A stretch of DNA of 64,000 nt from Minisyncoccota bacterium (lineage in GTDB: Bacteria > Patescibacteriota > Minisyncoccia > Phycocordibacterales > XYD1-FULL-46-19): the NCBI GenBank assembly GCA_041665625.1, contig JBAYIK010000002.1:33126-97125 (forward strand), read 5' to 3'. Below the pieces are notes generated by a model. The model had not been told where the DNA came from, did no database searches, and was given only the letters and a program-made list of their open reading frames with translations. Both the position numbers and the translations under genes were made by a program. Position 1 is the first letter of the stretch, and every line of letters begins with the position of its first letter. Below, piece by piece: positions 1-64,000 of the stretch.

Positions 1-1254
1 TTTGTAGGTGTAATTATATTTCTTAATCAGAGATTCGATAATTTCTTTGTCAGCAAAGGAACCCCAAGGCAAATAAATAATTCCATCTGTTTCTAGAAAA
101 GATTTTGCTTGTTTGAGAAATTGTTCCAAAGTGGACTCTACTTGGACACCTTGTTCACTCCATACCTCATCTAGAATGGGTAGATTTGCAGTTATAACGT
201 CAAATTTACCCTCAATTCCATCAAATATATTCGTCTTGACAATTTTGACCACATTTTCTACTTCATTACTCAATACATTCAAGCTAGCGTTCTCTATAGC
301 TTTTTCCGAGATGTCAGTAGCAATAACTTTCTTAGCCCCAAGTAAGGCTGCGATGACAGAAATAACCCCACTACCAGTTCCAATATCGGCAACCCGAAGT
401 CCACTTAAATCTTTAAGATTATCAATAATCATTGATGACGAATAAGTTATGTTTGGGTCACAAGTGAAAACTCCGTTATTTACGATAATCTTCGCTTTTC
501 CAAACGTTAATTCTTGTTCGTCGTGGGAAAATAACTTATTCCAGCTACCATCAACTTTATCAGTTTTGATTATTAAAAATGGTGGAGATTCTTTTTCGTC
601 TTTCCAGCCACGCCCATCATTTGGGGCTAATGGTTCTAAAATTTCTGGGTTACCAAAACCTGCTTCCTTGAGCATATCTAGGTAATTTTGTTTAGGCCAA
701 TAGTAATCAGGGATGTTGATGGGCGGGTTGCCTTTTAATAAAGTAATAACTCGGCAACCTGGCTTTAATTCTGGGACATAAACCATCTGATGAGTCATAA
801 AATCTTTACCGTTACTTCTGTCCCAATTTGGATTAAGTATTACTAGTTTTCCGCCCGTTTTTAGAAGAGAATGAATACGCTTAAGTACCTTGATAATCTC
901 TTCCTGAGATGAGATTTCACATAGTACAAAATTTAGCACTGCGTCATCGAAATAATCAGCATATTGTGTCTCTATCTCGGGATGTTCGCTTTCTAGCAAA
1001 TAAACAACGCTATTTTGTGTATCTTGCTCAGCAATCTCAAGTTGATGAGCTGACACGTCAACACCAACAACAGAGGCTCCTTGTTGAGCAAGGTAGATAC
1101 TAAACTTTCCATTGCCACAGCCGTAGTCTAGGATTTTTTTACCCTTTATTGGCTCCAATAGTCCTGCCACGGTTTTGTGGCCCAGCTCCCAATCAGTCGT
1201 CGCCTTCTTGCCGTAGGCCTTGTATTCTTTAGATATTTTATCGTAATCTCCCAT
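1..1254 (-). CDS. Two-domain class I SAM-dependent methyltransferase; ATG at 1254, C-terminus runs off the window start
   Basis: Uninterrupted minus-strand reading frame from the ATG at 1252-1254 to position 1. The ORF track omits it because it is edge-truncated. The N-terminal domain has motif I ILDYGCGNG. The second domain has VADIGTGSGVISV and FDVITANLP. The plus-strand ORFs 113-445, 449-685 and 909-1103 are its shadows. Confidence 0.6.
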   Translation of the reverse strand, partial: MGDYDKISKEYKAYGKKATTDWELGHKTVAGLLEPIKGKKILDYGCGNGKFSIYLAQQGASVVGVDVSAHQLEIAEQDTQNSVVYLLESEHPEIETQYADYFDDAVLNFVLCEISSQEEIIKVLKRIHSLLKTGGKLVILNPNWDRSNGKDFMTHQMVYVPELKPGCRVITLLKGNPPINIPDYYWPKQNYLDMLKEAGFGNPEILEPLAPNDGRGWKDEKESPPFLIIKTDKVDGSWNKLFSHDEQELTFGKAKIIVNNGVFTCDPNITYSSSMIIDNLKDLSGLRVADIGTGSGVISVIAALLGAKKVIATDISEKAIENASLNVLSNEVENVVKIVKTNIFDGIEGKFDVITANLPILDEVWSEQGVQVESTLEQFLKQAKSFLETDGIIYLPWGSFADKEIIESLIKKYNYTYK

Positions 1255-1260
1255 ATCTTT

Positions 1261-1692
1261 TTAATCCAACCACTCTAAAGGATATTCTTGAATCTGTAAA
1301 CCTAAATTCGAAAATAGTTGGCGTTCCCAAGTGGCTCCTTTTGAGCTTTGCCAATCTGGCAAGAACAAGGCAATTTTTATATAGCCAGACTCAAATACTT
1401 TTTTGTAAAATATGTTTAAAATTGGCAGACAGTATCCGTCGGTCTTTGGGTACTTTTTTGCTAGTCTTTGCAGTGTATCTTCAAATGGTGTTTGACTAAA
1501 AACTTGTAAGCCATTCTTGCCCGCGGTCTCAATTGCCTTTTCGAGATGAGCTAAGTTTTTCTCTATGCTACCAAGGCCACCGGTAGAAATTGGGCCACAA
1601 ACAAAGGCTATTGGTTTACCAGACTTGCTTATCTCTTCAAGCATCCCAATAGCTATTTCAGCTAAGTCTTCAAATGTTTCGACTTTATCCAT
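1261..1692 (-). CDS. Hypothetical Rossmann-fold protein; nucleoside 2-deoxyribosyltransferase-like / DUF4406-like is a guess
   Basis: 143-aa ORF. Its stop lies 7 nt upstream of the methyltransferase ATG, so the two likely form an operon. The motif IAFVCGPISTGGLG resembles the YIAGPMTG motif of the deoxyribosyltransferase-like fold. Confidence 0.45.
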   Translation of the reverse strand: MDKVETFEDLAEIAIGMLEEISKSGKPIAFVCGPISTGGLGSIEKNLAHLEKAIETAGKNGLQVFSQTPFEDTLQRLAKKYPKTDGYCLPILNIFYKKVFESGYIKIALFLPDWQSSKGATWERQLFSNLGLQIQEYPLEWLD

Positions 1693-1889
1693 TTCGTAAA
1701 TATGACAAAGTATACCAAAAGTTCTGAACCCTATCCAGGTTGCCCTAAATGGGCCTTATAAAATAAGGCTTAAAAAATGCTCGAATGGAGGGACGCATTT
1801 CGAACGTTTGACTGGGCAAGCTTGTACCCTAACCCTCAATTTCATCTAAATACTATGACTAATTTAATAGCCCTGAGTTTTTAAGTTTT

Positions 1890-2438
1890 ATGGCCAAAAG
1901 CAAAATACGAAAAGTAGAAAAGGACCTTGTCGCTTCCAAGGGCAAGAAAACAAGAGGAAAGAAGGTCTCAAATGTCCCCAAAATGACGGGGGACGATGAC
2001 GGTCTCTTTAAGTTTGTTGACTCCTCTGGGGTTCAAAATCCCCTTATACTATTGGACTTCATTAAGTGGAGTGCAGTACCTAAGGAGACCAGAGAATTAA
2101 AAACCCTTGGCGACTTTGAGACATTTTGTGGCCTCTCAAGAAAAACTCTCTTAAGGTGGACCTCACTTCCTGGATTCTGGGATGAGGTGGCCCTTTACAG
2201 AAACCAAGTAATGCGTAGTTTTTCGACTGAAATGGGTTTTATCTTAGTTAAGAGTGCTCGTCAGAAACTTGACCACAAGCCAGTTGAAATTTTCTTTCGA
2301 CTTTTTGAGGGCCTAAAGAGCGAGACTGAAATCCCCCAAAGGAGTCAGTTGACTGAAGAACAAAAAGAAAAATTAAGAGGGGCACTTAAGCTCACGGGCT
2401 TAGCCTCGATTGTCAAAGATAATCTTGATGACGAGTAG
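1890..2438 (+). CDS. Hypothetical basic protein with an HTH-like segment; possibly phage terminase small-subunit-like
   Basis: 182-aa ORF with a lysine-rich N-terminus, the HTH-like stretch TLGDFETFCGLSRKTLLRW and an acidic C-terminus. The function is an inference. Confidence 0.45.
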   Translation: MAKSKIRKVEKDLVASKGKKTRGKKVSNVPKMTGDDDGLFKFVDSSGVQNPLILLDFIKWSAVPKETRELKTLGDFETFCGLSRKTLLRWTSLPGFWDEVALYRNQVMRSFSTEMGFILVKSARQKLDHKPVEIFFRLFEGLKSETEIPQRSQLTEEQKEKLRGALKLTGLASIVKDNLDDE

Positions 2439-2514
2439 CCTAGAATTTTTTTGCACAACCTCTAAATTATTTCTTAATGGTCGGTCAGGCTGTAGTTTGA
2501 AGTTTTCTCATAAA

Positions 2515-2552
2515 AAGAAAAGGCGGGGTTGGGACCCGCCAATAGTCTTTTT
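2515..2552 (+). terminator. Rho-independent terminator after the 1890-2438 gene
   Basis: A-rich tract, then the hairpin GGCGGG-gttggga-CCCGCC at 2522-2540, then tagtcTTTTT. Confidence 0.5.
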
Positions 2553-2859
2553 GCTTTGGCAATGCCTAAGCTCGCAGACCAAGCGATGGCTTGTTTTTGT
2601 CTGGACGTAGCCACACGTCTCAATTGGGTTGCGGGGATATCGGACACCAGCCAATAAGTCCTTAATCACTACCGCCCTGCCACACTGGCCGAGGAGAAAC
2701 GTCGCGATTGGGCAGAGGCTCCTGGGGCCTCTTCTTAACCCTGACGGGGAGACCTTATCCTAGGCTGGATAGAACAAAAACTCCCTTCTATCTTTATTTA
2801 AGCACCTACTAGCCACTATTACAAGTTTTTTAGTGCCTCCTAATTTTGAGCCAAGGCTG

Positions 2860-2887
2860 TTGAAATAGACCCCCTCTCTGCTATAAT
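2860..2887 (+). promoter_or_regulatory. Sigma70-like promoter: TTGAAA, 16-nt spacer, TATAAT
   Basis: -35 TTGAAA at 2860-2865 and -10 TATAAT at 2882-2887. A highly structured RNA region starts about 7 nt downstream. Confidence 0.5.
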
Positions 2888-2893
2888 GGATTT

Positions 2894-3043
2894 GCGTCCC
2901 ACGTTACCAATTGAATAGTTATTAGCGGTAAAGCACTGCTTTTTTGAGTCCGATTGCGGACTGGAAGGGGCAGTTGACCTCCACAATCGGGGGCTTTACC
3001 GCCTCTGGTAATGTGGGACGCAGGTCGGCTGTCCCTTTTTGTG
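2894..3043 (+). ncRNA. Candidate structured cis-regulatory RNA or small RNA. It has nested long-range helices and an alternative terminator hairpin. The class is unknown.
   Basis: A 15-bp outer helix pairs 2894-2908 (gcgtcccacgttacc) with 3007-3021 (ggtaatgtgggacgc, one G-U). A perfect 10-bp inner helix pairs 2925-2934 (gcggtaaagc) with 2993-3002. Inner hairpins are actgc/gcagt and gtccg-attg-cggac. GGGAC at 3015-3019 can instead pair with GTCCC at 3031-3035, followed by TTTTTGTG, giving a mutually exclusive terminator. No tmRNA, RNase P or SRP motifs were found. Confidence 0.35.
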
Positions 3044-3088
3044 TTATCTAAAAATTAAAATTATTAGCGTCATAATTTTTAATTAAGT

Positions 3089-3532
3089 ATGGAAAAAGAG
3101 TATAAGGGTTATAACGGTTCTGTTATTTTAGGAGACAAGAGTCTTGCCATCAAACGAGGGCTCAGAGGAATTTTATTAGGAGGTGGTGCTATTAGGGGTG
3201 ATAAAACTATCCCTTATTCGAGCATTGTCGCTGTACAACTAAAGAAGGCTGGCTTTGTGGCTGGCTATATTCAGTTTACTCTCTCTGGTGGGTCAGAGGC
3301 TAAAGGTGGATTGTTTCAATCAGCTTACGATGAAAACTCAATCAACTTCCACCGCAAGGGCAATGATAAATTTGCGGAATTAAAAAAGTTAATTGAAGAA
3401 AGAATTGGTAGTGATTCAGTGAGTAGTCACAGCTCTCTGGACGAAATCGCTAAACTGGCAGAGCTAAGAGAAAAAGGGGTTATCACAGAGGAGGAATTTC
3501 AACAAAAGAAAAAACAATTATTAGCTTCTTAA
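3089..3532 (+). CDS. SHOCT-domain protein with a DUF4429-like N-terminal part
   Basis: The C-terminal stretch SSLDEIAKLAELREKGVITEEEFQQKKKQLL is a SHOCT motif. Confidence 0.65.
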   Translation: MEKEYKGYNGSVILGDKSLAIKRGLRGILLGGGAIRGDKTIPYSSIVAVQLKKAGFVAGYIQFTLSGGSEAKGGLFQSAYDENSINFHRKGNDKFAELKKLIEERIGSDSVSSHSSLDEIAKLAELREKGVITEEEFQQKKKQLLAS

Positions 3533-3547
3533 CCATAAAAAATAACT

Positions 3548-4015
3548 ATGGAAGAATTAAAAGGGTGGTTCAAGTTTGAGAATAACCTAAAGAGTATGCG
3601 ATGGTATCACTGGGTTTTACTAGTCGTCTTCTTGGCAGTTTTTGGAAACATAATGTCTGCTGTCTTAATTGATAGTCCAGCTCCAGCACAAAGCCCTAGC
3701 TCAAATCAGCCAAAAACGGAAGAAACGGCAAGCTCTGGCTCATCCATAAATTTTGATAAAGTCGAAAGTGCGGTCAACGCTCTTAAAATTACGGGTCTCG
3801 TTAAAAAAGTAGACTCTAGCTTAAATCAGGCCTACGTTGATGGTCTCAATTGGGGGACGCTTAATGTCGAGGAGAAAAAGACAACAGCACAGGCACTGGC
3901 TTACTACGTCGGCCACGAAGAAGGGACCAACCTCTACTGGGTGGATATCTATGACTGGCAATCTGGCAAAAAATTAGCTAAATTTAGTGATAGTTGGGGC
4001 TTCACGACCTACTAA
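3548..4015 (+). CDS. Hypothetical membrane-anchored extracytoplasmic protein
   Basis: N-terminal TM helix WYHWVLLVVFLAVFGNIMSAVLI, followed by a Ser/Pro-rich linker. Confidence 0.55.
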   Translation: MEELKGWFKFENNLKSMRWYHWVLLVVFLAVFGNIMSAVLIDSPAPAQSPSSNQPKTEETASSGSSINFDKVESAVNALKITGLVKKVDSSLNQAYVDGLNWGTLNVEEKKTTAQALAYYVGHEEGTNLYWVDIYDWQSGKKLAKFSDSWGFTTY

Positions 4016-4020
4016 CTAAA

Positions 4021-4572
4021 ATGTTGCCTAAAAATAAAAGATTCTTCTCCCTATTTTTGGCTTTTGGCCTGTTGTCTTGCGGACAGAGCGTTTTAGCTAT
4101 CCAGACCTCTATCATAGCCCCCGTAGAGGTCCATTTTGCCCCGTACGAGCTAATAACTCCTTTCATAGTCAAAGAGATTAAACAGGCCACTTCGACCATA
4201 CACGGCTCACTTTATGGCATTACAAACAAGGCCGTTGCAGACGCCCTAATTGAGCGAGACAGGTCAGGGGTTGAGGTCAAGATTGGCGAGGATAAACTCC
4301 AGTCGGCTGGCAAGTATGACCTACACAGATATTTATCAAGTAATGGAGTAGAAGTCGTTATCAAGAAGACCTCGGCACTGGAGCACAACAAATGGCTGAT
4401 TATCGACAATCAGGTGGTGCTTGAGGGTTCTTTCAATTACTCCAACAACGCTCAAAGTCAGGACAATAGCTTTATCATCTTTCGAAGTCCACAAATTGCC
4501 AGTCTGTTCGAGCAGAATTTTCTCAAAATTATGGCGAGAGATAAATATCCAGTAGACCCAACCATAAAATAA
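4021..4572 (+). CDS. Phospholipase D (HKD) superfamily endonuclease, Nuc-like, probably a secreted lipoprotein
   Basis: HKD motif HNKWLIIDNQVVLEGSFNYSNNAQ. The signal peptide with a lipobox-like LLSCGQ follows the ATG at 4021. The ORF track's alternative start is 3994. Confidence 0.7.
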   Translation: MLPKNKRFFSLFLAFGLLSCGQSVLAIQTSIIAPVEVHFAPYELITPFIVKEIKQATSTIHGSLYGITNKAVADALIERDRSGVEVKIGEDKLQSAGKYDLHRYLSSNGVEVVIKKTSALEHNKWLIIDNQVVLEGSFNYSNNAQSQDNSFIIFRSPQIASLFEQNFLKIMARDKYPVDPTIK

Positions 4573-4587
4573 AGCAACTAAGATAGG

Positions 4588-5145
4588 CTAAGTTTGGGAA
4601 TCATTGATAAATTGTCTAGCATTTTCGGAAACCCTTCCTGCGATAGAAGCTAAATTTGTTATTGCCGTTATAAAATTAAATTTATGAATAGGTTGAGCGA
4701 TATCTAGACAGCGAAGACTGCTTTTAAGATTCTCCCATTCGTGGAAATAATGTCCATAGAACCACCTATCAATTATTTTCTGAGTGGTCTCAACTTCGTC
4801 ATTAATCACGATTCTAATCATTGGATTGCACATCAGATTATTATAAGACTGCTTACACTTAATTATACTATTTCTCATCGCTGTGTTTTGGTTGCTATTT
4901 AACAACAAATCACAAATTTCTAGTATCGTAAGTCCCTCCTTTTTTAAGGTGATTTTTCTTAAATCAAGCAACATAGACCTTAGCTCATCTTCGTCGAATC
5001 CTGTAATGTCCTGGGATAGGGATTTATCAGTTTTATAATCCAACCTAAAAGCTATATTATCGACTCTCTTAAAAAACCGAGAAGACTGAACTCTCGTCAC
5101 GACATCTATATATGCTTCTATTTTTTCTCTATCTTGCTGGGTCAT
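4588..5145 (-). CDS. Hypothetical protein, 185 aa, translationally coupled to the upstream 821-aa gene
   Basis: The ORF overlaps the stop of 5129-7594 by 17 nt. No recognisable motif. Confidence 0.55.
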   Translation of the reverse strand: MTQQDREKIEAYIDVVTRVQSSRFFKRVDNIAFRLDYKTDKSLSQDITGFDEDELRSMLLDLRKITLKKEGLTILEICDLLLNSNQNTAMRNSIIKCKQSYNNLMCNPMIRIVINDEVETTQKIIDRWFYGHYFHEWENLKSSLRCLDIAQPIHKFNFITAITNLASIAGRVSENARQFINDSQT

Positions 5146-7594
5146 CTGGTGTTTCTTCTTCTGTCTCTTCTGACTTAGCCTTTTCCTGTAAACTTTTTAT
5201 GTCTTCCTCAATATCATCGTTTGCGGGACTATCTGCTGGCCACTTGCCCCATACCTTATAAGTGAACCAATCAATATCTGCTACATCTATCAAGGAGTAC
5301 ATCATAGACTGAGCATCATCCCTTATGCTCATATTACCGTTTAGTTTTTCGTAATCAAAGTTATATCTCCACTTACCCAACTCAACATAAAGTTGTTCTT
5401 TGTTCGGGCTAATCCTGTCTGGGTCAACACCAACAGGTAAATTGCTAAAGTATTTGTCATTATACTTTTTCTCAAAATCTAGAATCTTTAATTTTAATTC
5501 AGCATAGACATCCTCCCACTTATACTTAAGAGCTAAAATTCCTAAGTAGCAAGCCCTTTCAAAGATTCGAGGTTCATCATAACCGTAGCCTTCCGTTGTT
5601 TTATCTATCGCTTGGCCAGCCATAGAGGACAAAGAATTTATTGAATCGCTAGCGAGTTTTTTATTTTGAAGATTTGTCATTACTAGCAACCCCGTTTTTG
5701 CGACACTCTCAACTAAGGACCTAAAATTATTTGAACCGCCATCAAATTTTTCAGCGTGATGGGTAAACCAATAAGGAAGATGAAGATTCCAGCCAAGGTG
5801 TTTATATAGCTCCATTTTCTCGCCAGAGAACTCTGTGTTCTGAGCAATTTCTATAATCAAACTATTAACAGTAAAGAGTAGACGTCCAACGCTCTCTGCA
5901 AGATGGCTGTCGCAATTCTTAATCTTTTCTGATAGAGCCCTCAGACTTCCGTAGAGCTCCTCAAAAAATTCAACTATGTCGTTGCGGTAGCTGTCCTTTT
6001 CTCTTTTTTCTGTGAGAGCAAAATAATAATTTACTATTTGAGCAATCACAATGTAGAGCTGGTCATAGGCTTTTGTCATCGTGAGAGACGAGCTAATGTC
6101 ACTAGGTATATATCCGCTTTGTCTAGACACAAAGACATATTGGGCAATGGTCGCTATATGCTCCAGGGCGGGGTTAACCTGATATCTTGTAACCATTTTT
6201 TTGCTAAAAAACGAAGCCCCAATTATTTTAAGCAAATTGATATTACACTGGTCGATTATAATTAATTGTTTCTCCGCCAATCCATAAAAAGCAATCTCTT
6301 GTAGCTTATCCTGAATACCCCGAAGCATAGGGGTAAGTCCCTTATCTGAAGCGATTTCTCCAATGTTACCTAATTTATCGATACTCTGAAAAACGACCTC
6401 AAGATTTTTGCCCCTCTTCCCGATATCGATGAATTGAGAAAGGTTCCCTTCCAGACTCTCCAGTATTGGATTTTCGTTCGTCTGTCCTACATAAGTTATG
6501 TCCTTTGCTTTTAACGCTAAAAATTCATAAATACTGAGAAAAAGGGTTGCATTACCATCCTTTCCCTCCCTTATAAACTTTTCTCCAGCTTTATTTAAGC
6601 GTTCAAAATTGTTAAAGAGAAACCTCTGGCTATCGCTTTCAACGGCGAGAAAGGCAACAGCTGAAGGCATTGCAATAGAAGATGTCCTACGAACCTCAAG
6701 GAATCTCCCCAATATATTTCTTACAGCAATGAAACCCCTTTTTGTTGTTCCAACTTCCTGTTTGTCTGATAATTTTAAAGATATTTCGACGAGATTCTCA
6801 ATTTGTCTATCAAGATTATTAAAATAGGGCTGTAGAAAGGTATTGTAGGTTTTTGCGAGGGCTTCATTTTCTGACAATTTTTTATCTCTAGATACCATAA
6901 CCTTAGCAATTTTTCTTGCGTCGGATTCTACCAGGTTCAGAAACTGAATAGCTTGTTTTTCTAGAAAATAAATTGCGTTTGCGGGGTTTATCTTTTGTCG
7001 AACTGTTTTGTACTGCCAATCAATAAGGGCAAAGATAGCCCCTGCCAAAATAAGAGAAATTAGGGTTATGTACGAACTTACTGGTTCTAAAATTGTCTCA
7101 AGTCCTCCAACGTATAGACCTGCCCCAAAAAATAAGAGGGTTATAATAATAACAAGCAGGTAAACAATTTTTTCTTTCCAATCGTGTATGTACACGTCAA
7201 AATACTGAGAAGAGTACAGGTCAGAGGCACTTTGTATCATAAAAATAGAGATGGTAAACACTATTGCAATTGCACCCCCAGACATTGCCCCCACAGCGAT
7301 AAGATAATTGCTCAGGATATCTTGAGTTATCGAATGCCCTCCAAAACTAACTAAGAAAATGCCTATAATCAGACCAAGAAAGGCGAAACCAAACCTTAGG
7401 AGAACGTCGAATTTCCTTCCGAAGAAATTCTGTAATCTCCTCCACCTGTTCAGGTAAAGCCAGAAAGTAAGACTATAGCTGTACTGAAGGTAGGATAGCC
7501 AGCTTTGTTCCCAGCCACTCATTTCTTTTAGTAAATCTCTCACTTTTTCATTATTGACCAAAAGACTTGTTCTGTAAAGAATTGTCAAGTACAA
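5129..7594 (-). CDS. Hypothetical large membrane protein: N-terminal 4-TM block plus a roughly 600-aa cytoplasmic domain of unknown function
   Basis: 821-aa ORF. TM helices are FAFLGLIIGIFLVSFGG, LIAVGAMSGGAIAIVFTISIFMI, YLLVIIITLLFFGAGLYVGG and ITLISLILAGAIFALI. The true start may be downstream, for example at MSGWEQ. No catalytic motif recognised. Confidence 0.6.
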   Translation of the reverse strand: MYLTILYRTSLLVNNEKVRDLLKEMSGWEQSWLSYLQYSYSLTFWLYLNRWRRLQNFFGRKFDVLLRFGFAFLGLIIGIFLVSFGGHSITQDILSNYLIAVGAMSGGAIAIVFTISIFMIQSASDLYSSQYFDVYIHDWKEKIVYLLVIIITLLFFGAGLYVGGLETILEPVSSYITLISLILAGAIFALIDWQYKTVRQKINPANAIYFLEKQAIQFLNLVESDARKIAKVMVSRDKKLSENEALAKTYNTFLQPYFNNLDRQIENLVEISLKLSDKQEVGTTKRGFIAVRNILGRFLEVRRTSSIAMPSAVAFLAVESDSQRFLFNNFERLNKAGEKFIREGKDGNATLFLSIYEFLALKAKDITYVGQTNENPILESLEGNLSQFIDIGKRGKNLEVVFQSIDKLGNIGEIASDKGLTPMLRGIQDKLQEIAFYGLAEKQLIIIDQCNINLLKIIGASFFSKKMVTRYQVNPALEHIATIAQYVFVSRQSGYIPSDISSSLTMTKAYDQLYIVIAQIVNYYFALTEKREKDSYRNDIVEFFEELYGSLRALSEKIKNCDSHLAESVGRLLFTVNSLIIEIAQNTEFSGEKMELYKHLGWNLHLPYWFTHHAEKFDGGSNNFRSLVESVAKTGLLVMTNLQNKKLASDSINSLSSMAGQAIDKTTEGYGYDEPRIFERACYLGILALKYKWEDVYAELKLKILDFEKKYNDKYFSNLPVGVDPDRISPNKEQLYVELGKWRYNFDYEKLNGNMSIRDDAQSMMYSLIDVADIDWFTYKVWGKWPADSPANDDIEEDIKSLQEKAKSEETEEETPDDPAR

Positions 7595-7725
7595 TAAAAA
7601 TACTACTGAAAATCAGATAGTCTATATCGTGAAGATGGGTTTTTAGTCTTCTGAATAAGCTCAAGGTAGACAGGAATCTTCGCAAAGGCTAAAGGCTTTA
7701 TTTATAAGATGAAAATGAAAATAAT

Positions 7726-8133
7726 ATGGGTTACCAACCTTACGGTTCGAACTTAGACGACATAGCGTACAGGGTAAATTTCGACCCGAATATACTCTGT
7801 ATTTTAGTAAACGGACACGAACTTAGCCGACTTCACTCTAAGACAGACATAGCTGATTTTTTTGAGTATGTTAACTCTCACCCAAATATAGCTATCAAAC
7901 TGAGCGACCTAAAAAAGCTTAGGCTCAAGAAAGGTCTTGACGATATTTTGAGAGATATTGGTTTTAGAGGAATCTTGGCAAAAATGTTTTTTCCTAAGAT
8001 GACCAACAGTGAAATTATTTTTAGAAATCCTATTTACCAAAAGGACCTAGAGGAACTAGGTATCGACTATGTAGATGCGTGGATACTGCTCCATACCCCT
8101 AAAAGAAAGGGGGCTTTCGACGTAACTTCTTAA
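7726..8133 (+). CDS. Hypothetical protein, 135 aa
   Basis: ORF in the accessory block, divergent from the 821-aa gene. Confidence 0.45.
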   Translation: MGYQPYGSNLDDIAYRVNFDPNILCILVNGHELSRLHSKTDIADFFEYVNSHPNIAIKLSDLKKLRLKKGLDDILRDIGFRGILAKMFFPKMTNSEIIFRNPIYQKDLEELGIDYVDAWILLHTPKRKGAFDVTS

Positions 8134-8191
8134 CACGTTTTAGCCCTCCTCTATAATTATCTGTGTTAGCCTGTCTACATAACCGATAATT

Positions 8192-8437
8192 ATGGAAAAT
8201 GAAAATAAAAAATTCCTGACCAGGGACTTCTACATAACCGCCTTCTTAATAGCGAAGGGGTATAAAGTCTCAGATGTTGATATGACAATCCCAGACAAAA
8301 TGTTCTTCTCCTTTGAGGACTTCAAAGGTAGGGAGCGTTTGGTTAGGGATTTTTTATGTGGGCAAGCTTCAGTTGAGCCCCAGAAATTTATTTCAGGGAT
8401 AAAAATACTGAAGTCTTTGATACACGCAAGAGATTAA
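8192..8437 (+). CDS. Hypothetical small protein, 81 aa
   Basis: ORF. It might be a directionality or regulatory factor because it sits next to the recombinase, but this is speculative. Confidence 0.4.
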   Translation: MENENKKFLTRDFYITAFLIAKGYKVSDVDMTIPDKMFFSFEDFKGRERLVRDFLCGQASVEPQKFISGIKILKSLIHARD

Positions 8438-8454
8438 ACAAGTTAGTAATAAAA

Positions 8455-8928
8455 ATGAAAATGAACAAACCACAGAGAACCAACCCTAAGAGCAATGTTG
8501 TAAAACTGGCCTTATGCACGGTGGGGCTCATATGCGAAAGGAGGAAAAACAAGTTGCCGACTCTTGCCTCCCTTCTGATATGCGTCGCACCGAAAAACTT
8601 TCTTTCTGTGGTCCATATCGTCAAACTTTTTATTTCCTCTAAAATCAGAAGGAAAAGTCGGGCTAATGGTAAAAATAAAATTATAATAGGTAGGTTAATT
8701 GTTCATAAACTAGACGGCAATTTTGATACTGAGGATATTGAGCTGTCTTGTTCAGGACCGAAGCAGTCAATAAGCCCAGAGACAATTAGAGAATTCAAGC
8801 AGATTGTGGAGGAAGAATACGGGCTAGTGATAGACAAGACTGACGCCTCTAGAATACTTTGTGGGTTGACCAACTTTTTCGACTTGCTAGCAAAAATAGA
8901 TTATCGAGAAAAAATAAAAGATGGTTGA
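8455..8928 (+). CDS. Hypothetical protein; the real start is probably internal
   Basis: ORF immediately upstream of the recombinase. Confidence 0.35.
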   Translation: MKMNKPQRTNPKSNVVKLALCTVGLICERRKNKLPTLASLLICVAPKNFLSVVHIVKLFISSKIRRKSRANGKNKIIIGRLIVHKLDGNFDTEDIELSCSGPKQSISPETIREFKQIVEEEYGLVIDKTDASRILCGLTNFFDLLAKIDYREKIKDG

Positions 8929-8973
8929 AAATTATAAGTTGAGTTTAATTCGCTAATTGTTAGAATTAAAATA

Positions 8974-10560
8974 ATGAAAGATAATAATATGGAAAAAATT
9001 ACAAAAATGGTTAAGGCAGTAATCTTCCCCAGAGTCTCTTCGAAGGAACAGGAGGAAACAGGTTACTCCCTAGACGCTCAGCAGGAGCTGTTGAAGAATT
9101 ATAGTGACAAGCACTCGTTTGAAGTGGCCAAGGCCTTTAGAGTTTCGGAATCGGCTAGTGGTAAAAAACAAAGGTCGACCTTCAACGAAATGATGGCCTA
9201 TATGGATAAGAACAAAATAAACATACTCGTCTGCGAAAAGGTCGACAGATTAACTCGTAATTTTAAGGACGCAATTTTTATTGATGAATGGCTTGATAAA
9301 AACGAAAATCGACAGATTCATTTAGTCAAAGACGGTATAGTCTTGCACAAGTATTCTAAATCACAAGAAAAGCTTAATTGGGGAATCAGGATACTGTTCG
9401 CCAAAAATTATACTGATAATCTTTCGGAGGAAGTTAAAAAAGGCCAAAAACAGAAGTCAAAGGAAGGGTGGCTACCAACAAAGCCACCGCTGGGTTATAG
9501 AACGATAGGAGAGAAGGGCCACAAGGTGCACGTTGTTGATGAGAAGGTTGCTCCTTATATCAAAAAAATGTTTGACCTTTATGCCACAGGCAACTACTCA
9601 ACAGACTCTTTGGGGGACAAAATGTATAAGCTTGGGCTAAGAAGCCGTGGTGGTTTTCGAGTAGTTAAAAGCAAGATTCACAAACTTCTCTCTGACCCCT
9701 TCTACTATGGAATGTTTGTCTGGAAAGGTGAGGTCTATCAAGGGAAGCACGAACCGTTAATTGATAAAGACCTCTTTGGCCAAGTCAGGGAAAAAATGAC
9801 CAGGGGTAGTGCTCCCTACCACAACAAACATTTTAAGGAATTAAGAGGTAAGATATTTTGTGGAAATTGTGGCAAGACTGTAACCTGGGAAAAACAGAAA
9901 GGCTCTTGGTATGGGGCTTGCAAACAGTGCAAAGCTCAACTAGCCGACAAGAGGCAATATATTAAACAAGAAAATGTTGAGAACTACTTGCTGGACCTTA
10001 TAATCGCTACAGCACCCAAAAACGAAAGGATTCTTGCTGTTCTTAACAAGGCCCTCAAAGAGAGTCATAGCGAAGAAATTATATATCACGAAACACAGGT
10101 CCAGAGTATAAACAATAGCCTTACTCGTATCCAACAGAGGAAAAAGGTTCTCTATGATGACCGCCTAGATGGTAGAATTTCTCCCTCTGAATATGACCAA
10201 AAAATTGAGGAGTTTAGGCAAGAAGAAACTGACTTAATAAATTCGCTAAGCAAATTGAAGTCTGACAACACAGAATACTATAGAGTTGGTATCGCCCTTC
10301 ACGAGCTCGCTCTACGAGCAAGAGAAATATATTTAAGCAAAAAGGCTACAGTGGAAGAGCGTCGCTTGCTCTTGTCTTACTCTTTCTCGAACGTCTCGGT
10401 TCTACGGGGAGATATAAGGGCAGAGTACACAAAAGCGTTCCAGTTTTTGATTGATTGGATGCCGAAGGTAAATGAAACTCTCGAACTCACAAAAGACGTT
10501 GAGAATAAACAACAAAAGAGCACTTTCGTGCCCTCTTGTCCTATCCTGCTCCGCGGGTAG
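8974..10560 (+). CDS. Large serine recombinase (integrase / resolvase family)
   Basis: The N-terminal catalytic domain VIFPRVSSKEQEE...ILVCEKVDRLTRN carries the catalytic Ser. A recombinase domain follows, then the zinc ribbon CGNCGK...CKQCK and a coiled-coil C-terminus. The stop codon 10558-10560 overlaps the 3' end of tRNA exon 2. Confidence 0.85.
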   Translation: MKDNNMEKITKMVKAVIFPRVSSKEQEETGYSLDAQQELLKNYSDKHSFEVAKAFRVSESASGKKQRSTFNEMMAYMDKNKINILVCEKVDRLTRNFKDAIFIDEWLDKNENRQIHLVKDGIVLHKYSKSQEKLNWGIRILFAKNYTDNLSEEVKKGQKQKSKEGWLPTKPPLGYRTIGEKGHKVHVVDEKVAPYIKKMFDLYATGNYSTDSLGDKMYKLGLRSRGGFRVVKSKIHKLLSDPFYYGMFVWKGEVYQGKHEPLIDKDLFGQVREKMTRGSAPYHNKHFKELRGKIFCGNCGKTVTWEKQKGSWYGACKQCKAQLADKRQYIKQENVENYLLDLIIATAPKNERILAVLNKALKESHSEEIIYHETQVQSINNSLTRIQQRKKVLYDDRLDGRISPSEYDQKIEEFRQEETDLINSLSKLKSDNTEYYRVGIALHELALRAREIYLSKKATVEERRLLLSYSFSNVSVLRGDIRAEYTKAFQFLIDWMPKVNETLELTKDVENKQQKSTFVPSCPILLRG

Positions 10561-10586
10561 GACTCGAACCTACGACCAACCCGTTA

Positions 10587-11133
10587 CACTAATCCTGATG
10601 TTTCCAAAAGGCGTGGACTATATCATCACCCGGTCTGGGTGCAAGGCGCTTCCCCCGTACTTACGGAGTACTCTCTTTCGAGATAGTCTCTGAACCTTCC
10701 CTCTGATTTCTCTCGGGGCTTGGCTGCTGATTACCCTCGTCTTGACGTTAGGGCTTCCAGCAATTCACCTTGTTATTCATTCCTAAATTCCTTTAGGAAG
10801 CTGCGTAATACCTTCGTGTACTTCCATGTGACAATTAGCGCAAAGCAAAACGCATTTAGCAATCTCCTTCTCTATCTTCTCCCAAGATCTAGTTAATCCT
10901 CTTACAGATAAACCGAAATCTTTTTTCTTAGGATCAATATGATGAAAACTGAGAGCGCTCTGACTCTTAGAATAACCACATATCGCACACTTGCTACCTT
11001 TTGACGCACGAGCCATTTCTCTTAATTTTTTACGACGAAGAGATACAGCTTGGCGCAAATAGACAGCACGGTCTTTATAAGTTCTTTTGTCTGGCATACT
11101 CATACAAGTATACCATATTTGAACTCATGTGAC
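10587..11133 (-). other. Group I intron in the tRNA anticodon loop, carrying an HNH endonuclease ORF
   Basis: Reading the minus strand after the ORF: P-like gaattgctggaag, Q-like aatcagcagcc, R element GTTCAGAGACTAT (forward 10683-10696) and S element GATATAGTCCACGC (forward 10611-10624). P7 pairs GACTA with TAGTC. The 5' splice follows a U and the 3' splice follows a G. Confidence 0.7.
10783..11103 (-). CDS. HNH homing endonuclease encoded inside the group I intron
   Basis: 106-aa ORF with CAICGYS...HHIDPKK...CANCHMEVH, which is an HNH motif with a zinc-finger-like Cys/His arrangement. It lies between the intron 5' end and the P3-P9 core. Confidence 0.75.
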   Translation of the reverse strand: MSMPDKRTYKDRAVYLRQAVSLRRKKLREMARASKGSKCAICGYSKSQSALSFHHIDPKKKDFGLSVRGLTRSWEKIEKEIAKCVLLCANCHMEVHEGITQLPKGI

Positions 11134-11262
11134 ACAGCGGGCCGCTCTACCAACTGAGCTACCGCGGAATATAATTTTTAAGGAACTCCTCAATTTTAAA
11201 CAAAAAAGACGAAAAAGGCAAGGATTCAAAACCTCTCGATTTTATGGCTTTTTCCTGTATAA

Positions 11263-13026
11263 TTGGCCCATATGAAATGGAACCTAAAACCCTTATTTAA
11301 GAGCGATACTGACCCCAATATCGCCAAGAAGCAGGCCGAGTCAGTGAAAGCTAGTTATGTCTTTATTAACAAATGGCGAATTCGTAAAGATTATTTGAGT
11401 GACCCTAAAGTGCTCGCGGTCGCCCTCAAGGAGTTCGAAGCCTGGGACGCGCAATCTGGCACCAACGACCAAGTCTGCTATTACTTCTCTCTCCGTGGTG
11501 AATTAGAGAAGGGCAACGCCAAGATCAAGGCCAGTTTCAATCAGGCTAAAGATGTCGCGGTTAAGATTGATAATGATATTCAGTTTTTTACTCTTAACTT
11601 AAGTAAAATTGGAGTAACAACTCAAAAAAAATTCCTCAAGGCGCCAGAGCTTACCCCCTATCACCAATTACTTAAAAAACTTTTTGAGACCGGGCGCTAT
11701 ACCAAGTCTGACGCCGAAGAAAAAATTATTAATCAACTCTCTGACACTAGTTACCACCGCTGGGTTGAACTTATCGAATCACTCCTCGCCGAAGAAGAAC
11801 GTGGGGGCAAAAACTTTCCCACCCTTCTCTCCGAATGTGCTAACCAGGATAAAAAGAAGCGAGATCAAGCCAGCCAAGCAGCCAATGAGATCCTCGCCAC
11901 TTGGGCCCCCGTCGCCGAACAAGAATTAAACGCTGTTCTCGAACACAAAAAGACCATGGATCAAATCCGTGGCGCCGAAGAGCCCGAAACACTTCGTCTC
12001 TTAGGTGACGATATTGATAAAAAGACAGTTGAGGCCATGCTTGAAGCGGTTGAGGATAATTTCAAGCTAGCCAAACGTTACCACCAGCTCAAAGCTAAAT
12101 TACTTAAGCAAAAGAAAATTAGCTATTTCGAGCGTGGAGTACCAGTGGGGAAAATTAACAAAAAGTGGGCCTTCCTTGACGCCCAAAATTTAGTTCAAAA
12201 TCAATTAGCAAAGCTTGATCCCGAACTCGGCCAAATTTTTACTAGCTTTATTAAAAACGGCCAGATCGACGTCTTGCCTAAAAAGGGCAAAAGAGGAGGA
12301 GCCTTCTGTATTAGTCATTCTCCCACTCTCCCAACCTATATTCTTCTTAATTACACTGGAGAATGGCGCGACGTTAAAACTCTCGCTCACGAAGTGGGAC
12401 ATGGTATTAACAATGAGCTCATTCGCAAAAACAGCCGCCCCATTTATTTTGGCACTCCCATCTCCACGGCTGAAGTGGCGAGCACCTTCTTCGAAGACAT
12501 TGTGTTAGAATCTTCAAGAGAAAATGTGTCTGAACAAGAAAAATTAACCTTAATGATGGCCAAGCTTGATGACGAGATTGGTACCATCTTCCGCCAAGTG
12601 GCGGCTTACCGCTTCGAACAAACTCTACACAAGACTTATCGTGAACAAGGCTATCTGTCTAAAGAAGTTATCGGCAAAATGTGGCTGGCCGAGATGAAAA
12701 AATATTTAGGCGAAGCCGTGACTTATCCCAAAGGTAGCGAGAATTGGTGGGTACACTGGAGCCACTTCCGCAACTTCTTCTACGTCTATTCTTATGCCTC
12801 GGGCCTCCTGATCGCCAAAGCCCTGCAAGCTAAAGTAAGAGAAAATCCGAAATTTATAAAAGAAGTAAAAATCTTTCTCAGCACCGGCACCGCCAAGAGC
12901 CCCAAAGATATTTTTTCTGAGCTTGGCCTTAACATCGAAGATCCTAAATTCTGGCAAGCCGGCCTTAATCAATTTGCCAAGCTTCTGAGTGAAGCTGAGA
13001 AATTAGCTAAGAAAATCAAACTCTAA
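11263..13026 (+). CDS. pepF: Oligoendopeptidase F (M3B family)
   Basis: 587 aa with the HExxH zinc motif TLAHEVGHGINNE and typical M3 architecture. Confidence 0.8.
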   Translation: MAHMKWNLKPLFKSDTDPNIAKKQAESVKASYVFINKWRIRKDYLSDPKVLAVALKEFEAWDAQSGTNDQVCYYFSLRGELEKGNAKIKASFNQAKDVAVKIDNDIQFFTLNLSKIGVTTQKKFLKAPELTPYHQLLKKLFETGRYTKSDAEEKIINQLSDTSYHRWVELIESLLAEEERGGKNFPTLLSECANQDKKKRDQASQAANEILATWAPVAEQELNAVLEHKKTMDQIRGAEEPETLRLLGDDIDKKTVEAMLEAVEDNFKLAKRYHQLKAKLLKQKKISYFERGVPVGKINKKWAFLDAQNLVQNQLAKLDPELGQIFTSFIKNGQIDVLPKKGKRGGAFCISHSPTLPTYILLNYTGEWRDVKTLAHEVGHGINNELIRKNSRPIYFGTPISTAEVASTFFEDIVLESSRENVSEQEKLTLMMAKLDDEIGTIFRQVAAYRFEQTLHKTYREQGYLSKEVIGKMWLAEMKKYLGEAVTYPKGSENWWVHWSHFRNFFYVYSYASGLLIAKALQAKVRENPKFIKEVKIFLSTGTAKSPKDIFSELGLNIEDPKFWQAGLNQFAKLLSEAEKLAKKIKL

Positions 13027-13044
13027 TTTGTATTAAAAAAACAA

Positions 13045-13079
13045 GAGCCCCGGCCACAGACAAGCTGCGACAGGGGCTC
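13045..13079. terminator. Bidirectional terminator hairpin between convergent pepF and the 13114-13404 gene
   Basis: GAGCCCC ... GGGGCTC stem. An A-tract sits on the plus side and a T-tract on the minus side. Confidence 0.4.
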
Positions 13080-13113
13080 GACGAACTGGACTAGACCGAT
13101 GCCGGAGCACTGG

Positions 13114-13404
13114 CTAGTATAGCTTCTGGGACAAGGCCCTCCCCCCGAAGAGAAGGACGGCCCCGCCAAACAAGAAGCCTATGATATACTTGGGTCCACC
13201 GCAAGTGTCGACGAAGTCGACATGGCTCATGAAGAGAGAGATGACAAAAGTGATCGGAGAGATCACCCCGTGCCACACTCCAACCAAGAAGCCGGGGGAC
13301 GACTCTTCGCCAGCCTGGGGGAGAATACTTGAACCCCAGATTCCCACTGCTCCACCAAACAGGGCAAGCAAGAGGATGGGAGGAAACAAGAAATGCTTCT
13401 TCAT
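13114..13404 (-). CDS. Hypothetical small membrane protein, 96 aa
   Basis: Two predicted TM helices and a Gly-rich sequence. Confidence 0.45.
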   Translation of the reverse strand: MKKHFLFPPILLLALFGGAVGIWGSSILPQAGEESSPGFLVGVWHGVISPITFVISLFMSHVDFVDTCGGPKYIIGFLFGGAVLLFGGRALSQKLY

Positions 13405-13554
13405 GATGTGTCCTTTCTTGAGGGCTTAATACCCATGTTTTCGAAGATCACCCTTCCTCTTTAATTGTAGCACAATAGCCACCTTTTGTCAACCTATCCC
13501 CTATTTGAGGCTTGCTGAAAAGAAGAAATAAAGGTAAATTATAAGGGCTTGTGG

Positions 13555-13625
13555 GGGCCTATAGTCTAGTGGTACGACGCTACATTCGCATTGTAGAGGC
13601 GCGAGTCCGATTCTCGCTAGGTCCA
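13555..13625 (+). tRNA. tRNA-Ala(CGC)
   Basis: Acceptor GGGCCTA pairs with TAGGTCC through a G3-U70 wobble, which is the alanine identity element. Anticodon loop TTCGCAT, T-arm GCGAG-TCCGATT-CTCGC, discriminator A. Confidence 0.75.
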
Positions 13626-13664
13626 CAAAAATAAGGAGCAAGGCGACGCCACTCCCTTATTTTT

Positions 13665-13738
13665 GCACCTTTAGCTCAGTTGGTTAGAGCGTACGATTCA
13701 CATTCGTAAGGTCGCAGGTTCGAACCCTGCAAGGTGCA
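13665..13738 (+). tRNA. tRNA-Val(CAC)
   Basis: GCACCTTTAGCTCAGTTGGTTAGAGC... with anticodon loop TTCACAT, T-arm GGTTCGAACCC, acceptor AAGGTGC and discriminator A. Confidence 0.8.
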
Positions 13739-13743
13739 CCCGA

Positions 13744-14172
13744 TTAAACGTCCCTTTCCATTCTTATCTCATCTGGTTGGAGCAGGCCTTTAGCACGTAG
13801 ATCTTGAAGCTTTTCCTCGGGCAACATTTTAAAACCAATTTTATCGTGAGCTCTGACAGAAGCGGAATTACTCTTCTCGATTGTGGCATAAAGGGTCTTC
13901 AAACTGTGGAGCTCAATCATTCGATCATAAATTTTACCAATCAAACCCTTACCCCGGAAAGCGGGGGCTAAAAGAATCTGAACAAAACCCGTATCGGACA
14001 TATTCTCCGCTGGGATAAAGCCAACTATCCCCGCCTGATCGCCATCAACAAAAACGGTGTGGTAAAATTTCTCAGTCTTCATTGTCGGAGCCTCGATCCG
14101 ACGGTTATCAGGCAAGGACTCAAAAAACTCTTGATTAAAATCTCCCAAACTTATCTCAAAATAATCACTAAA
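13744..14172 (-). CDS. GNAT family N-acetyltransferase
   Basis: Acetyl-CoA binding motif region VQILLAPAFRGKGLIGKIY. The start is taken at the internal Met of MFSDYFE. The ORF track extends to 14244. Confidence 0.65.
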   Translation of the reverse strand, partial: FSDYFEISLGDFNQEFFESLPDNRRIEAPTMKTEKFYHTVFVDGDQAGIVGFIPAENMSDTGFVQILLAPAFRGKGLIGKIYDRMIELHSLKTLYATIEKSNSASVRAHDKIGFKMLPEEKLQDLRAKGLLQPDEIRMERDV

Positions 14173-14217
14173 CATAAAGTCTTTTGTTAAGTTATAAACT
14201 GTGCTAATTTTAACATA

Positions 14218-14754
14218 ATGAAAAACGAAAAAGAAATAGCCCATATTCTTAAAACCGGCGGGGTGGGAGTCATCCCGACTGATACCCTATACGGTCTGGT
14301 AGCCCAAGCCCTCGACAAAAAAGCTGTCACTAGGGTGAGAAGGCTTAAGAGCCGGGGGCCAAGTAAACCCTTTATTATTCTTATTTCTTCAATCCGAGAT
14401 TTAGAAAAATTCAAAATAAAACTAGATCCTGAGAGTAAGAAGATTTTAACCAAAATTTGGCCCGGGCCAGTCAGTGTCGCTTTTAACAAAAAGCTTTCCT
14501 TCCGCCTTCCAAAGAATAAATTCCTAAATGAGTTAATTAAAAAGACGGGACCACTCATTGCCCCCTCAGCTAACCCCGAGGGATCCCCACCGGCTTCGAC
14601 AATCTCTGACGCCAGAAATTATTTCGGCACTAAAATAGATTTTTATTTATCAAATGGCAAAAAATTAGCCGGACAACCCTCGACATTAATTAGTTTAAAA
14701 AAAGGTCAAATAGAAATATTAAGATATGGAAAATATAAATTACGAGGAATTTAG
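14218..14754 (+). CDS. tsaC: L-threonylcarbamoyladenylate synthase (YrdC/Sua5 family)
   Basis: IPTDTLYGL motif and YrdC-like length. Confidence 0.8.
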   Translation: MKNEKEIAHILKTGGVGVIPTDTLYGLVAQALDKKAVTRVRRLKSRGPSKPFIILISSIRDLEKFKIKLDPESKKILTKIWPGPVSVAFNKKLSFRLPKNKFLNELIKKTGPLIAPSANPEGSPPASTISDARNYFGTKIDFYLSNGKKLAGQPSTLISLKKGQIEILRYGKYKLRGI

Positions 14755-15055
14755 TAAAGTAAAATTAAGAATTGTGGAGATCGTCTCAGCCGAGAGGGTT
14801 GAGGGCTCAGACAAACTACTGAAGCTCGAGGTAAATATGGGAGACGAAAAACGACAAATTATTGCGGGCATTGGCAAAGCCTACGAACCAGAAAAATTAG
14901 TTGGAAAAAAGATCGTCATCGTCGCAAATTTAGAACCGAGGAAATTAATGGGGCTAGAAAGTCAGGGCATGCTCTTGGCGGCCTCAACCGAAAATGAGGG
15001 GCCAGTTCTCCTTATCCCAGACGCCGATATCACCTCGGGAGCCGAAATTCGCTAG
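14726..15055 (+). CDS. tRNA-binding domain protein (CsaA / Trbp111-like)
   Basis: 109 aa with an EMAP/MetRS C-terminal-like OB fold: KVKLRIVEIVSAERVEGSDKLLKLEV. Confidence 0.65.
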   Translation: MENINYEEFSKVKLRIVEIVSAERVEGSDKLLKLEVNMGDEKRQIIAGIGKAYEPEKLVGKKIVIVANLEPRKLMGLESQGMLLAASTENEGPVLLIPDADITSGAEIR

Positions 15056-15137
15056 ATATGGCCTCATTTGGAGAGATTTTGACTTAGCTAATCTTTCCTT
15101 TATAATGGGGTAAATTATAAGGTTAATCAAAATTATT

Positions 15138-15989
15138 ATGGAAGAAAGCAAAAGTTCCTGGTTAGTGCCCGTTGCAATTATTGTCTGCATCCTGCTTATC
15201 GGCGGTGCTGTTTATTTTAAAGATAAATCTGGGACCACCAGTGGGAATAACGCCAGTTCAACTGGAGCGGCCAGCCAAGCCTTAGATAAAATTCTTACCT
15301 TAGACGATGGTCGCGGTGGAATCTTCGACGTTAATCAATTCGACTTAAGCAAATTACGACCTGTCGATAATACAGATCATATCTTGGGTAATGCCAACGC
15401 TCCGGTTAAAATTATTGCCTACACCGATCTAGAGTGCCCAGCCTGTAAGTATTATCACACCCAACTCAAAGGTCTTGAGGCCAAATATGTCGCTACTGGC
15501 AAATTGGCTATTGTCTACCGTCCTTTCCCGCTTGATCAAATTCACTCCAAAGTTCGCGCTGAATTCTTAGCCGCCGAATGTGTGAATGAACTTGGTGGCA
15601 ATGACAAGTACTGGCAATTCGTAGATAAAATTTTTGAAATTACCCCATCCAATAATGGACTCGATCCAGTCAAACTCGGCGAGACCGCCAAGGCACTAGG
15701 TATCAACATGAAGAGCTTCGACGCCTGCGTTGCCGCCAACAAATACGCTGACAAGATCCAGAAGGGTGAGGACGAGGCCATGGCCCTCCGTGCCCCTGGT
15801 ACCCCAACCACCTTCATCATTGATCCTCAAGGCGGTATCTCCCCCCGTGGTTTTGCTTACCAAAGCGAGGCCCTTTCTGCCGCTGTTGACCTCCTCTTAA
15901 CCCTCCCTGCCACAACCGCTCCCGCCGCTGTTGCTCCTGTTGCCACCACCACTGGTGCTGTCGCCGGGACAAGTACGGCGACCCAGTAA
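15138..15989 (+). CDS. DsbA-like thiol:disulfide oxidoreductase, membrane-anchored
   Basis: N-terminal TM helix, the thioredoxin active site CPACKYYH, and a Thr/Ala/Pro-rich C-terminal tail. Confidence 0.7.
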   Translation: MEESKSSWLVPVAIIVCILLIGGAVYFKDKSGTTSGNNASSTGAASQALDKILTLDDGRGGIFDVNQFDLSKLRPVDNTDHILGNANAPVKIIAYTDLECPACKYYHTQLKGLEAKYVATGKLAIVYRPFPLDQIHSKVRAEFLAAECVNELGGNDKYWQFVDKIFEITPSNNGLDPVKLGETAKALGINMKSFDACVAANKYADKIQKGEDEAMALRAPGTPTTFIIDPQGGISPRGFAYQSEALSAAVDLLLTLPATTAPAAVAPVATTTGAVAGTSTATQ

Positions 15990-16002
15990 AAAACTCAAAT
16001 TA

Positions 16003-16135
16003 ACTCAGCCAAACAACACAGAAAACCCCTCCAGCGAGGGGTTTTCTTACGTTTCGTCATGGCCATTTTGTCATAGTTCTGCGAACAAAGGATGACAAAA
16101 ACCGGCTGGCCATAACTACACGAGGTTGTTTGACT
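16003..16135. repeat. Palindromic MITE-like repeat, copy A. It is diverged and in inverted orientation relative to copies B, C and D.
   Basis: caaacaacacagaaaacc plus the hairpin AAAACCCCTCCAGCGAGGGGTTTT (16022-16045) plus ggccattttgtcat...atgacaaaaaccggctggcc...cgaggttgtttgac. Each segment aligns to the reverse complement of the 187-bp element at 45437 and 48706. It lies directly after the DsbA-like gene stop. Confidence 0.6.
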
Positions 16136-16245
16136 GAATTAATTCTCGCTTAATTAAACGAGACCTCACTTTAACGAACAACAGAAAAGCCCCACACGTC
16201 GTGCGCGCGAGACCTCTCTCACGCACCCCGTGTGGGGCCGCTAAA

Positions 16246-16683
16246 TCATTGGGACGGGTCATTCAGCTTCGGGCTAAACGTCCCGTCAATGTCGAACTCC
16301 TTACCTTCGACCAGCAGCTCGAGAGGGATCTTCCTAACCACCCGTTCCCCATAGCCATGTGGCCCGGGGATCTGGAGCAAGGCCGTACCGTCTGACCCAT
16401 TGACGACGTGGACAACCTTGTAGTGCCCAGACGAAAGGTCGTCGTATGTCAGGTACAGGTGGTCTTCCTTGTACTGGATGACCTGCCCCCTGTGGATGGA
16501 CTGAAGCTCGGCCAGGACGGCCTTGTCTTCGACACCCCATCTCGCCTGAAAAATGATGACGGAAAGGAGGGTGATGAAGACAAGGATGGAGACATCGGAT
16601 ATCCACCGAAGGCTCTGCCTCATCTTCACGAGTTCCCCCTTTACTACCTCCTCAAAACTCTTTTCTTCGGGCTTCTCTGCCAT
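16246..16683 (-). CDS. Hypothetical single-TM protein; GC-rich, probably a foreign gene
   Basis: 145 aa with a strong SD (AAGGAG) 8 nt before the ATG. Local GC is well above the surroundings. It is bracketed by repeat copies A and B. Confidence 0.55.
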   Translation of the reverse strand: MAEKPEEKSFEEVVKGELVKMRQSLRWISDVSILVFITLLSVIIFQARWGVEDKAVLAELQSIHRGQVIQYKEDHLYLTYDDLSSGHYKVVHVVNGSDGTALLQIPGPHGYGERVVRKIPLELLVEGKEFDIDGTFSPKLNDPSQ

Positions 16684-16811
16684 GATGGAATTCTCCTTCC
16701 GTTTTGGCGTACTTTTCCATTGTCAGACTCACACGAGCCATAACTTTCTGCCCATTATTATGCACCTATTAAAGCTATTTGTCAATATAAACGTAATGTC
16801 AGCTCCGATAA

Positions 16812-16865
16812 GAAAACCCCTCGCTGGAGGGGTTTTCTGTGTTGTTTTATTGGCTAAGCCGAGCG
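16812..16865. repeat. Palindromic MITE-like repeat, copy B: a partial right end containing a terminator hairpin
   Basis: gaaaacccctcgctggaggggttttctgtgttgttttattggctaagccgagcg matches the right end of the 187-bp element. It lies directly after the rpoD stop. Confidence 0.6.
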
Positions 16866-16867
16866 GT

Positions 16868-18187
16868 CTAATAACCTTGAAGTTTCTTCGCCTTCTCATG
16901 CTGTCTTATCTTCTCATGAGCCTTAGCCTCAATCTGACGAATGCGTTCACGAGTGACACCAAACTCTTTACCCACTTCTTCGAGGGTGCGCATTACCCCA
17001 TCTTTGAGACCATGACGCATCTCCAAAATTCGTTGTTCTTTCATCGTGAGGTCGCTCATGATCTCATCAATCTGATCACGAAGGATACGACGGGAGGTGT
17101 CTTGGTCGGGGGAAGCAATCTTGTCGTCGGCGATGAATTCGCCCAAGGTGCTCTTATCATCATCGTCGTCGGTTGGCTTATCTAAACTTGCAGTGCTCTG
17201 ATCAATCTTCTCAATGGTGTGGATTTTCTCAACCTCAACACCCATCTCGGTAGCAATTTCTTGTGGCAACGGGTCACGACCCAAGTCTTGAGCTAAGCGA
17301 CGATAAACCTGTTTATACTTAGCGATAGTCTCCACCATGTGCACCGGAATACGGATAGTACGTGACTGGTCAGCCAAAGCACGAGTGACAGCCTGACGAA
17401 TCCACCAGGTGGCGTAGGTTGAGAACTTATAACCCTTGCGCCAGTCAAATTTTTCTACGGCCTTGAAGAGGCCGATATTCCCCTCCTGAATTAGATCGAG
17501 TAAGGTTAAGTCTTGACTACGGCCAATATATTTCTTGGCAATCGAGACAACAAGACGAAGGTTGGCATTGGCCAGATCTTTCTTGGCATCATCATCCCCA
17601 GCCAAAATTCTTTTAGCTAAATCCTTTTCTTCATTACCGTTAAGGAGTTTGTGACGGCCAATCTCACGCAAGTACATTTGGACAGAGTCAAGAGAGACAT
17701 CACCTCGTTCATGTTTGATCTTCTCATCCACTTTCATATCTGAATCAAGCAAAGATCCTTCTTCAAGAATATCAATCCCCGACTCTTCAAACTTGGTATA
17801 GAGTTCGTCTAAGAAGATAATATCATTCTCAATATTAGGAAATTCTTTTAGAATCTCTGAGTAAGTTACAAAGTGGCGTTGTTTGCCCTTGCCGATCAAG
17901 TTGTCCATCTTCTGCTTCAGCTTAGACTCCATGGTCTGACCCTCTTTCTTCATGGCGACTACTTCTTTTTTATGGATGACAAAACCCTTACCCGCAGGTT
18001 TCTTGGCTGACTTTTTAGCAACAACTTTCTTCTTTACCACCTTAGCCTTCTTAATAACCTTTTTCACAGCCTTGGCTTTCTTGGTCACCTTTTTCTTGGC
18101 GACCTTCGCCTTCTTAACAACTTTTTTCACAACCTTGGCTTTCTTGACGGCTTTTTTCTTCGCAACGACTTTAGTTTTTTTCTTCAT
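16868..18187 (-). CDS. rpoD: RNA polymerase sigma-70 factor RpoD with an N-terminal lysine/alanine-repeat (histone-H1-like) extension
   Basis: Regions 2-4 are conserved: [33 protein letters not shown] and [14 protein letters not shown]. The N-terminal roughly 60 aa is [10 protein letters not shown]-type repeats. Confidence 0.9.
18001..18187 (-). repeat. Tandem roughly 30-bp coding repeats (K/A/V-rich) at the rpoD 5' end
   Basis: Repeated aagaaagccaaggttgtgaaaaaagttgtt-type units encode [10 protein letters not shown]. Confidence 0.55.
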
Positions 18188-18191
18188 ATAT

Positions 18192-19901
18192 TTAAGACTT
18201 TTTAAAATTATTAATGGCTAAAGTTAAATTTTGACATTTTTGTAAATTACTAGCGAGAGCTTCTCGGTCTCCTTTCTTCTCGGCTACTTGAACCGCCTTT
18301 AAGGCTTCACGGAGCTCTTCTTTTAGACCTTCTTCCTGCCAGGCCTGGGCGAGACTCGCTATCTCTTTTATCAAATCACTAGCAGGATCATACACCAATT
18401 CGGCGGCCAAGGCGAGCCGATCATGGCTCCCCGCATATTCCTCTTTTTTCTTTATAAAATTATCATTTTTGAGTAATTCTGCCAACTTAAGGGCAAGTTT
18501 TTCTTCTTCTCCTCTAGCTATTAACAAGAAATAAAGTCCAAAAAGTCTTTCTTCTATTAATCTAGACCGAGTCATTAAGGGGACGGTCCCGTCCTCAGAA
18601 GAACTAGGCTTTTGAGCCTCGTCAGTATTTACCAAAATCTTTTGTAAATCACCCCAAATAGCTTCTTCCCCGATAGACAAAAGGTTAGCCAACTTAACGA
18701 CAAAGTGGGCTTGCTCCATCTTTTTCTCTAGCGCTTTGATATAAGGAAGGACATGGGTATTGATCGCCAAGTTTAATTCTAAACCTTTTTTCCCTTCTTC
18801 TTGCAAGGCGTCAATCATGAAATCGATATAATGTTTTGCTCCTTCTATCGCCTTTAGCCATTCAGCCGGATCAGCCTTAATTACTTCAGCCGGATCTTGG
18901 CCCGAAGGAAGTTTAGCAATTTTTACATCTAACCCTTCGCTTCTCAAGAGGTCAATCGCCCGACGTGAAGCCGAGAGACCAGCCAAATCATAGTCGTAAG
19001 CCAAGACAACATTATCAGTTAGCCTCTTAATAAGTTGAACATGCTCAGAGGTCATCGCCGTGCCAGAAACCGCTACCGTGTTAGTCATCCCGGCTTGATG
19101 CGACATGATTACATCAAATTGCCCTTCAACAAAAACACAAAAATCTTTTTGCCTCATCGCCTGCTTCGCGCGATCATAGCCATAAAGAAGGCGTGACTTG
19201 TCATAAAGTTCGGTCTGAGGACTATTAATATATTTAGCGGTATCTTCCTGATTAGGCCCAAAGATACGCCCAGAGTAACCGACAACCTTCCCCGTTGGAT
19301 TAAATAACGGGAACATAATACGGGAACGGAAACGGTCATAAACTCGGCCCTGACCAGCATGGGCCGTCTGAGCAACAGCCACCCCAGTCTTAATCATCTC
19401 ATCTTCACGGTATCCGCGACCAAGTAAATATTCACTTAAACTTCGCCAACCTTCGGGCGCGAAACCTAAACGCCAAGTTTTAATTGTCTCTTTGGTTAGG
19501 CCTCTCTCGTAGAGATAATTTAGGGCTTCGGGCTTCCCCACAAGTTGCTTGAAATAAAAATTGGTCGCTTCATCAAGTAGAGTAAACAAACGATTATCCG
19601 TCTTGGGAGCCTGAGCGAGGGTCTCAAGTTCCACCCCCGCTCGTTCGGCCAAGGTCTTAAGAGCTTCGAGAAAATCTACGCCCTCAATCTCCTGAACAAA
19701 GCTGATGATATCCCCACCCCGATTACAGCCAAAACAGTGGTAAGAACCACGGGCGGGAGAGATGAAGAAAGACGGGGTTTTCTCATTATGGAAGGGGCAA
19801 CAGCCCCGATAATTAATACCCGCCTTCTCCAACTTCATATAGGAGCTAACGACGTCAACAATCCCGAGCTTCGATTTAATTTGTTCAACCGAAGATGCCA
19901 T
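18192..19901 (-). CDS. dnaG: DNA primase
   Basis: Zinc-binding [12 protein letters not shown]...CFGC and a TOPRIM region EGQFDVI. It sits in the dnaG-rpoD operon. Confidence 0.9.
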
Positions 19902-19929
19902 ATAATTATCTTAGCAAAAGACTCCTATT

Positions 19930-20535
19930 TTAGATATCTCCCTGAGGTTGACTAGTTTTACAATAATCAGTCCTGAGGATTTGCGTATTGGCCTGATCCA
20001 AGACAAAAACTTTATTATTTTTATCCCAAGAATAAGCCTTGAGGTCACAATTCACTGTTTTTGCGTCAAGGGCTCCCCAACTAGCAAAGTAGATAACCAA
20101 CTTATCTGTATCAATGTCAATTATATCGCTATGGGTAACTGATCCGCCAGAAAGAAAATTATTTCGGTTTTGCCCATCAACAGGAAGGCCCATTACCTGC
20201 AAATTACCATCAATAGACATCACTATGGCTACCTCATTTGTCGAGGCGCCGCCAACACCAAGGTCCACCAAAGCACCATTGGTACCCTCAAAATTGAAAA
20301 CTTTTCCGATACCAAGTGGTCGACTACCCTCCTCGCCAATCCCCTCTCCAGGGAAAGTTGCTTTAACCAAATTAGTTATTTCTAGTAATTTATTCTGCCA
20401 ATCAGTCTTGGTCATAGAAATTTGAACGGGGGTTTTATCATCAGCTGGAGCTGGAGTTATATTGGGACGATAAAAGATTAAGCCAACAATAACAATCACG
20501 AGAACGATAACCAAACCAATCAAAAACTTTTTCAT
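19930..20535 (-). CDS. Hypothetical secreted or membrane-anchored protein
   Basis: The N-terminal TM helix MKKFLIGLVIVLVIVIVGLIFY. Located between rpoC and dnaG. Confidence 0.5.
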   Translation of the reverse strand: MKKFLIGLVIVLVIVIVGLIFYRPNITPAPADDKTPVQISMTKTDWQNKLLEITNLVKATFPGEGIGEEGSRPLGIGKVFNFEGTNGALVDLGVGGASTNEVAIVMSIDGNLQVMGLPVDGQNRNNFLSGGSVTHSDIIDIDTDKLVIYFASWGALDAKTVNCDLKAYSWDKNNKVFVLDQANTQILRTDYCKTSQPQGDI

Positions 20536-20565
20536 TGCGTTTTTTAATTAGCGGATAATTTTAAC

Positions 20566-23500
20566 TTAAGCAACCTCCTCTTCTTTGGCTTTGATTTGAT
20601 CTTCGTAAGCTGATTCAGCGAGAGCCTGTTGAGCCTCCTCTTCTTCGTGGCCGTAGCCAGGAATAAGACCAGTACCAGCAGGGATCAGACGGCCAATGAT
20701 AACATTTTCTTTGAGTCCTCGAAGATGGTCAGTGCTGCCCTTAATAGCAGTCTCGATAAGAACTTTAGTTGTGTGCTGGAAGGAGACAGCGGCAAGGAAG
20801 CTTGAGGTAGATAGGGCCACTTCAGAAATACCGAGAAGGACAATGTCTCCAACGGCTTCTTGTTTACCTTGAGCCGCCATAACGATATTTTCTTCAGTTA
20901 ATTCAACGAGCTCAATAATCTCACCAGTGACAAACTTGGTCTCACCAGGATCCTTAACCTTACGACGAGAGAACATTTGCTTAACGATCAACTCCACGTG
21001 CTTCCTGGCGATATTAACACCCTGCAATTCGTAGATAGCATTAATCTCTTTCATAATGTAATTCTCGGTCGCATCTTTGCCAGCCAACTTGAAGAGGACG
21101 GGCAATTCGACAGAGCCATCAGTCAAGATATCACCCTTCTTAATCTTCGAACCCTTCTTCACGAGAACGGTCAAAATGAAAGGAACGCTATATTCGACGG
21201 TGCTATCAGAAGCCTTCTTGCGATGTTCAGGATCAACTAAAACAGAAATGATATATTCCTTCCCAACATTTCTCACCTCCTGGACTTCACCAGAGACGGT
21301 GGCAACAAGGGCGGGATTTTTCGGAGTGCGACGTTCGAAGATTTCTTCAACACGAGGCAAACCACCGACGATGTCCACACCTCCAGTACTAATACCTCCA
21401 GTGTGCTTTGTTCTCATTGTTAGCTGAGTACCTGGTTCTCCAATAGCTTGAGCGGCGACAATACCAACAGCTTGTCCAAGAGCAACGATAACACCACGAC
21501 CCATATCAAGACCGTAACATTTCTGACAGACGCCCTTAACAGCCTGACAAGAAAGCGGTGAGCGAATCCAAGCTTCAACAGCCCCACCCTCTTCAGCAGA
21601 GAAAGCATCAGCCTTGGTCAAGAAGTCACCCTTCTTGAAGAGGACCTTACCATCAGTACCAACAAGGTCACGAGCTAAGTAACGGCCAGCAATTAATTTA
21701 GCAATACCACTATCAAGCGCTGAGATATTGGCTTTAGAAACATATTTACCCTCCTTATCATTACAGTCTTCTTCGGTCACGATAACGTCTTGAGAGACAT
21801 CAACAAGTTTACGGGTCATATAACCAGCTTTAGCAGTGTTCAAGGCGGTGTCCGCTAAGGTCTTACGAGAACCGTGGGTCGTAATGAAGTATTCAAGTGG
21901 TGAGAGACCTTCTTTGTAAGAAGGGATAATTGGGAAGTCGATCAAGCGTCCAGCGGTGTTAATAATCAAACCCTTCATACCGGCCATCTGCACAACCTGA
22001 CTAACCGAACCTCTCGCCCCAGAGTCGATCATGTAAGAGACAGAGCCATCAACAGGCAAAGCGCTTGGAACAATTTTTTCTACTTTGTTTTTAGCATTGT
22101 TCCAAACTTCAATCACCATTCGATAACGCTCATTGGACGAGAGCAAACCATCTTCATAATTAGATTCAATTGTTTGAACATTCTTCTTGGCTTCGACAAT
22201 AATTTCACCTTTACCAGCGGGGACCTGGACGTCATCAATACCCCAAGTCGTACCAGACTTTGTCGCATATTTGAAACCAAGGCTCTTAATTTTATCAAGG
22301 ACAATGGCTGATTCTTCAGCCCCGTAACGAGCGATAACTTCCTCAACCAACTTAGACATGGCCTTACCACCAATTTCTTTATTTAGATAAGGATAATCCT
22401 TAGGCAAATTATTGTTGAAGAGTAAGCGTCCAACCGAGGTTTCGAATAAAGCTCCGCCGAATTCAGCATAGCGAACTTTGTCTGTGGCCAAGACTTTAAT
22501 CTTAGCGCGCAAATCCACTTCACCAAAATCGTGGGCCAAGATAGCATCGTGGGGAGTGGCGTAGAATTTACCTTCGCCCTTCGCACCATCAATAAGCTTG
22601 GTTACCCAATAACAGCCAAGGACAACGTCCAAGCGCATATTAACAACGGGATCTCCCGAACCTGGCTTTAAGATATTTTTATTAGCTGCGATAATTTCGC
22701 GTGCTTCTTTCTGAGCAACAGCAGAGAGCGGAACGTGAACAGCCATCTGGTCTCCATCGAAGTCCGCGTTGAAGGCGGCACAAGTAAGAGGGTGCAATTG
22801 GATAGCGTTACCTTCGATCAAAACTGGTCTGAAGGCTTGGATACCCAAACGGTGCAAAGTTGGTGCACGGTTCAACATGACATATTTATTCTCAATCACG
22901 TCTTCAAGAATGGCCCAAACTTCTGGTACCCCTTCGTCGATAAGACGACCGGCTCCACGAATATTGTAAGCAAGTTCTTGATTTAGAATTTTAGAGATAA
23001 CAAAAGGACGGAAGAGTTCCAAAGCCATTTGTTTAGGTAGACCACACTGATCAAGAGACAATTCTGGTCCAACAACGATAACTGAACGACCTGAATAATC
23101 AACACGCTTACCAAGCAAGTTCTGACGGAAACGGCCTTGCTTACCCTTAAGGTTGTCAGCCAGAGATTTAAGTGGGCGGCGTTGAGCCTGGCTCATGGCA
23201 CCGTCACCAGCCCCCTGACGCATGGTATTATCCAAGAGAGCGTCAACAGCTTCTTGAAGGATACGCTTCTCATTGCGCAAAATAACATCAGGCGCATTAA
23301 GTTCAATTAATTTCTTGAGACGATTATTACGATTGATCACACGACGATAAAGATCATTAACATCCGAAGTAGCATGACGTCCCCCATCTAGGGCAACCAT
23401 CGGGCGAAGGGCGGGCGGAATAACTGGGATAACCTTCAAGAACATCCACTCAGGGCGTACGCCTGAACGCTCAAGGGAGCGAGCAAGATTATAACGCTTC

Positions 23501-24330
23501 TGCAACTTAGGACGTTCCAAGGAGCTAGCCTTCGCTAACTGAAGAGCTAAGGCCTCAGCCAATTTACCCAAATCAAGACCCTTAAAAATTTGGTAGATAG
23601 CAGCGGCTCCTAACCCAGCCTCAAAGACCGGACCATACTTAAGGGACCAACGGTGATAGGTAATCTCATCAATAACTCGCCATGGTTCAATACTCTCAAC
23701 TTGGCGCTTGGTCTCGATAAAGGAATTCTTGAGTTTCTCTTTCTCCGCTTCGTCCTTAATCATCTTCATCTTCTGCTTGTACTCACCGTCAAGATCCTTC
23801 AAGATTCTAACCTTGTCTTCATCGCTAACCTTAGTAATGATGTAGCCGGCAAAATAAATTACCTTTTCCACATCAGCCACAGTTAGACCTAGGAGTAACC
23901 CAATACGAGATGGGACGCCCCGGACAAACCAAATGTGAGCAACTGGACTGGCCAGCTCAATGTGACCCATACGCTCACGACGAACAATCGAGCGGGTTAC
24001 TTCGACACCGCATTTCTCACAAATAATATCCTTATAACGAATACGCTTATACTTACCGCAATAACATTCATAATCCTTTTCTGGTCCAAAAATGCGCTCA
24101 TCAAAGAGACCCCCACGTTCGGAACGGCCAGACCGGTAGTTAATAGTCTCCGGTTTGGTAACCTCACCATAAGACCACTCAACAATACGTTCAGGCGAAG
24201 CCAATTTAATCGTCACCGCGTTGAAGTCAGTTACCTTCTCGAGAGGACGAGTGGGGCGCTTGATTGGAGCGAGATCCTCATCTGGATCGAGAACTAATTC
24301 TGGCTCTAAGTTTTTGTTTAAATCTTTCAT
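20566..24330 (-). CDS. rpoC: DNA-directed RNA polymerase subunit beta'
   Basis: 1254 aa with NADFDGDQMAVHVP and zinc-binding CxxC motifs. Confidence 0.95.
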   Translation of the reverse strand: MKDLNKNLEPELVLDPDEDLAPIKRPTRPLEKVTDFNAVTIKLASPERIVEWSYGEVTKPETINYRSGRSERGGLFDERIFGPEKDYECYCGKYKRIRYKDIICEKCGVEVTRSIVRRERMGHIELASPVAHIWFVRGVPSRIGLLLGLTVADVEKVIYFAGYIITKVSDEDKVRILKDLDGEYKQKMKMIKDEAEKEKLKNSFIETKRQVESIEPWRVIDEITYHRWSLKYGPVFEAGLGAAAIYQIFKGLDLGKLAEALALQLAKASSLERPKLQKRYNLARSLERSGVRPEWMFLKVIPVIPPALRPMVALDGGRHATSDVNDLYRRVINRNNRLKKLIELNAPDVILRNEKRILQEAVDALLDNTMRQGAGDGAMSQAQRRPLKSLADNLKGKQGRFRQNLLGKRVDYSGRSVIVVGPELSLDQCGLPKQMALELFRPFVISKILNQELAYNIRGAGRLIDEGVPEVWAILEDVIENKYVMLNRAPTLHRLGIQAFRPVLIEGNAIQLHPLTCAAFNADFDGDQMAVHVPLSAVAQKEAREIIAANKNILKPGSGDPVVNMRLDVVLGCYWVTKLIDGAKGEGKFYATPHDAILAHDFGEVDLRAKIKVLATDKVRYAEFGGALFETSVGRLLFNNNLPKDYPYLNKEIGGKAMSKLVEEVIARYGAEESAIVLDKIKSLGFKYATKSGTTWGIDDVQVPAGKGEIIVEAKKNVQTIESNYEDGLLSSNERYRMVIEVWNNAKNKVEKIVPSALPVDGSVSYMIDSGARGSVSQVVQMAGMKGLIINTAGRLIDFPIIPSYKEGLSPLEYFITTHGSRKTLADTALNTAKAGYMTRKLVDVSQDVIVTEEDCNDKEGKYVSKANISALDSGIAKLIAGRYLARDLVGTDGKVLFKKGDFLTKADAFSAEEGGAVEAWIRSPLSCQAVKGVCQKCYGLDMGRGVIVALGQAVGIVAAQAIGEPGTQLTMRTKHTGGISTGGVDIVGGLPRVEEIFERRTPKNPALVATVSGEVQEVRNVGKEYIISVLVDPEHRKKASDSTVEYSVPFILTVLVKKGSKIKKGDILTDGSVELPVLFKLAGKDATENYIMKEINAIYELQGVNIARKHVELIVKQMFSRRKVKDPGETKFVTGEIIELVELTEENIVMAAQGKQEAVGDIVLLGISEVALSTSSFLAAVSFQHTTKVLIETAIKGSTDHLRGLKENVIIGRLIPAGTGLIPGYGHEEEEAQQALAESAYEDQIKAKEEEVA

Positions 24331-24350
24331 AATATTTTTAGTGATGACGA

Positions 24351-27300
24351 TTAATCAAGTTTCTTTAATTCAATGTCCATGGCAAGACCCCGGAGTTCGT
24401 TCAACATAACATTAAACGACGCAGGAATATTTGGTTGCTTAACCGGCTCACCCTTAACAATCGAATCGAAAGCTGACGAACGACCAACGATATCGTCAGA
24501 CTTAATAGTTAACATTTCACGCAAGACGTGAGCGGCACCATAACCTTCAAGCGCCCAGACTTCCATTTCTCCAAAACGCTGACCACCTCCTTGTGACCGG
24601 CCACCAAGTGGCTGTTGGGTAATAAGCGAGTATGGTCCAATTGAACGCATGTGAATCTTGTCTTCAACCATGTGGTTAAGTTTGAGCATATACATTTGAC
24701 CAACGGCGATGCGCTGCCCAAACTTCTCACCTGTCTTACCGTCATAGAGTTCTGTCTTACCATCAGCCTCCCAGCCCGCAGTGACGAGTTCAGCCTTAAT
24801 TTCTTCTTCCGTTACACCAGTAAAGACCGGGGTAATGGCTTGGTAATCAAGGGTATGAGCCGCGAGACCTAAGTGCATTTCGAAAATCTGACCTAAGTTC
24901 ATACGAGAAGGCACGCCAAGCGGGGTAAGAATAACATCGACAGGGCGACCATCGGCCATATAAGGCATATCCTCGACAGGCATAATCTTAGAGATAACAC
25001 CTTTGTTACCGTGACGACCAGCAAGCTTGTCACCGGCTTCGACGTTACGTAATTGAGCGACCTGAACTTTAATTTTCTTAATGATGCCAGACTCTAATTT
25101 GTCGCCATGTTCACGAGAAAAAACTTTGATCCCGATAATGCGACCCTTGCGACCATGGGGCATACGAAGAGAGGTATCTTTAACATCACGGGCCTTCTCG
25201 CCGAAGATAGCGCGAAGTAATCTTTCTTCAGGAGTTAATTCAGTCTCACCCTTAGGAGTAATTTTACCAACTAAGATGTCGTTCGGGCCAACCTCAGCAC
25301 CAACGCGAACGATACCGTCCTCGTCTAAGTTCTTAAGTTTGGTCTCTCCCACGTTAGGAATATCATGAGTTGTAAGTTCGGGTCCAAGCTTGGTATCACG
25401 GACATTTGATTCAAACTCTTCAATATAAACAGAAGTAAATTTGCTGTTCTTGACTAAGTTCTCAGATAAAATAATGGCATCTTCATAGTTTTGACCACCG
25501 AAGGGCATGAAGGCAACGAAGACATTCTGGCCAAGTGATAATTCACCACCAACAGTTGAGGAAGAGTCAGAAAGAACTTCCCCTTTCTTAACTTTATCAC
25601 CAACATTAACAACTGGGCGCTGATGGAAAGAGGTATAATCGTTAGTCATCTTGAAGTTGGCGAGGTCATAAGTATCTTCCTTGTCATCATCCTTCTTGAT
25701 CACAATATGACGACCATCAACTTTCTTAACTGTACCGGCTGACTTAGCCATAATTAAGCGGCCAGAATCGTGGGCAGCCTTCTCTTCCATACCAGTTGAG
25801 ACAAGAGGCAATTCAGGGACAACACAAGGCACAGCCTGCTTCTGCATGTTTGAACCCATGAGGGCACGGTTCGCGTCATCGTGCTCCAAGAAAGGAATCA
25901 TTGAGGTCGCAATCGAGTAAGCTTGGTTAGGAGCGACGTCAATAAAATCAACTTCGTCACGACGAACAAGCCCTGGAGCGGCATTGCGACGGGCTTCGAT
26001 AAATTCATCAAGCAAATTCCCCTGCTCGTCATAACTCACGCCAGCATGAGCCACAACGTGCTTTTCTTCTTCAAGAGCATTTAGGTAAACAACTTCATCG
26101 GTAATTTTACCGTTAACCACCTTTCGATAAGGGGCTTCAATAATACCGTAATCATTAACTCGAGCATAAGATGCTAAGTGAACAATCAAACCAATGTTTG
26201 GTCCTTCGGGGGTATGAATTGGACAAACTTTGCCATAGTGAGAGGAGTGAACGTCACGAACCTCAAGGCCCGCACGCTCGCGAGTAAGACCTCCCGGGCC
26301 TAAGGCTGAGAGAGTACGCAAATGCTCAAGTTCGGCCAAGAGATTCTCCTGACTCATGAATTGAGACAACTGGTTGGTTGAGAAAAACTCTTTAAGACGA
26401 GCTTGGAGAGGACGAGGGGAAATAATTTGGACAGGAAGGACGGTGATAGCATCGACGGTCGACATACGATCCTGGATATTACGCTTCATCTGCATCATAC
26501 CAACCTTCATCTTGGCTTGAAGCATTTCGCCGACACAACGCACCCGACGGAAGCCTAAATGGTCGATGTCATCTTCTTTGGACCCCTTAGTAGTATTCAA
26601 GGTAATAATCTGAGTAACAATCTGAACTAAGTCACTAAAAGATAGAGCCCGTCGTTCTTTCTCAGCATCATCAAGAGCTAGGCCAAAACGTTGGTTAAAG
26701 CGAACACGACCAACAGACGAGAGGTCGTATTTCTCACGATCAAATAAGGTACTAACGAATTCTTTGGAATTAGCCGGGGTTGCAAGGTCGCTATCACGTA
26801 AACGCTTATAGATCTCAACGTAAGAATCAGCGACAGTCTTGGCATGATCCTTAGCAAGGGCCTTCTCAATATAAGTAGCGTCAACTTTAGCATCGGCAAA
26901 AAGTTTAATCAGGGCTTCATCAGCAATCGCCTTCCCCTCTTTATCGGCAAAAGCGCGCAAGAGTGAAGTAACGGGGAATTTGCGCTTGCGATCGATACGA
27001 ACATAGATGACATCGTCAATCTCGGTTTCAAGTTCGATCCAGGCTCCGCGGGCTGGGATGATCTTGGCACCAAAGAATTTGCGACCCTTAAGTTCGTTGG
27101 CAGTAAAGAAGACGCCAAAAGATCGCGCCAATTGTGGCACGACAACACGCTCAATACCGTTAACGATAAAGGTCCCGTGAGTGGTCATCAATGGAAAATC
27201 GGCCAAGAAAATTTCTTGCTCCTTCTCCTGGTTCATCGTTTTATTAATAAGCTTCACGCGCACGCGCAAAGGGGCATCGTAGGAAAGATTATTGTCACGA

Positions 27301-27515
27301 GCATAGTACTCGTCATACTTCGGTTCGTCGATCTGAAAACCGACAAACTCTAAAGCAAATTTCTTCTCGGAGTAATCACGGACTGGGGAGTATTCTGAAA
27401 AAAGTTCCTTGAGACCAGACTTGATGAGCCATTCGTATGAGCGCTTCTGAACTTCGACCAAATCGGGCATCGTCGCGAGCGGCTTCTTGTACCGCGCGAA
27501 GTATTTCTTTTTCAT
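24351..27515 (-). CDS. rpoB: DNA-directed RNA polymerase subunit beta
   Basis: 1054 aa with conserved beta-subunit blocks. Confidence 0.95.
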   Translation of the reverse strand: MKKKYFARYKKPLATMPDLVEVQKRSYEWLIKSGLKELFSEYSPVRDYSEKKFALEFVGFQIDEPKYDEYYARDNNLSYDAPLRVRVKLINKTMNQEKEQEIFLADFPLMTTHGTFIVNGIERVVVPQLARSFGVFFTANELKGRKFFGAKIIPARGAWIELETEIDDVIYVRIDRKRKFPVTSLLRAFADKEGKAIADEALIKLFADAKVDATYIEKALAKDHAKTVADSYVEIYKRLRDSDLATPANSKEFVSTLFDREKYDLSSVGRVRFNQRFGLALDDAEKERRALSFSDLVQIVTQIITLNTTKGSKEDDIDHLGFRRVRCVGEMLQAKMKVGMMQMKRNIQDRMSTVDAITVLPVQIISPRPLQARLKEFFSTNQLSQFMSQENLLAELEHLRTLSALGPGGLTRERAGLEVRDVHSSHYGKVCPIHTPEGPNIGLIVHLASYARVNDYGIIEAPYRKVVNGKITDEVVYLNALEEEKHVVAHAGVSYDEQGNLLDEFIEARRNAAPGLVRRDEVDFIDVAPNQAYSIATSMIPFLEHDDANRALMGSNMQKQAVPCVVPELPLVSTGMEEKAAHDSGRLIMAKSAGTVKKVDGRHIVIKKDDDKEDTYDLANFKMTNDYTSFHQRPVVNVGDKVKKGEVLSDSSSTVGGELSLGQNVFVAFMPFGGQNYEDAIILSENLVKNSKFTSVYIEEFESNVRDTKLGPELTTHDIPNVGETKLKNLDEDGIVRVGAEVGPNDILVGKITPKGETELTPEERLLRAIFGEKARDVKDTSLRMPHGRKGRIIGIKVFSREHGDKLESGIIKKIKVQVAQLRNVEAGDKLAGRHGNKGVISKIMPVEDMPYMADGRPVDVILTPLGVPSRMNLGQIFEMHLGLAAHTLDYQAITPVFTGVTEEEIKAELVTAGWEADGKTELYDGKTGEKFGQRIAVGQMYMLKLNHMVEDKIHMRSIGPYSLITQQPLGGRSQGGGQRFGEMEVWALEGYGAAHVLREMLTIKSDDIVGRSSAFDSIVKGEPVKQPNIPASFNVMLNELRGLAMDIELKKLD

Positions 27516-27689
27516 TAACTAATGTTAAAAATTAGCGGAGCTTATAAAAAATATAACGCCAACGCCTCAGGTAATAACCCGAAGCAATCCGCCACTAAAC
27601 CTGCCTGGGCAGGTTGTGTCAGATTTTGGAAAAAAGTATTTATTAGCAAGCTTAAACGCCAGAAACTCAATCTTGCTGTGCTGGCCCTT

Positions 27690-27718
27690 ATAATATCTCA
27701 GTCAGGGTAAAATGTCAA
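27690..27718 (-). promoter_or_regulatory. Near-consensus sigma70 promoter for the rpoBC operon (minus strand)
   Basis: On the minus strand: TTGACA (27718-27713), a 17-nt spacer, then TATTAT (27695-27690). A roughly 165-nt leader carries the hairpin aacctgcccaggcaggtt. Confidence 0.45.
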
Positions 27719-27762
27719 ACCCGTTTCCTGTCAAGGGGCGTAATCTGTGGATAAATGGCCTT

Positions 27763-28392
27763 TTACTCCTGATAAGGCTCCACGAGCTTGGTCACCACCC
27801 CATTATTGACGTCGACAAGGACAAATGCCTTGGGTTCCTTAAAGGGAGCCTCATACGGGATCCAGCTCTTAATCGTAGCTATAGACTGAGCAAGATTAGA
27901 AAAAGTAATCACAACATTATTATAAACGTCATCGGCAAAATTCTTTTTATCTATCATCTTCAAATTATAAAGAATCAGGTTACTAACAGTAATAGGAGCG
28001 GTAGAAGAAATTTCATAAGTTCTCAGCTGGAGATTTTTATTACGTTGATATCCATTAGGAAAAGATCGGCATTCCTCAACAACAGGGCAACCGCCATCTT
28101 CAATTTGCGCTTGAATAGAGGGAGTCCCGTGGAACCATTCAATATAGTCTAATTCTAAATAATTTTTCCCCTCCTTCGAATAAACGTCGGTGATATAAGC
28201 TGGCTGATTTTTGACATTGGCCTCTTTAGAAATTTGTTCGTCTTTAATTACAAGAGCTTCCGTCTCAACGTTCGCCTCAATAGCAGGAACGACCATTACT
28301 TCATTACTCTTAGGTTTACGTCCTTGCACCCAATATAACCCTATCCCTAAAATTAGAATAACAGCGAGAACTAGATAAATATATTTGTTCAT
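27763..28392 (-). CDS. Hypothetical secreted protein
   Basis: The N-terminal TM/signal sequence MNKYIYLVLAVILILGIGLYWV. Confidence 0.5.
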   Translation of the reverse strand: MNKYIYLVLAVILILGIGLYWVQGRKPKSNEVMVVPAIEANVETEALVIKDEQISKEANVKNQPAYITDVYSKEGKNYLELDYIEWFHGTPSIQAQIEDGGCPVVEECRSFPNGYQRNKNLQLRTYEISSTAPITVSNLILYNLKMIDKKNFADDVYNNVVITFSNLAQSIATIKSWIPYEAPFKEPKAFVLVDVNNGVVTKLVEPYQE

Positions 28393-28399
28393 AACTTGA

Positions 28400-29116
28400 T
28401 TATAAACTATTTTTCTTCAGCTTCCACTTATCAATCTCGGCGTGGTGGCCGGAGAGGAGGACCTTAGGGACGCGATATTTCTTTTTGTTGAAAGTAAGAA
28501 CCTCAGGGCGGGTATAAATCTCCGAAATTGAGATGCGTCGCTCCTCGATTGATTCATCTTTACCTAAGACGCCCGGTAAACGACGAGTGATAGCGTCTAC
28601 GACGATCATCGCAGGAACTTCTCCACCGGTCAGTATATACGGACCGACTGATAAGTCATCAGCTTTAAGAATTTTTTTGACCCGAGCGTCGAGGCCCTCA
28701 TAACGTCCGCAGATCAAGACAATATGTTTAGTCATTAATTTGTCAGACCATTCCCCTTTTCTAAAGCCAGCAAGTTTATCGGCGAGAATATTGTCGAAAA
28801 TTTGGCCAGCGGGAGAAAAAATATAAATTTTGGGCTTAGTCTTCGAAGTCTTCGTTTTAGCGAGAGCTTTACTCACGGCCTTAAGCACTGGCTCAGCCAA
28901 CATCACCATACCGGGACCACCTCCGTAAGGACGACCGTCAGTCTTTTTGTAATCTAATCTACCATCCACTTGTTTGCCAATTGTACCAGCGTAGTCACGC
29001 GGATTATAATAAGAAATTTTTATTTTCTTCTCTTTCTGGGCGCGACCAAGAATCGAGGCGTTTAGATACGCCTCGATGGTCTCGGGAAACAAAGTAATAA
29101 TGTGGAAATTTAACAT
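28400..29116 (-). CDS. trmD: tRNA (guanine37-N1)-methyltransferase
   Basis: SPOUT fold with the TrmD-type N-terminus MLNFHIITLFPE. Confidence 0.85.
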   Translation of the reverse strand: MLNFHIITLFPETIEAYLNASILGRAQKEKKIKISYYNPRDYAGTIGKQVDGRLDYKKTDGRPYGGGPGMVMLAEPVLKAVSKALAKTKTSKTKPKIYIFSPAGQIFDNILADKLAGFRKGEWSDKLMTKHIVLICGRYEGLDARVKKILKADDLSVGPYILTGGEVPAMIVVDAITRRLPGVLGKDESIEERRISISEIYTRPEVLTFNKKKYRVPKVLLSGHHAEIDKWKLKKNSL

Positions 29117-30220
29117 TTAGTGAGCAGGCTTGGCCTCGATATTAATGTTGATATTAAGCCAACCAGTATTACCAAAATTATCAACGACACTTAAAGTAAC
29201 AGGGAAATTCCCAGCTTGAGTCGGGATACCACTAATATCAGCTAGATTGGAAGCATTAACACAAGAAGAGTGGCACTCTTGGCCAGATATACAAGGGAGA
29301 GTAATACATGCAGTTGTTCGGATTGATAAGCTCAAACCTTTAGGCAATTGGCCAGAAGAGACAGACCAAACATAATTACGAGAACTTGAATAATTAGCAA
29401 CAGAAAAGGTTTTAGAGAAATTACCTCCAACATAATCATGCCAATTGGCGGGATCAGCGGGGTAAGTGATAAGCAATTTGTAAGCATCTGCTCCGCCACC
29501 AACCACGACGGTCATACTGGTCTCGGCGGTCTTCCTCACGGTACAAGGGGCCGCTACACAAACGGCACCATTATCAACCATAAAGCGGACAGTATAAGTC
29601 CCCGCCTGACTGTAAGCATGAGTAAAAGTTGAAGTTTGCTTAACTATCGGGGAGACAGCACTTCCGGCAATCTGAGGATAAACCCGATTATCGCCCCAAT
29701 CAACAGTGTAATTTAGATTGGTGTCAGACGGAGCGGTAACTTTAAGTTCCCAAGTACCGGTTTGGTTAACTCCCATTGAGGTTGGGCCAGAAACAGAATT
29801 GATAACAATAGTATTAAGGCCATTATCATTTCGTCCACAAAGAATAGATCGTTCAAGAGATCTAAGGGAGCCAGTAACTTGGATATTGTTGTCTCTCTGC
29901 CAATTACGAAGAGCTGAGCGGGTCATCGTCCCAAAGTAACCAGTTGATTTAGAGATATTGAGATAACCACTAGCTCGAAGAGCATTCTGAATTAAAACAA
30001 CCTGGGAACTCAAGCCGTCGTTCAGGCCCTGACCATAAGAGAGGTCTTTATTGAAAGGACAGGTTGGCATTGGTTGGGACTCCGCCAAAAGTTGTTTTTG
30101 TAAAAGAAGAATCTGGGCTCTTAATTGGGCAATAAGGGCGCTATTGTCTGTTGCTCCATAAGAAAGAGCTGGCACAACGATAAGAGCAAGGAGAACGGCA
30201 CTAATTATATATTTTTTCAT
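29117..30220 (-). CDS. Secreted peptidoglycan-binding (PG_binding_1) protein with PKD-like and Cys-rich domains
   Basis: Signal peptide after the internal start MKKYIISAVLLALIVVPALSYG. PG-binding motif LIQNALRASGYL...GYFGTMTRSALRNWQ. It occupies the position where rimM is usually found. Confidence 0.6.
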   Translation of the reverse strand: MKKYIISAVLLALIVVPALSYGATDNSALIAQLRAQILLLQKQLLAESQPMPTCPFNKDLSYGQGLNDGLSSQVVLIQNALRASGYLNISKSTGYFGTMTRSALRNWQRDNNIQVTGSLRSLERSILCGRNDNGLNTIVINSVSGPTSMGVNQTGTWELKVTAPSDTNLNYTVDWGDNRVYPQIAGSAVSPIVKQTSTFTHAYSQAGTYTVRFMVDNGAVCVAAPCTVRKTAETSMTVVVGGGADAYKLLITYPADPANWHDYVGGNFSKTFSVANYSSSRNYVWSVSSGQLPKGLSLSIRTTACITLPCISGQECHSSCVNASNLADISGIPTQAGNFPVTLSVVDNFGNTGWLNININIEAKPAH

Positions 30221-30319
30221 GATTTTTCGATTAATTAATAAAACAAAAAACTGCACTATAATTATAGCACAGTTTCTTGTTTTTTAAAAGCTCTGAAACT
30301 TGCCCGACCTATCGGCGGG

Positions 30320-30670
30320 TTAGAGATCTTTGAGATCATCCATGGCGGCGTCGACCGAGCTGGTGGCGCTAGGAGCGCTACTAACTGGACCATTACCGTT
30401 AGGGACATAAGCAGGACGGGTAGAACCTTCTGGCTCGTTGATCTTAAGGTTAACGCGAGCGTTAAACTTCATCCCAACAACGCGAAGAAGAGTACGGATA
30501 GCCTTGGCGGTGTTGCCTTGGCGACCAATGATCTTACCCATATCAATCGGATCAACTTCGAGAGTCATTAAGACACCCATCTCATCAACCTTGCGGTCGA
30601 TTTTGACAGCCTCGGGTTTATCGACAAGCGCTTTAACAACAAAGTCGAGGAATTCTTGATCTTGATGCAT
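30320..30670 (-). CDS. KH-domain RNA-binding protein (YlqC/UPF0109-like)
   Basis: KH motif IIGRQGNTAKAIRTLL, in the rpsP operon. Confidence 0.75.
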   Translation of the reverse strand: MHQDQEFLDFVVKALVDKPEAVKIDRKVDEMGVLMTLEVDPIDMGKIIGRQGNTAKAIRTLLRVVGMKFNARVNLKINEPEGSTRPAYVPNGNGPVSSAPSATSSVDAAMDDLKDL

Positions 30671-30750
30671 TGCAGTAAATCTTTTGTTTCTGATAATCTT
30701 TCGACCTGATTAACTTCTTATAATTGTAGAAGAACTAAACTTGAATGTCA

Positions 30751-30798
30751 AAAGAAAGACCGCCTTCGTTGAACGAAGGCGGTCTTTCTTTTTGTTTT
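30751..30798. terminator. Hairpin plus T-tract immediately downstream of rpsP
   Basis: AAAGAAAGACCGCCTTCG-ttgaa-CGAAGGCGGTCTTTCTTTTTGTTTT. Confidence 0.4.
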
Positions 30799-30802
30799 AA
30801 AA

Positions 30803-31294
30803 TTATTCGGCAGGAGTTTCTTCTGGAGCAGCTTCAACAGCTGGAGCTTCTTCAACAACAGGTTCAGCGACAGTAGCCTCAGCCTCTTCTTTGGCTTGAG
30901 CAGCAGCAGTAGCCTCATCTTCCTTAGCTTTAGCCTCAGCGGCCTTCTTGGCTTCGGCCTCCTTAATAGCCTTCTCTTCAGCAGCCTTCTTGGTGGCAAT
31001 AACAGCAGTGGCTTTCTTACCTAATTTCTTAGAGGAAACATCGACAGCCTTGGCCCCTTCGAGAGCACCTTTCTTAACCAGAAGATTATGAACAGTCTGA
31101 GAGGCCTGAGCACCAACCGATAGCCAGTATTTGATACGATCAACTTTGAGTTCGGTGCGGTCGTTACGAGCATCGTGAGAACCCACGACTTCAATGGCTT
31201 TGCCACTCTGAGCCGCTTCCTTAGAATCAACAACGACGACCCTAAAAGAGGGGTCGTTCTTGCGTCCTACACGTTGTAATCTGACCATTAACAT
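30803..31294 (-). CDS. rpsP: 30S ribosomal protein S16 with an Ala/Lys/Glu-rich C-terminal extension
   Basis: MLMVRLQRVGRKNDPSFRVVV ... followed by a roughly 70-aa low-complexity tail. Confidence 0.85.
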   Translation of the reverse strand: MLMVRLQRVGRKNDPSFRVVVVDSKEAAQSGKAIEVVGSHDARNDRTELKVDRIKYWLSVGAQASQTVHNLLVKKGALEGAKAVDVSSKKLGKKATAVIATKKAAEEKAIKEAEAKKAAEAKAKEDEATAAAQAKEEAEATVAEPVVEEAPAVEAAPEETPAE

Positions 31295-31357
31295 ACGGGG
31301 AATAGCTTAACAAAAATAACAACTAACGTCAAATTAAAGACCCCTAAGCTTAAGGAT

Positions 31358-32905
31358 ATGGGGTTTATGTGTTATAATAGCCAAATGATTAAAGACAAAA
31401 AGCCCGATCTTCCAAAAAAGGAGAAGATCTTCGTTGACAGTTCCACCTTAGAAATCCCTTTCCCTGAGGCCGTTATTGCCGAAGCCGAGGCCATCGCCGC
31501 CACTGGCCAAACAAGTATCGAGAAAGAGGCCCCAAATCGTCGCGACTTCCGTGATGTACTCACGGTAACCATTGACCCTGTCCGGGCCCGAGATTTTGAC
31601 GACGCAATCTCTATAAAAGAACTCCCCAATAATCAGTGGGAAATCGGTGTCCATATTGCCGATGTCTCTTTCTACGTCCGCCCAGGCACCAAACTCGACG
31701 CTGAGGCTCGCCTTCGTGCCACCTCTATCTATCTTGTTGACCGCGTTATCCCCATGCTCCCCCACGCCCTCTCAGACGACCTCTGTAGTCTCAAACAAGG
31801 CGTAGACCGCCTCACTTTCTCAGCTGTCTTCACTCTAGACAACGAAGCCAATATCTTGAGTCAATGGTTCGGCCGCACAATTATTAATTCTGATCGTCGC
31901 TTCACTTACGAAGAAGTTGAGAGAATTATAGAAAAAAAATCAGGTGAACATGTTGCTGAATTAACCAAATTAAAAGAACTCGCTCATAAACTCGATAAGA
32001 AAAAAATTAAAGCCGGGGCTCTCGCCTTCGAAGAAGATGAATATGCTTATGAAGTTGATGCCGACGGCAAGCCTATCTCCATTATGAAAGCCGAGCGTCT
32101 TGAGAGTCACAAACTTGTCGAAGATTTCATGCTCCTCGCCAACAAACAAGTGGCTGAATATGTTTCTAAATTAGTTAAGAACCGCGACCACGCCTTCCTC
32201 TATCGTATCCACGACAACCCAGACCCTGAGAAATTACTTGAGTTTATGCGCTTTGTAAAACTCTTCGGTCACAAACTCACTCACGAAGGGAAAAAGATTA
32301 GCCCCCTCGCCCTTAATGCTTTTCTTAAAACTCTCGCCGGCCTCCCCGAAGAAGATGTCTTGAACGACGCGGCCGTCCGAACAATGTCCCGCGCCACCTA
32401 CTCCACCAAAAATATTGGGCACTTCGGCCTCGCCTTCCGCGACTACACCCATTTCACTTCACCGATTCGTCGTTATCCTGACTTGGTCGTCCATCGTCTT
32501 CTCGACATTTATATTAAGAAAGAGAAAATGCCTGATAATTATCTATTAGAACTTGATGGACTTTGTACTCACTCCAGCGAACGTGAACAATTCGCCACCA
32601 TTGCCGAACGCGACTCGATGAAGCTCGCTCAGTGTCGCTACCTAGAACATGAAAAAGAAAAAATCTTTGACGGCGTTATTGCCTGGATGGCCGACTTTGG
32701 CCTCTTCGTGGAAGAACTCTCCACCGGCGCCCGCGGACTCGTGCGTTTCAAATCTCTTCCTGGCGATTACTATCTCTTCGATGAGAAAAAGATGACGGTT
32801 ACCGGCAAACGCCACCGCCTCACTTATCACTTAGGTGATACTGTTAAAATAAAAATACTTTCTTCTGATCCAGCAACGAGGATGATAGATTTCGAGATAA
32901 TCTAA
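31358..32905 (+). CDS. rnr: RNase II / RNase R family 3'-5' exoribonuclease (short form)
   Basis: RNB catalytic motif RDFRDVLTVTIDPVRARDFDDAISI and a C-terminal S1-like domain. The start may be the ATG at 31385. Confidence 0.8.
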   Translation: MGFMCYNSQMIKDKKPDLPKKEKIFVDSSTLEIPFPEAVIAEAEAIAATGQTSIEKEAPNRRDFRDVLTVTIDPVRARDFDDAISIKELPNNQWEIGVHIADVSFYVRPGTKLDAEARLRATSIYLVDRVIPMLPHALSDDLCSLKQGVDRLTFSAVFTLDNEANILSQWFGRTIINSDRRFTYEEVERIIEKKSGEHVAELTKLKELAHKLDKKKIKAGALAFEEDEYAYEVDADGKPISIMKAERLESHKLVEDFMLLANKQVAEYVSKLVKNRDHAFLYRIHDNPDPEKLLEFMRFVKLFGHKLTHEGKKISPLALNAFLKTLAGLPEEDVLNDAAVRTMSRATYSTKNIGHFGLAFRDYTHFTSPIRRYPDLVVHRLLDIYIKKEKMPDNYLLELDGLCTHSSEREQFATIAERDSMKLAQCRYLEHEKEKIFDGVIAWMADFGLFVEELSTGARGLVRFKSLPGDYYLFDEKKMTVTGKRHRLTYHLGDTVKIKILSSDPATRMIDFEII

Positions 32906-32917
32906 AATAAAAAGAAA

Positions 32918-32942
32918 GCCGCCCGACGAAGGTCCGGGCGGC
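32918..32942. terminator. Terminator hairpin between convergent rnr and the Sm-like gene
   Basis: GCCGCCCG-acgaaggtc-CGGGCGGC, with a T-tract on the minus side. Confidence 0.45.
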
Positions 32943-32976
32943 ATCTGCGGGTGGAAAGGGTGCGAGAAGGTCGAGG

Positions 32977-33183
32977 CTAGGACGCCTTGTAGCTGTGAGC
33001 GATGACCTCGTTTCTCCCGACCATGAACGTCTCTTTGGAAGTGGTGAGAACGAGCTGTTCGCCATTTTCTTCCAGGGTAAGCCGACCTTCAAATTTGTGG
33101 CCACCATTCAGGTAAACGGTGACCGTCTTGCCATTCATCCTCTCTGCCTGATCCTTGTTCACAAGAGCACTCCTTTTTCTCAA
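32977..33183 (-). CDS. Small Sm-fold, Hfq-like RNA-binding protein
   Basis: 68 aa. VTVYLNGGHKFEGRLTL...LVLT....FMVGRNEVIAHS resembles Hfq Sm1/Sm2. Elevated GC. Confidence 0.4.
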   Translation of the reverse strand: MRKRSALVNKDQAERMNGKTVTVYLNGGHKFEGRLTLEENGEQLVLTTSKETFMVGRNEVIAHSYKAS

Positions 33184-33311
33184 CGTTGATTCTGCGTTTC
33201 GAAAATATCCAGCAATTGGAGATCTTCTCTGGTTTCAGTTAAACACCTTTTACTCCCTTTTACTAGCAAACCCTTTCCTTTGAAGCTCAGTGGCTAAGCG
33301 AGGCCGAGCGC

Positions 33312-35573
33312 CTACTTTGCATATTGTTCCGCTTCATCGAATTTTATCGATATCAGGCGAGAAACAGAATCCGCACCCATGGTGACGCCATACAAGATGC
33401 CGGCGCGGGACATAGTCTCACGATTGTGAGTAATAAGAATAAGCTGAGAATATTTAGAGAGACCTTCAATCATATCCGCATATTTCTTAGAGTTAGCTTC
33501 ATCAAGAGCGGCATCAGTCTCGTCAAGAATAAGAAACGGCGGTGGGTTCACCTGGGACATCGCAAAGAGAAGGGCAATCGAAGTAAGTGCGCGCTCTCCC
33601 CCCGATAACATGGCGAGACCCTTAATTTTTTTGCGCGGCAAGCTCACGTTTATCTCGATTCCAGACTTCCCTTCTTCGTCTTCTTCCATAATTTCAGGGA
33701 TCTCCCCTTCTTCGCCCATCATTTCTAAATCAATATTCTCCTTCTTTTTGAGAGGCTTCAAAAGTTCCAAATTAGCACTCCCACCACCAAAGAGCACGGC
33801 AAAGAATTTCTGGAATTCTTGATTAATCTTAGTAATACCAGAATTGAATTCCACTTCAATCTTCGCCCGCAAATCAGTCATCACAGAAAGTAATGATTCG
33901 CGGCTAAGAGCTAAGTCTTCAAGTTCCTTGGCTAAGAAGGCGTCACGCTCCACCACCTCATCGTGTTCCTTCAAGACCTCACTACTCTCCACACCCATAT
34001 CCTCTAAGCGAATCTTGATACGCTCGATCTTGCGACGACGGTCTTCTTGCAAAGTTCTCTCTTCATTTCTTACCTCTTCCCAAGAGATGTCATTGGCCTG
34101 ATATTCCAAAACTTCGCGACCAATTAAGGTCCCGGCTTCGCCCAACTCTCTTTTGAAATTTTCTTCCTCAATAGCTAAGGTATCACGCTTAGACAGTAAG
34201 GTACGAACTTTAAGTTCCAAATCACTTTTCTTGGCACGCAATTCATAGAAATCGTGTTCGGCATTTTGGGCCGTCTGCCTCAGGCGAACGATATTTTCTT
34301 TAATATCCCCAATCTCGGTTTGGTGATTCCCCTCTTCTTTATCTAATTCTTGAACTCTTGCCTGAAGATTATGATGCTCCATCTTAATCTTCTCCAACTC
34401 CTCAGTCTGATCATTTCCTTGTTCTGAGCTTGTCGAAGGAGATTCATAGCTCGCAATAAAATCATGCAAACTAGAGCGCAAATTTTTGACAGAATTTTTA
34501 ATATCAATAAGGTCTGTCGTTCTCTCTATCTCTTCAAACCGACTATCTAAATCACCGACAAATTGACGTGCTTCGGTAAGAGAAATTTTAGCCTCTGGGC
34601 CAACATGTTTAACTTCTTTTTCTTTAAATTCCAAAAGACCTTCCAGGCGACCCAGGGCACGAGCTAACTCATCTTTTTGCAGGCGCAAGGTCCGAATCTT
34701 CGTTTCTAATTCACGTAATTTATTTTCTTCGGCAATGATCTCTGTTTGATGGCCACCCGTTTGCTGCTTAGCCTCTCTTTCAGATAATTGTCTTGAGACA
34801 TCAGTCAAGAGAGTCTCTGGACCAGTAATTTCATTAACAATATTTTCTTTGGTAAAAGACAAATAAACTTCTTCACGTTTAAGATAGTCGCGGTAGAGAG
34901 TTTGGAGCTCCACTTTCAATTCACGAACTTTCTCTATCTTCTCCACCTGTTTCTTCAAGAATTTGAGATGGGGCACGATCTCCCGACGGATAGATTCAAC
35001 TTGTTTTATATTCTCTTCGGTCTTGCCAAGCTTTTTCTCACTCTCGCCCAACTTCCATTGGTAAATCTTCAGACCTAAAGCTTCTTCAATCATCAAGCGT
35101 CGTTCAATATTATTCGCATTAAGAATTTTATCGGCTTCACCCTGGCTAATGATATGATGCCCCGAAGCGCCAATTGAAATACCAGCGAGAATCTCAATGA
35201 TGTCACGCAAGCGCACGGTCGAGCCATTAATTTTATATTCGTTTGTCCCGTCACGGAAAACTTCACGCGAGATTACCACTTCGTCAAAATCAATACTAGC
35301 AAAATGTCGATTAGTATTATCAAAGGTCACCGCCACCGAGGCACGAGAAAGACGCCCCAAAGATGAAGAACCGTTGAAGATTAAGTCTTCTCCTTTCTTG
35401 CCACGAAGTGATTTGAGAGATTGCTCCCCCAACACCCACCTAAAGGCCTCGGCCACATTAGACTTGCCCGAACCGTTTGGCCCAACAATGGCAACCACTG
35501 GAGCATCAAAAAAAAGCGTCTCCTTACGTCCAAAAGACTTAAAACCCGACAGCTCTAATTTCTTGAGAGTCAT
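33312..35573 (-). CDS. SMC-family ATPase, short Smc/RecN-like coiled-coil protein
   Basis: Walker A GPNGSGKSN, a long coiled coil, the signature LSGGERALTSIALLFA, and Walker B FLILDETDAALD. Confidence 0.7.
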   Translation of the reverse strand: MTLKKLELSGFKSFGRKETLFFDAPVVAIVGPNGSGKSNVAEAFRWVLGEQSLKSLRGKKGEDLIFNGSSSLGRLSRASVAVTFDNTNRHFASIDFDEVVISREVFRDGTNEYKINGSTVRLRDIIEILAGISIGASGHHIISQGEADKILNANNIERRLMIEEALGLKIYQWKLGESEKKLGKTEENIKQVESIRREIVPHLKFLKKQVEKIEKVRELKVELQTLYRDYLKREEVYLSFTKENIVNEITGPETLLTDVSRQLSEREAKQQTGGHQTEIIAEENKLRELETKIRTLRLQKDELARALGRLEGLLEFKEKEVKHVGPEAKISLTEARQFVGDLDSRFEEIERTTDLIDIKNSVKNLRSSLHDFIASYESPSTSSEQGNDQTEELEKIKMEHHNLQARVQELDKEEGNHQTEIGDIKENIVRLRQTAQNAEHDFYELRAKKSDLELKVRTLLSKRDTLAIEEENFKRELGEAGTLIGREVLEYQANDISWEEVRNEERTLQEDRRRKIERIKIRLEDMGVESSEVLKEHDEVVERDAFLAKELEDLALSRESLLSVMTDLRAKIEVEFNSGITKINQEFQKFFAVLFGGGSANLELLKPLKKKENIDLEMMGEEGEIPEIMEEDEEGKSGIEINVSLPRKKIKGLAMLSGGERALTSIALLFAMSQVNPPPFLILDETDAALDEANSKKYADMIEGLSKYSQLILITHNRETMSRAGILYGVTMGADSVSRLISIKFDEAEQYAK

Positions 35574-35673
35574 TATTAAAATTATAAACCAAAAATGGCT
35601 CTTAGGCTAGAAATATGTTATAAGAAAATTAGAAACAACCAGCTCTTTTAGAGCTTCACAAGGGAGACCAATC

Positions 35674-36009
35674 ATGAGTGAACCGAGAACGATCATCGAG
35701 CTTATCGGCTTCGAAGACGGCAAGGCCCGGCAACTGCGCCGGAGGATTTTCGAAGCCTTGGACAAGAAGACCCACCACATACCAGAAGGTGTGGCCGTCG
35801 CAATCATCCCAGGCGAAGTCAAAGCCTGGCCAGCCGAACCTGGCGACAAGATGGCCCCCTACATCATTGTCAGGGGCACAGACCAGGGCAAGACAATGAG
35901 TCTGGCCCAAGAAATCGGAGCTGGGCTCGAAATGCCTGTTGGGTATGGACAGATTTCCTTCTTCCTGCCCCCTGCCCCGCCTCCAAAAGAAGTCGGCGAC
36001 AAGAAATAA
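35674..36009 (+). CDS. Hypothetical protein; GC-rich, probably foreign
   Basis: 111-aa ORF with a PPAPPPKE tail, followed by a terminator hairpin at about 36010-36065. Confidence 0.45.
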   Translation: MSEPRTIIELIGFEDGKARQLRRRIFEALDKKTHHIPEGVAVAIIPGEVKAWPAEPGDKMAPYIIVRGTDQGKTMSLAQEIGAGLEMPVGYGQISFFLPPAPPPKEVGDKK

Positions 36010-36082
36010 GTTCGCCCGCCGCCAGGATAGCCAGCAAAAGGTCGCTGGTTCTATCCCGGCGGCTTTTTGTTTGATTTAAAAA

Positions 36083-36772
36083 TTATTTTACTAACCACCC
36101 CTTCACTTCAAGTCCGGCTTGGGCAGCGGATTGCTCGGCTTCTTGTTTAGAGTGACCTTGACCTTCAGCAATTTTTTCTTCACCTAAGAACAGGCCGACG
36201 GTAAATTTCTTGTCATGGTCAGGGCCAGTCTCCGAGAGCACTTTATAAGTCGGAGTAATACTCTCCGCTTCTTGAGCTTTGTGCTGGAAGTGACTCTTAT
36301 AATCCTCAGTCAAATTTTTCTTAATTACTTCATCAGCTTTAGGAAAAACTGTTTGCGCGATGAAATCACGTGCAACATCATAACCACCATCAAGATAGAT
36401 GGCACCGACAAAGGCTTCGAAGGCATTGGCCAAAATAATCTGTCTGGCCCGTCCCGTATCCTTGGCTTCGCCACGGGATAACATTAAGAGATCATTCATA
36501 CCAAGTTCAGTAGCAATGGCACTACAAGTATTAGCGTTGACCAAGGCCGCACGATAGGCGGTCAACTCCCCTTCCGGGCGCTCCGGGTGATTAGCAAAAA
36601 GCCAATCAGTCACTACTAGTTCAAGCACGGCGTCACCAAGAAATTCCAGGCGCTCATTATGAGGCATAGTTATATCCTTGTGCTCGTTCAAATAAGAACG
36701 ATGAAGAAAAGCTTGTTTGAGGAGATCTTTATTTTTAAATTGATAACCGATTTTGTCTTGAAAGTTTTTCAT
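36083..36772 (-). CDS. rnc: Ribonuclease III
   Basis: Signature ERLEFLGDAVLELVV and a C-terminal dsRBD. Confidence 0.9.
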   Translation of the reverse strand: MKNFQDKIGYQFKNKDLLKQAFLHRSYLNEHKDITMPHNERLEFLGDAVLELVVTDWLFANHPERPEGELTAYRAALVNANTCSAIATELGMNDLLMLSRGEAKDTGRARQIILANAFEAFVGAIYLDGGYDVARDFIAQTVFPKADEVIKKNLTEDYKSHFQHKAQEAESITPTYKVLSETGPDHDKKFTVGLFLGEEKIAEGQGHSKQEAEQSAAQAGLEVKGWLVK

Positions 36773-36776
36773 GAAA

Positions 36777-37679
36777 TTAGGATACCAGAATTTTGATCGC
36801 TTTGGTAATTATCGGAACCATATCGTCATACATATTAAGTTCAGGCACTTCAGCTAGGGGGAACCATTTGGTATTATCGAGACCGCCCTTCTTCTCAAGA
36901 GTCAATTCAGGCTTGCCTTTAACTTCAGCGAGGAAATAAGTGACCTGACGACGAGTCTTGCCTTTCTCCGGGTCAGAAGCAATGTATTCGTTCGTCCCTA
37001 ATTCTTGGAGTATCTTCATATCGACTCCCATCTCTTCTTTAATCTCACGAATAGTCCCAGCCTCAAGTTCCTCGCCCTCTTCAATATGACCCTTAGACAA
37101 AGTCCAGCGGCCGAAGACATCATGGACCATCGCTAAGAATATTTCATCGCCAACCTTAGAAAAAACAACCGCTCCGCCAAGTTTCTCGATCGGCATCTGG
37201 TCATAGGGAATATCCAAAATCTTTTTCTTCTTAGTTGAGACGTCATTCTTGCCTGGCTCGCCAAGTTCCTTGTAGACCGTACCGAGCACCCCATTCACAA
37301 AGCGACCACTCGATTCGCCACCGAAGGTCTTAGCCAACTCAATTGCCTCGTTGATAGCGACCTTAGCCGGAACATCGGCCCGGTCACTAAAAATAAGCTC
37401 GTACAAGCCAAGCCTTAAAATATTACGATCAACCGCCGCAATTTGTTCAATTGGCCAATCTGGAGCAGCTTTCTCAACGATAGCGTCAATCTTGTCTTGA
37501 TGACTGACGACACCATCAACAATCTCTTTAACATATGACAAATCTTCCATTCCCGGAGCAAACTCGGCGACGACACGCTCAATTGTCTCGTCAATCTTCT
37601 TGGCCGGGCTACCGTCACGAAAGTCGAGCTCAAAGAGAACTTGCATTGCTAAACTCCTACACAAATGACGATTTGCCAT
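36777..37679 (-). CDS. nusB: NusB antitermination factor fused to a C-terminal NUDIX hydrolase domain
   Basis: The N-terminal roughly 150 aa is NusB-like (LFELDF...AINEAIELAKTFGGE..GRFVNGVLG). The C-terminal part has the NUDIX box GHIEEGEELEAGTIREIKEEMG. Confidence 0.7.
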   Translation of the reverse strand: MANRHLCRSLAMQVLFELDFRDGSPAKKIDETIERVVAEFAPGMEDLSYVKEIVDGVVSHQDKIDAIVEKAAPDWPIEQIAAVDRNILRLGLYELIFSDRADVPAKVAINEAIELAKTFGGESSGRFVNGVLGTVYKELGEPGKNDVSTKKKKILDIPYDQMPIEKLGGAVVFSKVGDEIFLAMVHDVFGRWTLSKGHIEEGEELEAGTIREIKEEMGVDMKILQELGTNEYIASDPEKGKTRRQVTYFLAEVKGKPELTLEKKGGLDNTKWFPLAEVPELNMYDDMVPIITKAIKILVS

Positions 37680-37716
37680 ATTTTCAAAAAACTATGTTAA
37701 GTTTTAATAAACTAAA

Positions 37717-37941
37717 TTATTTTTTAGCGGCCAACTTCTTTCTCTTCGCCTCCTTCTTCTCAGTCTTAGCTAAGACATTGATCACCTCGCGGCCTTTATA
37801 AGTTCCGCAATTACCGCAGACAACATGACTCTGCTTAGGAGCGCCGCACTTGGCACACAAAGAGAGCCCCGTAACCTTAAGGGCGTGGTGGGATCGGCGA
37901 TTAGCGGTGTGGGCCCGCGTATGACGCATTCTTACTACCAT
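37717..37941 (-). CDS. rpmF: 50S ribosomal protein L32
   Basis: RRSHHAL...[22 protein letters not shown]. The start is probably the internal Met MRHTRA. Confidence 0.7.
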
Positions 37942-38012
37942 ATGCTTTTAACTATAGCCTAAATGGCTAAAATAATCAAGACGAGAGGGAAATAAGGGGC
38001 AAATGAGGCTCC

Positions 38013-38720
38013 TTAGAAGGTACCCCCGAGATAGGTCTCTCTGTGAATAATTAGGACTCCAAACTCAGTAATTTTCTCATAATGCAATTTTGTCCCATAA
38101 CCTTTGTGTTTATGGAGATAATGATTGGGGTATTTTTTCCCCAGTTTTATCATTTCTCTATCTCTTAAGACCTTAGCCACAATAGACGCAAGTGAGATTA
38201 CTAACTCTTTTTCATCACCTTTAATTATAGTTTGTTGATTGACCCAATCGGGTGGAGCTTTTAACCCCCCGTCAAGAAGCACGAGAGACTCGGACTGGAG
38301 CCCCGAGGGTAACCCTTGAGAGGCCTTTAAAGGGTTACCCTCTAAGCTCCCGAGACAACCGGCAATTCCTTCCCTAATAGCAAAATTTATCCCCTTCTTG
38401 TCTATAACTTTATTACTCGAAAAGGCCTGAGTAAAACTTAGCAAACCTTTTTCCTCCAATTCCTCAATCTTCGCAAACCAAAAGTCTCGCTGTTTAGCTG
38501 TTAATTTCTTCGAATCTTTGCCCACTGGATAATCTATTAATTCCTTCTTGAGCTTAGGCCAATCCTTAATTTCCCAAGCCACCGCCCCCACCGAAACAGG
38601 CCCAGCTAAGGCTCCCCGACCGGCTTCATCAATGCCAATCACCACCTTCCCCGCCAGACCTCTAATGAGCCCGAGGTCTGGCGGGCATAATTTAGTTTTT
38701 TTGTCTTTTTTTGTTAACAT
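38013..38720 (-). CDS. rnhB: Ribonuclease HII
   Basis: Motif GIDEAGRGALAGPV. Confidence 0.85.
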   Translation of the reverse strand: MLTKKDKKTKLCPPDLGLIRGLAGKVVIGIDEAGRGALAGPVSVGAVAWEIKDWPKLKKELIDYPVGKDSKKLTAKQRDFWFAKIEELEEKGLLSFTQAFSSNKVIDKKGINFAIREGIAGCLGSLEGNPLKASQGLPSGLQSESLVLLDGGLKAPPDWVNQQTIIKGDEKELVISLASIVAKVLRDREMIKLGKKYPNHYLHKHKGYGTKLHYEKITEFGVLIIHRETYLGGTF

Positions 38721-41700
38721 ACAGAGTAATTATGACCCCTTTCGTCCATCTCCATAATCACACCCATTATAGCCTCTTGGACGGGCTTATTAAAATCTCG
38801 GCTTTGGTCAAAAAGGCTAAGGAATACGAAATGCCAGCCGTCGCGATTACTGACCACGGGAGCATGTATGGGGTTATCGAATTCTATAAAAAATGCACCG
38901 CCGAAGGCATCAAGCCAATTCTTGGTTGCGAAATTTATGTCGCTGCCCGCAGTCGCTTCAATAAAGAACCACACATTGATGCTCGCCGCTATCATCTTAC
39001 CTTACTCGCAAAAGATTTAACCGGCTATCATAATTTAATTAAAATTGTTACCAAGGCCAACCTTGAGGGCTACTATTATAAACCCCGTGCCGATAAAGAA
39101 TTACTGAGGGAACATAGCGAAGGTCTCATTTGTCTCTCGGGATGTATGGGCGGCGAATTATCACGTGCCCTCACCTATGAACCAGAGAAGGCTGAAGAGG
39201 TCATCAAAGAATACCAAGAAATTTTTGGTGCCGAGAACTATTACCTCGAGATTATGCACCACCCTAAAATTGAGGGGCAACAGGAAGTTACTGATAAAAT
39301 TATTGCTCTTGGGAAAAAACTAAGTATTCCCCTCGTCGCAACTCAAGATACGCATTACCTCAATAAAGATGACGCGATTGCCCACCACACTCTGCTCTCC
39401 ATCCAAACCGGGACGGACCTCTCCGATCTCAAGGGAGTAACTAATACCGAAGAAGATTTTTCTTTTATCTCCGGGGATGAGATGGCTAAAAATTTTGCCC
39501 ACGTGCCCGAAGCGATTGAGAATTCTCTCAAGATCGCTGATCGTTGTAATGTTACTTTAGAACTTGGCAAATGGACCTTCCCTAATTACCCGATTCCAGA
39601 AGGTGCCACTTACGACACAGAGCTTAAGAGAATGGCTGAAGAAGGTCTAATTGGATATCTAAAAGAAAATCCCGAACGTGCTGAAGAGGCCCGACAAAGA
39701 CTCGACTACGAGTTCGACGTTATTAGCAAAAAAGGTTACTCTCCATACTTCTTAGTCGTGTCAGACTTAATTCATCATGCCAACGAGACAGGAATCTTCA
39801 CTAACACTCGAGGTTCAGCCGCTGGTTCTTTTATTTCTTTTATTATTGGGATTACCAACGTTGATCCCCTCTATTACGAACTCCCCTTCGAACGATTCTT
39901 GAATGCCGATCGACCTTCACCTCCCGATATCGATATGGACTATGCGGACAAGAGACGTGACGAGATTATTAGCTATGCCAGACAAAAATACGGCGAAGAT
40001 CATGTCGCCCAGATTGGAACCTTCGGTTCAATGATGGCTCGTGGAGCAGTGCGTGATGTGGCTCGCGCCCTAGGCTATCCTTATGCCGTCGGAGATACTA
40101 TCTCCAAGCTCGTCCCTATGGGCTCACAGGGCTTCCCTATGACACTCACTCGTGCCCTCGAGATGGTGCCCGAACTTGAAGAAATGTATAAGAAGGATGC
40201 CGATACCAAACGCATCATTGATCTCGCCAAAAAAATTGAGGGTTGTGCCCGTCACATCTCCGTCCACGCCGCTGGCGTCGTTATCTCGCCAACTCCTATC
40301 ACCGACTTCACTCCAATTCAATTCGACCCCAAGGGAGGTAAGACCATTACTCAATATGAAATGCACGCCGTTGAAGATGCCGGACTCCTTAAGTATGACT
40401 TCTTAGGCATCCGCAATCTTTCTATCCTTGAGGATGCCGTGAAAATTGTTCGCAAAATTTACGGCATCACCATTGATATCAATAAAATTCCGCTCGATGA
40501 CAAAAAAACTTTTGACATGCTCGCGCGCGGCGAAACCATTGGCCTCTTCCAACTAAACGGTGGTGGAATGACCCGTTGGCTCAAAGAACTCAAACCTTCA
40601 ACGATCTTCGATATCAACGCTATGGTGGCACTCTATCGTCCCGGACCGATGGAAATGATTCCTGAGTATATTAAGCGCAAGCATAACCCCATGATGATCA
40701 AATATCTTGATCCGCGTATGGAACCAATCTTGAAACACTCATTCGGTGTTATCACTTACCAAGACGACGTCATGTTAATCTCGATCAAACTGGCCGGTTA
40801 TTCTTGGGTAGAAGCTGATAAATTACGCAAAGCGATGGGTAAAAAAATTCCCAAGGACATGGAGGCTCAGAAAGAAAAATTGATGACTGGTCTTAAGGCT
40901 AACGGGATGGGCGAGAAAAAGATTGCCGAACTTTGGTCACTGATTGAGCCCTTCGCCGCCTACGGATTCAACAAGGCCCATGCCGCCAGTTATGGACGTG
41001 TCGCTTATCAGACCGCCTACATGAAGGCCAATTACCCGTCAGAGTACATGACCGCCGTTCTCTCTGCTGAAGCCGGCGATACTGACAAAATTGCTGAGGT
41101 CATCCAAGAATGTCGCCGTATGGATCTCCCCGTCTTACCACCAGACGTCAACGAAAGTTTCGAGAACTTTACAGTTGTTAAAGGTCTGGGGGCTGCCGGC
41201 CTCACCCCGGCCGCCGAAATCCTCTCTAAGAAAAATACTGACAATAAAGATAAAATTCGCTTTGGTCTATACACCATTAAGAACCTTGGGGCCGAAATTG
41301 CCAACTTCATTGTGGAAGAAAGAAAAAAGAATGGCCTCTTTGTCGACTTTGCCGATTTTCTCACTCGCGTGCGCCATAAAAATATGAATAAGAAATCACT
41401 CGAGGCCCTCGCCAAGACAGGGGGCTTCGATAGTCTCGGTATGGAACGCGGACAGATTCTCGGTAATGTTGACGAGGCCCTCGCCTACAACCGTCAGGAA
41501 CTAAAGAATAATGCCAACCAAACTTCCCTATTTGGGCTGATGCCTGAGGTAATCAAACCACCAATGTTAAGACTAAAAGATGTCGAGCCCGTCGACCCTA
41601 AAACCAAGCTCGCTTGGGAAAAAGAGTTATTGGGCTTGTATGTTTCAGGTCACCCATTAGAGCCCTTCCGCGAGCGTTTTGCCAAAGCTGAGAACACTAT

Positions 41701-41971
41701 TAAATATCATCGGGAACAAAAAGAAGGCTTCCCCGCTATTACTGGCGGCGTGATTGATATCGTGCGCGAAATTATCACCAAAAATAACAAAAAGATGGCC
41801 TTCATTAAGATGTTCGACTTCACTGACCAAATTGAAGCAGTGGCCTTCTCTGACATCTATGAGAAATACAGGAACCTTCTCCTCCCCGACAAAATTGTCG
41901 CCGTCAAAGGCAAAATCTCTCACCGAAATGGCGAGCCATCTATCATCTTAGAAGCCGTGAAGGAGCTTTAG
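38711..41971 (+). CDS. dnaE: DNA polymerase III alpha subunit
   Basis: 1086 aa with the PHP domain HLHNHTHYSLLDG, palm, fingers and OB domains. Confidence 0.95.
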   Translation: MLTYRVIMTPFVHLHNHTHYSLLDGLIKISALVKKAKEYEMPAVAITDHGSMYGVIEFYKKCTAEGIKPILGCEIYVAARSRFNKEPHIDARRYHLTLLAKDLTGYHNLIKIVTKANLEGYYYKPRADKELLREHSEGLICLSGCMGGELSRALTYEPEKAEEVIKEYQEIFGAENYYLEIMHHPKIEGQQEVTDKIIALGKKLSIPLVATQDTHYLNKDDAIAHHTLLSIQTGTDLSDLKGVTNTEEDFSFISGDEMAKNFAHVPEAIENSLKIADRCNVTLELGKWTFPNYPIPEGATYDTELKRMAEEGLIGYLKENPERAEEARQRLDYEFDVISKKGYSPYFLVVSDLIHHANETGIFTNTRGSAAGSFISFIIGITNVDPLYYELPFERFLNADRPSPPDIDMDYADKRRDEIISYARQKYGEDHVAQIGTFGSMMARGAVRDVARALGYPYAVGDTISKLVPMGSQGFPMTLTRALEMVPELEEMYKKDADTKRIIDLAKKIEGCARHISVHAAGVVISPTPITDFTPIQFDPKGGKTITQYEMHAVEDAGLLKYDFLGIRNLSILEDAVKIVRKIYGITIDINKIPLDDKKTFDMLARGETIGLFQLNGGGMTRWLKELKPSTIFDINAMVALYRPGPMEMIPEYIKRKHNPMMIKYLDPRMEPILKHSFGVITYQDDVMLISIKLAGYSWVEADKLRKAMGKKIPKDMEAQKEKLMTGLKANGMGEKKIAELWSLIEPFAAYGFNKAHAASYGRVAYQTAYMKANYPSEYMTAVLSAEAGDTDKIAEVIQECRRMDLPVLPPDVNESFENFTVVKGLGAAGLTPAAEILSKKNTDNKDKIRFGLYTIKNLGAEIANFIVEERKKNGLFVDFADFLTRVRHKNMNKKSLEALAKTGGFDSLGMERGQILGNVDEALAYNRQELKNNANQTSLFGLMPEVIKPPMLRLKDVEPVDPKTKLAWEKELLGLYVSGHPLEPFRERFAKAENTIKYHREQKEGFPAITGGVIDIVREIITKNNKKMAFIKMFDFTDQIEAVAFSDIYEKYRNLLLPDKIVAVKGKISHRNGEPSIILEAVKEL

Positions 41972-43063
41972 TTATTTTGTTAAAAATTTAAAACTGGCAC
42001 TTATTTCGCCATCAAGACATTTGCTATAAGATTCAGACGGAGTAAAAGAACAGGCTTGGCCCAAGTTCCAGGCCGCCACTAAATTACCAGCGGGAAAATA
42101 CAAAATGCGATAAACATAGTTCACTGGGCATTTAGTCTCATCTAAATCTAGTCCATCACCTTCAATTTTAACAGAAAAAACACCATTTTGAATTGCTGGG
42201 GTTTTACTTCCCAACTTACAAGAAGGCCCATAATTATCTTTTATAAACTTCTCTAAATCAACGTCGGCATAAACTTTTTTTGTCTTTATCTCCCAGCCTT
42301 GAGAATAAATAGACGACGCCTTTTGTAATTCAGTGAGAGAGTTCTGTTCTTTGCCACAAGCGGAATATTTATGAATGCCCCCCAATATTTTCTCCCCACT
42401 TAAGCGATAAAAATATTCGTTAGTAATATAGACGTTTTCTCCATCCTCGAAAATTTTAGTTGGAATCGAACTTCCCACTGGCCGATAAGAATTATCTTCA
42501 CCCGCGATATAACGGCAAGGAGCACCATTTCCAAAATAAGCGGTTCCGGGATATTTAATTGAAAATCCCAATTTCTCATTGTTGTAGGTCGGCCAATTAG
42601 CGGGATTGTCTTGATTTATCCACATACCTTGGGTTGTGGTGCCAGGGTGGCACTTAGCTTCATCCCGCCCCTTACAGGTCGCAACATTCGAAGTAGCCGT
42701 AGAGGTGGCGACTGAGGCTGAGGTCTCCGCCTTCTGTAAGCGTAGTAATACTAAAAGCTGTTTTTGGAGAGTAAGTATCTGTCTAAGGATATTGGCTCTA
42801 AACGAAGACCAATTCGAAGCTAAGGGATTTTTTACACAAGTGTCGACATCGGCTTCAGCCAGACACCCAGGACAAATAGGAAGAGTCGATTTGAAAACAA
42901 GATCGGCGCAACAAACTCGGTTATCTTGACCGCCGGTCGGTAAGGGCATCAGTGACTTCTCTTCCCCCTCCTTGAGGCAATTATTGGTGGCAGCATTAGT
43001 AACAATTGGCAAAACAAAAAAGAGCGCTAATAAAACGGAGACTAAAAATAAGTAATTTTTCAT
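41972..43063 (-). CDS. Hypothetical secreted Cys-rich protein
   Basis: Signal/TM sequence MKNYLFLVSVLLALFFVLPIVTNA at the internal ATG 43063. The ORF track extends to 43255. Confidence 0.5.
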   Translation of the reverse strand: MKNYLFLVSVLLALFFVLPIVTNAATNNCLKEGEEKSLMPLPTGGQDNRVCCADLVFKSTLPICPGCLAEADVDTCVKNPLASNWSSFRANILRQILTLQKQLLVLLRLQKAETSASVATSTATSNVATCKGRDEAKCHPGTTTQGMWINQDNPANWPTYNNEKLGFSIKYPGTAYFGNGAPCRYIAGEDNSYRPVGSSIPTKIFEDGENVYITNEYFYRLSGEKILGGIHKYSACGKEQNSLTELQKASSIYSQGWEIKTKKVYADVDLEKFIKDNYGPSCKLGSKTPAIQNGVFSVKIEGDGLDLDETKCPVNYVYRILYFPAGNLVAAWNLGQACSFTPSESYSKCLDGEISASFKFLTK

Positions 43064-43304
43064 ACCCAAATAATAACGCAATTTGACAATCAACACCAGA
43101 CAGCCTACTATTAAAGTAACGTTAGAGATTGCGGGAGTTACCAATTCCCGACTCGCCAGGCGAGTTTCTTGAAGAACTAATCTAACTAAAAATGAGAACA
43201 AATTCGGGTGGAACCGCGTGATTTTAAAATAATAATCTCGCCCCGATAAAAACACTTTGTGTTTTTATCGGGGCGTTTCGTTTTATAAATTAATTTCAAA
43301 AAAT

Positions 43305-43685
43305 ATGGATTTAAAAAAATACCAAAAAATGTGCGGGGATACCGCTGCTCATTACAAAAGCAAGGATCTAGAAATTGCGACTTGGGGCCTAGGTGTCTCA
43401 GGCGAAGCTGGCGATGTCGCCAGTTGCATCAAAAAATATTACGCCCACAAAAATAAAGATGTTAAGGACGGAATAAAAGAAAATATTGGCGACATGCTCT
43501 GGTATACCGCTATGGTCTGCAATTTCTTTGGTTGGCAATTATCTGACATTCTTGAAGAAAACCAGAAAAAATTAGCTCTGCGTTATCCCAAAGGTTTTAC
43601 TTACAAAAGAGCTCAGAGAAAAATGATCAAGTGGAGCGGAGAAAAAGAAGTTAAAAAAACTATTATCAAAAATAAAAAGAAATAA
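43305..43685 (+). CDS. MazG-like nucleotide pyrophosphohydrolase
   Basis: EIGDMLWY-type helix. The start is at MDLKKYQ. Confidence 0.55.
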   Translation: MDLKKYQKMCGDTAAHYKSKDLEIATWGLGVSGEAGDVASCIKKYYAHKNKDVKDGIKENIGDMLWYTAMVCNFFGWQLSDILEENQKKLALRYPKGFTYKRAQRKMIKWSGEKEVKKTIIKNKKK

Positions 43686-43687
43686 TT

Positions 43688-45433
43688 ATGGAAAATGATA
43701 TAAACAAAATTCGGCACTCGCTCGCCCACTTATTAGCGATCGCCGTGAAGGCTAAATATCCTGAAGCTAAGTTAGGGATTGGCCCAACAATTGAAAATGG
43801 CTTCTACTACGACTTTGACTTCGGAGCAAGTGTCCCGCCAGAGAACGAGCTCTTAGATCTCGAGAAAGATATGCGCGCGCTTGTCTCTAAGAATATCGAC
43901 TTCGTTCGCTCCGAGATTAGCTCCGACGAAGCAAAAAATATCTTTACTGACGAGCCTTATAAGCTTGAATTAATTGCTGATCTAGAGAAGACTGGCGAAC
44001 AAATTTCTACCTACACATCAGACAGCTTGACCGACCTCTGTGCCGGTCCCCATGTAGCAAGTACGGGAGAGATCGCCCGTGACGCCTTCAAGCTCACTCG
44101 CATTGCTGGCGCCTACTGGCGCGGGGATGAGAAAAACAAAATGCTCACCCGTATCTACGGTGTTGCCTTTGCTAACAAAAAAGATTTGGATGATTACTTA
44201 GAGATGATAGTCGAGGCCGAAAAAAGAGATCATCGCAAACTCGGCAAAGAATTAGAAATTTTTACCTTCGACGATGATGTTGGTGCCGGTCTCCCCTTGT
44301 GGCTTCCTAATGGCACTATTATTATCGATGAACTTGAAAAATTAGCTAAAGAAACTGAGGCTGATGGTGGATATCTTCGCGTTCGCACACCTCATTTAGC
44401 CAAAGAATCCATGTATCTCAAGAGTGGTCATTTGCCTTACTATCAAGACAGCATGTTCCCTCCGATGGAATATGAGGGTATGAAATATTACCTTAAGGCA
44501 ATGAACTGCCCCCACCATCACAAAATTTTTGGTCACAAAACTAGGAGTTACAAAGAATTGCCTGTTCGCCTAGCGGAATATGGGACTTGTTATCGTCACG
44601 AAAAATCCGGCGAGCTCTTCGGCTTAATGCGCGTACGCATGATGCAAATGAACGATGCTCATATCTACTGCTCCAAAGAACAATTTGCTCAAGAATTCAA
44701 AGCGGTGAATGAGATGTACCTCAAGTATTTCAAAATTTTTGGTGTGGACAAATATGTAATGCGTCTCTCAACTCATGATCCTAAAAAATTAGGAGAAAAA
44801 TATGTTAACGAACCAGAGCTCTGGCTTGAGACAGAAAAAATGGTTCGAGACACTCTAATCGAAGCCAAGATTCCTTATGTTGAGGTTCCCAACGAAGCAG
44901 CTTTCTATGGACCAAAGATTGACGTCCAAGTTTGGAGTGCTATTGGCCGAGAATTTACCCTCGCAACAAACCAAGTAGACTTTGCTGTGCCTAAGCGCTT
45001 CGGTCTAACTTATGCTGATGCCGAAGGGAAACAAGAAACTCCGCTCTGTATCCATCGTGCGCCCCTTGGCACTCACGAACGCTTTGTTGGGTTCTTAATC
45101 GAACACTATGCCGGTAACTTCCCTACCTGGCTCGCGCCAACACAAGTGAAAATTATCCCTGTGCTAGAAAATCATAATGATTATGCGCAGAGCGTTTACA
45201 AAGAATTAAGAGCTCTCGATATCCGTGCCAGTATTGATGATAGCGATGAAGGTATGGGCAAAAAAATTCGCGAAGGCAAGGTCAACAAAATCCCCTACAT
45301 GATTGTCATCGGCGACAAAGAAATTGAAGAAAAAATGATTACCGTTGAGAAGCGTGGGGGCGACAAGGGAGAATTGATGCCTCTCGCTGATTTTGCGAAA
45401 AATATTGTTGAGGAAATAAAAGAAAGAAAATAA
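43688..45433 (+). CDS. thrS: Threonine--tRNA ligase (short form lacking the N-terminal TGS domains)
   Basis: Editing-domain HxxxH motif IRHSLAHLLA, class II motifs, and a C-terminal anticodon-binding domain. Confidence 0.9.
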   Translation: MENDINKIRHSLAHLLAIAVKAKYPEAKLGIGPTIENGFYYDFDFGASVPPENELLDLEKDMRALVSKNIDFVRSEISSDEAKNIFTDEPYKLELIADLEKTGEQISTYTSDSLTDLCAGPHVASTGEIARDAFKLTRIAGAYWRGDEKNKMLTRIYGVAFANKKDLDDYLEMIVEAEKRDHRKLGKELEIFTFDDDVGAGLPLWLPNGTIIIDELEKLAKETEADGGYLRVRTPHLAKESMYLKSGHLPYYQDSMFPPMEYEGMKYYLKAMNCPHHHKIFGHKTRSYKELPVRLAEYGTCYRHEKSGELFGLMRVRMMQMNDAHIYCSKEQFAQEFKAVNEMYLKYFKIFGVDKYVMRLSTHDPKKLGEKYVNEPELWLETEKMVRDTLIEAKIPYVEVPNEAAFYGPKIDVQVWSAIGREFTLATNQVDFAVPKRFGLTYADAEGKQETPLCIHRAPLGTHERFVGFLIEHYAGNFPTWLAPTQVKIIPVLENHNDYAQSVYKELRALDIRASIDDSDEGMGKKIREGKVNKIPYMIVIGDKEIEEKMITVEKRGGDKGELMPLADFAKNIVEEIKERK

Positions 45434-45436
45434 TCA

Positions 45437-45622
45437 AGCTCGGCGTCGTTCGGTAAAACAACCTCGCGGAGCTACGGCCAGCTGGTTTTTGCCATTTGGT
45501 CGCAGACCGGCAATATCAAGGTCCGACCTTGATATTGCGATGGCAAAATGGCCGTCGCGGAGAGTAAAAAAACCATTCGCAGGAATGGTTTTCTGTGTTG
45601 TTTTACTGAAGCGACGCCGAGC
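45437..45622. repeat. 186-bp palindromic MITE-like element with terminal inverted repeats, copy C
   Basis: TIR agctcggcgtcgttcggtaaaacaac ... gttgttttactgaagcgacgccgagc, an internal near-palindrome ggccagctggtttttgccat...atggcaaaatggcc, and the hairpin aaaaccattcgcaggaatggtttt. About 95% identical to copy D. It starts 3 nt after the thrS stop. Confidence 0.8.
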
Positions 45623-45766
45623 ACCCCTAGGCGTTATCGAACACCCAGTGTTAGATAATAAGAAATATATGTTGCCCACCCAGACCAATCTTCTAAAAAG
45701 TCCTCGGATCTCCTCGTGTATCTCGGCCAGACATTTTTATAAGCTTGTCTGGGCGGGGGCCATCCC

Positions 45767-45800
45767 AAAAGTGGCAAACACCAGGTGTTTGCCACTTTTT
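45767..45800. terminator. Terminator downstream of the 860-aa surface protein gene
   Basis: AAAAGTGGCAAACACC-agg-TGTTTGCCACTTTTTG. Confidence 0.6.
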
Positions 45801-45802
45801 GT

Positions 45803-48385
45803 TTACATTTTCTCAACCACCTTCCTCGTCACCGCCCCAAAGTACCCCTTGGCTGGCTTAATCTTGTTGGCCGTCTGGAACTTGATGAGAGCTTGTTGGG
45901 TAAGTTTGCCAAAGAGAGTTGTCTCATTGCCTAGAGAACCAAGGCCCTTGGTATCAACAGGATAGCCGTGGGTGTTTAAGAATTGTTGGAGTAGTTTGAC
46001 TTCAGAGTGTTTGGTGCCGAGTTTGAGATCACGGGTGAAGTTTGCTGCGCCCCGTGGGAGCAGAGCGACTTTACGGGCGAGGGTGGAAGTAGCAGAATCT
46101 GGCGTGAGATATTTAGCTTTAAGTTCATTAGCCAGTTTAATATTCCCCATGGCGTTGAGATTAGAGATTTGACTTTGGACGGAGTTGCCAGAGGAATGAG
46201 AGGCGGGGGCTTCAGGAGTAACGACAATATCAGGGACTTTAACTAGTTCAAAAGTATGAGTGGAGTAACCTCCTACGTAAGTGAAAGAGATTTTGCCATC
46301 GTCATCGGACATACATACGCCGTTGGTGCATTGGGAGTTGTCGGTGATGGCGGTGGTGGAGGCTGAGCCATCAAGCTTGAAAGTGTAGTTAACATTAGGG
46401 ACTAAGTCTCCAATGGTGTAGGTGGTGGAGGTGGCAACAGATGATGAGGCTGTCCAACTTTTATTTTGATCACCTGACTTGTCCCAAGTATTAATTACAA
46501 CATCAAGATAATCGGAATAGTTATTGGGGTCATAATCGCCAACTGGAGCAACAGCAAAGTCAGCTGTGACAGAGCTTGAGGTTGCTGAAGTGTAACGATA
46601 TTTGCCACTTTTATAAATCTTGATGTTGCCAGTGTGTTGAACAGGAGTACTGGTGGCGGAGTATTGAGGAGAATAATAAAGGTAGGCGGCAGTTGAAGCC
46701 ATCAAATTTTTACCCGTAGAGTTGGGGTGAACATTTTCTGCTATATCATAATAACCATCGGGCGAAGGAGACTGCCAAAGAGGATTTAGCATCATTTGAT
46801 CTAAATATGAACCACAAACATACCCCCTGATAACACAGTTAGCTTCAACCAGCTCATTTATCTCATGAATTTTTTCATCAGTATATAATTGGTTATTATT
46901 GAATGAGCCGTTACCAATCCAAATCGGAGTCGCACCCCAATCATTGATCTTATCCAAGATAGAAGTAATATAGTTAGCGTATTCCTGAGAAGTAGGGTAA
47001 GTGGAATCATAATCAGGGAATCTATTCACAAAGTCATTCACTCCAATTTCTAGAAAAATTGTATTTGGAGGGGAAACCGAGGACATTAATCCATCAATAG
47101 TGCTAAAAATTCTTACCATTGTTCCACCTGACCAAGCCGCTATAGTAGGATCGGAAGCGGAAATCCCAGTCAAAGTTGTAAAATGACCAGCTGGAGATGA
47201 AGCAGAGGCAGAAATAGAATCCCCCGCAAAAGCAACTTTATTTTGTAAGACAGGATGGGCATTATCGCTAGAACATTTATAGGCTCCGACGTCATTACCA
47301 AACCAAGATTCTCCGTTTATGTCAGTTGCAGGAAGAGCTGAAATTTCGCCATGTCCACAAGCAAGAGATGACGCGCTAAGTCTAAAGTCAAATGTGGAAG
47401 TACTGACAATCAAAGGATCCAAGAAATGATTAGAACCGTCTATACTAAAAACATGGCTAGACGATAATCCCGCGTGAGACTGAAAAAGCGGAAAAGTTGT
47501 ATCATAAGGCGAAGCATGGGGATTATAATAAACATTATTTTTAATAACCCATTTATCTGGATTATTAATTGCATAAAGATAGCCATCAACAGAACTTGAA
47601 AATTGGATAAATCCATAGGCGGGGCCCATATCGGTATAGAAAATATTATTTTTTATACTCACAGAAGAGCTAGCCGCCGAATTAAGAATGGGCTGACTAA
47701 ATGAGGGATAATTCAACGCAACAATTGTCGAATTATGAAGAACTAAATTAGTCTTGACTATCATTCCTACCGCAAATTTAAAACCGTAAATAACACTACT
47801 TTCAATTGTTATATTTGCCTCCGGCTCATTAATATTACCGATCGCATACTGCGAGCCTGAAATATTATGAAGAACAGATCGCCTTATTGTAAGATTTGCT
47901 ACACCATCCCCACTACTTATCGAAATTGCTTTTTCCGCAGTAGTATTCGAATCTATCTCGCAATCTTCAAAAGTTAAAGAGCTTGGAGCATAAAGCCAAA
48001 AATAACCCTTGCCAACAGAATTAGAATTAGTGAATTTTATATGCTTAAAGGTTATATCATTAGAAACATTAGTTTGAAAATTCAAAAAAGTATAATTATT
48101 AGTATTAGTTGGCATATCCATAATAACCGTCGCCCCTTCAGGATATGCCTCAACGGTTACTGTCCCCGTACCAACCGCATTATTAATAACGGGGTTAATT
48201 CTAGTGTTGGATCCATAATAAGTGTTATATGTTCCAGCCTCAACTTTAATAGAATCTCCTTTTGCCACTCGAGAACCAGTCAGAGCATAATTTAATGTTT
48301 TCCAAGCTCCTGCACCCGTGGTTGTGCCATGGCTCGTATCATCAGTACCAGTCGTCGAGATATACCAAGTCGCCGCACTCGCCAA
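45803..48385 (-). CDS. Large secreted cell-wall-targeting enzyme: pectate-lyase-like beta-helix, SGNH/GDSL hydrolase domain and C-terminal PG_binding_1 domain. It is predicted to be phase-variable. The two ATG starts lie at 48455 and 48462 in the other two frames.
   Basis: The in-frame start is only a TTG at 48385, which gives no signal peptide. SGNH blocks FAGDSIS, EIGVNDF and DIAENVHPNSTG are present. The C-terminal PG-binding repeat is LLQQFLNTHGYPVDTKG. Both ATGs upstream of the (CT)7 tract encode the start of a signal peptide. Confidence 0.75.
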   Translation of the reverse strand: MASAATWYISTTGTDDTSHGTTTGAGAWKTLNYALTGSRVAKGDSIKVEAGTYNTYYGSNTRINPVINNAVGTGTVTVEAYPEGATVIMDMPTNTNNYTFLNFQTNVSNDITFKHIKFTNSNSVGKGYFWLYAPSSLTFEDCEIDSNTTAEKAISISSGDGVANLTIRRSVLHNISGSQYAIGNINEPEANITIESSVIYGFKFAVGMIVKTNLVLHNSTIVALNYPSFSQPILNSAASSSVSIKNNIFYTDMGPAYGFIQFSSSVDGYLYAINNPDKWVIKNNVYYNPHASPYDTTFPLFQSHAGLSSSHVFSIDGSNHFLDPLIVSTSTFDFRLSASSLACGHGEISALPATDINGESWFGNDVGAYKCSSDNAHPVLQNKVAFAGDSISASASSPAGHFTTLTGISASDPTIAAWSGGTMVRIFSTIDGLMSSVSPPNTIFLEIGVNDFVNRFPDYDSTYPTSQEYANYITSILDKINDWGATPIWIGNGSFNNNQLYTDEKIHEINELVEANCVIRGYVCGSYLDQMMLNPLWQSPSPDGYYDIAENVHPNSTGKNLMASTAAYLYYSPQYSATSTPVQHTGNIKIYKSGKYRYTSATSSSVTADFAVAPVGDYDPNNYSDYLDVVINTWDKSGDQNKSWTASSSVATSTTYTIGDLVPNVNYTFKLDGSASTTAITDNSQCTNGVCMSDDDGKISFTYVGGYSTHTFELVKVPDIVVTPEAPASHSSGNSVQSQISNLNAMGNIKLANELKAKYLTPDSATSTLARKVALLPRGAANFTRDLKLGTKHSEVKLLQQFLNTHGYPVDTKGLGSLGNETTLFGKLTQQALIKFQTANKIKPAKGYFGAVTRKVVEKM

Positions 48386-48421
48386 GGACGGAAAACTAAA
48401 AAGAATACCCAGGGCGATTAC

Positions 48422-48436
48422 GAGAGAGAGAGAGAG
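48422..48436 (-). repeat. (CT)7C dinucleotide tract, a candidate slipped-strand phase-variation switch
   Basis: The forward strand reads gagagagagagagag. Adding one CT unit puts ATG 48455 in frame, giving MKNPLFTLSLSLVIALGILFSFPSLASA|ATW. Removing one CT unit puts ATG 48462 in frame, giving MKYEKSTFYSLSLVIALGILFSFPSLASA|ATW. Confidence 0.7.
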
Positions 48437-48475
48437 TAAAAAGTGGATTTTTCATATTTCATATAATTACCTTAG

Positions 48476-48553
48476 ATTATAGCAACTTAGGGCAATTAAG
48501 AGAAGTGGGGAAAGCTAAATTAACCAAAAATGTTAAACATCGGATGTTTAACA
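48476..48553 (-). promoter_or_regulatory. Extended -10 promoter (TGcTATAAT) plus an upstream perfect 11-bp inverted repeat, a candidate regulator site for the surface-protein gene
   Basis: Minus strand ...gttgcTATAAT with the -10 at 48481-48476. The palindrome TGTTAAACATC-g-GATGTTTAACA at 48531-48553 lies about 50 nt upstream. Confidence 0.45.
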
Positions 48554-48572
48554 TTTTTGGTGTGTTGTAATT

Positions 48573-48617
48573 AAAAACCCGCCACTTGGAGGTTTAACCT
48601 CCAAGTGGCGGGTTTTT
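48573..48617. terminator. Very strong bidirectional terminator insulating gyrB from the surface-protein locus
   Basis: Perfect 20-bp stem AAAAACCCGCCACTTGGAGGTT-taa-CCTCCAAGTGGCGGGTTTTT. Confidence 0.65.
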
Positions 48618-48705
48618 GCAGCTAAGCGAGGCTTAGTAATTATGAAAAGCTCCCCCTTCGCTCTTGCAGAGCTACGGAGGGACAGGCTCGTGAAGCTAGT
48701 ATCTA

Positions 48706-48892
48706 AGCTCGGCGTCGTTCGGTAAAACAACCTCGCGGAGCTACGGCCAGCATGGTTTTTGCCATTTGGTCGTAGACAGGCAATATCAAGGACTCCCCTT
48801 GATATTGCGATGGCAAAATGGCCGTCGCGGAGAGTAAGAAAACCATTCGCAGGAATGGTTTTCTGTGTTGTTTTACTGAAGCGACGCCGAGC
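48706..48892. repeat. 187-bp palindromic MITE-like element, copy D
   Basis: Near-identical to copy C with the same orientation. It ends 2 nt from the gyrB stop codon. Confidence 0.8.
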
Positions 48893-48894
48893 GC

Positions 48895-50967
48895 TTATGC
48901 GTCAACATTTGCGAGTTTAGCATGCGTCTGGATAAAGATTTTGCGAGGTTCAACTTCAGAGCCCATCAAGACATCAAAGGTTTTGTCGGCTTCTTCGGCA
49001 TCGCGAATAGTAATTTGCTTCATCACACGGCTAGCTGGGTTCATGGTTGTCTCCCACAATTCCTCTGGGTTCATTTCTCCAAGACCCTTGTAGCGCTGAA
49101 TTGAGATCTTGCTTGTTCTTGATTTAATATTCCCCTCTTCTTCTGAGATTTCAGCATCCACATCTGTTTCATTGTCTGGCTCATCTTCAGTCTCAACCAC
49201 GGCCACTTCTTCTTCGCCACCACTCATTTCTTTAATCAAACGATTTTTCTCTTCATCACTATAAGCATAATTCATATCCTTGCCCTTCTTAATCTTATAG
49301 AGAGGAGGTTGAGCAATATAAATATGTCCGGCATCGATAAGCGGGCGGTAATAACGGAAGAAGAGAGTCAACAAAAGTGTAGAGATGTGCGCGCCGTCCA
49401 CGTCGGCATCGGTCGCGATAATAATTTTATGATAACGTAGGCGCGAGAGATCCATCATATCGCCAATACCCACACCCATAGCAATGATTAGAGATTTAAC
49501 TTCTTTAGATGCAAGCATTTTATCAAGGCGGGCCTTCTCAACATTCAAAATTTTGCCACGCAAAGGAAGAATGGCTTGGGTGCGACGATCACGTCCTTGC
49601 TTACTCGATCCACCGGCCGAGTCTCCCTCTACAATGAAGATTTCGGATTCCTCGGGGCTACGGCTCTGACAATCAGCGAGCTTACCAGGCAAAGTCATGC
49701 CCTCAAGCGCCCCCTTACGAATCACGCTATCCTTGGCCGCCTTAGCCGCCTTCCTCGCTTTAAGAGCTAAGATAGACTTACTAATGATGGCCTTGGCATC
49801 GTCTGGATTCTCTTCGAGATAAATATTCAAAGCCTCGCCGAAGACCGTCTCGACGGCTCCACGAGCCTCTACGCTACCGAGTTTGGCCTTGGTCTGACCT
49901 TCGAATTGGGGGTTGCGCAATTTGACCGAGACGACAGCGGTCATTCCCTCACGGACGTCATCCCCAGTTAAGCTCCCCTCACTTTCTTTAAGAATATTAT
50001 TCTTCTTACCGTAATCATTTAGGATACGAGTTAAAGCAGTACGGAAACCTGTTAGGTGCATACCGCCTTCGGGAGTGATGGTGTTGTTAGTAAAACTTAT
50101 TTCTTTGAAATCAATATCGTCAACGTATTGCAAAGCAACCTCAACCATAATGTCGTTGGCCTCCTTCTCAACATAAAAGATCTCACGATGAAGCGGTTTG
50201 TCGTGACGATTATAATAACGAACAAGGGATAGTAAACCGCCCTCGAAATAGAAAGATTTGTTAGGGGCCTCAAGACCAAGCTCGGACAAGAAAAAGACTT
50301 TGTCGGTGTCTATTTTCTCTTTGACCTCACGAGCATCAATAACTCTAATTCTTAAACCTTTAACCAAGTAGGCCTGACCACGGAGATGGTTGACCATGCG
50401 GTCCCAATCATAGACGGTCTCAGAAAAAATTGTCGGGTCAGGTTGGAAGCTGATTATAGTGCCATGGAGCTTAGAAGAAGAGACTTTCTTAACATTATAT
50501 TTTTTCTTCCCAATGGCAAACTCTTGCATATACTTACCACCGTCACGATGAACCTCTGCCTTAAGCCAAGTGGAGAGAGCGTTTACCACCGAAGCACCCA
50601 CACCATGCAAACCACCAGAAATTTTATAAGAATCGCCCTCGAATTTACCACCAGCATGGAGGACAGTAAGAACAGTCTCAAGCGTAGAGACCTTGGTCTT
50701 CTTGTGCACTTCAACAGGGATACCGGTACCATTATCAACGACACGGATAGCGTTGCCAGGAAGTATGGCCACCTCAATCTCATTACAAAAACCGTTCATC
50801 GCTTCGTCGCGAGAGTTATCAAAAATCTCAACCATCAAGTGATGGAGACCATCAGGACCCGTTGAGCCAATATACATACCAGGACGCTTGCGCACTGGCT
50901 CTAGACCCTCAAGGACGACGATGTCGTCGGCCCCATAGTGACGTGTTTTTGTGTTGTCTTTAGCCAT
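48895..50967 (-). CDS. gyrB: DNA gyrase subunit B
   Basis: YGADDIVVLEGLEPVRKRPGMYIGSTG, ATPase and TOPRIM motifs. The ATG at 50967 is preferred over the TTG at 50982. Confidence 0.9.
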   Translation of the reverse strand: MAKDNTKTRHYGADDIVVLEGLEPVRKRPGMYIGSTGPDGLHHLMVEIFDNSRDEAMNGFCNEIEVAILPGNAIRVVDNGTGIPVEVHKKTKVSTLETVLTVLHAGGKFEGDSYKISGGLHGVGASVVNALSTWLKAEVHRDGGKYMQEFAIGKKKYNVKKVSSSKLHGTIISFQPDPTIFSETVYDWDRMVNHLRGQAYLVKGLRIRVIDAREVKEKIDTDKVFFLSELGLEAPNKSFYFEGGLLSLVRYYNRHDKPLHREIFYVEKEANDIMVEVALQYVDDIDFKEISFTNNTITPEGGMHLTGFRTALTRILNDYGKKNNILKESEGSLTGDDVREGMTAVVSVKLRNPQFEGQTKAKLGSVEARGAVETVFGEALNIYLEENPDDAKAIISKSILALKARKAAKAAKDSVIRKGALEGMTLPGKLADCQSRSPEESEIFIVEGDSAGGSSKQGRDRRTQAILPLRGKILNVEKARLDKMLASKEVKSLIIAMGVGIGDMMDLSRLRYHKIIIATDADVDGAHISTLLLTLFFRYYRPLIDAGHIYIAQPPLYKIKKGKDMNYAYSDEEKNRLIKEMSGGEEEVAVVETEDEPDNETDVDAEISEEEGNIKSRTSKISIQRYKGLGEMNPEELWETTMNPASRVMKQITIRDAEEADKTFDVLMGSEVEPRKIFIQTHAKLANVDA

Positions 50968-51032
50968 AAAAATAAACGCCAAAAGGCTTAATTTACTCCC
51001 CCATTATAGCATATTTGCCGGCCTTCAAACAA

Positions 51033-52979
51033 CTATTTTCTGACCTCGTAATCCTTGGTTTCGAGAGCATTAATAGCCTTATTTAGCTCAGTATTCGCTT
51101 CATCATCAGAGAGGGTTCGATCATAGGATTGGAAGACGAGGCGGAAGGCGAGAGACTTCCTTCCCTCTTTAGAGAATTCATCAAAAAGAATGGGGCCGAG
51201 AACGCAGAGCTCGCTTACTGATTTTTTAATCAAATCGGCGACCTCTTCGGAGCTGGTCGCTTCGGGAACCCAAACTGCGACATCGCGAATAATGCGAGGA
51301 TAATTGGAAATAGGTTGATAATTAAAAGCGGGAGATAAATAATCGGACAAATTTGCTGGCTCAATCTCTTTTATTTTTTCCAGAAGTTCATCGAGACTAA
51401 ATTCAACGACAGCCGTTGTCTCGGTTGCCTTGAGCTGTGCGAGATCCAATCTCAAGGCTCCCCGAGATTGGATCTCGCACAGCTCTGAAACTTTTTCCAT
51501 TTCTTTTTTTATATCTACCCCTTTAATTTTCTTCCTATACCCAATCCCAATCGCAATATTCGTCTGCTCGGCAAAACCCGTCTTGAAAACTTTTCCAATT
51601 TCAAAAATCTTCACTGGTTCAGTATCAAAGAGAACATAATTCAAATTAAAAGCGATTCTCTCACTAAGCCAATCCGAGAGATTGGTGCGCAAGAAGCCCT
51701 TATCGCTCGCCAGAGGATTGGCCAATTCTACTTCACCCTTGTCAGTTAAAGCGTAACCCATCACTTCAGTGAAGCCTTCTTTAGCAAGAGTTTCTCGCAG
51801 TTTATTTTTAAGAGCAAAACGTTTCTCCGACAAGGAGCCAAAGGACTTTCCTTGAATGGCTCCCAAAGGAGAGTCCTTGGGCGAAGCAAGCAGCTCAGGC
51901 TTTATTTTCTCATACCCATAAATCCGTCCCACCTCCTCAACGATATTCGCTTCTTCTTCAAGATCCACTCGCCAATGAGGGATAATTAGACTTAATTCCG
52001 TTCCCGTAACGGACACCCCAATCCCCAACCTCTCCAAAATACTTTTTATCTCTGAAGCACTCACTTCAACTCCCAAACGGCTATTGATATACTCAGCGGT
52101 AATTTTTATCTCTTTTTTCTCTTGAGGTGACAGATAAACATCCACCACACCACAATATTCCCCACCAGCGATATCTTGAAGCAAGTCAACAAGTCGAATC
52201 ATGGCAAGTAGTGCCGTCTCTGGTGATAAATTATTCTCGAAGGCTTTAGAGGCGTCAGTGCGCACACCAACCTTAGCACTAGTTCTCCGGATTAAAACAG
52301 GGTCAAAATTAGCCGATTCGAGAATCAAGTTCTTAGTATTCGCGTCTACCTCCGCTCTATTGCCCCCCTTAATACCAGCCAAGGCTAAGGGACCTTGACC
52401 ATCGGCAATGACCAAAATACTCTCATCTAAAACCAAATTCTTATTATCAAGAGTGGTCATTGTCTCCCCTTCCTTTGCTCGTCTCACGACAATATCCCCC
52501 TCCAATTTATCGGCATCAAAGGCGTGCATCGGTTGGCCGATGTCGAACATCACATAATTGGTCGCATCAACAATATTATTGATTGAGCGTTGGCCAAGAG
52601 ACTCGAGCGCTTGGGCTAGCCACTTAGGGGACGGACCAACCTTAACACCTCTCACACGCACACCAACATAACGACGACAAGCCTTTCCATCTTCAATCTT
52701 AATATTAAGATCTTGAATTTTGCCCAAAGCCATATCACTCGAAGTCTTAGGAAGAGAAAAAGGTAAATCAAAAATTGCCGAACATTCTCTAGCGACACCC
52801 TCGTGACAGAGACAATCATGAGCGCGATCGGGCAAAACTTTTATTTCTAACAAAGTATCGTCACCTTTCTTTTCTATTCCCTCCACTTCAAAAGCATGGA
52901 AAATAATCCCCTCCTCAACCTTCTCTGGTGGGGGTAAATCGGGAACATATTTTTTCAACCAATTTAATGAGAAAAGCAT
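51033..52979 (-). CDS. pheT: Phenylalanine--tRNA ligase beta subunit (compact form)
   Basis: MLFSLNWLKKYVPD start and B3/4, B5 and catalytic-like domains. Confidence 0.9.
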   Translation of the reverse strand: MLFSLNWLKKYVPDLPPPEKVEEGIIFHAFEVEGIEKKGDDTLLEIKVLPDRAHDCLCHEGVARECSAIFDLPFSLPKTSSDMALGKIQDLNIKIEDGKACRRYVGVRVRGVKVGPSPKWLAQALESLGQRSINNIVDATNYVMFDIGQPMHAFDADKLEGDIVVRRAKEGETMTTLDNKNLVLDESILVIADGQGPLALAGIKGGNRAEVDANTKNLILESANFDPVLIRRTSAKVGVRTDASKAFENNLSPETALLAMIRLVDLLQDIAGGEYCGVVDVYLSPQEKKEIKITAEYINSRLGVEVSASEIKSILERLGIGVSVTGTELSLIIPHWRVDLEEEANIVEEVGRIYGYEKIKPELLASPKDSPLGAIQGKSFGSLSEKRFALKNKLRETLAKEGFTEVMGYALTDKGEVELANPLASDKGFLRTNLSDWLSERIAFNLNYVLFDTEPVKIFEIGKVFKTGFAEQTNIAIGIGYRKKIKGVDIKKEMEKVSELCEIQSRGALRLDLAQLKATETTAVVEFSLDELLEKIKEIEPANLSDYLSPAFNYQPISNYPRIIRDVAVWVPEATSSEEVADLIKKSVSELCVLGPILFDEFSKEGRKSLAFRLVFQSYDRTLSDDEANTELNKAINALETKDYEVRK

Positions 52980-52994
52980 GGCTTAGTTTTTAAG

Positions 52995-53843
52995 TTAAAA
53001 TTGCTTCAAAAAACGCAAATCACCGTTAGTAAAAAAGCGAATATCGTCAATCGCCCACTTGGTCATCGCGAGACGCTCAACGCCGATACCAAAGGCAAAA
53101 CCAGACCAAATTTTCTCATCCAAGCCAACAGCACGAAAGACGTTGGGATGGACCATTCCCGCTCCACCCATCTCCATCCAGCCAGTGCCCGAGCACAGAG
53201 CGCATTGGTTACCCTTCACTGGTTTGCCATGGCCATCATTGCAACGAATGCAAACTAGGTCGAACTCGAAACCTGGTTCAACAAAGGGAAAAAATGATGG
53301 GCGCAAACGAATCGACAAATCAGCGCCATAAAGACTCTCAAAGAATTGTTCGAGGTAACCCTTAAGGTGCGCAACGGTCACGCCCTTATCAACTAGCAAG
53401 CCTTCAATCTGATGGAATTGTGACTCGTGACGAGCGTCAGTGGCCTCTTGACGATAGACTTTGCCAGGAACGACAATGCGGAGCGGGGGTTGGCCGCCAC
53501 TCTTCAACATCTCTTCCATGAAGCGAATCTGGACAGCGCTAGTTTGGGTGCGTAACAAGGTTTTAGGTTTTAGGTTTTGGCTTTTAGGCTCAGCTCCAAG
53601 ATTATCCCTCCCAGCTAAAAGCTCCTCGCTCAAAGCCCCTTTTGGATCTTTGATCCAAAAGGTATCCTGCATGTCACGAGAAGGGTGATCGGCGGGGACA
53701 TTGAGCGCGTCAAAATTATGGAATTCGTCCTCAATCTCCGGCCCCTCAGCCACCTCAAAACCCATGCCGTGGAAGGCGGTGACGACCTGATTGATCACCT
53801 GGGTGAGGGGGTGAATATGCCCTTTTTCTTCAGTATTTTTCAC
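52995..53843 (-). CDS. pheS: Phenylalanine--tRNA ligase alpha subunit (catalytic core only)
   Basis: Class II motifs FPFVEPGFEFDLVC and GWMEMGGAGMVHPNVF. Confidence 0.9.
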   Translation of the reverse strand: MKNTEEKGHIHPLTQVINQVVTAFHGMGFEVAEGPEIEDEFHNFDALNVPADHPSRDMQDTFWIKDPKGALSEELLAGRDNLGAEPKSQNLKPKTLLRTQTSAVQIRFMEEMLKSGGQPPLRIVVPGKVYRQEATDARHESQFHQIEGLLVDKGVTVAHLKGYLEQFFESLYGADLSIRLRPSFFPFVEPGFEFDLVCIRCNDGHGKPVKGNQCALCSGTGWMEMGGAGMVHPNVFRAVGLDEKIWSGFAFGIGVERLAMTKWAIDDIRFFTNGDLRFLKQF

Positions 53844-53962
53844 CTCCTGATTATAGCAAAAACCACCAATCCCGCCACCTCCCCCATCCCTCGCCAGACC
53901 TCAAGTGCCGCGCCCCTCGAAGCTTTAGCGAAGTGGGGAGCCCGAGGTGTTGCGAGGTGAAG

Positions 53963-54697
53963 CTACTTAATAAATTTGACTGTCGAAATAATTTTTTCCA
54001 CTTTAATGTAATCATTGGCATCGTAAGCATCTACACTTAACCCTTGGTAACCGTCTTTGGGTACTCCATACAAAACAAATCCATACACTTTTTCTCCATA
54101 GAAAAATACATATCTTACGTCTCCATCAGGCAAAGTGCCTTCATGCTTAAGAACAGTCAAGCCGTTAATTTCTTTTTCTTCATTTTTAAAACAAACACCA
54201 AAACTACATCCATCTGGATAAAAGAATTTTAAATAATCTTCCTTTGATACTTTGTTTCCTTTTGAATCAACAATTTTCTCTCCAGCGACAAAACCAAGAA
54301 ATTGTTCTTCCCCTTGTTTTACCTTGTCGCTACTGTCCACATACTTTTTTGTAAACATAAGAAGATTATCATCTGAAGTAGACACAAACCAATTATTGGG
54401 GTATTTAAACTCAAATCCGTACTGATCATTTTTATACGTCTTCCAATCTTCTGCTCCAGTAACAACCTTGACAACAGGACACTCCCCTCCTTCGCATGAA
54501 GCTACGGCAGGGCAAGGCGCAAATTCGCAATTAGGGCCTTGGCGCCCGACCGAAGATCCATCGGGGCAAACTTTTGCTTCTTCGGTGCAGGCCTTCTGTA
54601 TTGGGACATTAACAACAGGCTTATTCATTTGATAATAGGTAAACCCCGCGCCAGCAACGATAATAACTAGGACAAGAGCAATTAAATATTTTTTCAT
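53963..54697 (-). CDS. Hypothetical secreted Cys-rich protein
   Basis: N-terminal TM/signal sequence MKKYLIALVLVIIVAGAGFTYY. Confidence 0.5.
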   Translation of the reverse strand: MKKYLIALVLVIIVAGAGFTYYQMNKPVVNVPIQKACTEEAKVCPDGSSVGRQGPNCEFAPCPAVASCEGGECPVVKVVTGAEDWKTYKNDQYGFEFKYPNNWFVSTSDDNLLMFTKKYVDSSDKVKQGEEQFLGFVAGEKIVDSKGNKVSKEDYLKFFYPDGCSFGVCFKNEEKEINGLTVLKHEGTLPDGDVRYVFFYGEKVYGFVLYGVPKDGYQGLSVDAYDANDYIKVEKIISTVKFIK

Positions 54698-54739
54698 AAA
54701 AATTTATTGATTAATAAACCTATCTATATACTAACACAG

Positions 54740-55153
54740 CTAGACCAAATATTCCTTAAGGGTTTTCCGCCATTTTCGCCCCTTGCCCTTGTTTAGATTA
54801 CGGAAATATGGGGTTAAAGAATGGCAATTGGGACACAATAAAATCAAATTAGTCTCAACATTATTGTCGGAATTCCCATCAATATGATCGACTTCTAGCG
54901 GCACTCGACCGGTAATTGGATGTTTTTTGTTCCAGCCACATTTGGCACACTTTTCTTTATATTTATCTAGGAGGTATCTTTTTAGGTGCCCTGAAATATT
55001 TTTTGTTATTGTTCCTTTAACTCCGCCTTCATTACCACTTTTCCATTTTTTTATATAAGAATGATATTGGTAATCATGCTGACACTGATTAGAACAAAAC
55101 TTTATTTTATGCCTTTCAATTAGTTCTTTGGCACAATTTTCACATTTTCTCAT
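54740..55153 (-). CDS. Free-standing HNH endonuclease
   Basis: CENCAK...CSNQCQ plus EVDHIDGNSDNNVETNLILLCPNCH. It lies immediately next to tRNA-Thr. Confidence 0.7.
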   Translation of the reverse strand: MRKCENCAKELIERHKIKFCSNQCQHDYQYHSYIKKWKSGNEGGVKGTITKNISGHLKRYLLDKYKEKCAKCGWNKKHPITGRVPLEVDHIDGNSDNNVETNLILLCPNCHSLTPYFRNLNKGKGRKWRKTLKEYLV

Positions 55154-55213
55154 GTTTTAAGTATACCAAAAGTAACCCTGCTACGGGTATACAAAAAAGA
55201 GGATAATTCTTTG

Positions 55214-55286
55214 AGCCGGTGAGAGGATTCGGACCCCTGGCATCCACTTTACAAAAGTGGCGCTCTACCAACTGAGCTACACCGGC
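55214..55286 (-). tRNA. tRNA-Thr(UGU)
   Basis: The minus strand reads GCCGGTGTAGCTCAGTTGGTAGAGCGCCACTTTTGTAAAGTGG...GGTCCGAATCC...CACCGGC with discriminator U. Confidence 0.85.
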
Positions 55287-55305
55287 ATTTTATTTTCAAA
55301 CAATC

Positions 55306-55728
55306 CTACTTCTCCCCTTCTTCATTCAATGCCTCACTCTGCAACTCGGCCATGGCATTCTCTTTATGATCCTTAATTTCTCTTAAGAAGAAAGAGACTT
55401 TATCGGTCTTGTGGATATCGTCCAACTCGGGCATATTGGCAGCAATCATATTGAAACGTCTCTCAACCTTCACAATCACGAAGCGCGCAGTCGAGATACA
55501 ATTCTTAATGAAGTGCACCGAGAAGAGATAACCCTTAAGCAATATCTCTCTAAAGAAATGAACAATCTTGAAGGCCATATAATCTATTACCAACCCCGTC
55601 ACCGCATAATGCTCGAGACTGCGATAATCAATATTTAATCCACGATTATAGCGAACCTGCCGAGCGAGGATGAAGACCAATCCGGCAAGCGAGATTAAAG
55701 AGAGCACCGCTAAAATGTAATAGACCAT
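55306..55728 (-). CDS. Hypothetical membrane protein
   Basis: N-terminal TM helix and an acidic C-terminus. Confidence 0.45.
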   Translation of the reverse strand: MVYYILAVLSLISLAGLVFILARQVRYNRGLNIDYRSLEHYAVTGLVIDYMAFKIVHFFREILLKGYLFSVHFIKNCISTARFVIVKVERRFNMIAANMPELDDIHKTDKVSFFLREIKDHKENAMAELQSEALNEEGEK

Positions 55729-55746
55729 ATTTTTTAAATCCTCGAA

Positions 55747-56208
55747 CTAGGAATTGGTGGCAAAACGAGAAAAACGAACAACCTCAATGCGCTCACCAAA
55801 TTTCTGCACATAATTCTTAATCAAGGCATCGATAGTAAGACTTGGGTCCTTGATATAAGGCTGAGCTAAGAGTTCATCAATATCAGCGGGATTCATAGCA
55901 GTGATATGCATCGCAATCTCATCGGCCAAGGCCTTGAATTCAGGGTTCTTAGAGACGAAGTCGGTCTCGGAGTGAAGTTGAACCATGGCTCCCATCAAAC
56001 CGTTGCTGTGGAGATAAGCGCTAATAGTCCCAGCCTTAAGTTCGCGAGAAGACTTCTTCTCAGCGATAGCAGCCCCGGCCTCCTTCAATAAGCCAACAGC
56101 CTTGTCCATATCACCACCAGCATCTTCTAAAGCTTGCTTGCATTGAGCGATAGAGATCCCTGTTCGCTCACGTAATTCTTTAATTTGATCCGTAGTGATA
56201 TTTGACAT
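55747..56208 (-). CDS. tsf: Elongation factor Ts (short form)
   Basis: UBA-like N-terminus ITTDQIKELRERTGISIAQCKQALEDAGGDMDKAV. The start is the ATG at 56208. Confidence 0.8.
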   Translation of the reverse strand: MSNITTDQIKELRERTGISIAQCKQALEDAGGDMDKAVGLLKEAGAAIAEKKSSRELKAGTISAYLHSNGLMGAMVQLHSETDFVSKNPEFKALADEIAMHITAMNPADIDELLAQPYIKDPSLTIDALIKNYVQKFGERIEVVRFSRFATNS

Positions 56209-56274
56209 TTTTTTAGTTAAATACTTATCGCCCAAGGGCGAATTATTAAATTGTTAATTTTAAAAATTTAAAAT

Positions 56275-57042
56275 TTAGGCAACAACCTTAGCAGTTTCAG
56301 TAGCCTGAGCGGTAGCCTCAGCGGCCTTCTTATCGCTCTCACGAAGACCCTCCTTATGGGCCTCAGCAATCTCACGAGCAAAGAAATCAATCACTTTAAG
56401 CTGGGCATCGTTAGCAACGATTGGATGAGAGATACCGCGGATATCACAATCAGAGTTGGCAAGAGCAATAACGGGAATACTAAGCTTAATCGCCTCAGCG
56501 ACAGCAATGCTCTCCTTCTTAGAATCAACAACGAAGATAGCGCCAGGGAGTTTGGTCAAAGTGATAAGGCTAGCGAAGTAGCGCTCGAGGTCAGAAACTT
56601 CTTTGGCAATAACACCACGCTCCTTCTTAGTATATTTGGAGAGCTCACCCTTAGCCTCCTGATCCTTAAGGTCGATCAAGCGGTCGATACGGCTACGAAT
56701 TTGCTTGAAGTTGGTCATAGTACCACCAATCCAGCGCTCATTGACGTAAGGCAAATCATATTCAACAGCAATGTTCTGGATAACGGTCGCAGCCTCTTTC
56801 TTGGTACCAACAAGAATAATATTCTTCTTGGCCATGCCAATAGACTTGGCGAACTCACAAGCAGTGGCTAGAGAGTCAGCTGTTTTCTCTAAATCGATGA
56901 TAACGGTCTTATTTTTGAGCCCAAACAAAAAAGGCTTGGTGGAGGCGTGTCGACTCTCGCGGGCGTAGCCAAAATGGGCACCCAAATCGAACATTTTCTT
57001 GACCAATTCGTCCTTGGAAATTTCTTTTATATTTACTGACAT
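56275..57042 (-). CDS. rpsB: 30S ribosomal protein S2
   Basis: MKKMFDLGAHFGY... and a conserved S2 fold. It sits in the rpsB-tsf operon. Confidence 0.9.
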   Translation of the reverse strand: MSVNIKEISKDELVKKMFDLGAHFGYARESRHASTKPFLFGLKNKTVIIDLEKTADSLATACEFAKSIGMAKKNIILVGTKKEAATVIQNIAVEYDLPYVNERWIGGTMTNFKQIRSRIDRLIDLKDQEAKGELSKYTKKERGVIAKEVSDLERYFASLITLTKLPGAIFVVDSKKESIAVAEAIKLSIPVIALANSDCDIRGISHPIVANDAQLKVIDFFAREIAEAHKEGLRESDKKAAEATAQATETAKVVA

Positions 57043-57069
57043 ACAGAAAAGAGTTTAACAGAAAAGCCT

Positions 57070-58041
57070 TTAATTGGCAACAGTCTCGGGCTCCCCAGCC
57101 AAACCAGCCTTTAAATCCGCAATCATTGGCCCCATCTCCCCGGCGAGGATGCGCTCCATACCGTGCCAGTTCTTCTTGATACGGTGGTCGGTGATGCGGT
57201 CTTGAAGATAATTGTAGGTGCGGATTTTCTCCGAGCGGTCGGCGGTGCCAATTTGGCTCTTACGCTCAGCCGAGTACTTAGCCTCTTCCTTCTGGCGCTC
57301 CATATCCTCAATCTTAGCGGAAAGCAGGGCCAAAGCTTTCTCTTTGTTACGAAGCTGGGTGCGCTCACTCTGACTACGAACCATAAGGCCGGTTGGCTTG
57401 TGGACCATACGTACGGCGGTCTCTACCTTGTTCACATTCTGTCCACCGGCTCCACCAGAACGAGTAAATTCTATTTCTAGATCAGCTGGATTAATCTTTA
57501 CAGTACTAAATTCACGAACGGGAAGAACCGCTACTGAGATAGTAGAGGTATGCACACGACCCTGCTTCTCGGTCGCTGGCACTCGTTGCACGCGATGTAC
57601 ACCCATCTCATTCTTGAAGGCATCATAAGCCCCCTCACCAGAAACTTCAAAGGTTGCATCTTTATAACCACCCAGCTCTGAAGGGGCTGAATCAACAAGA
57701 GAGAAACTCCACCCTTGCGAAGCAGCATATTTGGAGTACATCTCCGAGAGCTCGTAGGCAAAAAGGGCCGACTCAGTACCACCGGCACCGGCCCGCATTT
57801 CTATCATCACGGTGCGGGGATCATCATTCTCCCCTTCTTTAGGAGCCAAAATTTCCTCCATCTTCGCAAAAAGATCAGCCTGCTCTTTCTCAAGATTTTT
57901 TACTTCTTCTTCGACAAGCTCTTTGACCGAATCATCGCCCACGGCTAAAGCCTTAGCCTCTTCAATCTGACGCGTAAAATTATCATACAAACCAGCCAAA
58001 TAAGCGGTTTTATTATTAGCTCTAAAATCAGAGATTTCCAT
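57070..58041 (-). CDS. prfA: Peptide chain release factor 1
   Basis: GGQ motif [11 protein letters not shown] and the PAT tripeptide (RF1 type). Confidence 0.85.
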
Positions 58042-58050
58042 TATTGCTAT

Positions 58051-58275
58051 CTACCTGGACTTCTTTTTAGAAGTAGTAGCTTTAGCGGCACGGCCCTTGA
58101 ATTTCTCAACGCGGCCAGCGATGTCTAAGGTTTTCTCGGTACCAGTAAAGAAGGGGTGACAAGCACTGCAGATTTCTACATTCATCTTCTCAACTGTTGA
58201 ACCAATAGTAAAGGTGTTACCGCAAGCGCAGGTAACTTTGGTTTCATAATATTTAGGATGGGTGTCTTTCTTCAT
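58051..58275 (-). CDS. rpmE: 50S ribosomal protein L31
   Basis: [10 protein letters not shown]...CACGNTF...[10 protein letters not shown]. Confidence 0.85.
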
Positions 58276-58300
58276 ACCAAGGAACTATAACAGTATTTTA

Positions 58301-59617
58301 TTAGTTTTGCAAGATGGCAATTTGCTTGTCATACTTGGCCGCAATAGCCATAACCTCGTTGCCATAAAAGGCGTTCTTGGCAAGGCTCCAATTGCCTCCA
58401 GCATAGTATTTAAGGGCGGCCTTGCGCTCGGTGGCATAAGTCTTGCCATCGGCCCCCAAATCTCGCAAATAGAGGCCTGAGGCGGCAAAAGCGTCACGAG
58501 CATTCCACGGGTTTGGGGGGTTATTGCCGGTCACAGCCTTCACCGCACTCGCCATCCCCTGCCAAGTTGAAGGAATGAATTGGGCCGGCCCCATTGCCCC
58601 ACCATAACCACCACGATAAGGACAAGAGACAGGCTGGCCAACGGGATCAATACCCAAGGCCTTACAGATTCTTTCAAATGGTCCTATATCACGGTCAGGC
58701 TTCATCACCGCCTTGTAACTCTTAGAATCAGGATCTTGAGGTCTATTACAGGTCCCAATATTCTGACCAAGATTAGATTCTTGAGTAATAATCGCTAAGA
58801 GGAATGACGGTCGAATCCCCACCTTCGCGGCCACATAATTAGCATGTTCTAAAGCCTGACCAAAGGTAATATTGGCCGAACCACGAAGAGTAAAGAGGGC
58901 ATTCTTGATGGCGGCTTTTTCCTTCTCTTTAGCGGCAATAACCGATTTATAGGAATTTTCCTTCGCCTTACTGGCACTCAAGAGAACATTTTTCTCTTTG
59001 TTAAGCCTCTCAATGTTAGCTTTCTCAGCCTCAATAACTTTCTTGGCATTAAGTTCGGCATCACGGCGATCCTCTAGTGCCGTTTTCTTATTCTCAGTAT
59101 CGGTCTTCGTTGAGCGCACCACCCCTAGCACTGTATGGGTGGATTCTTCAATAAAGCGGAAGCGATCGAGGTCTATAAAGAAATTGTTAACAGACTCTTT
59201 AGCCAGAGCGACTTCAGGGAAAGTGTTGTCGTCTAACTCTCTAGTTTTTCTTAAGAGCTCAGCCAACGAACGCTTCTCGGTATCAAGCTTCCCATCCAAA
59301 ACAACAATCGTCTTGACCTTCTGTTTGATATCCCCGCCAAGACGCTCAATCTCAATTTGCTTCGCCTTAATATTAAGCTGTGCAGTATTAATCTTGTAGG
59401 TCAAAATATCAATATCACGCTTGATACTGGCGGTTTCCTTTTGCTTAGATACAAGCAAGGTCTTTTGTCCAGCAATTTCGGCTTCAACCGAAGCCAACTG
59501 GGCCTGAAGCCGAGTTTCTTTCTCCGCTGTGGTCTCCGCTCTTAATTGTTGAGGGTTAAGTAAAAGTAAAGATAAAATAAACACCCCAAACCAGAAAGAT
59601 ACTGGTTGTCTCTTCAT
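58301..59617 (-). CDS. Secreted coiled-coil protein with a C-terminal lytic transglycosylase (SLT / lysozyme-like) domain
   Basis: Signal peptide, a roughly 230-aa coiled coil, then LAIITQESNLGQN (catalytic Glu) and GAMGPAQFIPSTW (SLT-type). Confidence 0.6.
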   Translation of the reverse strand: MKRQPVSFWFGVFILSLLLLNPQQLRAETTAEKETRLQAQLASVEAEIAGQKTLLVSKQKETASIKRDIDILTYKINTAQLNIKAKQIEIERLGGDIKQKVKTIVVLDGKLDTEKRSLAELLRKTRELDDNTFPEVALAKESVNNFFIDLDRFRFIEESTHTVLGVVRSTKTDTENKKTALEDRRDAELNAKKVIEAEKANIERLNKEKNVLLSASKAKENSYKSVIAAKEKEKAAIKNALFTLRGSANITFGQALEHANYVAAKVGIRPSFLLAIITQESNLGQNIGTCNRPQDPDSKSYKAVMKPDRDIGPFERICKALGIDPVGQPVSCPYRGGYGGAMGPAQFIPSTWQGMASAVKAVTGNNPPNPWNARDAFAASGLYLRDLGADGKTYATERKAALKYYAGGNWSLAKNAFYGNEVMAIAAKYDKQIAILQN

Positions 59618-59692
59618 GAGATTATTATAGCAAAAAACCGCTCAAAGAAAAAACCCGGCCAGCTTAGCTGGTCGGGTTTTTTAAATTTCAGA

Positions 59693-60331
59693 TTACTCAG
59701 CAGGAGCTTCTTCCTCAGTCTTACCCTTCTTCTCAACTTCGATAGCCGAGAGATCAACAGGAGCGGCCTCTTCAACAACTTCTTCGCCGGCTTCAGTGAT
59801 AGAGGCGACAACTTCGTCACCTTCGACAGTCGCAGTGACACCAGCTGGGAGCTTAAGATCACTTACCAAAATCTGGCTATCCATAGCAACCAAAACAGAG
59901 ACGTCAACCTTAATATCGTGAGGCAAATTCTTAGGTAAGGCACTAATTGGGAGTTCATGGAGAACCTTAATCAAACTACCCCCAAGCTCTTTAACGGCCG
60001 GAGGCACGCCTTCGAAGACCAATGGTACATCAACCTCGATCTCTTTGTCCTGACTAACAATATAGAAATCGGCGTGAACAGGTTCATCAGTAACCGGATT
60101 AAACTGGACCTCATGAACAAGAGTATCAGTCTTCTTGCCATCCAAATCGAGGGTAACAATTGAGGATTCGCCAGCTCCTTTGAAGACTTTTTTGAATTCA
60201 ATAGTGTTGACCAAGATATTCTTAGTGTCATCTTTTCCACCATAAATAACGGCTGGCATTTCGCCTCCGTCACGAAGGCCAGAAACCTTCTTCCCAGAAA
60301 TATCGCGTGTTTTAGCGCTTAATTTAAACAT
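59693..60331 (-). CDS. rplY: 50S ribosomal protein L25 / general stress protein Ctc
   Basis: MFKLSAKTRDISGKKVSGLRDGGEMPAVIYG. Confidence 0.85.
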   Translation of the reverse strand: MFKLSAKTRDISGKKVSGLRDGGEMPAVIYGGKDDTKNILVNTIEFKKVFKGAGESSIVTLDLDGKKTDTLVHEVQFNPVTDEPVHADFYIVSQDKEIEVDVPLVFEGVPPAVKELGGSLIKVLHELPISALPKNLPHDIKVDVSVLVAMDSQILVSDLKLPAGVTATVEGDEVVASITEAGEEVVEEAAPVDLSAIEVEKKGKTEEEAPAE

Positions 60332-60388
60332 AACTTGCTTAGTATAAAGGAAATCGGCAAAATTGCAACCCCGTTTAGTGGGCCTTGC

Positions 60389-61273
60389 CTAAACCCTTCC
60401 GAAGAGCTTGAGGCGGTTCGCGGTAACGTCTTTCATCGCCTTAACGGCGGATTTGAGGATTTTGTAGGGGGCCACCTCCTCGGGGTCAGATTGAAGGGCT
60501 TCGCGGAGGGCATTGCGATAGGCCAAGCGAAGTTCGGTATTGATATGGATAATGGAGATACCGGCTTGGATTGCTTCAACAAAGTCGGGATCGGTAATCC
60601 CCGATCCACCGTGCAAAACAAGGGGAACACCAGTGGCTTCCCTGATCTCTGCGATACGCCTGGTAAAGAGTTTGGGATTAGGCATATTCTTAAGCATCCC
60701 GTGGAGATTACCAACAGCTGGGGAGAAGAGGTCAATCCCTGTTTCTTCTACCAGTCTCTTGGCATCTTCTACTTTAGTAATAGCCTCTTCAGAGAGAGCG
60801 GCCCCTTCTGGGATAGCGTCAAGCATTTTGGATGATTTGCCGATATAGCCGAGCTCCCCCTCCACCACGATGTTGGGATTCACCGAACGGGCATATTCCA
60901 CGCATTTCTTGGTCTCGGCAATATTCTCCTCAAGAGGTAACTCAGCCCGATCGAAGACAATCATGTCATAACCGGCATCAATCGCCTCTTTGGCCCGCTC
61001 TAGTGAGTAAGTATGATCAGCCGAGAGCCAAATAGGATAATTGAATTCTTCTTGGATACTCGTGACCAAGGCTCGGGCTTGGCGCACGCCAACAAAATCC
61101 CGCTCGCCCTCAGACACACCAATAATTACCGGCATTGGTTCACCACTTTTTGTCGTCAAATCTTTGGCCGCCCGAAAGATAGCCCAAAGTGCCTCCGTGT
61201 TGGAGATATTGAAGTGACCAATCGCAACCTTAGTCTTATCCGCTTCTAAAATTGTCTCTTTTAAAGTTTTCAT
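60389..61273 (-). CDS. fba: Class II fructose-bisphosphate aldolase
   Basis: GHFN, HGGSG and divalent-metal ligands. The start is the ATG at 61273 (MKTLKE). The ORF track extends upstream to 61417. Confidence 0.8.
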   Translation of the reverse strand: MKTLKETILEADKTKVAIGHFNISNTEALWAIFRAAKDLTTKSGEPMPVIIGVSEGERDFVGVRQARALVTSIQEEFNYPIWLSADHTYSLERAKEAIDAGYDMIVFDRAELPLEENIAETKKCVEYARSVNPNIVVEGELGYIGKSSKMLDAIPEGAALSEEAITKVEDAKRLVEETGIDLFSPAVGNLHGMLKNMPNPKLFTRRIAEIREATGVPLVLHGGSGITDPDFVEAIQAGISIIHINTELRLAYRNALREALQSDPEEVAPYKILKSAVKAMKDVTANRLKLFGRV

Positions 61274-61289
61274 ATTATAATCATAACAT

Positions 61290-62273
61290 ATGACAAAATT
61301 TGATTTAATCTCCGTGGGGGATAACGCTACCGACGCCTTTATTAAGCTCTCTGAGGCCGAACTTAATTGCGATATCAACCGCCCTGAATGCAAAATCTGT
61401 ATGCGCTTCGCTGCCAAGATCCCCTACGAATCCGTCACTGAGGTCCCGGCTGGTGGCAATAGCTCCAATGTTGTCTTAGGTGGAGCTAAGCTTGGCCTAA
61501 AAACCGCCTATCTCTCAAATATTGGCGACGATGCCAACGGTCAGAAGACTTTGGCCAAATTAACCGAAACAGGAGTCGACACGACTTGGGTTAAACAAAA
61601 TGCGGGTGTCCCAACAAACTATAATTATGTCCTCTGGTATGCCGATGACCGCACGATACTGGTTAAACACGAAAATTATTCGAACGACTGGCCCGAGGAT
61701 TTATCAACACCAACCTGGCTGTACCTTTCATCAGTTAGTGACCATGATTTTTCTCTTCATGAAAAGATCGCAGCCTGGCTAGTCGCTCACCCAGAAGTAA
61801 AGCTGGCTTTTAGCCCTGGCACTTGGCAATTAAAAAAAGGGAAAGAGAAGTTAAAAGATATTTACGCCCGCACAGAGATTTTCTTTGGTAATAAACAAGA
61901 GGCCGAAAAGGTTGTTAACTTACCTGGATACGAGGCAAAAGAGTTAGCAATAGAGATAAAAAAAATTGGCCCCAAAATCGTTGTCATCACCGACGGAACA
62001 GAGGGAGCTTATTGTCTAGACCAAGAAGATAAGTGGTGGAAAATGCCCGCCCTCACCACAAAGGCCTTCGAACGCACTGGTGCCGGTGATGGCTTCGCCT
62101 CCGCTTTCCTCTCCGCTATTTTTTATGAACAACCAGTCGAGACAGCTCTCGCTTGGGGCGCCGTTAATGCCTCCTCTGTCGTCGCTCAGGTCGGCCCTCA
62201 TGCCGGACAGCTCACTCGCGACCAAATTGAAGCAAAAATAAAAAGCGATAATCTCATCGCTAAACAAATTTAA
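61290..62273 (+). CDS. PfkB-family carbohydrate/nucleoside kinase
   Basis: C-terminal signature TGAGDGFASAFLSA and an N-terminal GG-type motif. Confidence 0.75.
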   Translation: MTKFDLISVGDNATDAFIKLSEAELNCDINRPECKICMRFAAKIPYESVTEVPAGGNSSNVVLGGAKLGLKTAYLSNIGDDANGQKTLAKLTETGVDTTWVKQNAGVPTNYNYVLWYADDRTILVKHENYSNDWPEDLSTPTWLYLSSVSDHDFSLHEKIAAWLVAHPEVKLAFSPGTWQLKKGKEKLKDIYARTEIFFGNKQEAEKVVNLPGYEAKELAIEIKKIGPKIVVITDGTEGAYCLDQEDKWWKMPALTTKAFERTGAGDGFASAFLSAIFYEQPVETALAWGAVNASSVVAQVGPHAGQLTRDQIEAKIKSDNLIAKQI

Positions 62274-62278
62274 GAATT

Positions 62279-62500
62279 CTAAGATTCAGAAACAAATTTG
62301 AAACGCGGTACTTTTTGCCCCTCAATCTCGACGCCACCTATAAACATCTCTACCGGTCTAGCCCAAAGTTTAGACAACTCATTGTCGTAGAGCGCTTCAT
62401 ATATAACCAAATCCTCTAAAGTCTCACTATGTTTGGCCACGCCAAGCACACGATATTTGTGGCCTTTGTAATGTTCGTAAATACCGATTTTAATTTCCAT
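62279..62500 (-). CDS. DUF1653-like small protein
   Basis: YEHYKGHKYRVLGVAKHSETLEDLVIYEALY pattern. Confidence 0.55.
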   Translation of the reverse strand: MEIKIGIYEHYKGHKYRVLGVAKHSETLEDLVIYEALYDNELSKLWARPVEMFIGGVEIEGQKVPRFKFVSES

Positions 62501-63473
62501 TTTTTCTAGTTATTACTTTTTTAACTGCTTCAACGATATCATCCACGCCAAGGCCATAGTGCTCCATCAATTCAGCCGGCGAACCAGACTGGCCAAAGCG
62601 GTCGGCCACACCAACAAATTCGATTGGCACGGGATAAGCTTGGGCGAGAAATTCGGACACCGCGCTCCCCATACCGCCAGCGATTTGGTGTTCTTCGCAA
62701 GTCACTACTGCCCCCGCCGCCCTTGAAGCTTCAAGAATAGTAACTTGATCTAGTGGCTTAATAGTATGATTATTAATGACCGAAACTTTAATCCCCTCAC
62801 GCTCTAATTTGCGCGCCGCGAGTAATGCACGATGAACCATCAAGCCACAGGCGATAATTATCGCTTCAGGGTTCTCTGGCTCCACCAAGACACTCGCTTT
62901 ACCAATTTCAAATTCTGAATCTTCGGTTGTCACAATTGGACTCTTGTCACGAGCGAGCCGAATATAAGCCGGGCCAACAAATTTAGCAATTGCGAGGGTC
63001 GCCTTCTCGGCTTCAATCGCATCACAAGGGGCGACGACAATCATATTCGGAAGAACGCGAGTAAGGGCAATGTCCTCGAGCATCTGGTGCGAACCACCAT
63101 CGGGACCGACATTTAACCCAGCATGGGCACCCACAATCTTCACATTCGCATTGTTATAACAAATCGTCGTACGGATATGTTCCCAATTACGCCCCGGTGA
63201 GAAAATCGCATAAGAAGAGATAAAAGGAATTTTACCCATCGCCGCCATCCCCGAAGCCACCCCGGCCATATTTTGCTCAGCTACGCCCATCTCCACAAAT
63301 CTCTCGGGAAATTCTTTAGCAAAATCCTCAACCTTCGTTGACTCCTTCAAGTCCGCACACAGCACCACCACATTCTTATCCTTCTCCCCCGCCTTCACCA
63401 ACCCACGTCCGAACCCCGCGCGCAGCGCCTCCTGCTCGACGTCATTATCGTAAATTTTTGGATTGAGATTCAT
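62490..63473 (-). CDS. Transketolase, C-terminal subunit
   Basis: Pyrimidine-binding and C-terminal domains of a split transketolase: FVEMGVAEQNMAGVASG. Confidence 0.85.
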   Translation of the reverse strand: MNLNPKIYDNDVEQEALRAGFGRGLVKAGEKDKNVVVLCADLKESTKVEDFAKEFPERFVEMGVAEQNMAGVASGMAAMGKIPFISSYAIFSPGRNWEHIRTTICYNNANVKIVGAHAGLNVGPDGGSHQMLEDIALTRVLPNMIVVAPCDAIEAEKATLAIAKFVGPAYIRLARDKSPIVTTEDSEFEIGKASVLVEPENPEAIIIACGLMVHRALLAARKLEREGIKVSVINNHTIKPLDQVTILEASRAAGAVVTCEEHQIAGGMGSAVSEFLAQAYPVPIEFVGVADRFGQSGSPAELMEHYGLGVDDIVEAVKKVITRKNGN

Positions 63474-63536
63474 TCGTTCAAATTATAACAAAAGTAAAAA
63501 CTAATAGTAAGAGTAAGAAGCCACTAGACGCCCAAG

Positions 63537-63737
63537 TTAATATAAATAGAACAAGGATAAAAATAATGCCAAGAAAAACGTTATCAGAATTATTTTAATA
63601 AAACTTCTTCGTCTGTTTTTAATTTTTAAAAGCGGAAATCCAATATAAACAAAGATCAAGTAAAAAGAAGGTATAAATATAGCCATGAACACAATGGTCC
63701 ATAAGGCTATTGAGATAATAGCGGATAGATTAATCAT
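63537..63737 (-). CDS. Hypothetical small membrane protein whose ATG overlaps the upstream TGA
   Basis: 66 aa, mostly two TM helices. It could be spurious in this AT-rich spacer. Confidence 0.3.
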   Translation of the reverse strand: MINLSAIISIALWTIVFMAIFIPSFYLIFVYIGFPLLKIKNRRRSFIKIILITFFLALFLSLFYLY

Positions 63738-64000
63738 TTTTTATCCTACCCCCTAAAGTTCTTAATTCTTTGAGCGCTTTTTCTCCTTCTTCGCGATTGG
63801 GAGCTTTGCCATGCCATTCATAATGGCCTTCGAATTCAAGCACGCCTTTGCCCGGAGTGGTATGAGCAATGATGACAGTTGGGCGATTAAAGACGGATTT
63901 GGCTTGGCCGACGGCATCATAAATTTCTTGGAAGCTGTGCCCATCAATCTCGAGAACATGCCAATTGAAAGCACGCCATTTATCGGCCAGAGGTTCTAAG
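63734..64000 (-). CDS. Transketolase, N-terminal subunit (C-terminal end only; 5' part beyond the window)
   Basis: Edge-truncated frame translating to LEPLADKWRAFNWHVLEIDGHSFQEIYDAVGQAK...TTPGKGVLEFEGHYEWHGKAP, then a TGA at 63734-63736. Confidence 0.8.

Follow-up and report, generated by a model that had tools for sequence, protein, structure and literature searches.

A pure CT tract sets the reading frame of a predicted secreted wall enzyme and may form an ON/OFF switch in a Paceibacteria (CPR) genome

The window, by which we mean the whole 64,000-nt stretch of DNA that was analysed, carries a gene on the minus strand between gyrB and thrS whose body was annotated from a TTG codon and is intact throughout (Table 1). 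The domain make-up proposed for its product in an earlier note, which had been made from the sequence alone, was borne out: a putative beta-helix-like N-terminus, an SGNH fold whose GDS, N and H residues do not vary, and a PG_binding_1 domain. The last of these (PF01471) scored 32.9 bits at residues 793-855 versus a gathering cut-off of 23. In the SGNH domain, residues G388-D389-S390, N450, and H553, which supply the block I serine, block III Asn and block V His of this family, were invariant in 12 of 12 sequences, Pfam Lipase_GDSL_2 matched with E = 1.6e-5 and 25.9 bits, which is under its 32.9-bit cut-off, and the top Foldseek matches were GDSL proteins (4rsh, target-normalised TM 0.78); the SGNH alpha/beta fold is confidently predicted from the structural model. 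A PDB sequence search returned one marginal GDSL match only. Residues 1-340, a candidate right-handed parallel beta-helix of pectate-lyase type, were all-beta in the model and gave only a weak Foldseek match, to pectin methylesterase 5c1e (TM 0.40), and PF13229 was detected in the homologues P0005 and P0009. The GC3 of the gene was somewhat low (0.35 versus a mean of 0.43).

Table 1. Positions of the features at the enzyme locus, numbered along the window.
Feature	Position	Strand	Remark
R1, MITE-like structured repeat of ~190 nt	45436..45622	+	Begins 3 nt past the thrS stop codon
Bidirectional terminator hairpin	45767..45799	.	4 nt 3' of the enzyme stop codon
Annotated enzyme body (TTG start, 860 aa)	45803..48385	-	Intact over 860 codons
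PG_binding_1	45821-46009 (aa 793-855)	-	Pfam
Beta-sandwich	~46238-46663 (aa 575-716)	-	
SGNH hydrolase	~46676-47248 (aa 380-570)	-	Conserved residues, fold
Beta-helix-like region	~47366-48385 (aa 1-340)	-	Structural model
Rest of signal-peptide h- and c-regions, body frame, VIALGILFSFPSLASA	48374..48421	-	Predicted cleavage after ASA, between 48374 and 48373
(CT)7C dinucleotide tract	48422..48436	-	One unit longer than the state in frame with ATG1
ATG2, lineage-specific second start, third frame	48453..48455	-	Sequenced state: 19-codon ORF, stop TAG 48398-48396
ATG1, conserved (ancestral) start codon	48460..48462	-	Sequenced state: 14-codon ORF, stop TAA 48420-48418
Extended -10 element TGcTATAAT	48476..48484	-	13 nt upstream of ATG1; TGtTATAAT at equal spacing in L001
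AT-rich perfect palindrome, 39 nt	48523..48561	.	19-nt arms, 1-nt centre; fold z = -6.5
Bidirectional intrinsic terminator	48573..48617	.	G+C-rich stem of 21-22 bp between an A run and a T run
R2, direct copy of R1, 95.7% identical	48705..48892	+	Ends 3 nt from the gyrB stop; position kept in sister genome L013

Direct reading of the minus strand placed the pure (CT)7C tract within the signal-peptide coding region of the 860-codon ORF, and the tract, both ATG codons and all the frames were as the earlier note had described them. ATG1 translates to MKYEKSTFYSLSLS and ATG2 to MKNPLFTLSLSRNRPGYSF before their respective stops, and together they occupy the two frames other than that of the body. 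The body frame is closed upstream by TGA at 48454-52 and, when TGA is ignored, by TAA at 48469-67; since no ATG, GTG, or TTG lies in this frame between that TAA and TTG 48385, the TGA is not needed for closure. The first standard start of the body frame is therefore TTG 48385, which lies inside the signal-peptide c-region. Inspection also led us to reject re-initiation and non-canonical starts of the body frame (ATC 48448, CTG, ATT), which are too distant from any ribosome-binding context or leave too short an h-region. An alternative genetic code (code 4 or 25) was likewise rejected, in view of long conserved genes without in-frame TGA. A "0 of 35" count of TGA stops was set aside because one or two plausible genes in the wider ORF list have a TGA stop; TGA stops are rare, not absent.

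Tract lengths from (CT)4 to (CT)10 were rebuilt in silico, and one-unit changes over this range moved the intact body in and out of frame with a start codon. With (CT)6 or (CT)9, ATG1 was fused to the body, giving MKYEKSTFYSLSLVIALGILFSFPSLASA followed by ATWY and a protein of 885 or 887 aa; with (CT)5 or (CT)8, ATG2 was fused to it (882 or 884 aa); (CT)4, (CT)7, and (CT)10 were out of frame. By reading, the reconstructed leaders have a basic n-region, MK(YEK) or MK, an h-region LSLVIALGILFSF, and then PSLASA followed by A. They correspond to a predicted Sec-type (SPase I) signal peptide, defined here by a basic n-region, an h-region of ~10-15 hydrophobic residues, and small residues at -3/-1 (AxA). 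Both leaders thus have the n-region, h-region and AxA site that had been claimed for them after a change in the tract, as does every homologue. The accompanying claim that two of the three states are ON stood insofar as both frames join the body in silico, but it presumes efficient use of ATG2: at (CT)8, a competing ORF of 22 codons starts from ATG1, 7 nt upstream of ATG2. As ATG1 is the 5'-proximal start, 13 nt downstream of the -10 box, it should be favoured, so that (CT)8 would be a weaker ON state at best. Nor did ATG2 hold as an independent start, in that it is not conserved and arises from a single base, the orthologue having AAA where the window has GAA. A 7-nt tandem duplication (TRF, 48450-48464) was considered as its origin and rejected, because the L001 alignment shows a single-base change.

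The extended -10 promoter that had been proposed upstream of the gene was present, was conserved in L001, and had a motif enriched in the window, where TGNTATAAT occurred 8 times versus 2.3 expected, mostly just 5' of gene starts. Its position implies that the predicted mRNA would be near-leaderless, with a leader of roughly 6 nt. Further upstream, what had been reported as a perfect 11-bp palindrome is indeed perfect, but its real size is 39 nt with 19-nt arms; it may serve as an operator or form a second hairpin, and it was not conserved upstream of the orthologue. The terminator described with a 20-bp stem is real (21-bp stem, 48617-48573) and, judging by its position, is predicted to insulate the enzyme gene from gyrB read-through.

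We compared the leader with those of full-length homologues. All 11 of them had an ATG and a signal peptide whose leader ended in AxA; the next residues were AT(W/Y)Y(V/I)S or closely similar. The closest homologue was 64% identical, and the -10 box, the 13-nt spacer and ATG1 were common to both genes; at the tract position the closest orthologue had the impure CCTCTCCTCTTT. The aligned N-termini read MKYEKSTF in the window and MNYKKSLF in P0002. The window leader is 8 nt longer than that of the orthologue, which equals two codons plus one CT unit, and on this ground we regard the sequenced state as a frameshift, by slippage of one unit, in the gene of a conserved secreted enzyme. LSLS or SLSL was encoded in none of the 11 homologue leaders, and none had a pure tract. 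The earlier note had held that orthologues with an in-frame ATG and no repeat tract, together with uniformly (CT)7 reads, would speak against a switch; the first half of this is what the comparison gave, in 11 of 11 homologues. Retention of the tract at the orthologous position was not seen among the 11 homologues or in the sister genome, which has no gene at the site. As no homologue shares the tract, nothing points to its maintenance by selection.

Within the window the tract is the sole dinucleotide run of at least 5 units: runs of 3 units numbered 114 and those of 4 units 6, and the single run beyond these has 7 units. A further 124 kb of related loci (~188 kb in all) held no dinucleotide run of at least 5 units, and in third-order Markov simulations 7 units were reached in 1 of 200. 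The gene therefore has a pure simple-sequence tract in its 5' coding region that exceeds the genome background (7 units versus 4 for the next longest). Since no second simple-sequence repeat (SSR) locus was seen in the window and the related loci, nothing suggests that phase variation is a strategy of the genome as a whole. Neither mutS nor mutL was found among the scanned ORFs of the window, an observation of slight weight, and a literature search on mismatch repair in CPR bacteria yielded nothing usable for Paceibacteria.

The MITE-like repeats said to flank the gene are real (R1 and R2 in Table 1). In the sister genome, whose GyrB and ThrRS are 94-95% identical, the order is gyrB-repeat-thrS without the enzyme gene. 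The gene is accessory cargo between two R copies at a variable spot. Accessory genes in variable spots are the usual kind for contingency behaviour, and the arrangement would fit a gene in the course of being lost just as well.

The explanation that we tentatively prefer, giving it slightly less than an even chance, is that a secreted enzyme has been put OFF by slippage at a reversible CT-tract switch. The gene product would be a Sec-secreted, wall-targeted enzyme (beta-helix, SGNH esterase, beta-sandwich, PG-binding) that is normally translated from ATG1 on a near-leaderless mRNA made from the TGnTATAAT promoter. In the lineage of the window, the sequence encoding the Leu/Ser-rich signal-peptide core would have turned into a pure CT repeat, and slipped-strand mispairing would have added one unit in the dominant genotype, changing (CT)6 to (CT)7. 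Ribosomes starting at ATG1 and ATG2 would then stop after 14 and 19 codons, so that translation of the intact body, should it occur, would have to begin at TTG 48385 and would yield no signal peptide, and secretion would be OFF. A pure 7-unit dinucleotide tract is an indel hotspot, and the loss or gain of one unit would restore a full signal peptide, through ATG1 with 6 or 9 units and through ATG2, probably to a lesser degree, with 5 or 8. Given such restoration, and reversion at a useful rate, the locus could act as a reversible ON/OFF switch of the Helicobacter pylori CT-repeat type.

A contingency locus is thus a real and plausible reading, albeit unproven, and a plain recent pseudogene is nearly as likely: a single +1-unit slippage in an unneeded accessory gene, with the OFF allele fixed, reversion without biological importance and the gene decaying, is quite possible in our judgement. 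The absence of the tract from all homologues, the sister genome without the gene at the same site, the lone SSR in ~188 kb and the slightly atypical GC3 all fit such decay, as does the fact that the OFF state alone was seen in both assemblies. These two assemblies of the same strain show 1 difference in 14,583 bases and share (CT)7, and are possibly not independent samples; the tract in the second assembly (L003) is identical. No ON allele and no length variant was present among the two contigs of this strain. Searches of metagenome contigs with an anchored pattern of variable gap found no tract-length variant, and a protein-based scan of such contigs returned distant PG-binding matches only. 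Exact-protein look-ups of the enzyme, GyrB and ThrRS gave one ENA contig only, or nothing, and the 90% protein cluster of the enzyme comprised just two identical 860-aa entries. Against decay stand the 2.6-kb body without a second lesion, the intact catalytic residues, the still pure tract, and the intact promoter and ATG1; moreover, a pure (CT)7 yields revertants mechanistically, so a strictly "dead" state would be hard to keep unless very recent. The claim that the locus is likely phase-variable therefore stood in part: the locus is structurally capable of switching, but both assemblies carry (CT)7, and a recent slippage pseudogene fits almost as well.

Three further explanations are much less probable. 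A sequencing or assembly artefact, whereby (CT)7 would stand for a real (CT)6 or (CT)8 and the gene would simply be ON, is improbable. Dinucleotide runs are known indel-error sites and the same reads might underlie both assemblies, but short-read error rates are low at tracts of such length, and the 15-nt tract is far below the k-mer and read lengths used. The two contigs, one from JGI and one from ENA, came from different assemblers and pipelines (the ENA contig bears a k141_ name, which we take to be in the style typical of MEGAHIT), and they agree on (CT)7 yet differ at a SNP elsewhere. Recoding, in which ribosomal slippage on the CU repeat or transcriptional slippage would give a full-length secreted protein from (CT)7, is very improbable. 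The geometry permits it, a shift of +2 from the ATG1 frame or -2 from the ATG2 frame giving perfect codon-anticodon re-pairing, and nothing else is in its favour; the predicted RNA fold of 48380-48470 was no better than that of shuffled sequences (z = -0.27), with no frameshift-stimulating structure near the tract, no X XXY YYZ heptamer is present, homologues have no need of recoding, and both +/-2 shifts and slippage of RNA polymerase at dinucleotide runs occur rarely. Least probable of all is that the 860-aa TTG-start protein without a signal peptide, called by two annotation pipelines, is a functional cytoplasmic product, for TTG 48385 lies four codons ahead of the conserved cleavage site with no Shine-Dalgarno-like sequence before it, all homologues are secreted, and a PG-binding wall enzyme would presumably have no cytoplasmic substrate.

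The preferred reading, a reversible CT-tract switch, has counterparts in known systems. In H. pylori, CT tracts lie in the signal-sequence region and are typically ~5-11 units long, a range that includes the window tract of 7. The H. pylori genes oipA/hopH, sabA, sabB, and hopZ resemble the window gene in having a pure CT tract in the 5' coding region, a unit number that sets the frame, and an exported, surface-acting product. ON/OFF control by slipped-strand mispairing at CT repeats has been described for sabA and oipA (PMC5371856). The window gene differs in encoding a beta-helix/SGNH/PG-binding enzyme instead of a Hop porin-like adhesin, and in belonging to a member of Paceibacteria (CPR). 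Many loci of this kind are present in H. pylori, where their lengths are documented to vary between strains; the window has one locus of one length, with orthologues that have no tract. In Neisseria opa genes, CTCTT repeats in the leader peptide encode the hydrophobic core of the signal peptide, so that in-frame length changes are tolerated and out-of-frame ones switch the protein off. The window repeat likewise lies inside the signal-peptide core, but the opa unit is a pentamer in a multigene family whose variation has been shown experimentally. In Haemophilus influenzae lic1 and lic2A, CAAT repeats and alternative ATGs in two frames produce strong-ON, weak-ON, and OFF states. By analogy, ATG1 and ATG2, which are also two differently framed starts upstream of one tract, could act alike. 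The lic genes differ in their tetranucleotide unit and in encoding cytoplasmic enzymes that modify LOS, and ATG2 is here a single-base novelty and a putative start. For a CPR genome, slipped-strand mispairing has been discussed for a hypervariable PTD-repeat surface gene of Gracilibacterium (PMC6851277). This gene also encodes a repeat-associated exported protein, but its in-frame 9-mers vary the protein and do not form a frameshifting ON/OFF tract.

A fuller version of the switch, in which a repeat-flanked accessory cassette toggles the secretion of a wall-acting esterase among three states in a CPR bacterium, namely OFF with (CT)7, strong ON with (CT)6/(CT)9 through ATG1, and weak ON with (CT)8 through ATG2, seems to us rather unlikely. 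If true, the CPR radiation would have its first described phase-variable locus of the SSR type, and esterase secretion would matter for interaction with the host or for the bacterium's own wall. Our literature search found no paper linking SSR phase variation with CPR bacteria, in agreement with the statement that such loci are essentially undescribed there. Should tract lengths prove mixed, slipped-strand bet-hedging, so far described mainly in host-adapted pathogens, would be extended to ultrasmall uncultivated CPR bacteria, and the secreted wall enzyme would be a trait under fluctuating selection, for example in host-cell attachment or feeding. A uniform tract would instead indicate an ordinary frameshifted accessory gene, of a kind that annotation pipelines mask through an internal TTG start. 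As the mechanism is well known either way, the gain would be taxonomic and ecological, not conceptual.

The R element itself, ~165-205 nt long, contains no ORF and has terminal inverted repeats of ~26 nt. It is intergenic and multi-copy per genome, often lies between convergent genes, and carries a terminator-like hairpin; the window has 4 copies or fragments, and 13 stretches were found in six MAGs of other species (five Paceibacterota, one Saccharibacteria). It is thus short, non-coding and multi-copy with terminal inverted repeats, as MITEs are, and no duplicated flank (target-site duplication) was visible at R1 or R2. It had no match in Rfam even at E <= 1 and was absent from viral contigs. 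As a small dispersed palindromic repeat it is comparable to the Correia elements of Neisseria, the enterobacterial ERIC, and the pneumococcal RUP, without sequence relationship to these. Its stems show compensatory changes, which suggests a structural role as RNA or DNA, with selection acting on the structure and not on a sequence bound by a transposase.

Reading of the minus strand across the 5' region of the enzyme gene gave exactly the frame arrangement claimed in the earlier note, in which ATG1 and ATG2 lie upstream of the 860-codon body in its two other frames, and in silico rebuilding of the tract bore it out. The codons 3' of the tract encode VIALGILFSFPSLASA and then ATWYISTTG, followed by the remainder of the ORF, which ends at 45803. 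Upstream, TGA 48454 and, separately, TAA 48469 shut the body frame, and the stretch between these two stops contains no ATG, GTG, or TTG. When the tract was rebuilt with 6 or 9 units, ATG1 yielded a full-length product of 885 or 887 aa; with 5 or 8 units, ATG2 yielded one of 882 or 884 aa; and with 4, 7, or 10 units no full-length product was obtained.

Coordinates of the enzyme's 5' region, of repeated elements in the window, and of the modelled domains
Feature	Position	Strand or source	Remark
Strong bidirectional terminator	48617-48573	minus-strand reading	21-bp stem
Perfect AT-rich palindrome	48561-48523	minus-strand reading	19-nt arms
Promoter element TGcTATAAT	48484-48476	minus	13 nt separate it from ATG1
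ATG1	48462	minus	frame ends at TAA 48420 after 14 codons
ATG2	48455	minus	frame ends at TAG 48398 after 19 codons
Tract, A(CT)7C G	48436-48422	minus	direct reading
TGNTATAAT sites	2879-2887, 30261-30269, 48476-48484, 51003-51011, 53850-53858, 59624-59632, 63482-63490		
R copy R1	45436-45622		
R copy R2	48705-48892		
R copy	16005-16153	minus	
R copy	16809-16865	plus	3' fragment
All-beta N-terminal region	about residues 1-340	AlphaFold model	
Alpha/beta domain	residues 380-570	AlphaFold model	
Beta-sandwich	residues 575-716	AlphaFold model	
Helical C-terminal domain		AlphaFold model	

In the window, TRF and a regex census counted 114 dinucleotide runs of 3 units and 6 of 4 units, and the (CT)7 tract was the sole run above 4 units; no tri- to hexanucleotide SSR was found in the window, and its longest homopolymers were of 8. 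Third-order Markov simulations reached 7 units in 1 of 200 cases, and 124 kb of related Paceibacterota loci held no dinucleotide run of 5 units or more. Because of the census, the simulations, and the scan of related loci, the tract is a real outlier. The window and the 124 kb gave no sign of wide SSR use by these genomes. Just one further long SSR turned up in the related loci, a G9 homopolymer (14329-14337 of L001, the locus of the closest homologue, whose genome carries the enzyme orthologue), which precedes the start of an SMC/AAA-type gene by about 30 nt.

We compared the leader with those of its relatives. All full-length homologues began with an ATG and a signal peptide ending in AxA, after which came AT(W/Y)Y(V/I)S or a near variant; the closest (P0002, 886 aa, 64% identity) begins with MNYKKSLFLSSLVALVIFFSFPTFVSA and then ATWYIS. 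The L001 DNA could be aligned with the window across the promoter (TGtTATAAT), an identical 13-nt spacer, and ATG1, making ATG1 the ancestral start. Relative to L001, ATG2 is a novelty of one base (TATAAA to TATGAA). At the position of the (CT)7 tract the orthologue has CCTCTCCTCTTT, and the leader in the window is 8 nt longer, equal to two codons and a single CT unit. Most simply, the leader's Leu/Ser core would first have turned into a pure (CT)6, which then gained one unit via slippage. TGNTATAAT occurred 8 times in the window versus 2.3 expected, usually 4-13 nt ahead of a start codon, and is the -10 element that characterizes this genome. The gap between its end and the start codon is as short as 4-8 nt in several genes, which implies that leaderless or near-leaderless mRNAs are widespread in this organism. 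With such transcripts, the 5'-proximal ATG1 should be preferred over ATG2. Two ON states had been proposed, and both do join the body in frame; the second, from ATG2, is probably weak, because ATG1 is 5'-proximal and, in the (CT)8 state rebuilt in silico, still opens a rival ORF of 22 codons.

Pfam placed PG_binding_1 at residues 793-855 and gave a sub-threshold GDSL/SGNH match at residues 386-558. When 12 homologues were aligned over the whole enzyme, G388-D389-S390, N450, and H553, corresponding to SGNH blocks I, III, and V, were invariant. The best Foldseek matches to the AlphaFold model (pLDDT 73) were GDSL-family proteins (4rsh, TM 0.78 of target), with a weak match to a beta-helical pectin methylesterase; Pfam Beta_helix was present in 2 homologues. 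Together, the Pfam matches, invariant residues, model, and Foldseek matches support the earlier proposal of an exported wall-directed enzyme, and the product is predicted to be an exported wall- or polysaccharide-directed enzyme of esterase type.

The enzyme gene sits between the convergent thrS and gyrB, flanked, as had been noticed, by two MITE-like repeats; these are direct copies, 95.7% identical, of the ~190-nt structured element R, each starting or ending 3 nt from the adjoining stop codon. In the sister genome, Ca. Vogelbacteria bin-1736 (L013; ThrRS 95% and GyrB 94% identical at the protein level), the order is gyrB-R-(small unrelated ORF)-thrS without the enzyme gene; a single R and an unrelated 111-aa ORF (L013 1792-2556) replace the 860-aa enzyme cassette (window 45434-48894). 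The 64% orthologue is located between infC/rpmI/rplT and smpB, without R. Since the sister genome lacks the enzyme and the orthologue lies at another site, the enzyme is accessory cargo at a variable spot. Its GC3 was 0.35 versus a window mean of 0.43 +/- 0.06. R1 and R2 are closer to each other than either is to the R of the sister genome (about 89%), which suggests insertion or duplication through R, a step that we infer. The R family (165-205 nt) was found in at least 6 further MAGs of Paceibacterota or Saccharibacteria (L007-L019); the MAGs of Ca. Vogelbacteria and other Paceibacterota each carry several copies, whereas a Saccharibacteria MAG carries one. R has a closing stem of ~26 bp, three inner helices (one with an insert of variable length), and a bidirectional terminator-like hairpin. 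Across the 54 pairs of the consensus structure, 97% of cells were paired versus 40-48% with partners slid, and 15 pairs showed compensatory changes versus 0-4 when slid; covariation is thus strong. Searches of Rfam at E <= 1 and of viral contigs returned no match to R. A separate G+C-rich palindromic element of ~70 nt (CCCTCGCCAGACCTC...GAGGTxTGGCGAGG) lies upstream of pheS (window about 53880-53950) and is 90% identical to L001 8671-8731, which follows directly on the enzyme orthologue at its downstream side; in the window, the interval from R2 to the terminator holds a related GC-rich hairpin motif (48640-48700).

Our best reading, a tentative one, is that CT slippage has shifted the frame and switched secretion off, at a tract mutable enough for reversion. 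It is possible, and nearly as likely, that the same slippage is just the start of the loss of an accessory gene. The 2.6-kb body and the promoter, both intact, and the pure tract indicate that the event was recent or reversible, but they fit both a reversible switch and gene loss and cannot separate the two. Structurally, the locus has the defining marks of a contingency locus. A further mark, a repeat conserved among relatives, is absent: the comparison of orthologous loci for tract-length differences that the earlier note had suggested found orthologues without the tract. The enzyme product had 2 protein database entries, both called from an internal start, one from a JGI contig and the other from an ENA/NCBI MAG annotated Candidatus Paceibacterota (MFA6476166.1). 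The ENA contig (k141_1276007, 134,967 nt) showed a single base difference to the window over 14,583 and had the same (CT)7, so that both contigs were in the same OFF state. Since two pipelines agreed on (CT)7, an assembly error is unlikely, although the two contigs may share reads. An anchored pattern permitting any tract length found nothing in the metagenome contig collection, a protein-based scan of metagenome contigs returned unrelated PG-binding domains only, and exact-protein look-ups of neighbour genes yielded no further contigs. Recoding on the repeat, by ribosomal +/-2 or transcriptional slippage, is more improbable still, no stimulatory structure having been found. Least probable is a functional cytoplasmic product from TTG 48385, the earliest standard start in the body frame, 4 codons ahead of the predicted cleavage site.

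The slippage mechanism is textbook, and Neisseria opa and H. influenzae lic1 work in the manner proposed for the tract. In our best reading, the enzyme's tract would work like the H. pylori CT-repeat genes, which switch by CT-tract slippage (PMC5371856). The closest case in the Candidate Phyla Radiation is a gene of a Gracilibacterium whose repeat is an in-frame 9-mer (PMC6851277), whereas the CT repeat of the enzyme locus shifts the frame. Literature searches found no work joining Candidate Phyla Radiation with phase-variable, and nothing relevant joining Patescibacteria with phase variation. If confirmed, the switch would be a known mechanism in a new lineage.

Other features of the window were recorded. 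A full-length Rfam match to a group I intron (10594-10819, minus; 78.7 bits, E = 2.6e-18) lies in apparently intergenic DNA directly downstream of a large serine recombinase with Resolvase and Recombinase domains (8974-10560, plus), and its surroundings revealed no rRNA or tRNA gene as host for the intron. ARAGORN called a 97-nt 'tRNA-Lys(ttt)' (28985-29081, plus) that lies within ORF 28400-29116 in antisense orientation; since the Rfam tRNA model gave no confirmation, the call is probably a false positive. The stop codons of 35 long ORFs were TAA (26) and TAG (9), with TGA in none; TGA serves as the stop in just one or two ORFs, small and accessory-looking (8455-8928, 16246-16683), and no conserved gene of the window has an in-frame TGA, though the trinucleotide is common. 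Such an excess of TAG over TGA is unusual for RF2-bearing bacteria. The sigma-70 (rpoD-like) gene (16868-18187) carries in its 5' part imperfect tandem repeats of 30 and 63 nt (18020-18160), which encode a Lys/Ala/Val-rich repeat of the N-terminal region.
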